Shown piece by piece: positions 1 through 64,000 of a DNA stretch of 64,000 nucleotides. The stretch comes from Malacoraja senta (Eukaryota). The DNA is taken from assembly GCA_038087875.1 (NCBI GenBank), contig CM075991.1, forward strand, positions 10,852,001 through 10,916,000, read 5' to 3'. How positions within the stretch are numbered: the stretch's first letter is position 1; every line of letters starts with the position of its first letter. Position numbers and translations under genes: made by a program. The notes beneath the pieces are model-generated. The model made no database searches. It was not told the DNA's origin and saw nothing but the letters and a program-made list of their open reading frames with translations.

Positions 1-199
1 CCCGATTAAAAATTATCATCAATTTAATTCCATCATCCTTGCAATAACTGATCAGATCCACTCACTGCACGAGAAAGACTTCGAATTTCCCTCAGATTGT
101 AAAAGGTTAGGAGCAGGATTGGACCATTAAGCCCTTAAACCTCTTCACCATTCAATACCATTATGGCTGATCTGATCTTGAATGTAACGCATTGCTTAC

Positions 200-250
200 C
201 TCTTGATGTAGTTTCTGGTATCCACATTGTGTGTTGATAACATCTCCTTC
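200..250 (-). CDS. TSPAN15: Tetraspanin-15(-like) exon 6 equivalent, 51 bp
   Basis: ttttctctctttcccactag|GAA GGA GAT...CAA GAG|gtaagc. Translates EGDVINTQCGYQKLHQE, with the TspanC8 VINTxCGY motif. Confidence 0.92.
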
Positions 251-329
251 CTAGTGGGAAAGAGAGAAAAGTGTCACCAGCTAATCATTAACAACCTGAT
301 ACATTCCCTCTGCATTTAAGAAACACTTA

Positions 330-637
330 AGCCCCTGTCCCACTTTCCCGAGTTACTCACGAATTCTCCCGAGTTTGCCCCTTGATTCAAACTCGGAGAA
401 TGTCCGTAGCGAGCCCGTAGGAGTCCGTGGATATTTAGTAGCGGCTCGTAATGCCAGCCGTAGGTACTCGGGGCATCAGGTAAGTCGGGACGTTTTTTCA
501 GCATGTTGAAAAATGTCCACGAGTAATAAATATAGCCCCGATATTTAAAAAATAGCTACAGCTGGCATCTCCGAGTTTGAATCAAGGGGAAAACTCGGGA
601 GAATTCGTGAGTAACTCGGGAAAGTGGGACAGGGGCT
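330..637. mobile_element. PIF/Harbinger-type MITE, complete
   Basis: ~70-bp near-perfect TIRs starting AGCCCCTGTCCCACTTTCCCGAG; TTA on both sides (327-329, 638-640); no ORF. Confidence 0.85.
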
Positions 638-2636
638 TTAGACAATACACAATAGGTGCAGGAGTAGGCCATTTGGCCCTTCGAGCCAGCACCGCCATTC
701 AATGTGATCACGACTGATGATTCCTAATCAGCACCCCGTTCCTGCCTTCTCCCCATATCCCCTGACTCCGCTATTTTTAAGAGTCCTACCTAGCTCTCTC
801 TTGAAAGCATCCAGAGAACCGGCCTCCACCGCGCTCTGAGACAGGTACATGGATAGGACAAGTCCTTCCTACACATTTCGCCTGCAGGAACAAAGTTGTC
901 CTACTTCAGTGAGATCTTTCGCTGTTGCATTTTCAGTGATTGTGTAGGAAGGAACTGCAGATGCTGGGTTAAACCGAAGATAAGACACAAAAAGCTGGGG
1001 TAACTCAGCGGGACAGGCAGCATCTCTGGAGAGAAGGAATGGGTGACGTTTCGGTTTGAAGGGTCTCAACCCGAATCGTCACCCATTCTTTCTCTCCGGG
1101 GATGCTGCCTGTCCCGCTGAGTTAGTCCAGCATGTTGCAATCTGTGGTATTGCCTATGTGAGGCATAGCGGAGGCACAGCGACATAGCAAGTCGTGTCCC
1201 AGTTTAAGTGGATTAGACCAGAGAGTGATGGACTCACTCGTGACACCAGCATCCTATAATCTATTAAAAAAATCAGCCAAACTGCCATTTCAATCTGTTT
1301 TCCTTTCTGTTGGAGAAAGTTAAGCTGATTTGAAATGGTTCACTGAGACTAATGTGCCACTTAATCATGTGCTTATTCCAAGAGGTCAAGTTTTCGACTT
1401 AATGGAATATTTGTGTCAGCAATTTATGCAAATTACAATTCACATTTTAAGTCTGCTTGTCCAACAGCCACTGATAGCTTAGCTGGAGAGGTGAATTTAA
1501 CCCTTCGGCAGTGCACAATGCCATTCCACTGTCGGCAACGATTAGATTTCCTTGCCGGGACACTCCTTGCCCACCATTACTTCGTCAACGTTAAACCCGT
1601 GTGTTTATGAGTTCACAAGTCACCGGTGCAGAATTAGGCCATGCGGCCCATCGAGTTTCCTCCGCCATTCAATCATGCCTGAACTATCTTCCCCTCTCAA
1701 CCCCATTATCCTGCCTTCTCCACATAACTTTTTTTTAAAGTTTAGTTTAATTTAGAAAAACAGTATGAAAACAGGCCTTTCGGCCCACAGAGTGCCCGCT
1801 GACCATTGATCATCTGACACCATGTTATACCACTTTCTCATCCAAACCCTTAACATTTGGGACAATTTTACAGTGGCCAATTAATCTTCAAACTTATCAG
1901 AAAATGTTGGAAATACTGAATAGATCAGGTAGCAGGGTTAACCTTTCATTAGAACGGAGATATTAACTTTATTTCATCCTCTGTGGATACTGCCTGACGT
2001 TGAATATTTCGACCAGGTTAAAACATGGAAACTGGCCCTTTGGCCCACAGCAACCATCCATCTGTGGTTCACACTAGTTCTACGTTATCCAACGTTCTCA
2101 GCCGCCCCCTACACACCAGGGGAAATTTACAGAGGGCCAATTAACCTACCAACCCACATGTCTTTGCGATCTGGGAGGAAATCAGAGCACCCGGAGGAAA
2201 CCCACTCGGGGCACAGGGAGATTGTGCAAACTCCACACAGACAGCGCCAAGGTCCAGATTGAAGCCAGAGGTGCAGTGCTGTGGGACAGCTGCGCCACTT
2301 TGCCACCGTGCGTGACCTGGTTGGAGAAAGCAACTCGATTCATTTTCTTACACTTCCGGCTCAATACTAATCTGTGAAGCATCATGTGCAGATTCTGGAA
2401 TATGTGCCAAGATGCTTTTATTAAATGCCACCTATAAAGCTTTCTGGCAAAATTAATATACACAGAATAAAACAAATATTGGATGCGTGAATACAAACTT
2501 GACGAAGGGATTGTTTCAATTATGAGGAATGCATGTAGTTTAAATAAAGAGCCAAACAGTCAAACAAACTCATTAAAAAAAAAATCTGACTTTTAAACTG
2601 ATTGGGAATAATTTTTCGAGATGTCTAGTGCAGCTA

Positions 2637-4044
2637 TGAAGTCCAAGGTGAGCTGTCTGAACGATTTTAGACCTGTTGCACTAACATCAGTTGCCATGAA
2701 GGCCTTTGAGCACATAGTCCTCACCCATCTGAAAACATACACTGTCCCCATCATGGACCCTTTTCAATTTGCATACAGCGCCAACCGGTCTGTGGAGGAT
2801 GCTATCAACTTAGCTCTTCACTACTCCCTACATCATTTGGAATCACCGAACACTTATGCACGCATCCTGTTTATAGATTTTAGCTCGGCCTTTAATACTA
2901 TACACCCAATTAAACTCTACAATAAACTGTTGGACATGGGCATTCACCTAGCCATGTGCCATTGGATTTTACATTTTCTGACAAACAGACAACAAAGAGT
3001 CAAGGTGGGTGAAAAACTCTCCAGCCCTCCGACTCTCAATACAGGAGCCCCTCAAGGGTGCGTTCTGTCACCTCAGCTCTTCTCACTTTACACCAACAAC
3101 CTCACATCCCAATTTTCAAATATGCAGACGACACAACAATAATTGGCCTCATCTCAGACAACAACGAATCACAATACCATCAAACAGTGGACAGCGCAGT
3201 CAAATGGTGCGCAGACAACAACCTCCAGTTTAACACCTCAAAAACCTTAGAAACTATCATAGATTTCAGGCACAAACAAAACCTCAACCCCCCCGGTCCA
3301 TGTCAACTCCCATCCCATAACCTCCACGAACTTATTTAAGTTTCTGGGCACCTATATCTGCAATAATCTAAAATGGCACATCAATGCTGACCACATGATT
3401 AAGAAAGGACAACAATGCCTATACTTCCTCAGACAGCTCAAAAAGTTCAGAGTCCACAAACACCTCCTGGTACGCTTCTATCAATCCATCATTGAAAGCA
3501 TCATCACTTCCTCAATCACAGTCTGGTACGGAAACACTGACAGTCATTCACTACACAGAATACAGCGCATTGTCTCCATGGCCTCTAGGATCATCAACTC
3601 TCCCCTCCCCTCAATCCATTCCATTTACCTCCAACGTACCTCAAAACGGGCAACAAAGATCATCTCGGACCCCTCCCATCCAGCAAACCACCTTTTCCAG
3701 TCTCTCCCTTCAGGGAGGCGCCTTAGGTCACTTGCTACAAAATCCACCCGTTTTAAAAACAGTTTCTTCCACTCAGCAATAAGAACACTTAATTCCCTCC
3801 AATAACTTTTTGACTTTGATGTATACAGTGTCTTGTCTATGGTTTTTGTCTGTTCTTTTGCACTATGTATTGTTGGTGAGATTTGTGATTTGTGATGTGG
3901 TATGGATGCACTTTATTATTATGATCTGTGTTGTTATTAATGTTAACGTGACTAAAGCAGTGTACCATCATGTACCGAACCCAAATACCACCAACCCTGG
4001 TCGTGTGGCAAATAAAGATTCTATCTATCTATCTATCTATCTAT
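2637..4044 (+). mobile_element. Rex1/Babar-clade LINE, 5'-truncated, frameshifted RT
   Basis: RT motifs LNDFRPVALTS, DPFQFAY, ILFIDFSSAFNTI, GAPQGCVLSP, YADDT and C-terminal DPSHP..LPSGRR..FKNSFF spread over three ORFs; 3' AATAAA followed by a (CTAT)n tail. Confidence 0.9.
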
Positions 4045-4539
4045 TAACTCTGTATTAACATGGCTTAAGGTTCAGAAGGAGATTTACGTCATAAAACAAG
4101 GTTAACTGCAAAGAATATGTGGAAGTAGGGCTGAGTATAAAATCCACAGATTGTCAGGGTCAGTGCATTAATGAACATTGTAGAATCAGGTATGAAACTG
4201 GAAGGCAATCAGGGTCAGAATTGGTACTTGTAATCCATGAATCGCTTGCGCTTAAAGCATGACTCAAACAAGCATATTAGGGACAGAACAAGTATATTAG
4301 GGAATAGCGAAGAGAGGAAAGTTTGATCCATCTACAGGACAGTTTCACTGAAGCTGGAGCCTGGAACAGAATGTGAAACAATTAGTGTAAGGGCTGCCTT
4401 CAAGAAACAGCTCAGTCCATTAGAGAAACTCTGATGATAAAGAATAGGTCAGCCTGGAAAATATGAATTAAACATGCAATGTATTATTGAAATTACATGA
4501 AGTGAGTTAGCTCGGAGACATTTCGTGATCATCTCAGAT

Positions 4540-4615
4540 CAAAGAGAAAGGAGGTATAAAAGAAGAGAGAGGGGGGGAGAGAGAGAGAGAGAGAGAGATG
4601 GAGAGAGAGAGAGAG

Positions 4616-4713
<98 letters not shown>

Positions 4714-5075
4714 GAGAGAGAGAGATTGAGAAAGATTCAGAGGGCAAATGAGAGAAAAACGTGAGTGAGTCAAATTGTGAGAGATAAAGATGGAGAGAGT
4801 GAGAGAGGAAAGGAGAGAGGAGGAGAGACAAAGATAAAAAAGAGAGAGAATGGAGGAGAGAGAAGGGAGAGAAAAAGAGAGACAGAGAAAAGGAGGCAAA
4901 TAGATAAAAGTGAGGGACAAAGTGAGAGAGGAAGAGGGAGATAGAGGGAGAGAGAGAGAGAGGAAGAGAGAGAGAGAGAGAGAGAGAGAGGTAGAGAGAT
5001 AGAGATAGAAAGAAAGAGAGAGATAGAGAGAGAAAGAGAGAAATGGGCAAAAACAAGAGGGAGATAGAGAGATGG
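4540..5075. repeat. (GA)n microsatellite and purine-rich low-complexity tract
   Basis: Near-perfect (AG)n core at ~4575-4725 flanked by degenerate GA-rich sequence; explains the ER/SL ORFs. Confidence 0.97.
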
Positions 5076-6640
5076 GGACAATAACATCAATGTTGGCTGA
5101 TTTAATTCCGTGGGTCTATACGGTACACATTGGAATCTGCATTCAGCTTGAATAATCTGTACACAGTGGACACCATTGTAATCATGTATTGTCTTTTCAC
5201 TGAGTGGCTAGCATGCTACTGAATAGGAGCAAGCTCTACACTGTACCACGGTACGTGACAATAATAAACTAAGCTAAATTGTAAAAAAATCGGAGCTGGT
5301 CACATATGCGGCGAGCAGTCGGCATTAGACGAACCCTCTTTTGATTTTATGCAGCAATTGAGCTGAGATCAAATCAGTCTGGCAGTCACTCGGATGCTTC
5401 AAGTGCAATCACGCCATTCATATTTCATAGCCAGAGTAGCATCTTGCAACGAATGATAGTAATCTGGTTCCTATTGGAAAGTACAATGCTCGGACTCATT
5501 TCAAGGTTCTGTTTTCAGCACTCATTCATTCTAAGGGCACTCAGCTAAATCAAATGCCGAGACGCGAATGGAATTCTTAGAAACATATTTCAATAAAGCC
5601 ATTTTTGAAAAGTACTATTATCTCGAACATTATAGAAAAGTCCATGAAAACGTCTAATTGGTATAATTGCACACTGCCGGTAATGAGGTGGCCGATTTGT
5701 TCATGCCATCTCATTTGAAGGCAGCACTGAATAATACCACCAGCTTGTTTAATCAGTGCACTATTAGCTCTGGTAACCATTCTCTTCAGCATCACCACCC
5801 TTCATACTATCTCCTTCACCAGCGTAGGTGAGGGAATCATTGCCAGAGGACCCTGTCCTTCTCCAGATGCTTTGGGCCCACTGTGTTCCATTACTTGGAG
5901 CGACTAGCATCATACGTTCATAAATGATAGGAGCATAAATGATGGCCATTCGGCCCATCAATTCTACTCCGTTATTCAATCGTGGCTGGTCTTTCTTTCC
6001 CTCCCAACCCCATTCTCCTGCCTTCTCTCCATAACCCCTGACACCCGTACTAATCAAGAATCTATCTCAGCCTTAGAAATATCCATTGACTTGGCCTCCT
6101 TATGATTGCACCTCATGGTCTAAGACATAGAATGGTCACCAACAATGGACAGCCATGATCTGCTGCAGATACTCCATCAGCCTCCACCAAGGAGAAACAG
6201 CATCTCCCTCGTCCACCCCTCATGGATGCTTGTGTCTCAATGAGACCATCACACCAGCTAGTAGCGTGCAAACAACCTCACTCACACCCCATGGACCATC
6301 CTCTCGTCCCAAAGATCAGTTGGCTAAATCTATGCTGCACTGTCCAAGGTCAGCATAATCTTCCTCAGTTTGGGAGACGAAAACCATAGCCCTCACCGCA
6401 TGATCGCCCATCAAAACTCGGTACAGAAACATGAGATTGAGAGAATCAGCTGAATGGTGGAGCAGGCTCAAAGGGCAAAATGGTCTGCTCCTGATCCTAC
6501 TTGATGTTTCGATGTTTATCGTCGTCAGCTAGACTATCTTCGTCTTGTACTCCGCACCCTTGCTGTGAAACCCAATGTACTATTTGCCTTCCCAACAGCC
6601 TGTCCATTCCTCAAGGTTTGTGAAACAACAACCGGCAGAC

Positions 6641-6739
6641 TTCTTCAGTCTGAGGAAGGGTCTCGACCTGAAACGTCACCCATTCCTTCTCTCCAGAGAT
6701 GCTGCCTGGCCCGCTGAGTGACTCCAGCATTTTGTGTCT
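6641..6739 (+). mobile_element. Short Penelope-derived insert with hammerhead-like core
   Basis: CTGAGGA-AGGGTCTCGACCT-GAAACGTC at 6650-6677; flanked by ACAACCG(G/A)CAGAC direct repeats (6628-6640, 6740-6752). Confidence 0.7.
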
Positions 6740-8635
6740 ACAACCGACAGACAATCTACACTGACATAACCATGCAAGATATGGTTATGCAGAAAGGAGT
6801 GCAGAGCACAGAAATAGGCTCTTCAGCCCAACTTGCTCGTGACGACCAAGATGTCCCATTTCTCGAGTCTCACCTGCCCGGGTTTGGCCCATAATTCCTC
6901 TAAATCCTTTCTGTCCATGCACCTGTCCTAATGTATTTTAAATGTTTGTACAGTTATTACAAATAATGAATATACTTCCAGAGAAATGTTGATCCATGCA
7001 TTTAGCACAGAATAAATCACTATCATCTGTGAAATATCGAGAGGGAGCAGGATTTCATGAAGCACACTCATCTTAATATTGAACAGTGACAAGCAAACCA
7101 AGTGGCAAATTGGAAATTGCATGTTGACTTTTTATTAAATCCTACTCTATGTTTCTGTTTTGCTCAGTTGTCCTTTCCAAGTTCTGCATAGAACACTATT
7201 CCTAGGCAGAAGAGTTGTGCCAAAGCCCATTCTATAGCGAAAAGGAATAGGTGACATCCCATGTCAAGATCCTTCTTCAGATTCAACCCGAACGATCACC
7301 TATTCTTTTTCTCCAGAGATGCTGCCTGACCCGCTGAATTACTCCAGCATTTTGTGTATAAATCCTCGGTATCAACCTGCATCTGCAGTTCCTTCCTACA
7401 CCTCAATAGTTGCCTCTCCACATCTTCAGAAAGTAGATATGTGTAGGAAAGAACTGCAGATGGAGGTTTAAATCAAAGGTAGTTACTCCACCAAATGCTG
7501 GAGTAACTCAGCGGGTCAGGCAGCATCTCTGGAGAGAAGGATCCGGTAGATTATCTCTGATCTGTCTCGGTGTTTCGAGGAATCTAGGTGTGGGTCCACT
7601 TTGGCATTTTGCCTCACATTACAATTCAAAGGTATTTAATTGGGACTTTGATATGTTGCAGGTGCCCATGGCACTATTTAAAACAGAATTAATCTTGTCC
7701 TTTGTAGCAGTTTTATATCAAAGGTTGAGATGAATAACAGGCCCCTCTCCCTCTGCTCATTATATCTGTCCGTTTTAGAAACATAGAAAATAGGTGCAGG
7801 AGTAGGCCATTTGGCCCTTCGAGCCTGCACCGCCATTCAATATGATCATGGCTGATCATCCAACTCATTTTGAACAAGGTGAAGCCATTTAGACTTTAAT
7901 GATACAGTGGAGAAACAAGCCCTTCGGCCCACCCGAGTTCGCACCATACACCATACACCAGCGGTCACCCCCATACACTAACACTATCTTACGCACTAGG
8001 GTCGATTTTACCGAAGCCAATTAACCTTCAAACCTGTACGTCTTTGAAGTGTGGGAGGAAACCGGAGCACCCGGAGAAAACCCACGCGGTCACAGGGAGA
8101 ACGTACAAACTGCATACAGACTGGATCGAACCCGGCTCTCTGACATTGTAAGGAGGCTACTCTACCGTCCCATGTACACATGATGAGAGAAAAACATAAA
8201 GTGCTGGAGTAACTCAGCATGTCAGGCAGCATCTGCGATGGGAATGGATTGGCGACGTTTCCAGTTGGGTATCTTCTTCAGACCCGAAACGTTGCCTGTC
8301 CATTCCTTCCACAGGTGCTGCCTGACCTGCTGAGTTACTCCAGCGCTTTGTGCTTTTCTCAAGATGCCAGCGTCTGCGGTTCCTTGTGTCTCCATTTCAC
8401 TGATCATAAAGAGGGGCTTGTCCCATAAGATACTGGGACATTTGTCACCTTTATTCATCTATCTATTTATTTATTTATTTATTTAAAAAAAAATTAAAAA
8501 TTATTCGAGGTATCTGCATATCATAGTCCAACCCAATACAAACTTTGTGTAACGATTACATATTCAGTATCCAGGGTTCCATGTACCCAGTTCCCAAAGT
8601 AGCTGGGGTCCTCCTTTATTGGTTACATATTAACA

Positions 8636-9547
8636 TTGCCTCTAATTATTTCGATTAATGTAAGACACACTTTAATACAATTTAAAATTTTACATAGATT
8701 ATATTATTCGAAAACTAAAATTCATAAAATTTTCCCAAATGTATCATCTATTTGTGATAAATGTCAATCCCAAGAAGCTACTATAGCGCACTCATTCGTT
8801 TTCTGTACAAAAATTAAAAAATTTTGGAATGATATTTTTGAAATCTTTACAAAGTTATTTAAAATAAGACTGATACCCAAAGCAGAATGGATTATCTTCG
8901 GAATAACGGAAGATGGCCCAGAACTAAATGTGTTTCAAAAGAAACTAATGGACTATGGGTTAATAACTGGAAAAAAGCTAATTCTAAAATTTTGGAAGAA
9001 GGCTCCAATACCAACTATAAATATGTGGACTTCAAATATGTTCGAAACATTACACCTAGAAGAGATAAGACTCCTCCTAGCAGGTAAACCAGATCACTTC
9101 CACCTGACGTGGTCTGCATTTATAGAATTATTACAAATATAGGGTGCAAAAGTACTTTAAAAAAAAAATTGAGGTCAGGTAAGGGGGGATGCTAGTTGAA
9201 GAGTTGCGTAATGCTCATAAAAATATTTGTTTCTCTCTTTTTCCTCTTTCTCTTTCTCTTTCTTTTCTAGGGTCTATTTCTTAACTATTTTTCTTTTGTT
9301 TTTTAATTTTGCTCTTATAGGGTCTTCGTCCTTTTTTGTTGTCACATTTTCTACACTTTCACTTTTTCCTTCACTTTCTTCTTTCTTTCAATCTTTTCTT
9401 TTTCTAGTGTAAAAAATAAATGGAGTACATTAATTGTAAGAAGACATAAGTGACGAGTACTAATGTATGTGGTTGTAATGTAATGTACTTCCAATAAATA
9501 AAAATAAAAAAAAAAATTTAAAAAAAAAAAAAAAATTAAAAAAAAAT
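8636..9547 (+). mobile_element. L1-clade LINE 3' fragment (ORF2 C-terminal CCHC region, 3'UTR, poly-A)
   Basis: ORF 8636-9142 has IQFKILHRLY..CDKC..HSFVFC..FW; T-rich UTR; AATAAA and a long A tail at ~9493-9547. Confidence 0.85.
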
Positions 9548-9549
9548 AT

Positions 9550-9930
9550 TTATAGATAAGAAAAATAAAGAAATAAAGAAAAGAAATTAGAAAAATAAGA
9601 TAAACTGTCAATAATACAACTTAGATAGGTCCGTAGGTCAGAAAACGTAACTATTCATCTAGTCCTGGGTTCGGGTTTCAGTCAGGCCTCCGTGCCGGCC
9701 CAGTCTACCCCTTCAGATAATCTATAAATGGAGACCATATGTCACCTTTAGTTACAAATTTGGACCGAAATAGGAGGTGAAAACGTAAAGAATAAAGAAA
9801 GGGCAGATTATGCAATAGTGTTATCAACATATGATTTATCTTCTTGCCACACGAAAAACAATCATACTCATCTCTGTATGAACTGAAAATTGGTTGTCCA
9901 GAGGTAGTCCTTAATCTTTCCAGCACATTA
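9550..9930 (-). mobile_element. Second L1/Tx1-like 3' fragment, opposite strand
   Basis: ORF ends ...DIWSPFIDYLKG* (WxPF C-terminus typical of fish L1-like ORF2). Its UTR may continue at 8460-8635, ending in (TAAA)n. Confidence 0.45.
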
Positions 9931-10254
9931 ACTCAGATGATAAGCTGCCCATTATTCAGGCTGCATACATTTTTATGCTACCTCCTGTAACACCTAGTCT
10001 GGTTTAATGAGACAGTTCAGCCCTCATATTTCTTTTAAATGATTTCCTCAATTGGAAGAGCACATCAATTTTTTCAGTTGAAAACAAACTGGGGGAGGAA
10101 CCCAGAGGGTCAGGCAACATCTGCGGAAGGATGAGGGCAGAGGTGTTTCGGGTCACTTCTTCACTCTGAGGAAGGTTCCTGATATGAAACATCATGTGCG
10201 CAGGAAGGAACTGCAGATGCTGGTTTATACCGAAGATAGACACAAAATGTAACT

Positions 10255-10710
10255 CAGGAATGAGTGGGTTAACACAAGATGAGCGTTTGACTGGCACTGG
10301 GCTTGTACCCGCTGGAGTTTAGAAGGATGAGGTGGGGACCTCATTGAAACTTACCGAATAGTGAAAGGCCTGGATGTGGAGAGGATGTTTCCACTAGTGG
10401 GAGAGTCCAGGCCCAGAGGCCATAGCCTCACAATTAAAGGACATTCCTTTAGGAAGGAGATGAGGAGGAACTTCTTTAGTCAGAAGGTGGCGAATCTGTG
10501 GAATTCATTGTCACAGAAAGCTGTGGAGGTCATCAATGGATATTTTTAAGGCAGAGATAGATAGATTCTTGATTAGTAAGGGTGTTAGGGTTATGGGAAG
10601 AAGGCAGGAGAATGGGATTAGGAGGGTGAGATAGATCAGCCATGATTGAATGGCGGAATAGACTTGATGGGCCGAATGGCTTTATTCTACTTCTATCAGT
10701 TATGAACTTA
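10255..10710 (+). mobile_element. CR1 LINE 3' fragment
   Basis: MFPLVGESRPRGHSL..FFSQKVANLWNSL, then the CR1 3'UTR (gggccgaatggc). Confidence 0.85.
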
Positions 10711-12288
10711 TCAACTCATTCCTGGATGCAAAAGTGGGAAAGTATAGGATTAGTGCAAACAGGTGATCAATGATCGCCATGGACTATGTGGGCCGAAGGG
10801 CTTGTCCCCATGCTGTTCTCTAACCTAAAACTATCCCAATGTGTGGCCTGTCCAGAGCAGCACATGGCTATTAGCTTACATCAGCAGTACAAATGAAATT
10901 GCCAAAAAAAAAATCTTCTACTGATTTGCTCTCTGATTGAAAATGGTGTGAAGAACTCGCTTTCTTCTTTTGCAGTGTACCTGTGGAAAATTTGTACAGG
11001 GAACTCATCCATCATTTGGGCCATATCATGATTGAACTACACAGATCATTAGAGCCTCGGGCACACTCTCAAAAGTCATTCCTTCCCAAGTGACATTGAC
11101 TGGTTTAGTTGGGTCATAACTAATAAACATCTTGGTGCAAATCTGAAACAAATGAGAAGCAAACTATCTATTGCTTCACTGAAGTAGAACAGTAAAGGAA
11201 ACATGTAGGAAGGAACTGCGGATGCTAGAAGATAGACACAAAAAGCTGGAGCAACTTAGCGGATCAGACAGCGTATCTTGAGAAAAGGAATAGGTGACGT
11301 TCTGGGTCGAGACACTTCTTCAGACTTCTACAAGCCCAGCCGCTCCATTTTCTCAACATATGACAGTCCTGCCATCCCGGGAATTAACCTGGTAAACCTA
11401 CGCTGCACTCCAGCAATAGCAATAATGTCCTTCCTCAAATTAGGGGACCAAAAACTGCACACAATACTCCAGGCGTGGTCTCACTAGGGCCCTGTACAAC
11501 TGCAGAAGGACCTCTTTGCTCCTATACTCAACTCCTCTTGTTATGAATTTGCTTTCTTCACTGCCTGCTGTACCTGCATGCTTACAGATGCAGTAAATAT
11601 TTGAAGATAGACTGACTGAAGATAGGAAAATGTTGGAGTAACTCAGCGGGACTGGCAGCATCTCTGGAGAGAAGGAATGGGTGATGTTGGGAGAACTGGG
11701 GTTGGGGACTGGACATTGTGCCTTCCCCCACAGTGGTAATTCATTGTGGGGGGATGATTTTTTGTGTGTTGTGTCTTTGTTAGTCTGTGTTCAAGATGGC
11801 AGTCGGAGGGGAGAGTGGATGCTGGCGCGGTTTAGCTGCCACTGCTCTCTCCTCAAATTGTGTTTCTGACTTTCTTTTTTGTCCCTTTGAAATGAATTCT
11901 GTCCTTAATTTGTGTATTGTGATGTTGTTGATGTCCCTATTATTTTTTTATTTTTTTATTCTGCTTGTATGTTTTGTAATTCTGCTTATCTGCAAGGCGT
12001 CCTTGAGAGTCTTTGAAAGGCGCCCTATAAGTGTAATGATAAATAAAATTAAAATAAAAAATGTTTCGGGTCGACAACCTCCCCTCTACTTTCAGTCTGA
12101 AGAAGGGTCCCGACCCGAAACGTAATCTGCAGTTCCTTTCCACACGCAGTAACCAATCCTATTGCCACTAGTGACAGGTCAAAGACAAGGCTCCAGGATC
12201 TCTGCATGAAAACTAGGCACCTGAACGGAGAAATCAGAAGTTTCCCCCACAAGGGATTTTGTGTTGAAATGTGGTCTACTCTGACTTA

Positions 12289-12349
12289 ATAATAATAATA
12301 ATAATAGATTTTATTTATATAGCGCTTTTCAGGACTCAAAGTCGCTTTG
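12289..12349 (-). mobile_element. L2 3' tail fragment
   Basis: Reverse complement of the aaagcgactttgagtcctgaaaagcgctatataaataaaatct(att)n tail of the L2 copy at 43735-43797. Confidence 0.8.
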
Positions 12350-12574
12350 AACTTAGACATCATGTCAAAGCCACCATTTCTCTCAAAATTCATTGGATAA
12401 TTAATTAAAAGAGTTCAAAAAGAGGCAATGAAAGCCTGCCACAGCGCCAGAGGTCCGGGTTCAAACCTGACCTCGGGTCCTGTCTGATGATAATGATGAT
12501 ACTGTATTGTCACTTGTACCTAGCTAGGGAAAGTCTTTGTTTTTGCCAACGAAGAACGCAAAGTACACAAAGGC

Positions 12575-13150
12575 ACCCGTACTAATCAAGAATCTATCTC
12601 TGCCTTAAAAATATCCACTGACTTGGCCTCCACAGCCTTCTGTTGTGTATGCCACTACTGCTCTCTGAGCCTGTACGCTAAATCTTTACGCTCTCATTTT
12701 AAACCTTTGTCCTCTGCTTGTAGATTCCCTCACCCTGGGTAAAAGAATCTTGCGCATTTACCCTATCTATTCCCCTCATGATTTTAAACACCTCGATAAG
12801 ATCACCCCTCAGCCTCCTGCACTTCAAGAAATAAAGACCTAGCCTGTGTAACTTCCCCTTATAGCTCAGGCCCTCTAGTCCTGGCAACATCCTTGCAAAT
12901 CTTCTCTGCACTCTCTCCAACTTAAGGACGTTCTTTCTATAGCAGGGTGACTAAAACTGAACACAATACTCCAAATGCGTAGGAAGGAACTGCAGATGCT
13001 GCTTAAACCGAAGACTAAAAAAGCTGGAGTGACTCTGCGGATCGGACAGCATTTCTGGAGGAGAGGAATCGGTGTACTCCAAATGCAGCCTCACCAACAT
13101 CTTGTACAACTGTGACATAACACTGCAACTTCTACACTCAATACAGTGAC
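12575..13150 (-). mobile_element. CR1 LINE fragment interrupted by a Penelope-derived insert
   Basis: LEYCVQF / ERVQRRFARMLPGL / RRLRGDLIEVFKI. The insert at ~12980-13075 is flanked by TACTCCAAATGC repeats. Confidence 0.8.
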
Positions 13151-14208
13151 TGCACAAATATATCAAAAACTTTCGCGAATTTCTATCATTTCAGCTCTTT
13201 TTATATCTGAAACCTTTGGAACCCTTTTCCCCCCTTCCTCCCCTGTTCTTTGCCGTTCATGGTAAATCGGCCAGCATCATTTCCAGCTAGGTTTTAGCAT
13301 GCAGGCTCGGAGAGCAGTAGTGGCACACACAACAGAATCAGGTCCTCCTCTGCTGCATGTCCAAGCGACCACTGAGCATCCATCTGTGTGATGAATCACA
13401 CAGGGTGGTGAGTCTGTGGGATACTTTGCCACAGATGGCTGTGGAGACCAAGTGAGTGAGCCAATGTCAAAGTCAAAGACAAATTGATTCGTCAAATGCA
13501 CCAATGAAGGTGCAGTGAAATGAATTTGCCAGCAGCGATACACTTAAAAAAAGAACACCCAATACATAATAGAATTTAACACAAGCATCCACCCCGGCAT
13601 TCTTCACTGTGGTGGAAGGCAACAAGGTTGAGTCAGTCCTCCTCCTTTGTTCATCCGTGGTCGGGGCCATAAAGCCTCCGTAGTCGCCGCTACGGCCGGC
13701 CGGATGTACATTCGTTATTGGATGCGGGCGTGTTGGGACAGCATGGACGAGTTGGGCCGAAGGGCCTGTTTCCATGCTGCACGCCTCCGCGACTCTGACG
13801 GAGGCAAGGAAGAATGGGGAGAAAGAAAGAGAAAGAAGCACAGAACGAGAACCAGAAAGCCAACAGGGACAAGGTGCATTAGCAGAAGGTAAAAGGATGT
13901 CCAAGAAAAAAAAGAGTGCAGTTTCAAATCAAGAGAGGTCGCAAGTAATTAAACCGCGCATGATAAATGAGAAACAAAAATGGGTCTTTAACATTTATGA
14001 GATGCAGAATAGACAGCCTGATTGCTTTTTGCAGAATTATGTTCAAATCTAGGTGGACCAAATGAAATCTCATGTCATGGTGTTTTGTGCCAAGTTGTGT
14101 CAGTGATGTGATGTGCGTGGTACATGCATCGTAAGTGAACGGCATTAAAATTCATTTGAAGGCTGCTTCTTCATTCTTGTTGGCAAATTAAGATATGAAT
14201 AAATTAGG

Positions 14209-14340
14209 TGCTGGAAGGAGCTGCATTTGCTGGCTTAAGTCAAAGACAGACACAAAACGCTGGAGTAACTCAGCGGGACAGGCAGCGTCTCCGGAGATGC
14301 TGCCTGTCCCGCCGAGTTTCTCCAGCATTTTGTGTCTATC
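14209..14340. mobile_element. Palindromic Penelope-derived insert
   Basis: Inverted arms gctggagtaactcagcgggacaggcagc; 15-bp TSD TATGAATAAATTAGG (14194-14208, 14341-14355). Confidence 0.8.
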
Positions 14341-15020
14341 TATGAATAAATTAGGATCTGGTGGGTTGGGGGTGGGGTGGGGGGGGGGTCACATCACAAT
14401 GTCTTGAAAGGGCTTATTTATGAAGCTACTCCACCCTTGGAGAAAGGAATCAAATGTTAAGGTTAGAATTGTCAGACAGGTTTATCCAGAAATATACCCA
14501 AGAATTTTCAACAGAGTGCAGGCAGGAGAATTGATGGTTTTATGGGACATCTTAGCATGATAACTAGAAGCAATGTTGAGGGTTGTCTGACTGTTTCTTC
14601 GCTACAGAAAGCTGTGGAGGCCGTCAATGGATATTTTTAAGGCAGAGATACAGTGGACAGATTCTTGATTAGTACGGCTGGCTGGGATTATGGGGAGAAG
14701 GCAGGAGAATGTGGTTAGGAGAGATAGATCAGCCATGATTGAATGGCGGAGTAGGCTTGATGGGCCGAATGGCCTAATTCTGCTCCTATCGCTTATGACT
14801 ACATGACCATTCTCTTCCCACAGATGGACAAAAGTGCTGGAGAAACTCCTTCGCTCCATAGATGCTGCTGCACCCGCTGAGTTTCCCCAGCACTTTTGTC
14901 TACCTCCGATTTTCCAGCATCTGCAGTTCCTTCTTAAACTCTTCCCACAGATGCCGCCTGCCTCGCTGACTTACTCTGGCACTTTGTGCCTTTTAATCTG
15001 TGGCGGGCGAGACATCATCA

Positions 15021-15185
<165 letters not shown>

Positions 15186-15339
15186 TTATTGCTGGGCCTT
15201 GCAAACCCAACTGAGACAGCAGAGGCAGGAACCCCAGGAAGGTCCATCCAAGTGGTGGGACTGTTCCCACTGACCATGCCTTGAAACCTCCAACCAGTTC
15301 TCCAATGCTCCACTTTGTGTCCATCAGAAGGTTGTTGGC

Positions 15340-15706
15340 TGCAACCTTACACTGCAAGGGCTAGGAAGCGAGCGGGCAAGATCATCTCTGACCCCTCTCA
15401 CCCTGGCCACAAACTCTTTGAATCACTTCCCTCTGGAAGGCGACTCCGGACTGTCAATGCCGCCACGGCCAGACATAAAAACAGCTTTTATCCACGAGCA
15501 GAATCTCCACTCAATAATCAAAAATCTGTAGCCTCCTTTTGCTCTGGTATTTAATTTCATTCACATGTTTAAACTATAATGTTTTATTCTTAATGTTTTC
15601 ATGTTTTATTCTTAATTGTTTACTGTATGTCGTGTTGTTATTTGCGAGTGGAGCACCAAGGCAAATTCCTTGTATGTGTACATACTTGGCCAATAAATTA
15701 ATTCAT
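15340..15706 (+). mobile_element. Rex1/Babar-like LINE 3' fragment
   Basis: KIISDPSHPGHKLFESLPSGRRLR..HKNSFYP; tail catacttggccaataaa. Confidence 0.8.
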
Positions 15707-15723
15707 AAACTTTGTGTTGCTCA

Positions 15724-15942
15724 AGGGCCTGTCCCACTTTCACAACCTGATTCACAACCTTTTTTACTCGTGGACATTTTTCATCAGGCTTGAAAAACGC
15801 CCCGACCTACTTGATGCCACGAGTACCTACGACTAGTATCACGACCTACCTACGACCTCGTGACGACCATGCTGCGAGTATGAGTCAAAGGGCAAACTCG
15901 GCACAGGTCGTGAATTAGGTCGTGGAAGTGGGACAGGCCACT
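15724..15942. mobile_element. PIF/Harbinger-type MITE
   Basis: AGGGCCTGTCCCACTT...AAGTGGGACAGGCCACT; flanks TCA/TTA; internal cgacctac repeats. Confidence 0.75.
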
Positions 15943-16730
15943 TTACAGAGCTGGTGCGTGGAATATCTTACCATTCTGGAGCTGCATGCACAGTGTTGGC
16001 ATCAAACAAAGCCCAGAACAGGCTCACTGCCCAATTAACCATGCCCAGGGCAGGAGCAGCACTGGTTTAGCATGGAGTAGCGTACCTTCTACCCTGTCCC
16101 ATCACACAAAGCTGGGGCAGAGTCAGCGTTGGTGGGTTTGCTATAGAGTATAGACACAAAAAACTGGATTAACTCAGCAGATCAGGCAGCATCTCTGTAG
16201 AAACGGAATAGCTGACGTTTCGGGGCTGCAGACTCGCGTCACTGCCTTTGACAGCTGAGCATGAGGTGATGCACATTCTGAATCACCAGGTGAATCACTG
16301 GTTACATCGAAAGAACTTCAGTGCATCATGAGAGAGGTGGGGCTGAATTTCAAACAAGAAACTATTGTAAAATAAATGTTTAATTAAGACTGGGAAGATT
16401 TGTAATGAGTAATGCATCAAGATTTTAAATGCAAATACTGTTCCTAAAATAAAATACCAGACCACAGTCTTCCTTGTTTAATTTTAGTGGCATGACTATT
16501 GTCCAGTGAGATGTGGAAGCGCTGGTTTCAGATCTGCTTTGTTCTGCCCGAAACTTGTTGATCTCCCAGCAGAGTAAGATGTCCGTGAGGGAACTTTGCC
16601 GACCATCCCATTCCAGACTGCAGGAGTACATGCTGAGGAACTCATTGAAGCTCGGTGCAGCCAACGTCAAGGCCACAGTCTAGGGTCCTTCCATAGCAGG
16701 ATATTGGGGTGCAGGGTCGGGTGGAGTCTT

Positions 16731-17515
16731 GGCACGGCACGGTGGCGCAGCGGTAGAGTTTATCCCCGACAGCGCCAGCGGCCCGGGTTCAATCCTGACT
16801 ACATGTGCTGTCACCAGACTGATTCCTGGGATGGCAGGACTTTCATATGAAGAAAGACTGGATAGACTCGGCTTGTACTCGCTAGAATTTAGAAGATTGA
16901 GGGGGGATCTTATAGAAACTTACAAAATTCTTAAGGGGTTGGACAGGCTAGATGCAGGAAGATTGTTCCCGATGTTGGGGAAGTCCAGAACAAGGGGTCA
17001 CAGTTTAAGGATAAGGGGGAAATCTTTTAGGACCGAGATGAGAAAAACATTTTTTACACAGAGAGTGGTGAATCTGTGGAATTCTCTGCCACAGAAGGTA
17101 GTTGAGGCCAGTTCATTGGCTATATTTAAGAGGGAGTTAGATGTGGCCCTTGTGGCTAAAGGGATCAGGGGGTATGGAGAGAAGGCAGGTACCGGATACC
17201 GATTGGGGATGATCAGCCATGATCATATTGAATGGCGGTGCAGGTTCGAAGGGCCGAATGGCCTACTCCTGCACCTATTTTCTATGTCTATGTTTCTATG
17301 TATGGCGTCTGCACGTTCTCCCCGTGACCGCGTGGGTTTTCTCCGGGTGCTCCGGTTCCCTCCCACAATCCAAAGACGTACAGGTTTGTAGGTTAATTGG
17401 CTTCGGTAAGAATTGTACCTAGTGTGTAGGATAGTGCTTGTGTACGGGGTGATCGCTGGTCGGCACGGGCTCGGTGGGCCGAAGGGCCTGATTTCACGCT
17501 GAATCTATAAACTAA
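16731..17515 (+). mobile_element. tRNA-derived V-SINE (HE1-like) split by a CR1 3' fragment (16813-17298)
   Basis: SINE head (A box tggcgcagcgg, B box ggttcaatcc) stops at 16812. CR1 follows (TRLIPGMAGLSYEERL..VVNLWNSLP, tctatg tail). The SINE core resumes at 17299. This explains the chimeric 220-aa ORF. Confidence 0.88.
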
Positions 17516-18294
17516 GATTAAAACCCTCAGACAAGGCAAGGGATATCAATCCGGGGGGGCACATAGTGGCAAGAATACTACAAAATATAACACTAATGAT
17601 GGATGTATGTCTCGATGCTGAGAATGATAGAATAATTTTTTGCACTGTTCTTAGTTTGAACCGGCCCGTCGCGGACGGAGCACGGATTCAGCCGCGGGAC
17701 TGACTTACCATCACCCGGCGGGGTCACAACGTCAGAAGCCTGGATCGCCTCAGCGCAGAGGGAGAACAAAGAGGGAAGAGACAGAGACTTTGAGACTTTT
17801 GCCTCCATCACAGTGAGGAGGCGCCTGGTGAACTCACTGTGGTGGATGTTAATTTGTGTTTATTGTGTGTCTGGTTATTTATTATATGTATGACTGCAGG
17901 CAACGGAATTTCGTTCAGACCGAAAGGTCTGAATGACAATAAAGGAATCTAAGTCAAGTCTAAGTTATTATCTTTGGCTTGGATGTAAAGAAATGCGTGC
18001 CCAGTGCTTTATTTGTGACGGGATGGGCCTGTAGGCACTGTCACCTGCATAAAGTTGAATTTCATTATTTTGTTCACCAGCCACATGACGCATATGTTTA
18101 TTAAAGGTGTGCACCGCCACCTTTTGTCTACAAAATATGCACTAGTTGGAATCATATCTTTGCGTGCAGTCTGTACAGAGGTGGTGGAAAAATGATCTGT
18201 GGGCAGGATCGAAAGAGACTGCAAAATGATGTGGGCAAGTTCAACTGGTTTAGTTTACTCTACAGTACCCGGCCTGGTTGGTTGTTTTTTTTTG

Positions 18295-18607
18295 TTAGTT
18301 TAGAGATACCGCTCGGAAACAGGCCCTTCAGCCCACCGGGTCCACTCCGACCAGCGATCCCCGCACATTAACACTATCCTACACCCACTAGGGACAATTT
18401 TTACATTTACCAAGCCAATTAACCTACAAACCTGTACGTCTTAGGAACGTGGGAGGAAATCAAAGATCTCGGAGAAAAGCCACGCAGGTCACGGGGAAAA
18501 CGTACAAACTCCGTACAGGCAGCACCCGTAGTCGGGATCGAACCCGGGTCTCCGGCGCTGCATTCGCTGTAAGGCAGCAACTCTACCGCTGCGCCACCGT
18601 GACTGCC
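18295..18607 (-). mobile_element. Full-length tRNA-derived V-SINE (representative of ~25 copies or fragments, e.g. 19255-19548+, 27293-27580+, 30513-30800+, 53035-53338-, 57240-57520+)
   Basis: Pol III A/B-box head, V-SINE core (ggagtttgtacgtt..ttcctcccac..aggttaattggc), CR1-like 3' end gggctgaagggcctgtttc. Confidence 0.88.
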
Positions 18608-21600
18608 CTCTCTTGGCATTACCTTGACGTTATGTTGGGCAGAGACATTGTGGGCCACAGTGCATGTCCCTGTGCCGTACTCTTCTATGTATTATGTTCT
18701 ATGTTCTATCCATCATCTCTGTGGGGAGATGAAAGTGTGAGAAATGTTAAAGACATTTGGACAGGTACATGGATTGGATGGGTTTAGAAAGATTTGGGCC
18801 AAACGCAGGCAGGTGGGACTAGTGTAGATGGGACATGTTGGCTGGTGTGGGCAAGTTGGGCCGAAGGATCTGTTTCCACGCTGTATGACACTACGACACC
18901 AAAAAATCAGCTCAATAATGTGGGTTAGCCCACACTATGGGGGTCTTGAATTTGGCTCCTCTTTGAAATATTGCCATGTGAGTTTTTTACTTCCCTCTCG
19001 GATATTATTATAACCTACAGTCACATCTAACATGGAGTTGATCACCACCCTCGCATCTTACTGCACACATGTTGATGGAAGATAGACACAAAAAGCTGGA
19101 GTAACTCACCAGGGCAGGCAGCATTTCTGGAGAGAAGGAATGGGTGCCGCAAAGTTACTCCAGCTTTTTGTGTCTATCTTCGGTCTAAACCAGCATCTGC
19201 AGTTCCTTCCTACAACACATGTTGAAGGAGCAATTCCTGCTGTACACCCTTATAACACGGCACCGTGGCGCAGTGGTAGAGTAGCTGCCTTATAGCGGCA
19301 GAATCCCGGGACCAATCCTGTCTACGGTTGCACTCTGTATGGAGTTTGTATGTTCTCCCCGTGACCTGCGTGGGATCTCCGGTTTCCTCCCAAACTCCAA
19401 AGACGTACAGGTTTATCGGCTAATTGGCTTGGTATATTTGTAAACTGCCCCTAGTGTGTGTAGGATGGTGTTAGTGTGCGGGGATCGCTGGTCGGCCTGG
19501 ACTCGGTGGGGCCGAAGGGCCTGTTTCCATGCTGTAGCTCTAACCTAAACTCATCACCGAAGGATTGTTGCGTCAACATGTCCGATAATGCTGACTGCCG
19601 TACCATTGTAAAGTGGTCAGTGTGGGCTACTTCATCAACATGCTCCAGTAACCCAAGAAAAACAGGACTCGTGACTCTGTCAGAAAAGTGCAGTAGATAT
19701 CATCTGTCGTCAGTCGTAGTGGTGGAATAACAATGTTAAATGGCTATTCAACTTCAACACAGCTGCTGAACAGCCAACAATGTGTAAGTAATTGCATGTA
19801 AGAGCATTGCTGAGCTAATCAAATACAAAATACTGCTTGGAGCATCTTAAACAATTATCTAGCAGAATGCTGTCCAATCCTGTGTTAAGAAAGCTTCATT
19901 TCAATTTACAGAACAATCTTACTCATCACTTAACTATTCATCCCATTGCTGACTAGTTATAAGTACAAATGCAATAATTACAAGTATTTTTCCCAATGTT
20001 CTCTTGTAGAGCCTTACGCCTTGTATTATTATCGTTACTTGTTTGAGTGTTTTTTTTAAAAACTCATGACTTTACAATTGATTTTTCACCCACCCGATAA
20101 CTTTTCCATATCTGAACCCCAACCTCAATCCAGTCACAAAGTCAGATCCATAGATACTTTTATTTTCCAATATCTGCAGCAAGCAGAGTGTGGTCACCCC
20201 TAGGATCAAAGCTTATAGAACATAGAACAGTGCACAGTGTGTGTAGGAAGGACCTGCAGACGCCTATCCACCGGGTGGCGCCAGCAATGGCTGCCTCGCC
20301 AACATTCTGTCTGTCCTTTCTTCAATTTTTGTTATTTTAAGTACTGTACGGGGGTACAGAAAACAGGGCCGGGACGTGAACGCTCTATCCTTGACCCCAG
20401 GAATAGGAGTAGAATTAGGCCATACAGCCTACCATGTCTACTCCGCCATTCAAACATGGCTGATCTATCTCTCCCTCCGAACCCCATTCTCCTGCCTTCT
20501 CCCCATAACCTCAGACACCCATACTCATCAAGAATCTAAGAAAATCGAAGAACCTCACGACATCTAAGGAAAGTGAGGAGCATAGGAACAGAAAACTGGG
20601 CAGGAATTTAACGCACAATGCATTTTAGTAGGAACAATATGCAAAGCCAATCTAGTACAGTTTTGAAGGAACATTAGTGCATTGGGTGCATGTATAGACA
20701 GCTCTGAAGGTGGCAGGGTAGGTTGTAAAGGAATCAAGTACCAATACAAACCCTACTCACCTGTATTCACCTATTACGTACTAGGCTTTGTCCCTCCCCC
20801 ACCTCTCCTTACCAATTTTCAAACCCCTACTCCAATCAGTCTGAGGAAGGGCCCCGACCCAAAAAGTTGTCTGTCCAAATCCTTCCCCAGTTGCCTCCTG
20901 TAAGAAATGTAATAACTTTTAATGTGAACTGAATTGCTCTTCAATTGCTATTTAGTTTGCTATTGCTATTTTATATGTTGCTATTTGAAAGGAAAATATT
21001 AAAAAATAGCATGAAAAAGAAAGCAGGAAAATTGGATTAATTGGGTATGTGCTAGCACAGCTGTGAGGGGCTGAATGGCCTCGTTTAGTTACTTGAATCT
21101 GGCTGGAGAGTTCATCGGATCAATTTCCAGAGGAGTTATGATCAACTCCTCTGGGAGTGGACTTACCTTTGGAGTCGATCACTTGCCTGGGCTCGACGCT
21201 CCAACCACGGCTTGTAGACTTGATCATCGAGAAGCTCGCAGTCTCGGGTAGAGACCGTTGTCGGGGAGCTCCAAACGATGCAGAAGGTTCGACCAGCCCC
21301 AACTCGGGGTCGATCGCCCGGGAGCTGACATCCCCCCCGATGCAGGAACTTGATCGCCCCGACGCAAAGGGCCCGACCGCCGCCTACGGGAGCCAAGATT
21401 GTCCCGTCAACGGAAGGTTCGAGGCCCCACGACCGCGGGAGAACAATGAAGGGATGTGATTGAACTTTTTTTTCGCCTTCCATCACAGTGAGGTATGTGG
21501 AGGAGTCACTGTGTTGGATGTTTATGTTAAAATGTATTTTGTGTGTTTGTTGCTTTTTGAGGCAAATTAAATTCCTCGTATATGTTGCAAAACATAATCG

Positions 21601-23209
21601 GCTAATAAAGTATGATTGTGATTATTATGATTATGATCAAGCGATGTGCGATTCATGCCATCAAAAATGCCATCCTTGGATCCAATGACTAATCCATTGC
21701 TTGGTAACTCATCAGGGCCAATATCAGACTGAGCAGAGTGCAACAGGCAGGAGAAAGAATACATTTCAAAAATAGACAAGAGGTAACAATTGAGATATTC
21801 AAAAATACGTTCTAATAATATAGCAATACAATTGTGTAATATTCAGAGCTGGAACAGTATAATGGATTTTATACATGCAGTGTCAAAACATAATTTAATT
21901 AAAATTTAGTATCAGCTAATTTTGATTTTCACTCAACTCCTGTAAGTGTTCACACTGAATGTGCATTTAGCTAGATTAAATTTCATGACAGATTCTGTAA
22001 TGATAGACAGATGGGCCTGGAGAATGGTTTTTTAAACTATCATGCACTTAATGATAATTAAAAATGAAACTTCAATAATTTTATTCTCATTCATGGGAGA
22101 GCAAATCTCCGCTTAAAAATAGATATATTTTTTGGCAAAATGTGTTCTCTGCTCAAGATTCCTGATTAGGTATCAACAGGCCAGGCACTGGAGAATCCGC
22201 GATTGCTTTGAAGAAAAAGCAATGAAAATGCATGATTGAAGCGGTATAAAAGGAGAAGTCTCATCCAACCAAAAACAGACCCAAAGCGCTGGAGTAATTC
22301 AGTGAGTCAGTCAGCAAAACGATAGTCAAAGAAGCATAGTGATACAGTGTGGAAACAGGCCCTTCGACCCAACTTCCCCACACCGGCCAACATGTCCCAG
22401 CTACACTAGTCCCACCTGCCTGTGCTTGATCCATATCCCTTCAAACCTCTCCTATCCATGTACCTGTCTAACTGTTTCTTAAACGTTGGGATTGTCCCAG
22501 CCTCAACTACCTCCTCTGGCAGCTTGTTCTATACACCCACCACCCTTTGTGTGACAAAGTTACCCCTCGGGTTGGGGGTGTTGAGACACAAGCGACTGCA
22601 GGTGCTGGGATCTGGAGGGGAAAAAAACAAAGCGCTGGAGGAACTCAGCAGACCAGGCAGCATCTGTGGAGGGAAATGGACAGACGACGATGTGGAAAGG
22701 ATGTTTCCACTGGTGGGAGAGTCTAGGACCAGAGGTCATAGCCTCAGAATTAAAGGGCGCTCTTTTGGAAAGGGGGTGAGGAGGAACTTCTTTAGTCGGA
22801 GGGTAGTTAATCTGTGGAACTCATTGACACAGAGAGCTGTGGAGACTAAGTCAGTGGATATATTATTAAGGCAGAGAGAGACAAATTCTTGATTGGAACC
22901 GGTGTTAATGGGTATGGGGAGAAGGCAGAAAAATGGAACGAGTTGCCCGAGGAGATAGTTGAGGCAGGTACTATTTCAACGCTTAAGAAACATTTAGACA
23001 GGTACATGGATATGGCCAGTTTAGAGGGATATGGGCCAAACACAGGGAGATGGGACTAGTGTAGATGGGACATGTTGGTCAGTGTGGGCAAGCTGGGCCG
23101 AAGGGCCTGTTTCACATTGTAAGACTCTTTAAATACCTTTAAAGAACTTCTCTGCTGGAGTAGTTCACTAACCTCCTGGCTGCAGATATAATCAATCAGA
23201 AACATGGTC

Positions 23210-23246
23210 GGGGTGGAAGATTGCACCCTGTTTCGACTAATGCAAT
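23210..23246 (+). mobile_element. Internally deleted 5' end of the HDV-ribozyme-headed element
   Basis: GGGGTGGAAGATTGCA-CCCTGTTTCGACTAATGCAAT matches the 39990-39937 motif minus 16 nt (P3/L3 and part of P1'). Confidence 0.7.
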
Positions 23247-24439
23247 GTCATCTGTGGTAATATTCCTCCTCGTATTCAAAACAGTGCCCTGGAATCTTTA
23301 TTATTGTATGTTATCTGTATGTCGTTGTGTTAATGGGTTTGTCAAGCTGCAGTGAGTGAGAATGTCATTGTTCCATTATCAATAGTTGATTCGTAAGGGT
23401 GTCAAGGGTTATGGGGCAAAGACAGGAGAATGGGATTGAGAGGGAAAGATATATCAGCCACTATTGCATGGCAGAGACCTAATGGGCCGAATGGCCTTAT
23501 TCTGCTCGTATGACTTAGAAACTTATAATACATGTGACAAGTAAATATTGAGTTCTACAGAGGACCTTCCTTTAATATCACATCGTAGTTTCTGCTGTCA
23601 CATTCCGCAGTAATATTTAATTCAGCAATAAATCCTTCAGTAATAATTACAGTGCAGTAATATTGTCAGCTTCTGTAGTATTTGCAATCGAAAATATTTT
23701 AATGTAATGAAAACCAAGAGGAATAAAGCAAAGGAATTGTAAAAGTTTTGAATCATGCCGGTTCTGGGAATTGCTTTGTTTATAGTCAATTATATGAGAA
23801 AACCAGCCTTTTCTTTTTTTTTTGTGAAGAGCAATTCCACTGCACAAATCCAATTTCAATTGGCAGGCTGCTATTAAACTGTGGAGTGCGATGTGACTGA
23901 CTCGGGAATCCTCCACTGCTCCTCGGGTTTTTTTGCTTGGTTGTATTAGAGCGACAGGCTGGAAGACTCACAGTTGCCTCTCCAGAGACAAATGCAGTTT
24001 AAGTGCTGCTCTGTAAAGAGCTCACAGCCCGGCAAGGCGGGACGGCAGCGGCCGAGCATTGACAATGTTTGGTTTTAGTTTAGTTTAGACATACAGTGCA
24101 GAAACGGGCCCTTCGGCTCACTGAGTCCGCACCGACCAGCGATCCCTGCACTATTCTACACACACTCGGGACAATTTACATTTATACCAAGCCAATTAAC
24201 CTGCAAACCAGTACGTCTTTGGAGTGTGGGAGGAAACTGGAGCACCCGGAGAAAACCCACGCAGGTCATGGGGAGAATGCACAAACCGCTGACAGCATAG
24301 CACGCTAACTAAAACGCTCTGGACCCAAAACGTCACCCATTCCTTCTCTCCAGAGACGCTGCCTGTCCCGTTGAGTTACTCCAGCATTTTGTGTCTAAAT
24401 CAGAACCTGTACCATCTCAGCGCATAACATAACAAACCT

Positions 24440-25272
24440 TGACAGCGCAGTCAAATGGTGCGCAGAAAACAACCTCCAGCTTAACACCTCAAAAACCTTA
24501 GAAACCATCATAGATTTCAGGCGCAAACAAAACCTCAAACCCGCGGTCCATGTCAACTCCCATCCCATAACCTCCACGAACTTATTTAAGTTTCTGGGCA
24601 CCTATATCTGCAATAATCTAAAATGGCACATCAATGCTGACCACATCATTAAGAAAGGACAACAACGCCTATACTTCCTCAGACAGCTCAAAAAGTTCAG
24701 AGTCCACAAACACCTCCTGGTCCGCTTCTATCAATCCATCATTGAAAGCATCATCACCTCCTCAATCACAGTCTGGTACGGAAACACTGACAGTCACTCA
24801 CTACACAGAATATAGCGCATTGTCTCCAAGGCCTCTAGGATCATCAACTCTCCCCTCCCCTCAATCCATTCCATTTACCTCCAACGTACCTCAAAACGGG
24901 CAACAAAAATCATCTCGGACCCCTCCCATCCAGCAAACCACCTTTTCCAGTCTCTCCCTTCAGGGAGGCGCCTTAGGTCACTTGCTACAAAATCCACCCG
25001 TTTTAAAAACAGTTTCTTCCCCTCAGCAATAAGAACACTTAATTCCCTCCAATAACTTAATAACTTTTTGACTTTGATGTATACAGTGTCTTGTCTATGG
25101 TTTTTGTCTGTTCTTTTGCACTATGTATTGTTGGTGAGATTTGTGATTTGTGATGTGCTTTATTATTATTGTTGTTAGTGTTGATGTGCTAAAGCAGTGT
25201 ACCATCATGTACCGAACCCAATTACCACCAACCCTGGTCGTGTGGCAAATAAAGTTTCTATTCTATTCTATT
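24440..25272 (+). mobile_element. Second, shorter copy of the Rex1/Babar LINE at 2637-4044
   Basis: Near-identical to 3190-4020; has an extra in-frame stop (ATA TAG vs ATA CAG); (CTATT)n tail. Confidence 0.92.
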
Positions 25273-25606
25273 CCCACTCTCCTGACATGTTGGTTTGAGG
25301 TCTTTCCACATTTTGACACTAAAACAAATGCTTTTTTTTGCACTTTTCATTTCCATGATTTATCTACATTGGATGCTGCATGATATTTTCGGTTTCCTTG
25401 AATGTATTTGGGAGGACAAGTATGAATAACATAACAAATTTAAATACCTCATTGAATACAATCTCTCTTGCTTACTGTGATCAATGAGCTGAGGCTTTGA
25501 ACTTCAAAAAACCTACTAAAACATTCCCTGGATATTGATCAACTTTTTTGTGAGTTTAGGCGCATCATTAACTGGCCCTTGCTCTTGAAGAGTTGAACAA
25601 CACTTA

Positions 25607-25850
25607 AGGGCCTGTCCCACTTAGGGCGATTTTTAGGCGACTGCCGGCGACTGTCATAGTCATAGCAGGTCGCCGAACAAACGGTGAGGGGACCCCCCCT
25701 TCGACATAAAATTTGAAATGGTATAATTATTTTAACAACACTACTTCATTACTTAACGAAGTCAGCACCGGCGACAACCTACGTCAAGCTGGCGACAACC
25801 TACGTTAACCTGGCGACAACCTACATTAACCTGGCGACAACCTACGACAG
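25607..25850. mobile_element. One-ended Harbinger-type MITE with a 21-bp tandem array
   Basis: TTA|AGGGCCTGTCCCACTT left end; ~4 copies of CTGGCGACAACCTACGTTAAC at ~25770-25850; right TIR not found. Confidence 0.7.
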
Positions 25851-28800
25851 TTACTTTGAACACATTTTAGATTTTCCCTTTAAAATGCTCTTCCGCATCT
25901 GAGCAGATAAGGTCAACCTTCTTCACCTCTTTGACCATGAGTGTGTCCCCGCACTGTCAACTGCAGCCAGAGCTAACCGCCCTCGAAGTTAAAATCCTTG
26001 TAGGATGATGTTCACCTGAACTACTGCCTTGCCATTGCCTCTGTCCCAATACTGAGAGACCACAACATGATTAAAACTTTGTGTAGGAAGGAACTGCAGA
26101 TTCTGTCTTACACCGAAGATAGACACAAAATGGTGGAGTAACTCAACGGGTCAGGCAGCATCCATGGATGACCGCGTAGGTTTTATCCAAGATCTTCGGC
26201 TTCCCCCCACACTACAAAGACGTACAGGTTTGTAGGCTAATTGACTTGGTATAAGTGTAAATTGCTGGCTCGAAGGGCCGAATGGCCTACTCCTGCACCT
26301 GTTTTCTATGTTTCTATGTTTCACCCAGGTGAATGTGCAAATCATATACAGAGAACAGAGAGGCTTTGAAGAGATGCAAAGGGACTTTGGGGAGAAATAC
26401 AGAGGCTTCAGGTGATGTTGCAGGTTGAGACCCTTCTTCAGACTGAGAGTCTCAGGTCCCGACCAGAAACGTCACCTATTATTTTTCTCTTGTATAACTA
26501 AAATTTGACTGCTTATTGCCTCCCAGTAGCTCAGTACCTTTGCGCTGAATTGTTGAACTCAGCACCAAATATGCGAGGCTTTCTGCAGTTAATAAAAACT
26601 CAATAAAAATGTTAATTCAAAAATAAATTAGTTTCTAAAGCCCATGAATAGGATATTTATTTCATTTACCAGTTCAGTGGAATTACATTGCATGGCAAAT
26701 GTTCAATTAATCAACATCTGTTTTCCAAATAACATTATTCTAATATAGTGACATCAATGTCCGAAAACAATGTGTGAAGCTTAGCATCAGGAACAGAGTT
26801 TTATGTGGTTTTATGCGTATTAATTATTTAGGTTGAAATCATTGAAAATATAGTAAATGTAACAGAAATTCCATTAAAGAAAATTAAAGCATCAATTTCT
26901 GCACCGGATTGATGTACTAATCAAATAATTCTCTTTTTCAATAAAGCTGTTCCAGCTCCTTGCATGAAGTCTCGACACTGACTATTAGATACATATGAGG
27001 GCTTTTGTATAAACGCCATCCCGCGCATTTTTGGGATGTGGGAGGAAATTGGAGCACCCGAATTGGAAACCCACATTGTCGCAGGGGAGAACATGCAAAC
27101 TCCACATTGACAGCACCCCAGGCTAGGATTGAACCTGGGTCTCTGGCGCTGCGAGGCAGCAGCTCTACCAGCTGGCCCTTTGAAGAAACCACCTCTCCCT
27201 CTGTAATATTTGTCAACACCCATACCAAGACCTAGTAGCCCATTCCAATATCCCTCTCATGTGCCTATGCAGCAGAAAGCATAGTTTACAAAGGGCGGCA
27301 CAGTGGTGTCGCGGTAGAGTTGCTGCCTTACTGCGCTGGAGACCCGGGTTCAATCCTGACTATGGGTGCTGTCTGTACTGAATTTGTAGCTTTGCTCCCT
27401 GTGAGCACGTGGGTTTTCTCCGGGTGCTCCGGTTTCCTCCCACTTTCCAAAGAAGTGCAGGTTTGTAGGTTAATTTGCTTTTGCAAATTGTCCCTGGCGT
27501 GTAGGATAGGACGGGTAATCGCTGGTCGGCGTGGACTCGGTGAGCTGAAGGGCCTGTTTCCACGCTGCATCTCTAAACTAAACGAGTAACTGCAGATGGA
27601 CAAAACTGCCGGAGAAACTTAGCGGGTGAGGCAGCATCTATGACCCTTAAGGGTGTCTACCCGAAACGTCGCCTATTCCTTCGCTCCATTGATGCTGCCT
27701 CACCCGCTGAGTTTCTCCAGCAGTTTTGTCTACCTTCAATTTTTACAGCATCTGCAGTTCTTCTTAAACAAGTAACTGCAGATGCTGGTTTACAAAAAAA
27801 ACCATACAAAGTACGGTAGGCAGAGGGGAACTGGCAGGTGATGGCTTCTCTTGCGCTCCCACCTAGCTCCCTTGTTTCTTTGAGAGGTTTGGAAAATACA
27901 GCACAGAATGCTTGCTGCACTTCATCTTATGGATAAGTTGTCATTGCTTCCAACGTTGGAAACTTCTCGAGCTGAAAGAGTGTTGCTTTAACAGTGAAAT
28001 AAAACCAACATAATGATGACGTCCAAAGTCAATAGGGATTTGCTCTGTACTCTTGTAGGCGGACACCACACGACAGCTCTTAAATCAACTTTCAGCTGAA
28101 GTGGTGACAAGTGAGTTATTTGGCAGAGAAACGCACTTGACAATTCATTCTGCACCAGTTAATTGGGGAGCTGATTAAATGTCCACTCTCTCACATTGGA
28201 CAAATTGTCCAATGTGCTTCAAGGAACAGAAATCATTTGCTCAGCTTGCCTGAGAAGCCCATCGATATGCAGAATGGAATTGTCAATTCACTTCCCCACC
28301 TCCTATTGAAGCTGCAGTCAGAGATATCTTCACTTCAACCAAGCGCAAGGGCTTCACAGACTAGGGCGGCAAGGTGGCACAGCGGTAGAGTCGTTGCCTT
28401 GCGGCCTTTGCAGCGGCAGAGACCCAGGTTCGATCCCGACTACGGGTGCTGTCTGTCGGTTCTCCCCGTGACCGCGTAGGTTTTCTCCGAGATCTTCGGT
28501 TTCCACCCACACTACAAAGACGTACAGGTTTGTAGGCTAATTGGCTTGGTATAAGTGTAAATTGCTGGCTCGAAGGGGCCGAATGGCCTACTCCTGCACC
28601 TGTGTTCTATGCTTCACCCAGGTGAATGTGCAAATCATATACAGTGAACAGAGAGGTTTTGAAGAGATGCGAAGGGAATTTGGGGAGAAGTACAGAAGCT
28701 TGGGGGAGATGTAGAGAGATTCTGAAGAGATAGAGATAAGGTGAAGTGAATGGGTAAGTATATAATGGAGAGAATGTATTGAGTATGGTCATCCAATTTG

Positions 28801-28875
28801 GTAGAAAACATAGGTACAGAAAATCAGTAATGAGATGAAAACATATATATCAGTGACTCCTGATATGTGACAAAC

Positions 28876-29517
28876 ATACAGGGCCCTGTTGAGACCACAC
28901 CTGGAGTATTGTGTGCAGTTTTGGTCTCCAAATTCGAGGAAGAACATTCTTGCTATTGAGGGAGTGCAGCGTAGGTTCACAAGGTTTATTCCCGGGATGG
29001 CGGGACTGTCATATGTTGAGAGAATGAAGCAGCTGGGCTTGTACACTCTGGAGTTTAGAAGGATGAGAGGGAATCTTATTGAAACATATAAGATTATTAA
29101 GGGTTTGGACACGCTAGAGGCAGGAAACATGTTCCTGATGTTGGGGGAGTCCAGAACCAGGGGCCACAGTTTAAGAATAAGGAGTAAGCCATTTAGAACG
29201 GAGATGAGGAAACACTTTTTCACAGAGAGTGGTGAGTCTGTGGAATTCTCTGCCTCAGAGGGCGGTGGAGGCAGGTTCTCTGGAAACTCTCAAGAGAGAG
29301 CTAAATAGGGCTCTTAAAGATGGTGGAGTCAGGGGACATGGGGAGAAGGCAGGAACGGGGTACTGATTGGGGATGATCAGCCATGATCACATTGAATGGC
29401 GGTGCTGGCTCGAAGGGCCGAATGGCCTACTCCTGCACCTATTGTTTATTGTCTATTATCACATTGTAGCTGGCTCGAAGGGCCGAATGGCCTACTCCTG
29501 CACCTATTGTCTATTGT
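28876..29517 (+). mobile_element. CR1 LINE 3' fragment with tandemly duplicated tail
   Basis: RPHLEYCVQFWSP..IEGVQRRFTR..SRTRGHSLRI; tail gctggctcgaagggccgaatggcctactcctgcacctattgt occurs twice. Confidence 0.9.
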
Positions 29518-32478
29518 CAATTGAAGTTAATGTGACAAATGTAACATTTTAGGGACAAATAAATGGCTTCAAGGGCCAGCAAACAATTGACAATTTTGCA
29601 CCAAGGAACTGTTTAAAAGTCATAAGATTGGAAAGTGCAGCATGTAAAAATACTGCACTTTAATCCTGGGCTTCTGATCAATACCGTCCATCAAAGCAAT
29701 TGCTGCCTTTCACTTGGGCTTCCAACAAATACAAAGATCTATGTGTTCATGGCCAGCGGCACAATAGACTTCGTAGGTTTAGGATGGTGCTGTCACTGAT
29801 GTTTCTATTCTGCTCCCTGCTATGCCATGCAGTCATCACTCTATCCAGTCCACCTGACACACAAACCCTCAGCAATAAATATCCAGGTAACAGGTTCTGA
29901 TTCGGTAATACAACCCCTGGGTCTCTGCTGTTAGAATGATTGAATGAAATATCTGGCCTTGTAACACTTGGCATTGATTTTCCTATATTTAATACTTACT
30001 ACTGGCAGCACACAGTTCACAAACGCCAGCCTCACTGAGGCCTTCATCCAAATTGATGTGCTTTTAGTGTAGGAAGGAACTGCAGATGCTGGTTTTTAAT
30101 CGAAGGTAGACACAAAGTGCTGGAGTAACTCAGCGGGACAGGCGGCATCTCCGGAGAGAAGGAATGGGTGACGTTTCGACCAGGTTCAGGAATAGCTACT
30201 TCCCCACAGCCATCAGGCTATTAAATTTGGCTCGGACAAAACTCTGAACATTAATAGCCCATTATCTGTTATTTGCACCTTATCAGTTTATTTATTCATG
30301 TGTGTATATATTTATATAATGGTATATGGACACACTGATCTGTTTTGTGGTCAATGCCTACTATGTTCTGTTGTGCTGAAGCAAAGCAAGAATTTCATTG
30401 TCCTATCAGGGACACATGACAATAAACTCACTTGAACTTGAAACTCATCTTTGTGACCATCAACATGGGCAGTGTGCTTAGCCCACTGCTATACTCTCTT
30501 TACAACTTTGTGTCGGCACAGTGGTGCAGTAGAAGAGCTACTGCCTTACAGCGCCAGAGACCCCGAGTTCGATCCTGACTACGGGTACTTGTCTGCACGG
30601 AGTTTGTACGTTCTCCCCGTGACCGCGTGGGTTTTCTCCGAGATCTTCGGTTTCCTCCCACACTCCAAAGACGTACAGGTTTGTAGGTTAATTGGCTTGG
30701 TGTAAATGTAAATTGTCCCTAATGTGCAGGATAGCGTTAGAGTGCGGGGATCGCTGGAAGGATACGTTTCTGCGCTGTCTCTCAAGACTATAAACTAAAA
30801 TCAAACATTTTGTGTCTATCTTTGGTATAAACTTGCATTTGCAGTTTCTACATTCTAGTAGTTAAACACGTATGACTCTAGACTCCACGCTGGCTACTCT
30901 GTTTAAACTCTGCCTGCTATTATATCATCTAATTAAAGTAACCTGAGTGAGATACGGAGTGCTGGAGTGGATCAGACAAGAGCAACTCTGGAGAAACTGG
31001 ATAGATGACGTGTCGAGTCTGCACTTTGTATCTTTTTTTTAAAAAGCAGCATCTGCAGTTCCTTGTTTCTTCCTTGAATGAGATCCAGTTCCAGGTTCAG
31101 TCACATTTAAATCAAGGCAAATGGGATTGAAGTTCTTGTGCTGGTGGATTTAGTCATCTTGAACACAAGCCAAGGTTTATTTTTAGGTAAAGTTGGCCTG
31201 CGGTAGCTGGCCGGTCACTGTCTCTGCACAGACTAATTCTATCTTTGCGCTGAGCCACAAAGATTTCCTAATTCAGTATTGTGTCAGCTTGAGCTATCAG
31301 TCTTCTTGCTGACATCAGCCGAATCAGCATTCTGGAAGATTCCGAGAGAATAGGAGAGAATGCGCATTGTTTGGGGGCAGGGTGGGGACAGGCAGAGTGC
31401 GCAATGTTAGAGGGGACTATCCCAGGGATTGTTAGCATTTAATGCATTAAATGGTGGGGCCCTGGGCAGTACTGTGGCACAGCAAGACTTGCGGGGACAC
31501 AAAAAGCTGGAGTAACTCAGCGGGTCAGGCAGCATCTTTGGAGAAAAGGAATGGGTGACGTTTCGGGTCGAGACCGTTTTTCCGACTGAAGAAGTCTCTC
31601 GACCCAAAACGTCGCCAATTCCTTTTCTCCTGAGATTCTGCCTGACACGCTGGGTTGCTCCAGCTTTTTGTGTCTATCTTCAGTTTCAGCCAGCATCTGC
31701 AGTTCCTTCCTACACAGAAAGACTTAAAAGTCTTTATGGAAGATTTTCGCTGGAAGTGGTGAGATAGGTAGACAGGCTTGCGATTAAGGCATTTGGCACA
31801 CATGCCTTCATCGGTCAGGGTATTGAGTACAGGAAAGGACACAAAGTGCTGGAGTAACTCAGCAGGTCAGGCAGCATCTCTGGAGAACTTGGATAGGTAA
31901 CGTTTCAGATCGAGAACCTTCTTCAGACTGTCTTGACCCAAAACATCACCAATCCATGTTCTCTAGAGATGCTGCCTGGCCCGCTGAGTTACTCCAGCAC
32001 TTCATGTCCTTTTGTGTATTAACCAGCATCTGCAGTTCTAGGTTTCTACATTGAGTTCAGACGAGCGGGACCGTGGGAGAGAGGGGGAGAGAGGGAGATG
32101 GAGGAAGCGGCCTTCAGCCCACCCAGTCCGTACTCGCACCACCCTACTCACTTAATTTACAATTTTACAATTAATGTACAAACATGTACATTTTTGGAAT
32201 GTGGAAGGAAACCGGAGCACCAGGAGAAAACCCACGAGGTCACAGGGAGAAGGTACAAACTTCATACTGACAGTAGTCAGGATCCAACCCGGGTCTCTGG
32301 CGCTGTAAGGCAGCAACTCTACCGCTGCGCTGCCATGCCATCAGGCAGCATGTCTGTGGTCAGACAGGAGAGCAAATGTCTTTCTCCAAAGGACTCTGCC
32401 AAACTCATCCTGTCTTTGCATGAACTATTCACTTGAAGAATTAAAAATTCACTACCGATTCACATTCAGCTGCTGGGG

Positions 32479-32686
32479 GGAGTAGCGATGAAGAGGTGGG
32501 GCCTCGTGGACAGCGAGTGCCTCCTGCGAGTGTGGGGACCCAACATAGACGGTGAAGCACATCGTCACCAGTTGCCCCAAACACCGGCCACCGAATGGTG
32601 AACCAGGTCTGATTGACCTGGACGATGACACGTTGGCCTGGCTCGCCTCCACGGAGCTGCAGGTCTGAAAGACACACGACAGAAGA
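32479..32686 (+). mobile_element. Vingi/Ingi-like non-LTR retrotransposon 3' fragment (decayed)
   Basis: MKRWGLVDS/ASCECGDPT*TVKHIVTSCPKHRPPNGEPGLIDLDDDTLAWLASTELQV* (CxC..H..C knuckle; one frameshift, one stop). Very short UTR ending ACACACGACAGAAGA. 8-bp TSD TGCTGGGG (32471-32478, 32687-32694). Confidence 0.75.
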
Positions 32687-32891
32687 TGCTGGGGTGGGAT
32701 TTGAATTCTGATCCTTTGATCAGCCCCACCTCCCACCGCCACCAAGAATTTAGCACCCACGACGAATAAATCAACCCTCAGAGCAAGGAATGGACAAGGT
32801 CCAGATCTCACTAGCGGCGATATGCATTACAAATCAATTTCCAAGCAAGAAACAAGCAGAACATATGATTCAATCAACATCAGACACTGAC

Positions 32892-32987
32892 CTTGACTTG
32901 AAGGCGGTCCAGAATGTTTTTGAAATCCAAGTCGTCATAGTAATGTCTGATTCCCTCTCGCACATTCGCTTTAAATATTAAAAGAAC
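32892..32987 (-). CDS. TSPAN15: Tetraspanin-15(-like) exon 4 equivalent (start of large extracellular loop), 96 bp
   Basis: ttctgcccctcag|GTT CTT...GTC AAG|gtcagt. Translates VLLIFKANVREGIRHYYDDLDFKNILDRLQVK; YYDDLDFKNI is the TSPAN15 motif. Confidence 0.95.
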
Positions 32988-33719
32988 CTGAGGGGCAGAA
33001 GCATTCATGGGAGTCAGAATCTCCTCAAGACACAGTTTACTCCCTCCTCATACAGCTAAGGAGCAATCCTGAAAGTACCGTGATTGTTGGCCGAGGAGGA
33101 AGGTGACAACGAAGTATACAAAGAGTAAAATGAATCAGGAGGACAGTGAAAATAGTGAACTAGGGTGGAGGAGCGACAGAGAGAGAGGGGAAGCTGCGCT
33201 CCATCCTAGTTCTCCGACTAGTTTCAATGTCCCCCTAATTAATTTTAATGTCACCTTCCCCTCAGCCAACCGTGGGTGCCTGCGGGCTTAACATCACGGA
33301 GCCCGCGGTCTCTGGTCAAAGGCCGACTTCGGGAACTCCAAGCCGCGGGAGTTTCGGTCACCCCGACGCAGGAGTTTCTACCGCCCCAACGCGGGAGCTT
33401 CGATCGCCCCGACGCAATAGCTTCGACCGCCGGCTGCGGGAGCTTCGATCGCCCCGACTGGTTCGACTGCTCCGACCGCCGGAGAATAAAGAGGGAAGAA
33501 GATTAGACTTTATTGCCTTCCGTCACAGTGAGGAACGTGGGGAATCCACTGTGGTGGATGTTTATTTTAACTTTTATGTAGTTGTGTGGCTTGGTGCTTT
33601 TTTTTCTTCTTATGGCTGTATGGTAATTCGCATATCACTGCACCTTAATTGGTACATGTGACAATAAAAGACCTTTGAAACCTTTGAAAGGCCAGTAAAG
33701 TCTGATTAAAGATTGTCTG

Positions 33720-34160
33720 AGGGTCTCCAATGAGGTAGATTGGAGGTCAGGACCGCTCTTTATTTGGTGAGACAAATCAGTTGCCTGATAGCAGCTGGGA
33801 AGAAACTGTACCTGAATCTAGGGCTGTGCATTTTCAAATTTCTGTACCTCTTGCCCAATGGGAGTGGGGAGAGGAGGGAATGTCCAGGGGGAGTCTGGAT
33901 CTTGATGATGCTCCTGGCCTTGCCGAGGCAGCGTGAGGTATAAATGGAGTCAATGGAAGGGAGGTTGGTTTGTGTGATGGTCCACAATTCTCTGCAATTT
34001 CTTGCCGTCTTGGACGGAGCTGTTCCCAACCCGTGCTGTGATGCATCCCGATAAAATGCATTCAACGGCGCTTCTGTAGAAGTTGGTGAGGGTAGTTGGG
34101 GACATGCTGAACTTCCTAAGCCTTCCAAGGAAATAGAGGCATTTTTTGGCCATTGCTCCG
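33720..34160 (-). mobile_element. Rex1/Babar-like LINE fragment
   Basis: LYFLGRLRKFSMS..LTNFYRSAVECILSGCIT and PLPLGKRYR..RFRYSFFPAAIRQL. Confidence 0.8.
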
Positions 34161-34291
34161 ATGTGTATGGAGAGGGTGGGTGGTATCACAGTGGCCACCC
34201 CTGAGTAAATCTTACACTTAACCATTATATACCACTAATTAGCATCTTCTTTGTAAATAACTGGGAATGATGAAGATTAGTAGGCAAGTAA

Positions 34292-34622
34292 TGGCCGTCC
34301 CACGGTACGAGTTCATTCCAAGTGCTCTCCCGAGTTTGCCCCTGATTCGAACTCGGAGATTTACGGTAATGGCCGCTCGTCGGTACTCGGGGCTCTCGTG
34401 GACATTTTTCAACATGTTGAAAAATCTTCACGAGTCTTCCCGAGCTTACCTGCCGTTAGCGAGTCTTCCCGAGTACCTGCCGTTAGCGTTACGAGCCGCT
34501 AAGAGACGTCCCCGAGCTCCGACGTACCCGCTACGTTCATTCTCCGTGCTTACCACGAGTTTGATTTTTTTTTACACTCGGGAGAGCTCTTGGAATGAAC
34601 TCGTACCGTGGGACAGGGCTAT
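34292..34622. mobile_element. Harbinger-type MITE ~30 bp from the exon 3 donor
   Basis: TIRs GTCCCACGGTACGAGTTCATTCCAAG; internal palindrome TTTTTCAACATGTTGAAAAA. Confidence 0.8.
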
Positions 34623-34653
34623 AAAAAAGAAAAAAGAAATCAAAGGAATGTAC

Positions 34654-34728
34654 CTTATTCCGGCATAAAAAGATGACGATGATGAAAACCAGCTCCAGCA
34701 ACAACACAACGACAAGAGTCCACTTAAA
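34654..34728 (-). CDS. TSPAN15: Tetraspanin-15(-like) exon 3 equivalent (TM3), 75 bp
   Basis: tttcccctctgcag|TTT AAG TGG...CGG AAT AAG|gtacat. Translates FKWTLVVVLLLELVFIIVIFLCRNK: phase 0, hydrophobic helix with the tetraspanin TM3 Glu. Absent from the ORF track. Confidence 0.9.
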
Positions 34729-34913
34729 CTGCAGAGGGGAAACAAAAATAAATGATCGTTAAGGAGTTAACAAGACACGGGACCAAATGGGAGACAGTAC
34801 TCTGGTCAAAGAGGTAAATAGAAGAACTCTATATCGTTACATGTGGCAACAAAAAACAAAACAAATAGCGACACACATACCAAGGTGACCAAACAACAGG
34901 TCGCATAGATTTA

Positions 34914-35148
34914 AGGGCCTGTCCCACTTGGGTGTCATTTGCGCGTCACGCAGATGGCGCGCGAAGATTTTGTACATCCCAAAATCCTGGGGCGCCATGC
35001 GTGACCGCGCGTCTCTGCCTACGTCACCACGCACCATGCGCGCGTAATGCACACCATGCACGTATCACGTGCGTGGCACCATGCGTCGTGAAGCGTAAAT
35101 GACGGCGCGTAAATTACACGCAAATGACGCCCAAGTGGGACAGGCCCT
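34914..35148. mobile_element. Harbinger-type MITE, CpG-rich subfamily
   Basis: TTA|AGGGCCTGTCCCACTTGGG...CCCAAGTGGGACAGGCCCT|TTA. Confidence 0.85.
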
Positions 35149-36324
35149 TTAGGCAGCACCTTAAAGGAGGAAAGAAAGGTGAAAATGTTAATGGATGAAA
35201 ATCCAAGCTTGGGGCTACACAGAATGGCTGACAATGGTGGCAACACCCAAGAGGGGTCTACACAAGAGGTTGGTCTATGCATAGCTGGCACAGGAACGGC
35301 AATAGAGTTGCTGCCCTACAGCGCCAGAGACCCGGGTTCGATCCTGACTACGCCGGAGGCAAATTTTTATCATTGGTTGAACGTTAACCTTTCAGTCCCA
35401 CCACATAGAGATAAATGTAATAAAAAGGATCTGCGGATGCTGGTGTGTACCAAAGATAGACAGAACTCTCCGAAGTTCAGTTGCTTTCTGAGAACAAGCA
35501 TTACGGCCTGGATCAGTAACTCCAACATCCAAGAATGAAGCAGGCTGCCTGAGGTGGTGGATATTGTCCAGTCCATCATGGTTATTGGCCTGTGTAGGAA
35601 GGAACAGCAGATACTGGTTTAAACCAAAGATAGACACAAAAAGCTGGAGTAACTCAGCGGGACAGGCAGCATCTCTGGATAGAAGGAATGGGTGACGTTT
35701 CGGGTCGAGGCCCTTCATCAGACCAATCTTACATAGTCCAGGTACAGAGTTAATGGGCCGAATCGCTCTTTATCTCCTGAGACGTTTGTAGGACCTTTCC
35801 GAAGAGGAAGAAAAAGAGGACAAAGAGGAGAGGGAAATGAGGAAGTGCAACATTGAGGGTGAAAGGAAAATGCAGGAAAAGGTTAAAGGACAAAATGAAA
35901 AGTGGGAGTTGAAAAAGCAAAAGAAAAGAGAGGAAGTGTGAGGGGAAAAAGGAAGGAGAGAAACTCTGTCAATACTTTTGCCGGCACAGTGGTTCGACTG
36001 GTAGAACAGCTGCCTCAGAGGCGCTGGAGACACAGGTTCGATCCTGACCTTGGTTGTTGACTATGTGGAGTTTGCATGTTCTCCCTACGGCCATATGGGT
36101 TTCCTCCCACATCCCAAAGACGTGTGGGTTTGTTTGCTAGTTGCCCTCAGTGTGCAGGGAGTCGAAGGGAAAGTAGAATAACATTGAACTATTGTGAACA
36201 GGTGATCGATGGCTGGCATAGACTCGGTGGGCTGAAGGGCCTGTCGCTTGCTGTCTCGCAACTGAACTCTCAGCCTGGGTTGAGTCTGGTTGTGCTTTGC
36301 CAGTTGCCGTGCAGGTTGGGAGGT

Positions 36325-36747
36325 TGGGCTGGTACACTCTGGAGTTTAGAAGGATGAGAGAGGATCTTATTAAAACATATAAGATTGTTAAGGGTTTGGA
36401 CACGTTAGAGGCAGGAAACATGTTCCCGATGTTGGGGGAGTCCAGAACCAGGGGCCACACAGTTTAAGAATAAGGAGTAAGCCATTTAGAACGGAGACGA
36501 GGAAACACTTTTTCTCACAGAGAGTGGTGAGTCTGTGGAATTCTCTGCCTCAGAGGGCGGTGGAGGCAGGTTCTCTCGATACTTTCAAGAGAGAGCTAGA
36601 TAGGGCTCTTAAAGATAGCGGAATCAGGGGATATGGGGAGAAGGCAGGAACTGGGTACTGATTGGGGATGATCAGCCATGATCACATTGAATGGCGGTGC
36701 TGGCTCGAAGGGCCGAATGGCCTACTCCTGCACCTATTGTCTATTGT
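36325..36747 (+). mobile_element. CR1 LINE 3' fragment
   Basis: Highly similar to 29030-29457; (CTATTGT)n tail. Confidence 0.88.
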
Positions 36748-37912
36748 AGAGTGAGAGGAAAGGGTGGGAAGAAATAAATAAGAAATTTCATGTGCATAAT
36801 ATCCTGTCAACAGTTTTGAGCTTTTGATTCATTCTAACAACAGAACGGATGTAGAAGACAGACAAATGACAACTTTAGTGCCAGAGCAACATGAAGTTCA
36901 GATCCTACAGCGTACAAGGGAAACCTAAGTGATAATTAAACATCATGAAACATCAGTCATATTCCTGCCATGGACAACATGAGAAATGGTACCACATGAA
37001 ACAATGATAATTAGGTGGTTGAAAGGCAAGGTGTCTATATCACTGTAGCACACTCTCTCAGCATGAGAAACAATCTAACTTTAAAATCTCTCGGGGCAGA
37101 TATTGTTCTGTTGCTGAGAGTGAGTGGGGATGAGCAACGATCAGGAACATGACCCTTCTGCTCTGAGTCTTGCTCAGTGGGCTATCAATGGTTTATGGTG
37201 CTATATCTCTCACGTGTACAGCTGCACAGTGAAACTCTCTTTTGCCAAGTCCACGCTGACCAGCGATCCCCGCACACCAACACTATCCTACATACACCAG
37301 GGACAATCTGCAATTTTACTGGAGCCAAGTGGCCTACAAACCTGTCTGAACCTACAAAAAGTCTGAGGAAGGGCCTCGACCCGAAACGCCACTCATTCCT
37401 TCTCTCCAGAGATGCCGCCGGTCCCGCTGAGTTGCTAAGCATTTTGTGTCAACCTACAAACATGTACGTATATGGAGTGTGGGAGGAAACCGGAGCACCC
37501 GGAGGAAACCCACATGGTCACGGGGAACGTCCAGGTTCAGGGACAGCTTCTTCCCTACAGCCAACAAATGAGCTCTTAACTACAACAGACTTATTATCAT
37601 TGCACTAAATTTGTTTATTTATTGAGTATGTGTGCATGTGTGTATATATACACACACTGAACTTTTTTTCTCCCGTTCTGTACTATGTTTACATATTCTG
37701 TTGCGCTGCAGCAAGCAAGAATTTCATGTTCCTATCTGGGACACATGACAATAAAACAATCTTGACTCTTGACGTGCAAACTCCACAGCACAGATTGCAC
37801 CGGAGGTCAGGATCGAACCTGGGTCTCTGGCGCTGTGTGGCAGCAGCTCTACCGGCTGAGCCACTGTGCCGCTATTACTGCCTGATGCATACCGGGGACA
37901 TTCTTGAATGAA

Positions 37913-38098
37913 GGTACACAAAAATGCTGGAGAAACTCAGCGGGTGCAGCAGCATCTATGGAGCGAAGGAAATAGGCAACGTTTCGGCCTGAAACGTTGC
38001 CTATTTCCTTCGCTCCATAGATGCTGCTGCACCCGCTGAGTTTCTCCAGCATTTTTGTCTACCTTCGATTTTCCAGCATCTGCAATTCCGTCTTAAAC
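37913..38098. mobile_element. Palindromic Penelope-derived insert (subfamily B)
   Basis: ~75-bp inverted arms around gtttcggcctgaaac; TSD ACATT(C/A)TTGAATGAA (37898-37912, 38099-38113). Confidence 0.8.
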
Positions 38099-39659
38099 AC
38101 ATTATTGAATGAATTGTATTGGGTTGTTATCTAGTGATGCAGAGCCTAGATATTTCAGTGCAATAGAGACAAGAGATAAGAGACATGTACTGTCACATGC
38201 ACCAATTGGTACAGTGAAATTTGTGCTCACCATACAGCCATACGAATTAAAAAAATAAATTAAAAAAAAGTACTTCGAATATTACCACAGGAAACACATC
38301 ACGACTATATCACTGTATGAGGCACACCGAGACTATTACTGAAGGATGTGGTTTGGTATGTATCACTATGATGCTCAAACCAGGGATATCACACAGTGAT
38401 CATCACACTGCAAGGATTAGTGAAGAATGAACACCAGGGATATGACTGGGAGTCTGTGCATTGCTTGTGTTTCCTACCAGGCACATTAGATGCTGCACAC
38501 AGCTTCCAATGCATGCATGCTAACAAACTGTTTCTGGAACAGGAATTGACATGAGCTACAATAATAACCAGCCTTCCCTTGTCTAACAATTCATCTTTCC
38601 GTTTCTATAATGCAAATTTTGACAGTGAAAAATACAACCAGCTCTCGGGCACTGATGTAAATTTACAGTCAGAGAATCATAGTCATACAGGATGGAAACA
38701 GGCCCTTCAGCCCAACTTGCCCTCACCAACCAACAAGCCCCATTTACACTAGTTCCACCTGCCCACATTTAGCCCATATCCCTCTAAACCTATCCTATCC
38801 ATGTACCTGTCCAAATTTCTTGGAATTACTTTTCCCATTTTTCAGCTGAGTGGCCATTGGTAAGTTGTCCACTGTATTAATTTAAATAAAGGCCAAAGAT
38901 AGACACAAAATGCTGGGGTAACTCAGCGGAACAGGAGGCATCTCTGGAGAGAATGGGTCGAGACCCTTCTTCAGACTCCGAAGGCCGAGAGATTACGCAA
39001 TCATCTCTTGTTTTTAATCCCAAAGTTTATGGATCCAATTATCTTGTGGGTTATTCAGTTCTAAATGTGATTGGGGTAACTCAATTCCTTTTTTTTTTTT
39101 TCACCGACTCATCAAAAATTAACCAAACGCACAAAATTGGTTTGATGATTCAGCACATTTATCACAGGGAGTTTACGTAGTGTATCCCAAGACTGGCTCA
39201 TCCCACCAAGAGAGTAGAAGAATATTAACGTGGGATTGGAAAGGGACCCAAAACGTCACCCATTCCTTCTCTCCAGACAAGCTGCCTGTCCCCTTGAGTT
39301 ACCTTCGATTTTCCAGCATCTGCAGTTCCATAAATGCTGCCTCGCCCACTGAGTTTCTCCAGCATTTTTGTCAACCAGCATTTTGTGTCTGGTGATGTTC
39401 GTATCTCGGGACCAGAATTACACTTTGAGGTATTGGTTTATTATTGTCACAGGCAGTGAGACACTGTGAGAAACATTGTTTTTGCATGCGCTCCTCACAG
39501 ATCAAACCAAACCCAGTAGATACTAAAGCTGGAGTAACTCAGCGGGACAGGCAGCAGCATCTCTGGATAGAAGGAATGGGTGGTGTCTCAACCTTCACTT
39601 CTTCTTCTTTCGTGTGGCGTGCACAGCCTAAAGTTGTTGGACAACTTGTTCTATTTGAT

Positions 39660-39897
39660 GGTACACAAAAATGCTGGAGAAACTCAGCGGGTGCAGCAGC
39701 ATCTATGGAGCGAAGGAAATAGGCAGCGTTTTGGGCCGAAACCCTTCTTCAGACTGCTGAAGAACCAGTCTGAAGAAGGGTTTCGGCCCGAAACGTTGCC
39801 TATTTCCTTCGCTCCATTGACGCTGCTGCACCCACTGAGTTTCTCCAGCATTTTTGTGTACCTTCGATTTTCCAGCATCTGCAGTTCCTTCTTTAAC
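39660..39897. mobile_element. Palindromic Penelope-derived insert with two opposed hammerhead-like cores
   Basis: CTGAAGA-A-GGGTTTCGGCCC-GAAACGTT at 39770-39797 and a degenerate inverted copy at ~39726-39752; TSD ACTTGTTCTATTTGAT (39644-39659, 39898-39913). Confidence 0.82.
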
Positions 39898-39936
39898 ACT
39901 TGTTCTATTTGATCTTCCGTTTGTGCACGTCGAGTT

Positions 39937-39990
39937 GATTGCATCAGTCGAAACAGGGCGGACCACGTGAAGGTTGCAATCTTCCACCCC
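39937..39990 (-). ncRNA. HDV-like self-cleaving ribozyme (predicted, 54 nt)
   Basis: P1 GGGGUGG/CCGCCCU with G1·U; P2 GAUUGCA/UGCAAUC; P3 ACC/GGU; L3 UUCACGU; minimal P4 region GUUUCGA; J4/2 CUGA (CUAA in the 23210 copy). Segment order P1-P2-P3-L3-P3'-P1'-P4-J4/2-P2' is exactly the HDV topology. Confidence 0.75.
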
Positions 39991-40511
39991 GCGTCTCAAC
40001 CTGAGACGTCATCCATTCCTTCTATCCAGAGATGCTGCCTGTCCCGCTGAATTAGTCCAGTTTTTTTGTGTCTATCTTCGGTGTCAACCAGCATCTGCAG
40101 TTCCTTCCTACTCAAACCATACACAAGTACAGCCATTAGTGCAAAATGGAAAATAAACAAGAGTACAGAATATAGTGATAGAGCTAGAAAATGCAGATAG
40201 AAAAATTGCAAGGGGCGCAATGAGGTTGATTGGAAGATCGGGAATGCTTTCATCTCTAGCATAAGGGAGGTCTGTTCACGAGTTTGGTAACAATGTGGAA
40301 TAAGCTGTTCTTAAATCTGTCCCACTTGATCCACATTGCCCGAGAATTTTGTCTGCTCCCCCGATGATCCCCCGACCAGCGGCTGTAATCAAATCTTAAA
40401 CTGGGTGATATTGGAATAATTCATATGAGACATGAGAGTCAGCTAACCTCTTCTTTATGACCAATACCCTGTATCTGTACACTGTGGACATCTTGATTGT
40501 AATGATGCATA

Positions 40512-41045
40512 TTGACCACTGCCCAGTCCATCACCGGCTCTGACCTCCCCACCATCGAAGGGATCTGTCGCAGTCGCTGCCTCAAAAAGGCAGCCACCAT
40601 CATCAAAGACCCACACCATCCTAGCCACACACTCATTTCACCATTGCCATCGGGAAGAAGGTACAGGAGCCTGAAAACTGTAACATCCAGATTCAGGAAC
40701 AGCTTCTTCCCTACATCCATCAGGCTATTAAACACGGCAACAAATAAGCTCTGAACTACGAAGGTACACAAAAATGCTGGAGAAACTCAGCGGGTGCAGC
40801 AGCATCTATGGAGCAAAGGAAATAGGTAACGTTTCGGGCCGAAACCCTTCTTCAGAGCTCTGACCTACAACAGACTATTATTTATATTTGTTTATTTATT
40901 GAGTATGTGTGCATGTGTATATACACACACTGAACTTTTTTTTTCTCTCTCCCGTTAGGTACTATGTACTATGTTTACATATTCTGTTGTGCTGCAGCAA
41001 GTAAGAATTTCATTGTCCTATCTGGGACACATGACAATAAAACAC
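40512..41045 (+). mobile_element. Rex1/Babar-like LINE 3' fragment with a nested Penelope-derived insert
   Basis: IIKDPHHPSHTLISPLPSGRRYRSLK..RFRNSFFP; tail gggacacatgacaataaa; insert at ~40760-40855. Confidence 0.8.
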
Positions 41046-41205
41046 TCGACTCTTTCCACTGACTGGATAGCACACAACAAAAAAACTTTGCACTCTGCCT
41101 CGGTGCACGTGACATTAATAATAAACCAAACTAAACTATCTGGTCATGGGCTCGGAAGGTGCTGTCTAAGGAGAGCATATTAGTCGCTGTTACAAAGAAG
41201 GAAGG

Positions 41206-41438
41206 TACACAAAAATGCTGGAGAAACTCAGCGGGTGCAGCAGCATCTATGGAGCGAAGGAAATAGGCAACGTTTCGGGCCGAAACCCTTCTTCAGACTG
41301 ATAGGGGGTGGGGAGAAGAAAGGAAAAAGGCGGAGGAGGAGCCCGAGGGCTGAGGGATGGGAGGAGATAACCAGAGGGCTGAGGAAGGGGAGGAGACAGC
41401 AAGGGCTAGCAAAATTGGGAGAATTCAATGTTCAATCC
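41206..41438 (-). mobile_element. Penelope-like element 3' fragment (ORF end, UTR, hammerhead-like motif)
   Basis: Minus strand reads LNIEFSQFC* (41435-41406; resembles the ..GLNIEFS C-terminus of vertebrate Penelope ORFs), then a pyrimidine-rich UTR and CTGAAGA..GAAACGTT (41296-41269). 15-bp TSD TACAAAGAAGGAAGG. Confidence 0.72.
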
Positions 41439-41454
41439 TACAAAGAAGGAAGGA

Positions 41455-41850
41455 TGGGTTAATGACTGAAAACCGATATGGATTTGTTAAAGGCAAATGA
41501 TGTTTGACTAATTTGACTGAGGGCTTTGGTGAGGTAATAGAGACAGTGGGGGAGGCAAGCACAGCTGATGTTGTGAGCATGGACTTCAAAAAGTTGTTTA
41601 AAAATGCTAACAAAATGAAAGACCGTGACACCAAGGGGCTTATGGTTCCACTGATGCGAAATTGGCCAGGGGAGCTGCAGGGGATTCATATTTTTTCCGA
41701 CTGGAAGGAGGAATATGATGCAGCTCATCACGGACTGGGAAATAGAAACACTTCACTGTTTATTCTGTATTAATGATCTGGACTCAAGTACGCACGGTAC
41801 AATTTCAAAGCTTGAAAATGATACAACAGCCGGAAATGTAGTAAACAATA
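41455..41850 (+). mobile_element. Old CR1 RT fragment
   Basis: Degenerate GFVKGK*CLTNL..DVVSMDF and INDLDS..ISK motifs. Confidence 0.65.
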
Positions 41851-43269
41851 TGTGGAGATACAAATTTTGGGGGGAAGTTAACTCAGAGATAAGATCAATT
41901 GGGGAGAGTAACTGCGATCCAAATAGGGTCATTCTTCAAAGTGGGCAGAAGAGCAGAAAGCCTTCAGGGTGAACGTAACACTGTGGAAGGGACAGTATAA
42001 GTTGAGGAGGCTGTTTAAAATGCCTAAAACAATCTGACAGCAGACATCAATTTGCGAAAGCAAGCTATATCAGTATTTGCAGAGCAATGAAGTGAGATTT
42101 GAACCCTGAATCTCTGCGGAATGAGTCATCACAAAAACTGATTTATTTTCCCAAACCAGTCCTCAGTTTGCAAGGACTCAGTTCGCTAGCTGTATAATAA
42201 GCCTGGGAAATGGCTGATTGTTTTTGCAATGTGATCGGGTCTATCTGCCTGCGTTTGGACAGGGGGTGGAGGCAGTTAAGATCCGCACATTCATGATGGT
42301 GACTTTCTTTATAAACCTCCCTCACGTGACAATCGATCAATCAATCAAAGGACAAAGGACAAAGGACATTTATTGTCATGTACACCAATTGGTGTAGTGA
42401 AATTTGAGTTGCTATTTACATTATTAATCGATCAGGAATATAATAGCTCAATGAATCTGACATCCTCCAATAATTGGAAAATGATAAATTAGGCGTAAAC
42501 ATAGAATATTATAGACAATAGACAATAGGTGCAGGAGTCGGCCATTCGGCCCTTCGAGCCAGCACCGCCATTCAATGCGATCATGGCTGATCATCCCCAA
42601 TCAGTACCCCGTTCCTGCCTTCTCCCCATATCCCCTGACTCCGCTATTTTTAAGAGCCCTATCTAGCTCTCTCTTGACAGTAACATTGGACAGTAAAGCA
42701 CAGGAACAGGCCCTTCGGCCCAGCCTCTGCCGGAACATGTTACCAAGACCAACTCTTATCTGCATGCACATAATCCACTTCCCTCCATATCCATGTGCCT
42801 ATCCAAAAGTCTCTTAAATGCCATTATCATGTCTGCTTCAACCACCACCCCCAGCCTACAACATATTCCAGGCACTCACCACCCTCTGTGCAACATATTT
42901 GCCACACGCATCTCCCTTGAACTTTGCCCCTCTCACCTTAAAGCCATGCCCTCGAGTATTTGATTTTTTTCCATCCTAGGAAAAAGGTTCTGACTGTCTA
43001 CCTCTCATAACTTTACATACTTCCCGCAACCTCCGACATTAATCTAAGGCTGTTCTAACTCAATTGTAACTACACTTCTCTAATCCAGGCATTATTCTGG
43101 CAAACCTCCTCTGGCACCCCTAGCCAAAGCTCACACAGTCCTCCTGTAATGGGGTCACTAGAACATCCCACAATACTCCAAATGCAACCTAACCAGTCCT
43201 ATAAAGCTGCATCATGACTTCCTATCTCTTATATTCAATGCCCCGACCAATGAAAGCAAGCATACCGAC

Positions 43270-43797
43270 TCCAACTGGTCCAGAATGCAGCCGCTCGACT
43301 CATCACCCACACCAAATCCTGGCACCACATCACCCCAGTTCTCAAAGAACTTCACTGGCTTCCCATTTCCCACCAGATCACCTACAAAATCCTGGTCCTC
43401 ACCTACAAAGCCCTCAACAACCTGGCCCCCCCACTTATCTCATTGACCTCCTCTCCCCCCTACCAACCCTCACGGTCCCTCAGATCCACATCAGCTGGTC
43501 TCCTCTCCACTCCGAAATCAAACCTCTGCACTTTTGGAGGCAGAGCCTTCTCCAGGGCAGCTCCCAGGCTCTGGAATTCCCTCCCACAACCGGTCCGAAA
43601 TTCTGAGTCCCTCACCATCTTCCAGTCCCGCCTCAAGACCCATCTCTTCACCTCTGCATACCCTTAGTCCCATGTTCCTCTCCCCTCTGTCTTACTGCTC
43701 TATTTTGTTTTGTTTATTCCTGACTCTCAATTGTAAAGCGACTTTGAGTCCTGAAAAGCGCTATATAAATAAAATCTATTATTATTATTATTATTAT
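43270..43797 (+). mobile_element. L2 LINE 3' fragment
   Basis: QLVQNAAARL..HITPVLKELHWLP..YKIL and RAFSRAAPRLWNSLP..FQSRLKTHLF; (ATT)n tail. Confidence 0.88.
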
Positions 43798-45296
43798 ATG
43801 CTTTCTTTGCTATGTTATCTACACGTGTGGTCGCTTTCAGGGCGTTATAGACTTGGACCCCAATGCTGTTGACTGTCATGCCAATAATGTCAATATTTTT
43901 CCCTTACATTTGACCTCCCAAATTGTCACCCATTCCTTCTGCCCACAGGTGCTGCCTGTCCCACTGAGTTACTCCAGGTTTTTGTGTCTATCTTTGATAT
44001 GGATTTGAATCTTGGTTTCAGGAAAAAGTTCAGTCCCATCTCCTAGTGTTTCTCTGGACAGGGTTAATCCTACTCCTTAGATTAAGATATCATCGCTTCT
44101 CTCTGGTTATAAGAAGCAGGGTGGATTTCCACTGCCAGTTAAAACAAAATCTGAAGAAGGTTGCCGACCCTGGACGATTCCCTCCACAGATGCGGTCTTC
44201 CCCACTGAGTCACTCCAGCACTTTGTGTTTTACTCAAGGTTCTAGCACCCGCAGTTCCTTGTGACTCCAAGATAAAAAACCTCAGCTTTCTTGTACCAGC
44301 CAGCAACTTCACAGTTGGCTGGTACAATTTCACCTTTACAGCCTCTCTAACCTCGCTGAAGAAATGCAGTCATTTGAACACCACCTCTGGCTGCCGTAGG
44401 ATACCCCGAGCCACTTTCAAGCCAATAAGAGTAGTTATGGAACCTGAGCACGGTTGTAGGGGAGGGAAATATATTGGCCAATTTCCTTGCTGCCAGCTCC
44501 CATAAAACCCAATGACAAGATAATGCGCTGAAGTAATATTGAGCGGAGGGTAAATATTTGCACTGAGGATAGCCAGACTTTTTCAAAAATTTTAGGAAAC
44601 GCTCATCATTTAGCACACGAACAAAACAACTTGACACTGTGCCCATAGGCATCAGATAAGATGCGAATAACAAATTGGCATGTTTACCATTCAGAAGCCT
44701 TTGGGTGCATACATTTATAAGGGACCCACAAAGGAACCTGTCAATTAATTCAACATTATAACTGGCAGTAGGATGCAACATCCCATTTATTTCTATGGAA
44801 ACTATTTCAAAATGATTCTACTCCTGTTTGCAAAGGGAGCACTAATGCACCGGTTTTATTCTGTTTCCATCCCTAGCTAATGAACATCCATAACTATGAC
44901 GTTGCTATGACTTTGCTGACGAGCAACAATGACCTTGGTTATCACCGTTGCATTGACAATGACTCTGCCTCAGCCCTGGCTGCTCATGTTCATTTTTAAC
45001 CTGTTGCAACTTCTAAAGTAAAGGTTGCACGCAAGTTAACTGGTAATACAATGGGGGGAATCAATATTGTGATTGTGCTTCCAAAACGGAAAGACAAAAG
45101 AAAACTATCTGGAAGATAGACACAAAATGTGAAGTAACTCAAGATGCTAGCACCTGCAGTTCCAAAATAAAAATCTCAGCTTTCTTGTCCAGCCAGCAAC
45201 TTCACAGTTGGCTGGTGCAATTTCACGTTTATGGCCCCTGTAACCACAGCTGAAGAAATGCAGGCTACATCTCTGGAGAGAAGAAGGAAAGGGTGA

Positions 45297-45808
45297 CATG
45301 GATACATAGATACATAGATACATAGAAAATAGGTGCAGGAGTAGGCCATTCGGCCCTTCGAGCCTGCACCGCCATTCAATATGATCATGGCTGATCATCC
45401 AACTCAGTATCCCGTACCTGCCTTCTCTCCATACCCCCTGATCCCCTTAGCCACAAGGGCCACATCTAACTCCCTCTTAAATATAGCCAATGAACTGGCC
45501 TCAACTACCCTCTGTGGCAGAGAGTTCCAGAGATTCACCACTCTCTGTGTGAAAAAGTTTTTCTTCATCTCGGTCTTAAAGGATTTCCCACTTATCCTTG
45601 TCCTGGACTTCCCCAACATCGGGAACAATCTTCCTGCATCTAGCCTGTCCAACCCCATAAGAATTTTGTACGTTTCTATAAGATCCCCTCTCAATCTCCT
45701 AAATTCTAGCGAGTATAAGCCAAGTCTATCCAGTCTTTCTTCATATGAAAGTCCTGACATCCCAGGAATCAGTCTGGTGAACCTTCTCTGCACTCCCTCT
45801 ATGGCTAT
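45297..45808 (-). mobile_element. CR1 LINE 3' fragment
   Basis: ORF 45404-45853 AIEGVQRRFTRLIPGM..FFTQRVVNLWNSLP; (TATGTATC)n tail; close to 16813-17298. Confidence 0.9.
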
Positions 45809-46470
45809 AGGGAGTGACGTTTCGGGTTGAGACAATTCTTCAGACTCCAACATTTTGCCTCGATTCTAAGCCCTGGCATTCCATTCATAAACTTTTCCAC
45901 TAGCCTCTCCACAACTTCCTTTAAAAAAGTACTTCAAACCGGGTTCATTGACCAAACATTTGCTCACTAGGTCAAGTATGTCCTAGTGTCTATTATTGAC
46001 ACGTAAATCTCCTGTGAAGCATCTTTGGACATGTTGCTTTGCATCAATGTACGTTCTTGCTGTTACTGGTCAGGAGAAGGTAGTGAAGACCTTGTCATGT
46101 TGTCACTTGCGGGTGGATTCCTTGTATGTGAATTCCTTGTATGTGAATATACTTGGCCAATAAACGTATTCATTCTTCTTCTTATGTTGGGTAGATGGGC
46201 CTGTTTCAGTGCTGTTCGACTTTATGACTCCAAGTGCAGTGACTGAAGGCAATATTGCAGTGAAAGACTCCGCAGTGATTTTCATGTCCAAGTGTTAAGT
46301 TATAGTTCTTCATCGACACTGTTATCACAGCCAAGGAGCAACAGAACTGAGTGCGTGGGGTGTTCAAGCAGCAGGCAATAGTTCTGCATGCATTTGAGGC
46401 TAACCCAAGGCTTATCCCCCTATATCATTGGGACCAACGGCAAACAGCTGGCCACTACAGTGGATTTACT

Positions 46471-46598
46471 CTGAAGAAGGGTCTCGACTTGAAACGTCAC
46501 CTATTTCTTTTCTCCAGAGATGCTGCCTGACCTGCTCAGTTACTCCAGTTTTTTGAGTCTATCTTCGGTTCAAACCAGCATCTGCAGTTCCTCCCCAC
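46471..46598 (+). mobile_element. Monomeric 128-bp Penelope-derived insert starting at CTGAAGA
   Basis: Perfect 14-bp TSD ACAGTGGATTTACT (46457-46470, 46599-46612); begins CTGAAGAAGGGTCTCGACTTGAAACGTC. Confidence 0.82.
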
Positions 46599-46749
46599 AC
46601 AGTGGATTTACTGTCAGTCGCCAAGACTTTGGGTCCAATGTCAACAGACAGCATTTGAGGGAACTAAAATTGGATGGGGAACATGTGTGGTTAACCTCGG
46701 AGAAGAAGGGGAATTGGGAAGAAATGAACGGAGATCAGAAGGTTTAGGA

Positions 46750-46937
46750 GGCCCCAAGTGTCCACGTCGCGGGGCTGGAAGCTGGAAGTATCCTGAGCTA
46801 ATTCTGCTACCACCATCATCTATTGCAACAAGTGACGGCTCCCACTGATTGTCGCCGGAAGCTTGCGTCCTTTTCAGGATGGACGATGGCAGCGCGGCCA
46901 ACATTTGTAACAAGATGGACACGAAAAGAAGAAGAAA
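46750..46937 (+). mobile_element. Second short Vingi-like non-autonomous element with a degenerate HDV-like ribozyme head
   Basis: TSD AAGGTTTA(G/C)GA (46739-46749, 46938-46948). P1 GGCCCC/GGGGCU, P3 GUG/CGC, L3 UCCACGU, GG, J4/2 GCUAA; P2 reduced. Ends ACACGAAAAGAAGAAGAA. Confidence 0.7.
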
Positions 46938-47859
46938 AAGGTTTACGAGACGTCATAAAATAAATAGATGGCCCTTGAATACAAAATACAGGAAGGACTG
47001 GGCACTAATCCATTTTTACACTGCACCAGAGGGATCAAATCCTGCTTATATCTGAAACTAATTTCAACTGTTCACTGCATCACAAACTAATTAAACCTTG
47101 TCAGACAGAAAATTATAACAATAATTTTGAAAGTTTTTTTTTTAACACACAGAAGCCTACGGGGTCTTCACCTGCACTTATGTCAACAAAATAAAGACGG
47201 AGTCTCATCCGTATACCTATCCAGTTCCGTGTGCCCTCGAGGCCACAGGAGCTGGGCAGCTGCCAACCTGTGAAATGGATGCAGAGAATTCTCTTCTATG
47301 TATTATCTTTAATGGGTGGCACGGTGGCACAGCGGTAGTCGCTGCCTTACAGCGCCACAGACCCGGGTTCGATCCTGACGACGGGTGCAGCCTGTACGGA
47401 GTTTGCACGTTCTCCCCGCGACCGCGTGGGTTTTCTCCGAGATCTTCGAGAACAGTTTCCTCCCACACTCCAAAGGTTCACCCTCACACACCCTCCTTTG
47501 AGAGGACATGGTTACAAAGACGTGGTGTCATAGTGGCTGCCTCACAGCATCAGAGGTTCGATCCTGACTTGGGGCGCATTCTATGTGGAGTTTGTTCGTT
47601 CTCCCCGTGACCACATGCGTTTCCTCCGGGTGCTGAACTTCCCGCCCACAACCCAAAGATGTGCGGGTTTGTAGGTTAATTGGCACTCTCTGTAAAGTGC
47701 CCCCAGTGTGTAGAGAGCGGATGCGGAAGTGGGATAACAGAATTAGCGTGAATGGGTGAGTGTGGACTCGGTGGGCCGAATGGCCCGTTTCCACACTGTA
47801 TCTCTAAAGTCTAAAGCCCAAAGTGTCGGAGTAACTTACTGTATGAATAAGAAACCTAC

Positions 47860-48045
47860 CATTTTCAGTAGAAGCCGGTTGTCCCTGAGCGCTCCGACCA
47901 TCCCAACGAAGGAGACCAAAAAGATGCTGACGCCCAGGAGTATCAGGATGACAGCGGGTGCCACGAAAAACCCTTCCATCGTTTTGTTCTGCTGCCTTTC
48001 CACCTCGGCATAAATGCCAATACAAATGATGAGTAATCCCAGCAT
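47860..48045 (-). CDS. TSPAN15: Tetraspanin-15(-like) internal coding exon (exon 2 equivalent; end of TM1, small loop, TM2), 186 bp
   Basis: tcctcgcag|ATG CTG GGA...CTG AAA ATG|gtaggt. Translates MLGLLIICIGIYAEVERQQNKTMEGFFVAPAVILILLGVSIFLVSFVGMVGALRDNRLLLKM. GIYAEVERQ, APAxILILLGV and LRDN match TSPAN15 as I recall it. Confidence 0.95.
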
Positions 48046-48141
48046 CTGCGAGGAAACATGATCAGTTACAATCCCAGAGCAGTCAAACAGGAACAAAGTA
48101 TATACTGTAACCTCCAACAATCATTGGAGCAACTAGGCGGT

Positions 48142-48470
48142 GGCCCTGTCCCACTGTACAAGTTCATTCAAGAGCTCTCCAGAGTTTAAAAAAAAATCTA
48201 ACTCGTGGTAAGCACGGAGAATGAACGTAGCGGGTACGTCGGAGCTCGGGGACGTCTCTTAGCGGCTCGTAACGCTAACGGCAGGTACTCGTGAAGACTC
48301 GCTAACGGCAGGTAAGCTCGGGAAGACTCGGGAAGATTTTTCAACATGTTGAAAAATGTCCACGAGAGCCCCGAGTACCGACGGGCGGCCATTACCGTAA
48401 ATCTCCGAGTTCGAATCAGGGCAAACTCGGGAGAACTCTTTGAATGAACTCGTACAGTGGGACAGGGCTT
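48142..48470. mobile_element. Harbinger-type MITE, inverted near-identical copy of 34292-34622
   Basis: GCCCTGTCCCACTGTAC...GTACAGTGGGACAGGGC. The same pseudo-ORF (MAARRYSGLSWTFFNMLKNL) appears on opposite strands in the two copies. Confidence 0.85.
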
Positions 48471-50139
48471 TCACAGCGCCCGAGACCCTGGTTCGATCCT
48501 GACTACGGGAGCTGTCTGCACGGAGTTTGTAACTTCTCCCCGTGACCCGCGCGGGTTTTCTCCAGCATCACCGGTTTTCCCCCACACTCCACAGGTTTGC
48601 AGGTTAATAGGCTTGGTAAAAAATTGTAAATATTTCCCAGTGTCACGGATAGAGCTAATGTACGGGGCGATCGCTGGTTGGCGCGGACTCGATGGGCCGA
48701 AGGGCCTGTTTCCGCACTGTATCTCTAAACTAAAAAAAACTACACAGTGGGTGGAGCAGCGTCTGTTGGGGTGAAGGAACGTCCTCCTGCAGATGATGCT
48801 CGGCCAACTGAGTTCCTCCAGCCGATTGCTTGTTGCTTCAGATTCCAGCATCTGTAGTCAATCGTGGCAGAGAGAATGGTAACAGGATTACTAGTGAGAG
48901 AGGGGCAGTACAGCATTCAAATGTTAGCGCAGCAGAGTGGAGCAAGTGTATATCAAGCATGAATTTGGTTTTTATAGAGCGCGCTGACCGCTGAAGTGTA
49001 TTGAGCCCTGGGGCCAGCGGTTTCATTGGGAGGGGATGGCATTCAAAGATGCATTCACTAAATTTGACCACTCAAGTCAGTTCACTGAACCTGTGGTAGA
49101 ATATCATCCTGTTCCAGGAACTTGGTTCTGAGCACTGACCTTCATATCGATGAAGGTCAATGCCTAGTCACCTGTAGTTGCCTAAAAAAATAGCCTAAGC
49201 GGGACAATTGCCAAAGACCAGTGTTCGATCCTGACTACGGGTGCTGTCTGTGAGCAGTTTGTACATGTTCCCCGTGACCGTGTGGGTTTTCTCCGGGTGC
49301 TCCCACAGTCCAAAGGCGTGCAGGTCCCCGATCCAAAATGTCACCTATCCTTTTCTCCCCAGAGATAATAATAATATAATAATAATGATAATAATATCTT
49401 TTATTGTCATTGCACATAGGTGCAACGAGATTTGGTATGCAGCTTCCATCCGATAGTCATAACTTAAACATCTAATAAAATTTAGATACCCCGAGAAACA
49501 TGATTTATTAAAAAATAAATTAAAAAAAAATGCTGCCCATCCTGCTGAGTTACTCCAGCACTTTGTGTCTATCTTCGGCACAAACCAGCATCTGCAGTTA
49601 CTTTCCACAGGCAAGATTCCCAGATCGGTGGATCGTTGGCTGGGGACGGTGTGATCCCCAGAGGTTTCAGTTTCATGATTAATCATTAGGACTCTGTGGG
49701 ATGAGAGAATGAATGGCTTCAAGCGAAATGGAGAACGGGAGGAGTTGGCTGGCTGAAGAGATGATGGTGCAAGGCAGAAGTGAGTGGTAGTGAGGTGAGT
49801 AAAGGCGCATAAGGTCATATAAAGAATAAAACAGCAGAGACAATGGATGCATGGAGCTCGGCTGTCTCACAATGTTATCTGTTTATTTATTTCATATTTC
49901 CAGTGTACTGTCTTTGTTCTCACCAAATGTTCACAACCCTGAAGGATGTTATGTGTATGATTCACCAGCCTCAGCACACTTTCTTTGAAGAACGCCAGAT
50001 AATAACTATCAATTCAATGAATCATCTTCTTAAGATCCGCATCCATTCAATACAAGGGAGGCAACTCATCGACCGCAGAACCAAGGCTACTCAGCAGGTT
50101 CTGCATCCGGCTCAACACTGTGAAAGATTCTTTCTTAAC

Positions 50140-50422
50140 TCTCTTCACCTACACCAAACCCAAACCAATTCGGAGCAGACGAGGGCATTCGATTCAATTT
50201 GAGATGGCAGCTACCAAGACAGATGTGTACAGCAATTCATTCTTCCCCCACACAATTAAAGGATGGAATAATCTTCACCCTACCATAGTTACCCAACCAG
50301 ATGCAACTAAATTTAAGGTAGCTCTTTCTTCCCAAGAATCCTCTCTGGCTTAAGTCCTCCCTCCACACCTCCAGTTTAAATTCCATTTGGAATATTTTGG
50401 AGGACCAAGAAACCAAGAAACC
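50140..50422 (+). mobile_element. Non-LTR retrotransposon 3' fragment (RTEX/CR1-group-like)
   Basis: RRGHSIQF..YSNSFFPHTIKGWNNL..FKVAL*; (CCAAGAAA)n tail. Confidence 0.6.
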
Positions 50423-52559
50423 CAGAGATTTATGAGTGATCATTAAATACAGGCAAGGTGCTGGAAGACTGGAGGCAAATGATGTGCCTCTAGTCATTGA
50501 GTCCTTTGGCCCTCACCTGCCCTCACCTGCCAACATGCCCCAGCTACACTAGTCCCACCTGCTTGCGTTTGGCCCACTTCGCTCCAAACCTGTCCTATCT
50601 GACATCTATATTCAAGAAGGACTGCAGGGAAAAGGCTGAGAACTACAGGCCAGTGGGTTTAACATTTGTGGTCAGAAACATACTGGAAAGTATTCTGAAG
50701 GATAGGATACACATGCTTTTAGATGGACACAGGCTGATTAGGGATAGTCAAGATGTACGTGGGAGGTTGTACCGTGTGGGTTTCCTCTGGGTGCTCCAGT
50801 CCCATCCCACAGGCGTGCGGGTTGGTAAGTTAGCTGACCTCTACAAATTGCCCCAAGTTAATCAGTATATAGGAAGGAACTGCAGATGCTGGTTTAAACC
50901 CGAAGATAGACACAAAATGCTGGAGTAACTCCGTGGGACAGGCAGCATCTCTCCGAGACCCTCCAGCATTTTGTGTATATATATATTTTTTTCATATTAA
51001 AAAAATGTGTATATAAACACACATACTGTATATATACACACACTGAAATTTGTGTTGTTTATTATCATGTTTGCAGACTACTGTTTTTACACATCTGTGT
51101 ACTGCTGCAATTAAGAATGTCATAGTTTTGTTTTGGGACATATGACAATAAAACACTCTTGACTCACGTGCAGGGAATGGATGCAAACATTAGGTGACAT
51201 AGAACTAGTGTGGACGGGTGATCGATGGTCAGTGTGGATTCAGTGGAGTGAAGAGCTTGTCAAATGCTGCATCTGTAAACTGAACTAAGTAGATGAGAGA
51301 TAAAGAATCGATGGCTGCAAAATGCTGGTTTAATAGCATTGATGCCCAAGGTTTGTATAGAAAGCCCAGCAGCTGAACAGAGACCTCTGCTGCCCTCTAA
51401 ACAACACATATTCCTTTCGGTTAACTGATAGTTCACACTGGGAGAACATCCTTTACACATTCCAGTGCAAATCAGCCTAGTTCCTCCCCGCACCATTCAC
51501 ACACGTCAGTTGCCGAACATCTCTTGCAATCTCTTCACTCTGCACAAACTGCCCGAGATGACTTCACTTCTCCCTAACGAGATTCATTAGTCTTTCTTGG
51601 CTTCACATCCTTTCCTCTGCTCAGAATTTACTTGACATCGATCATCCTCATTAAGCAGCATTTGTGTGCATGGCAAAAAAGTAAATAGGACTGATTATAT
51701 CAGAGCAATCTCTGAAGCGCTCAATCTCAAGGCTAGAACATATTAAGTGTGCTGTTCAGTGCAATTCAAAACAAGTAACTGGCAACTCCTGGAGAGCCTT
51801 ATCTGTGCAAGACTCGTTCACACTGCAGTAAATTGGGTAATTGATGATCCACAGTGGGTGTTCACTCTATTAAATTACAACTATGTTTGATATTCTTCTG
51901 TTCTGTTTTGATATTCTGTTGTTCACATTTCCCTCCATTAGTTGAGTGTGCAGAATCTTGGTTGGTCATCAGTTCTTGTTCATTGTGATAGCTCTTTGTG
52001 GATGAATTGAGGCATGCATGAGTTGAGAAGCAAAGATTTTTTTCTTCAAATGTGGGATCCATTGCAAGCCAAGACAGGCCTCCAATGCTCTTCCTAAATC
52101 TCCCAAGATCTAATGTCCGGAACTTCAGTCAAGCACAGAGGGTCGAAAGCCAATTTTGCTTCCAAGAAGTGCAAAGCGACTTCATTAATTCATGGAACAA
52201 GGTAATGCAGCACTTTATGCAAGAGCCAATGTTTCAGTCATTATTCTACTTTCTCATTTTCCATCAGACCCACAATATTTCTTCTATGAAAATGTTTATC
52301 CAATTCAAGTTGATTAAATCCCATTCCACCCATGAATTCCAGATCAGAACAACACTTTGGGTAAATCGTACGGCACGGTGGCGCAATGGTAGGGTTGCTG
52401 CCAAACAGCATCAGAGACCAGGTTCGATCCTGACTACGGGTGCTGGCTGTACAGAGTTTATATGTTCTCCCTATGAGTGCGTGAGTTTTTCTCTAGGTGC
52501 TCCAGTTTCCCCCCACACTCCGAAGACGTACAGGTTTATAAGAATCAGGAGTGCAGCTT

Positions 52560-52995
52560 TACACCACTTTAGTGAGGACATATTTGGAGTATGCATGCAG
52601 TTCAGGATGTGGAGGTTTTGGAGAGGGTGTAGAGGGGGCTGACTAGAATGATGCCTGGAATTAGGGGTTTTAGCTTAAGGGGGAGGTTGGACAGACGGAT
52701 AGTTTCCTCTGAAATGCCTCTGGAGGTTCAGCGAAGATCTGATAGAAGTATATAAAATTAAGAGAGGTATGGATCGGGTGGTCAGTCAGAACCTTTTTCC
52801 CAGGATGGAAATAACAAACAGTAAAGGGCATGGCTTTAAAGTGAGTGGGGCAAAGTTTAAAGGAGATGTGTGGGGCAGGTTTTTTTGACACAGAGGGTGG
52901 TAAGTGACTTGAACACGCTGCCTGGGGTGGTGGTGGAGGCAGATAAAATAGTTGCACCAAAGAAACTTTGTGATAGGCTCATGGTTATGCAGGAA
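52560..52995 (+). mobile_element. Degenerate CR1 3' fragment
   Basis: Decayed remnants of the LEYxxQF, DLIEVYKI, GHGFKV and FLTQRVV motifs. Confidence 0.7.
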
Positions 52996-55900
52996 ATTGT
53001 GTGGAAATTATATGGAAAATGTGCAGCATGTTAGAGTTTAGAGATACAGCACGGAAACCAGCCCTTCGGCCCACCGAGTCCACACCGACCAGCGATCCCC
53101 GCACATTAACACCACCCTACACACTCTAGGGACAATCATACATTTATACCCAGCCTATTCACCTACAAACCTGTACGTCTTTGGGGTGTGAGAGGAAACT
53201 GAACATCTCAGAGAAATCCCACGCGGGTCACGGGGAGAACGTACAAACTCCTTACAGACAAGCACCCGTAGTCAGAATCGAACCCGGGTCTCTGGCGCTG
53301 TAAGGCAGCATCTCTACCGCTGCACCACCATGTTGCCCTGGTGTTGGTCTTGGCAACATATCCAGCACTGACATTGTGGGCCGAAGGGCCTGTTCCTGTG
53401 CTGTACTGTCCAATTGGTCTATGTTCACTCCAAATTTAAAATGTTCTACCTGTTGGCAGGATGTGAGATGAATTGTAGGACATCCCCGCAAAGGGGACAA
53501 GAGTGTAAAGAGTATAGAATACCCCCCCTCACGAATGCATATAACAGATCCATTAGGCGTTATGTATTGGTGGTGAAAATGAGGAGACAGACTCTGAATT
53601 AAATGACTCTAAAACAGGACATTGACTGGATATTTTTAATTGGCAGAGACTTATTCTTACCACTGGTTCACTTTAATGATTTAATTACATTATCGCAGAA
53701 AATGTCAGAGTTAGCAGACATGGCAAGTGTAATGTGATTCTACTGAGATTCCTTATATTGATCACCCCACCATCACTAATACCTCTGACAGACTTGACCC
53801 AAGTGCTGATTTTTGATCAGACACTGCTGGAGATTGGAGATTTAAAGTAGACCCAGAACTGTGGCGCTGTAAGGCAGCAACTCTACCGCTGAGCCACCAC
53901 GCCTCCCCCGCATTTCTCCAGCATTTTCTGCCCATCTTCATCTCAATATTCATTGGAGTCAACATTCAACTCAACATTCATTCGATTTAGGAGATTGAAG
54001 GATGCATGACAGATATCAGATGATGGGACCAGCTTGAAGGAGTGCACACATTTTTGTCTCTCATTTACTCCCATGTTAATAATCAAGATATTAAAACATC
54101 ATAAAAAGTTAGACAAAGTACTGGAGAGGTGGCACTCAGCGTTTTGCTCTAGATTCCAGCAACCCCAGTTCTTTTTGTCTTCAAAGCAGTTACAACTGAT
54201 GCTCAGGGTTTCGAAGGGTCTCGACCCGAAACGTTGCCTATTTCCTTCGCTCCATAGATGCTGCCTCACCCGCTGAGTTTCTCCAGCATTTTCGTCCACA
54301 ACTGATATTCATTCTCTTTACTATCAAAGGTAGACACAAAATGCTGGAGTAACTCAAGCTGAAGGGTCTCAACCCGAAACGTCACCCATTCCTTCTCTCC
54401 AGAGAAGCTGCCTGTCCCGCTGAGTTACTCCAGCATTTTGTGTCTACCTTTGATTTAAACCAGCATCTTCAGTTCTTTCCTACACTGTTTACTATCAACC
54501 TCTTTCCATGAAGTGATGTTGGGTTTCAGGAACTATAAAAGAAAAATCTCATGGAAAAAGAAGGTTAAGGCCCAAGTGTTGGTAAATGGGATTGGAGGTT
54601 GAGGGAGACTGCGGGACGACGGGCCTGTTTCTGTGCTTCATGGATTTATGACTCTAAAGCATTGATTGGGTATTTTTAATTAGCAGAGGAGTTTTCTTGT
54701 CACTTGGTTTTTACTTTAATGAGTTAATTACATTGCTGGAGAATGTCACCATGAACAGACACAGTGAGCCTAATGTTCTTCTGCGATTAATTACCTCACC
54801 AGCACTAAAACCTCTGACAGACTTCACCCAAGTACTAGACAGCTCCTCAAGCACAACCAATGCTTATTGTGCACAGCAGGAGACTGAAATCTAAAGTTGG
54901 CATGCAACTATGTTATTTTCTTGTTAGTTAAACATCACTGGCAATCTAAATTGCCCTATGATGCATTAACTACTGACTGTGGAATCTCAGCTCTTTAGTC
55001 GGAACATTCCTCACATCACAATTAAACTCCGCTACCATCAAAGTGACACCACTGGAATGTGGGCATTGCATTTGTCCAGCACCATCTGGCTGAAGAAGTC
55101 TTGACCCAAAATGCCACCTATTCCTTTTCACCAGAGATGCTGTCTGACCCGCTGAGTTTCGTTTCGTTTCGAGATGCAGCGCTGAAACAGGCCCGTCGGC
55201 CCACCAAATCCACACCGACCAGCGATCCCCGCACATTAACACTATCCTGCACACACAATGACCAGTTTTTTAAAATATTTATACCAAGCCAATTAACCTA
55301 CAAGCCTGTACGTCTTTGGAGTGTGGGAGGAAAGCGAAGATCTCGGGGGAAACCCACGCAGGTCACGGGGAGAACGTACAAACTCCGTACAGACAGCGCC
55401 TGTGGTCGGGATCGAACCCGGGTCTCCGACGCTGCATTGGCCATAAAGTTGCTGCCTAAAATTGCCAGAGACCCGGAATTGATCCTGAATATGGGTGCTG
55501 TCTGTATGGAGTTTGCTCCTTTTCCCTTTGATCGCATGGGATTTCTCCGGGTGCTCTTGTTTCCTTCCACATTCCAAAGATGCGCAGGAACCTTTCTCAG
55601 ACCCAACCCAACCGTGATACATGAGCGAGAAAACCGAAGACCTCGGAGAAAACCCAAGCGGTTAACGGGAGAACATACAAACACTGTACAGACCGTACAG
55701 ACAGCATCCGTTGTCGGGATCGAACCTGGGTCTCCGGCGCTGTGAGGCAGCAACTCCACCACTGTGCCACCCGCCCACCCTCCACCGAGTAACTCCACCA
55801 AGTTACTCCAGCGTTTTGTGACCATCTGGCAATGCCTCATTAAGACAGGGTGCCGAATGCCTGGTTAAAGAGGTGGACTTTAAGCCACTTCTTTGAGTAG

Positions 55901-56324
55901 GAGAGATAAAGAATTCAACAATTATGTGCCAATGTCATGTTTAAATTATAAAACACACGTGCTCTTCATAAGGAACACTGTGAGGAAAAATGATGCGAGC
56001 CATACAACCCTTCTACCAACCTCATTCACACTGACCATGTTGGCATTTTGGGCTAGTCCCATTTGCCCACAGTTGGGCAATATCCCTGTGATTCTTTCCA
56101 ACCATATATGTGCCTGATGAAGGGTCTCGACCCAAAACATCACCTATTCCTTTTCTTCAGAGATGCTGCCTGCCCCGCTGATTTGCGCCAGCATTTTGTG
56201 TCTATCTTCAGTGTAAACCACCTTCTGCAGTTCCTTCCACCACACAGCCCCCAAATGCCTGCTCGACATTGGAAATAGTTACAGTGAGCAGAAGGCTTTG
56301 GGACACAACCTCATTCTTCTTTGT

Positions 56325-56507
56325 TTGAGAAGGAACTGCAGATGCTGGAAAATCGAAGGTAGACAAAAGTGCTGGAGAAACTCAGCGGGTGCAGCAGCAT
56401 CTATGGAGCGAAGGAAATAGGCAACGTTTCGGCCCAAAACGTTGCCTATTTCCTTCGCTCCATAGATGCTGCTGCACCTGCTGAGTTTCTCCAGCACTTT
56501 TGTCTAC
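56325..56507. mobile_element. Palindromic Penelope-derived insert
   Basis: 16-bp TSD CCTCATTCTTCTTTGT (56309-56324, 56508-56523). Confidence 0.82.
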
Positions 56508-57998
56508 CCTCATTCTTCTTTGTGTCTTTACAATGCTAACAAGATATGCTTACACGTTGCTTGTCTCTCAATATCACATTCTCTTCAAGTTTGCTCCACG
56601 CGTTTGCTCTGGATTTTAGCCGATCTTATTATTTATGTTTTGTTTTGGCAGGGCTGATTTTAATTGAGGATGCACTATCTGTCTGACAGCGTGTTTGGAA
56701 TCCTACAAATGACACATATCCTCTCTCACCGGTCTTTGATCGTGCTCTGTTCCGCTCAGATTTCATCTCCTCCACATACTCTAGGCATCTTTAAAAATAT
56801 TGCTGTTTCATCTTTGTCTCTGACATCCATCAGTTTCTTTCTTCCTTGCTCCCACCCACAAACCATCCACAAGGATTCTGTTTGTTCTCGCTGCAGTTGC
56901 AAAGGCCGGGGAACCAGAGGAAGTGTAGAGGTGGGCGATGAGTAGAAGGAAGAGGGGGAGCAGGGAGATGGAGGAGCGGAAAGAAAGACGTGGTGAGAGG
57001 TCCTCATGCCACAGATGGCTGTGGAGGCCAAGTCAATGGATATTTTTACAGTGGAAATTGATAGGTTCTTGATTAGTACTGGTGTCTGAAGTTATGGGGA
57101 GAAGGCAGGAGAATGGTTTTGAGAGGGAAAGATAGTTCAAACATGATTGAACGGCAGAGTACACTCGATGGGCCAAATGGTCTAATCCTGCTCCTATGTC
57201 TTAGGAACTTATGAACTCGGAAGGCTCGATATTCAGTCGCTTGCACGCAGCGGTAGAGCAGCTACTTAAGAGCACCAGAGACTCGGGTTTGATCCTTGTC
57301 TGCTTGTTGTTTGTACGTTCTATCTATGACCGCGTGGGTTTTCTCTGGGTGCTCTGGTTTCCTCACACACCCCAGAGACGTACTGGTTTGTAGATGAATT
57401 GGTTTAGGTAAAACCGTAAATTTTCCCTAGCGTGTAGGATATTGCTAGTGTACGGTGTGATCGCAGGCTGGCACGGACTCGGTGGGCCGAAGGGCCTGTT
57501 CCCACGCAGAATCTATAAAGTCTACATTCTAGGGTCTAGAGACTAGAGACTAGAGACTAAAGATTGACCAAAGTGATTAAGCACGTTTCCTCCGGTGTCA
57601 GCAGGACCGAACACATCTGGGAGATGAGCTACAACTCCCATTATTAACTCACAGAAAAAGACAGGGGCACATTAGGGAAGGTTCTGGATTGAGACAGCAA
57701 TTAGAGGGAATGCAGTCAGCTCGATAGCCTACACAAGGCATCACCCTGACACACTTTGTAACGGCCGGCCTGATCTTAGATTGATCACTGGACCTTCCAT
57801 CCGTGATCAACAACTTGTTTCAAAATCAATTCTGGCCCCTTGAACAGTCTGCAGCACACGGTGCCTTGAGCGTTCTCCCAACACCAGGATCGATCAAGTC
57901 TATCTTTCTCTTGGGAACCGCTCAAGAACACTGCAGCCCACGCTGTGAGTATTGGTTTATTATTGTCAAACGCACCGAGGTACAGTGAAAAGCTTTTG

Positions 57999-58205
57999 GT
58001 ACACAAAAATGCTGGAGAAACTCAGCGGGTGCAGCAGCATCTATGGAGCGAAGGAAATAGGTAACGTTTCGGGCCGAAACCCTTCTTCAGGCCCGAAACG
58101 TTACCTATTTCCTTCGCTCCATAGATGCTGCTGCACCCGCTGAGTTTCTCCAGCATTTTTGTGTACCTTCGATTTTCCAGCATCTGCAGTTCCTTCTTTA
58201 ACACA
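57999..58205. mobile_element. Palindromic Penelope-derived insert
   Basis: 17-bp TSD ACAGTGAAAAGCTTTTG (57982-57998, 58206-58222). Confidence 0.82.
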
Positions 58206-61198
58206 ACAGTGAAAAGCTTTTGTTTGCTCTCTAACCAGTCTGTGGCGCAGCGGTAGAGTTGCTGCCTTTACAGGCTGAAGGGTAGTGGCACAGCGGTAGA
58301 GTTGCTGCCTACAGGCTGAATGCACAGTACTTAATGGCAAGGTAAGGGAATCAAGAACCAGAGGGCAAAGGTTTACGATGCGAGGGGAAAGACCATGAGG
58401 GAGTGGGGGCTCGGAAAGCAGAAGTCATTAAAGAAGCAAACGGCGTGCGAGGTATCTTGGGTCAGGAGAGATGGACTAGGGGGCAATAGGATGCAGTCGA
58501 AGTACGTGAAGATTATTTCAGTGGGACAGGAGCAGGCGGAAACAATGGGCCTGATGCCCATCTGTGGCAATACATGCAGCTCTTGCCAGCAAAGCCCACA
58601 TCACAGTACATAAATAATTAGATATAAATTAATTAATGATAAATAAATTAGCAAATGACAATTTCAATGTATGGTCACTGAGGTAACTTTGAGAGGATGC
58701 TGACACTCACATAATAATAGGAGGCAGACTGATCCATACTTTTCATTAAACCGCAAAGAAACAATAATCTTTTTAAATCAAAGAAATGCCAGTGAAATAT
58801 CTCTGCTCCGCGACAAAAATTAAGAAGTGTTAAGCAGGAAGAATGCTAGAGGGAGCATGAGTTTCATTTATCCCGGTCCCTATGATCTAAAGCATGCCTG
58901 ACAGAGACATCTAGGCAATAAAGGGAAGTTGCAGAGGTAATGGTGAAATCTCACTTTAATTTACTGACAAGCAGAACATACTCCGCAAGGTCCCTCCGCA
59001 ATCATTTTTCTCATTTTCATGGAATAGAAATATTACCGTTCCCACACATCTTTGGCAACAGACTTTTATTCATGCATGCCCTGTACAAGTCGCCCATTGT
59101 CCACAGGCTCAGCACAACACACTGCACCTGGTTTAACCATTCACTTGGCTGAAGCGGACGCGAATGAATCCTCTGCTCTCCTCCGAATCCTTTCACTACA
59201 AATAGCCTTTATGTTAAAACTGTTCAGTTTAGTTTAGAGATACTGCGTGCAAACAGGCCCTTCAGCCCATTGATGTCGCCCCAACCAGCGATCCCCGCAC
59301 ACTAATACTTAATATAAGTAGATGATTTAATGCACTCACATGATTGCCTGTCATCGAGTGTGTCTCTCCACTATCATTGCACATAAAATGGCAAAGTCAT
59401 TATAGCACAATGACTATGCATAATTCACATTTATGTATAGGGATAATTGGGATAATTTGCGATTCTTACCGAAGCCAATTAACCTATAAACCTGTACGTC
59501 TTTGGAGTGTGGGAGGAAACCTGTGCACCCAGGGAGAACCCACGCGGTCACAGGGAGAACGTACAAACTCCGTACAGACAGCACCCGTAGTCAGGATCGA
59601 ACCCGGGTCTCTAGTGCTGGCGCTGCCGCTGTGCCAATTCTATCGCTGAGCCTCCGTGTCCATTGTGGTGTGTATTTATACTCCATGTTCTCCAGTTCAA
59701 TTTCAGCCGAACATAGAAGGCAAGAGTGTACAGAAGAAAGTCTGATTAGCTTTAACGCTCTCCCTGTGACAGCGTGGGTTTTCTCTGGGTGCTCTGGTTT
59801 CCTCCCACATCCCAAAGACGCACGGGCTTGTAGGTTAATTGGCCTCTATAAATTTTCCCCTAGCATGCAAGGAGTGGATGAGAAAATGGGATAACATAGA
59901 ACTAGTGTGAATGGGTGATCAATGGTCAGCATGGACTCAGTGGGTTGAAGGGCCTCTTCCCATGCTGTGTCTTTCAATCAATTCAATCAAAACATCTATA
60001 ATTAGAATTTTTATATGTGAATTTTACTTTCCAATCCTCTTGCATCCTCTGGGTTGATCATCTTGATGTATAACGAGTGTATTACTGATAATTCAGAACC
60101 TCCTCCCTTGAGCTGAATTTTACTGTCAACTGGAAGTGATGCAGCTGCTACAAGCTGCATGTCTTCAAACCACATCGCAGATTATTAAATACTCAGCACA
60201 AACCTTTGGTTGCATCGTTGTGACATTCAACGTTTTAAAAAACAAAGCAATCCTCAGAATACCCATAAACCCCAAGAAATAATTGCAGCAGTTATACTGA
60301 GGGACTGTGCCAAAGTGGGGTGGGAGACGGTGCCAGGACAATGCTTGGTGGCTCTGCCATTTCATATACAATGCAGAGACACACAAGATGACACTGCCAA
60401 AGTAATGAAGTGCTCCAGTACTATTCACACAGTAAAACGACAATTCTTTGATAAAGGTTGGAAGAGGCCATGAAGTAACCGAACAGGTTAACCCAATTTA
60501 ACCTCCATGAACCACTCTCTGACACATCACAACCTGACTCTCAACAGGGGAACGGAGGGAAGTTGCAAGAGGATGGTCAAACTCACTGTTAGAGCCCCCC
60601 CCCCACCCATGCTTGAAGATGAGTCCCGACCAGAAATGTCGCCTACCCAATTCCGCCACAGATGCTGCCAGTACGGAGTTTGCATGTTCTCCCTACGACC
60701 GCAAAGGTTTTCTCCGGGTGCATCCACATTCCAAAGTAGTACAGGTTTGTAGGTTAATTGGCTTCTGTAAATTGTCCCTAGTGTGTAGGATGGTGTTAGT
60801 GTATGGGTGGTCACTGGTCGGTGTGGACTTGGTGGGCCAAAGGGCCCTTTTCCATTCTCTAAGTCTAAAGACTGTGAAAGAAAAAAAAACCAGGGCAAAG
60901 ATTTTCAAGTGCATTTAAGTACATACTCCTATATCCACACAGACATAGACACACAGACTTCCTCAGACATGTATACTGACATGAATACTAATCAGGCACC
61001 AACACTGATTATTTATTCATACTTTAGAATATAATCATAGTTGGGACAGGAGTAGACCATGAAGTATGTTGAGCCCGAGTCACCTTTCAATAAAATAACA
61101 AATGATCCGTGATTGTGTTCATTTATCCAAATAACTTCCATATCCTGCGATTCTCTTAATTCCAACAATATATTGATCTCAGCCTTGTACACAGTTAA

Positions 61199-61365
61199 AG
61201 GGGCCTGTCCCACTTACGCGATTTTTTCCGGCGACTTGCCGGAACCCGTCATAGTCGCAGCAGGTGGCCGAAAATCTTCAAAATGTTGCAACTCCAGCGG
61301 CGACCAGAAAAAGGTACGACTCTTAGGGCGACCACTCACGACCAAACAGGCGTCACCCACGCCAC
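61199..61365. mobile_element. Truncated Harbinger-type MITE
   Basis: TAA|AGGGGCCTGTCCCACTTA left end, similar to 25607; no right TIR. Confidence 0.6.
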
Positions 61366-61771
61366 AATGTCAATTAACTTACAAATCTGCACGTCTTTGG
61401 AATGTGGGAGGAAACCAGAGCACCTGGAGCAAACCCGCATGGTCACAGGAAGAATACAAAACTCGGTATAGACAGCAGCCGTAGTCAGGATCGAATGCAG
61501 GTCTCTGGCGCTGTGAGGCAGCAACTCTACCGCAGGGTTCCTGTGCCTCCCTATTGTGGCACCACTATTGTATTATTTACACCATTCATAATTTTTTTAT
61601 GATTCCAATTAAAACTGAAATTAACAAGGACAAGTTTAAGAAATTTCAGATCATTCCTTCTCACCCTTTTTTTGGCGTTGAAAATGTGGCAACGGAAGTT
61701 CTGAGCGCTTTTGATTGAGTAAAAAGAGAATTGCATGGAAATTTAGCCCCAGTCTGTAGTGGGATAGCTAA

Positions 61772-62320
61772 AGGAGCTGTCCCACTGTGGCGACCTAATC
61801 CGCGAGTTTAGAAGAGTTTGCCCTCGACTCATACTCACAGCATGGTCGACACGAGGTCCTAGGAGGTCTTTGTAACTCTCCTTCATGCTCGAGAGTGGTC
61901 CCCGCGTACTCAAGGCCTCAGCTAGGTCGCGGCGTATTTTTCAACATGCTGAAAAATGCCCGCAAGTAAAAAAAGATCACCATGGAAAAAAAAAAAAATC
62001 GACATTTTTTTTACTCGTAGGTTTAGTTGAAGTAGGTCGTAGTAGGTCGGCATGTTAATTGAAGGTGCTCGAAGGTAGTCGTAGATAGTCTTCAGCAAAG
62101 TCGAAGGGAGGTCGAAGGAGATCGAAGGAGGTCATCTTCACTCTCCACTATTCGGTTTCCAATTTTCCCGAAGCTAGTCGTAGCTAGTCTTCAACATAGT
62201 TGAAGGAGGTTGAAGGAGGTCTTCCACATAGTCGAAGGAGGTCTTCAACATGACACTTTTTCAAACTCTCCAAAACTCTTCTAAACTCGCCAACTAGGTC
62301 GCCGCAGTGGGACAGCCCCA
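61772..62320. mobile_element. Harbinger-type MITE, 549 bp
   Basis: TAA|AGGAGCTGTCCCACTGTGGCGACCTA...TAGGTCGCCGCAGTGGGACAGCCCCA|TAA; internal TTTTTCAACATGCTGAAAAA and gtcgaaggag repeats. Confidence 0.85.
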
Positions 62321-62409
62321 TAAGTATATTATAAAGTAATTTCAGGATTTAACATGGGTGTCTGGCGCTCTAAGATAACAACAACTGCTGTGTCATTGTC
62401 CCTCCATTC

Positions 62410-62830
62410 CCTGCATATCCATGTGCCTATTTAACAGCCTCTTAAATGCTGCTATTCCATCTGCACCCATCACCACAGCACAGGCAGCCTCCACTCTATG
62501 TAAAACTTGCCCCAACCATCTCTTTTACACTTTGCCCTCTCACATCACAGCTATGCCCTCTAGATTCGACATTTGCACCCTGAGAGAAAGAATTCGGAAT
62601 GTTTCCCCTAGCTAAGCCTCATAATTTCATAAACTTCTATAAGGTCTCTCCTCAACCTCTGGCTTTCCAGGGGAAACAATACAAATTTGTCCAATCTCCG
62701 CCTCATAGCTAATACCACATAATCTAGGCAGCGTCTGGTAATTCTCTTGTGCACCCTCTTCAAAGCTTCCACATTGTGCAATGGGACAAACAGAACTGCA
62801 CGCAAATCTCCAAATGGTGCCAAACCAAAG
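62410..62830 (-). mobile_element. Degenerate CR1 fragment
   Basis: ALKRVHKRITR..QRLRRDLIEVYEIM. Confidence 0.7.
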
Positions 62831-63718
62831 TCTTAAGAGCAAAACCCAAAATGCTGGAGTAACTCAGTGGGTCAGGCAGCATCTGTGGAGGGAATGGACA
62901 GGTGAAGTTTCAGGTCAGGACCCATCTTCAGACGCTAAACATTGCCTATCCATCCACTCCTCAGATGCTGCCTTACCCACTGAGTTCCTCCAGCATTTTG
63001 AGTTTTACTTAGGATCTTAGCATAGTCGCACAGCACAGAAACAGGCCCTTCAGCCCAACTTGCCCATGCTGCCCAGGATGCCCCATCTACACTAGTCCCA
63101 CCCGCCCGCAGTTCCTTGTAGTTTCTTCTGTCTCCAAAGTCTTAAGAGCGTGTTGTGTCTTGAACAGGCAACTTACTTTAAACAAATAGAATTCAGTTGC
63201 GCAAGAAATAAGACAAGCAGAGACAAGGCCCCCTCTCGGAGTAAAAGCCCAGTTTAGATTTGACAAGAACCTTGTATCTACCTGGAGCAAGTGGGGAACC
63301 TTTAATGAAATCACAGATCTAACTCCAAATATTTGACAGTATTAAAGAATTTGATAAATCTCTTCACACCCACCCCTAAAAAAAAACACCATTTTGCTGG
63401 CGGGTACTGTTCTCATTATTCTTTCAAACCAAAAATGAAACCTATTAATTATGTCTGCAGATGTAATAATTCTCCCTTGAAGGGACTTCTCCTTTAATGG
63501 GGAATTGGACACAAGGCCAAAGTAAACGAGGGCAAAAACTCAAAACAAGGATGAAACATCAACTAGTTGCAATAAAAAAATATGTATAAAAGTTATAGAG
63601 GGAAGGAATAGACGTCCCGGGTCGCTCCTAACTTCCATCTAAATCCCACAGCAACCTCAGTGGATCAGTCACCCGCCTTTAATGAGTACTTTCTGACTGG
63701 CGATGTTTGTTTTAAATT

Positions 63719-64000
63719 CCGAAGATAGACACAAAATGCTGGAGTAGCTCAGCGGGACAGGCAGCATCTCTGGAGAGAAGGAATGGGTGAAGTTTCGGGT
63801 CGAGACAGGGGAAGAGGGAGACACGGAGATAAGGAAGGGTAGGGTGTGAAAACGAAACATCCACGCAGATTGGAAAAAATCAAGGAAAATGTAGGATTGT
63901 GAGCGAGGAGAGGCATAAAATGCAATCAGAGGGGACAGTCAGACTGGTCGGAGAACTGTGGTGGAGAGAGAAGGGGGAAAGCAAGGAGTTGCTTGAAGTT
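63719..64000 (-). mobile_element. Penelope-like 3' fragment running off the window end
   Basis: Same terminal repeat (gatagacacaaaatgctggag..gtttcgggtcgagac) followed by a purine-rich UTR-like stretch. Confidence 0.6.

Follow-up and report, generated by a model that had tools for sequence, protein, structure and literature searches.

A short retroelement on the minus strand of a 64,000-nucleotide stretch of Malacoraja senta DNA (the window; assembly GCA_038087875.1, contig CM075991.1, positions 10,852,001 to 10,916,000) begins with a sequence that resembles an HDV ribozyme. The locus raises the questions of how such an element acquires its 5' end, and which protein moves it. We consider it probable that a Vingi-type LINE gave rise to the element by internal deletion, leaving it non-autonomous, and that the element's P4-less head likely self-cleaves and its RNA of ~140 nt is likely reinserted by a Vingi-type protein. 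Positions below are those of the window.

A complete HDV-type fold without P4

The minus strand from position 39990 can form the complete HDV-type fold that the original prediction described. It is the sole match to our HDV-topology descriptor on both strands of the window, and the same descriptor has no match in 150 dinucleotide shuffles (19.2 Mb). The fold, delimited by the descriptor and by alignment, occupies 54 nt (39937 to 39990) and consists of P1, P2, P3 and P1.1, arranged in HDV order as a nested double pseudoknot. P1 and P2 each have 7 bp, the former with a G1-U pair, P3 is ACC/GGU, and P1.1 is a single pair. J1/2 has 2 nt, L3 is UUCACGU, J1/4 is GU, and J4/2 is CUGA. G1 at the base of P1, the conserved C and G of L3, and the catalytic C that heads J4/2 (39947) are all present. 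P4 is missing, and a 5-nt loop joins J1/4 to J4/2 in its place, so the fold belongs to the minimal HDV-like class as judged by our own descriptor, not the published one.

The Rfam models are silent at this site, with no HDV or CPEB3 match at E<=10 and only hairpin artefacts on the palindrome described below. They likewise do not match the related heads L050, L113, L314 and L330, and they do match the sister families. The folding energy of the 54-mer is ordinary (z 0.13) with a folder that is unable to model pseudoknots. The head of this family likely self-cleaves 5' of G1.

Layout of the window copy

The window copy spans 396 nt, which comprise an element of 142 nt and an insert of 254 nt; the insert consists of a palindrome of 238 nt and a duplication of 16 nt. 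The predicted length of about 142 bp is thus correct once the insert, which had gone unmentioned, is removed. A 12-bp target-site duplication (TSD) adjoins G1 at 39991 to 40002, as had been claimed, and is 11/12 identical, with 10 nt exact, to the minus-strand copy found by repeat analysis at 39583 to 39594. The 3' end is also as originally written. Downstream of the ribozyme fold on the minus strand, the remainder of the 5' part (39914 to 39936) includes nucleotides 55 to 72 of the element, which match the 5' UTR of the parent LINE discussed below. It is followed by a 16-nt junction (39898 to 39913), the target of the Penelope-like insertion and the first copy of its duplication, whose sequence was not found in the ends of the parent. 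The palindromic insert (39660 to 39897, without assigned strand) has 100-nt arms that are 94% complementary by inverted-repeat analysis, and the second copy of the 16-nt duplication lies at 39644 to 39659 by repeat analysis. The 3' part (39598 to 39643) carries the last ORF codons and stop, a short 3' UTR and a (GAA)n tail, and is 93% identical over 46 nt to the parent copy L324. Positions 39929 to 39922 are complementary to 39625 to 39618 near the 3' end of the copy. In parent copies, the 5' and 3' UTRs, ~3 kb apart, show 8-11 nt of such complementarity, which in the short element closes a stem.

The whole retroelement lies in the middle of an outer palindromic element of a different family, recognised by its inverted repeats, with approximate limits 39516 to 40110. 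Elsewhere in the window, a second piece of this head, with an internal deletion, lies at 23210 to 23246 on the plus strand.

A recurrent site for palindromic insertion

We take the inner palindrome to belong to Penelope, because the peptide of its longer copies is presumably the end of a Penelope endonuclease. Two cores inside it, at ~39770-39794 (plus strand) and 39752-39728 (minus strand), we assume to be hammerhead-like; Rfam confirmed no hammerhead at the window palindrome. Penelope elements carry minimal hammerheads, according to the accessible part of PMC4209133.

The same junction between element and palindrome has 12 exact matches (L091-L102), two of which are probably one event. Old, intermediate and young subfamilies are all represented among the hosts, with diagnostic bases on either side of the insert, and the inserts themselves vary in length and centre, with duplications of 5 nt in some and 16 nt in others. 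Because the 12 junctions fall in different subfamilies with different inserts, they point to the 16-nt junction as a target hot spot for one Penelope-like palindrome family. Amplification of the 396-nt composite as a single unit from one master would also yield 12 exact matches to one junction. This explanation is rather unlikely, given the span of host subfamilies and the differing insert lengths, centres and duplication sizes. Moreover, L089 and L102 look like related loci without and with the insert, and the palindrome family favours similar targets elsewhere, where 9/20 sites start with ATC and 5/20 end with CAAGT (hand count). The palindrome would have entered the window copy later than the element's own insertion.

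The short-element family

Two head motifs, of 22 and 28 places, have 4,645 and 4,860 exact matches in the 1.94-Gb genome, and reversed controls have none. In the first 28 Mb, the two sets of 78 and 100 matches share 61 (hand count), an overlap that suggests some 7,500 heads or more in total. Most uninterrupted copies measure ~135-146 nt, which gives a family length of ~140 nt. Among 30 copies taken in order of position, a TSD (mode 12 bp) is present in 25 and absent from five; 18 of the 25 end within 1 nt of G1, and the other seven end farther from it. The 29 copies closest to that of the window are more uniform, with a TSD in 27 and 26 ending within 1 nt of G1. Family members thus begin at G1, as the original prediction had anticipated. 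Upstream flanks all differ among 85 copies, save for four duplicated loci, and 5' transductions are absent.

Ten sampled words from the family are all present in sequencing runs of six organisms. Loose ends of contigs pile up at 1500/1501, where G1 is 1501, and at the tail in 4/4 runs from four organisms, one of which is possibly the source itself. Because these runs are contigs (a type that we guessed), the loose ends speak for the presence of the element and not for its expression. The ribozyme core is absent from JGI metagenome contigs.

The element was predicted to be a SINE-like parasite without a Pol III promoter. It is indeed non-coding and non-autonomous, and neither a tRNA gene nor an A or B box was detected in it. 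However, it lacks the tRNA, 7SL or 5S head of a classical SINE, and its own head derives from a LINE 5' UTR. Its TSD and simple-repeat tail are those of target-primed insertion. Because a parent LINE gave rise to it by internal deletion, the precise class is a bipartite non-autonomous LINE, which is a known kind of element.

In the first 100 family matches, J4/2 is CGAA in 55, CUAA in 24, CAAA in 10, UGAA in six, CCAA in four and GAAA in one, so that the catalytic C is kept in 93 (hand counts). Selection on this base seemed plausible when 0/30 copies had it mutated. That idea was rejected because the asymmetry vanished at n=100, where six TGAA stand against 10 CAAA; loss of the catalytic C is no rarer than CpG decay would predict.

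At the 5' ends of L257 (G000:C8:937659-937804), L259 (C4:35489738-35489806) and L063, the opening ~26 nt of the ribozyme form tandem repeats. They look as if they arose by repeated template jumps at the RNA's 5' end.

The parent LINE and its relatives

The parent is a LINE of ~2.8-3.1 kb with a single endonuclease-RT ORF, and the short element shares its first ~72 and last ~46 nt. It came to light through an endonuclease search that picked out L277, a broken LINE with a single ORF; over 65 nt, the 5' end of L277 shows 95% identity with the short element. In the L277 family, the 5' part has 36 matches and the 3' part 512 candidates. A further copy, L314, retains both ends and has a TSD of 11 bp. 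Identity of the window element with parent heads is 91-96% over nucleotides 1 to 72, and with parent tails it is 87-93% over the last 46 nt, a region that takes in the final codons and stop of the parent ORF. The short element therefore has both ends of an autonomous-type LINE with the middle deleted. A Vingi RT had been named as the borrowed partner, and the L277 family, which shares both ends, fills that role as the parent of the short element.

Pfam identifies APE (PF14529) and RT (PF00078) domains in L277 and no RNase H, and neither L277 nor L314 has an intact ORF. Two sister families have open frames of 1014 and 986 aa, likewise with APE and RT and without RNase H by Pfam; L363 and L366 are sister copies whose ORFs are intact. 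A single APE-RT ORF without RNase H, as in the parent, is characteristic of Vingi elements according to a review available in part (PMC13708176). The nearest database protein (P0001, 1019 aa) is 72% identical and lists only RT and endonuclease families. In an RT tree that contains no named Vingi or Ingi row, the Vingi-type rows are separated (94/95) from those of Nimb/I, CR1 and Crack-like elements, and no match was obtained to any PDB entry named Vingi or Ingi.

A pattern built from a 9-residue Ingi/Vingi RT motif has 349 matches (control, 0) in at least 10 families, whose tails are like that of the short element. The parent is not among these matches and turned up by the endonuclease search. 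A search with PF14529 gave 30+20 loci, none of which shares ends with the short element; we take these loci to be I/Nimb-, CR1- and Crack-like. A separate two-ORF LINE family with many 1277-aa open frames (L146, L150, L176) is presumably I/Nimb-like.

Many parent copies (L312, L320, L321, L326, L329, L330 and L332) carry an inverted 5' piece that abuts the 3' piece, as in twin priming. The inverted pieces end at G1 or within 13 nt of it.

The 30 parent copies nearest L314, a sample ranked by likeness to that copy, differ from the column majority by 1.7-4.8%. The corresponding values are 0.6-1.7% for sister families F1 and F2 (n=9 and 5) and 0-3% for young short copies, many of which are at 0%. 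The parent copies examined are older and broken, and for this reason the youngest short subfamily may now be moved by proteins of the sister families. An apparent convergence of its tail on that of the sister families (ACACGAAA) amounts to two base changes and is no more than a weak hint.

Conserved and covarying heads

An HDV-type head is present in eight Vingi-type families for which the 5' end is visible, two of them recognised by eye only. In an alignment of nine heads, selected for their fit to the fold and without two near-duplicate rows, 155 of 162 cells pair and two-sided changes occur at 14 of 18 pairs; 10,000 shuffles of this alignment have a mean of 111 and a maximum of 128 paired cells. 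The covariation of P1 and P2 expected among copies of the short element is not visible within that family, which is too young. It is found between the related LINE families. The catalytic C, G1 and the G of L3 are conserved at 9/9 heads, and in the head of family F3 (L275:714-798) a U-A pair replaces C-G at P1.1.

Outside the genome, two of 19 related loci in metagenome contigs pass the descriptor, a few more were recognised by eye, and several lack a 5' end; viral contigs have no related loci. Within the genome, another short element, of ~170 nt (L466 and L469, ~1489-1660), has an apparently P4-less head with a 5-nt loop and different helices, and P2 does not pair perfectly in the copies inspected. 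A bipartite derivative of ~190 nt from another Vingi-type family (L452, L459, L468, L470 and L474, ~1489-1690) has a 6-bp P1 and CPEB3-like P2 and P3, scores up to 41 bits, and carries tails and TSDs.

Origin of the 5' end

The observations suggest a pathway that begins with internal deletion of a Vingi-type parent, which would have left a short element with both ends. Read-through transcription of the host could then produce a longer RNA that carries the element, and the 54-nt P4-less head would cut it just 5' of G1 to release an RNA of ~140 nt. A Vingi-type protein would recognise the ACG(C/A)AAGAAG tail and insert the RNA by target-primed reverse transcription, and for the youngest subfamily this protein might come from the sister families. 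Cleavage of this kind has precedent, because the HDV-like ribozymes of NARTc and SIDER cut at +1 in a flank-dependent manner in the available portion of PMC4035085.

Alternatively, transcription by Pol II from an internal promoter with its start at G1 might set the 5' end, with the fold serving as a shield, a translation element or a protein-binding element, and with cleavage being dispensable. Pr77 of L1Tc is described as both promoter and ribozyme (PMC4035085 and PMC8256844, each available in part), bipartite LINEs are expected to be transcribed by Pol II (Kojima 2018), and precise 5' ends without 5' transductions fit either route. However, the heads retain their catalytic C, their G1 and the G of L3 while the helices covary, which argues for catalytic rather than promoter constraint, and we regard this alternative as unlikely. 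It is very improbable that the head is a decayed ribozyme that has lost P4, no longer cuts and travels as a passive passenger: the silence of Rfam, the lack of CpG asymmetry at the catalytic C and the P4 regions of 22-40 nt in sister families are compatible with decay, but the parent head in L330 is P4-less too, the different head of L466 and L469 lacks P4 as well, and a natural P4-less HDV-like class is described, with a theta subset 'active in vitro', in the accessible text of PMC10879173.

Cleavage within TSPAN15 is doubtful

A self-cleaving head that releases the element from read-through RNA would, as the original prediction pointed out, also cut the host pre-mRNA at this locus. An exon at 15021 to 15170 has Tetraspanin-15 as its best PDB match (E 3e-19; Tspan10, 9e-9), and the window copy lies between exons at ~48045-47859 and 34728-34654 in sense orientation, as predicted. 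We take the intron to be intron 2 from exon homology, because exon 1 was not located.

Folding and duplex energies predict that the upstream flank (39991 to 40005, minus strand), an arm of the outer palindrome, pairs with J1/4, L4 and J4/2, including the catalytic C. At -15.3 kcal/mol, this duplex is the strongest of 82 copies (median -5.75), energies that serve as a relative ranking only. The G of the CUGA J4/2 is private to the window copy, being absent from 83 tallied copies and from the first 100 family matches, whose pattern fixes A at this position. With the family base at position 46, the duplex falls to -11.6 kcal/mol, so the private G is worth 3.7 kcal/mol. The window copy is thus predicted to be a poor cutter whose flank sequesters the catalytic strand, and the proposed cleavage of intron 2 is doubtful for that reason. 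That the copy alters TSPAN15 expression by cutting the pre-mRNA is quite unlikely despite its sense intronic position and its intact core pairs; ribozymes of this kind are known to respond to their flanks (PMC4035085, in the part available, and PMC8233481, 'Alt P1').

Relation to known elements and ribozymes

The ends-only architecture is that of the Vingi bipartite LINEs derived from Vingi-1_EE (Kojima 2011, cited in PMC5786205 and PMC4494074). Like the present element, those derivatives keep only the two ends of a single-ORF APE-RT LINE without RNase H and have no RNA-gene head. As a difference, eight Vingi-type families here show an HDV-type fold at the visible 5' end, two of them by eye only. 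The trypanosomatid elements NARTc, RIME and SIDER, with L1TcRz/Pr77, are likewise short and internally deleted and carry a 5' HDV-like ribozyme that cuts at +1 (PMC4035085, in part); we place R2 SIDEs (PMC3414825) beside them as short ribozyme-headed retroposons. In contrast to NARTc, RIME and SIDER, the present family is vertebrate, has a 54-nt P4-less head (Pr77 has 77 nt), a (GAA)n tail and thousands of copies, and stems from a parent without RNase H.

The minimal HDV-like and theta ribozymes of PMC10879173 also lack P4, have a short J1/2, and are predicted to cleave at G1. In the part of that paper available, a survey that also took in human, mouse and protist genomes placed nearly 99% of them in Caudoviricetes and tied them to tRNA 3' ends, whereas the window ribozyme heads a retrotransposon. 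No tRNA was found in L031, L050 or L113, so the heads are not of the theta type. The literature on minimal HDV-like ribozymes and retrotransposons, as partly available, yielded no P4-less HDV-like ribozyme on a retrotransposon. As far as these searches reach, such a ribozyme on a vertebrate retrotransposon is new. If correct, P4-less HDV-like ribozymes, reported almost only from phages, would gain a concrete job in an animal genome, and 5' ribozymes would extend to Vingi-type LINEs. The short element would also represent a natural, ~120-nt minimal set of cis-acting ends for a Vingi-type protein; one Vingi-type LINE is being built into RNA gene-writing tools, according to the accessible text of PMC13708176.

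The CPEB3-like heads of the sister families are the most valuable lead. On the Rfam model of the mammalian CPEB3 ribozyme (RF00622, cut-off 35), the F1 heads L449, L451, L455, L471, L258 and L261 score 57-64 bits, the best F1 copies reaching 59.7-64.2 with top scores of 63.8-64.2, and other Vingi-type families score 51, 41, 31, 30, 23 and 20. One F1 copy (L363) has an open frame of 1014 aa. By hand count, F1 agrees with the CPEB3 consensus at 44 of 55 positions, and where the helices differ, the changes compensate each other. Sister Vingi-type heads with up to 64 bits on this model are new, again as far as searches reach. The window element fails the model that F1 passes, and it has in common with the CPEB3 ribozyme the L3 sequence UUCACGU, J1/4 GU and a single-pair P1.1. 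The CPEB3 ribozyme differs in having a P4 and in being single-copy, conserved and intronic, whereas the Vingi-type heads belong to mobile elements.

We give an even chance to the view that Vingi-type LINEs are the source of vertebrate HDV-like ribozymes, with CPEB3 being a domesticated Vingi head and the window family a shrunken, 54-nt P4-less form that drives a ~140-nt parasite. Convergence is a real rival to such descent. Between the cores of R2 and HDV, 21 of 27 nt are the same, and the available part of a review calls that question open (PMC8256844). No link between CPEB3 and Vingi was found among the papers listed on Vingi elements or on the CPEB3 ribozyme, although Kojima 2011, Ruminski 2011 and Webb 2009 or their supplements could contain accounts of Vingi or Ingi heads in vertebrates; the words 'origin' and 'transpos' are absent from PMC8233481, and 'Vingi' is absent from a 2026 preprint. 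The origin of the memory-linked CPEB3 ribozyme should be testable through the sister heads. Traces of Vingi are present in the human genome as X12_LINE, according to the accessible portion of PMC5753468.
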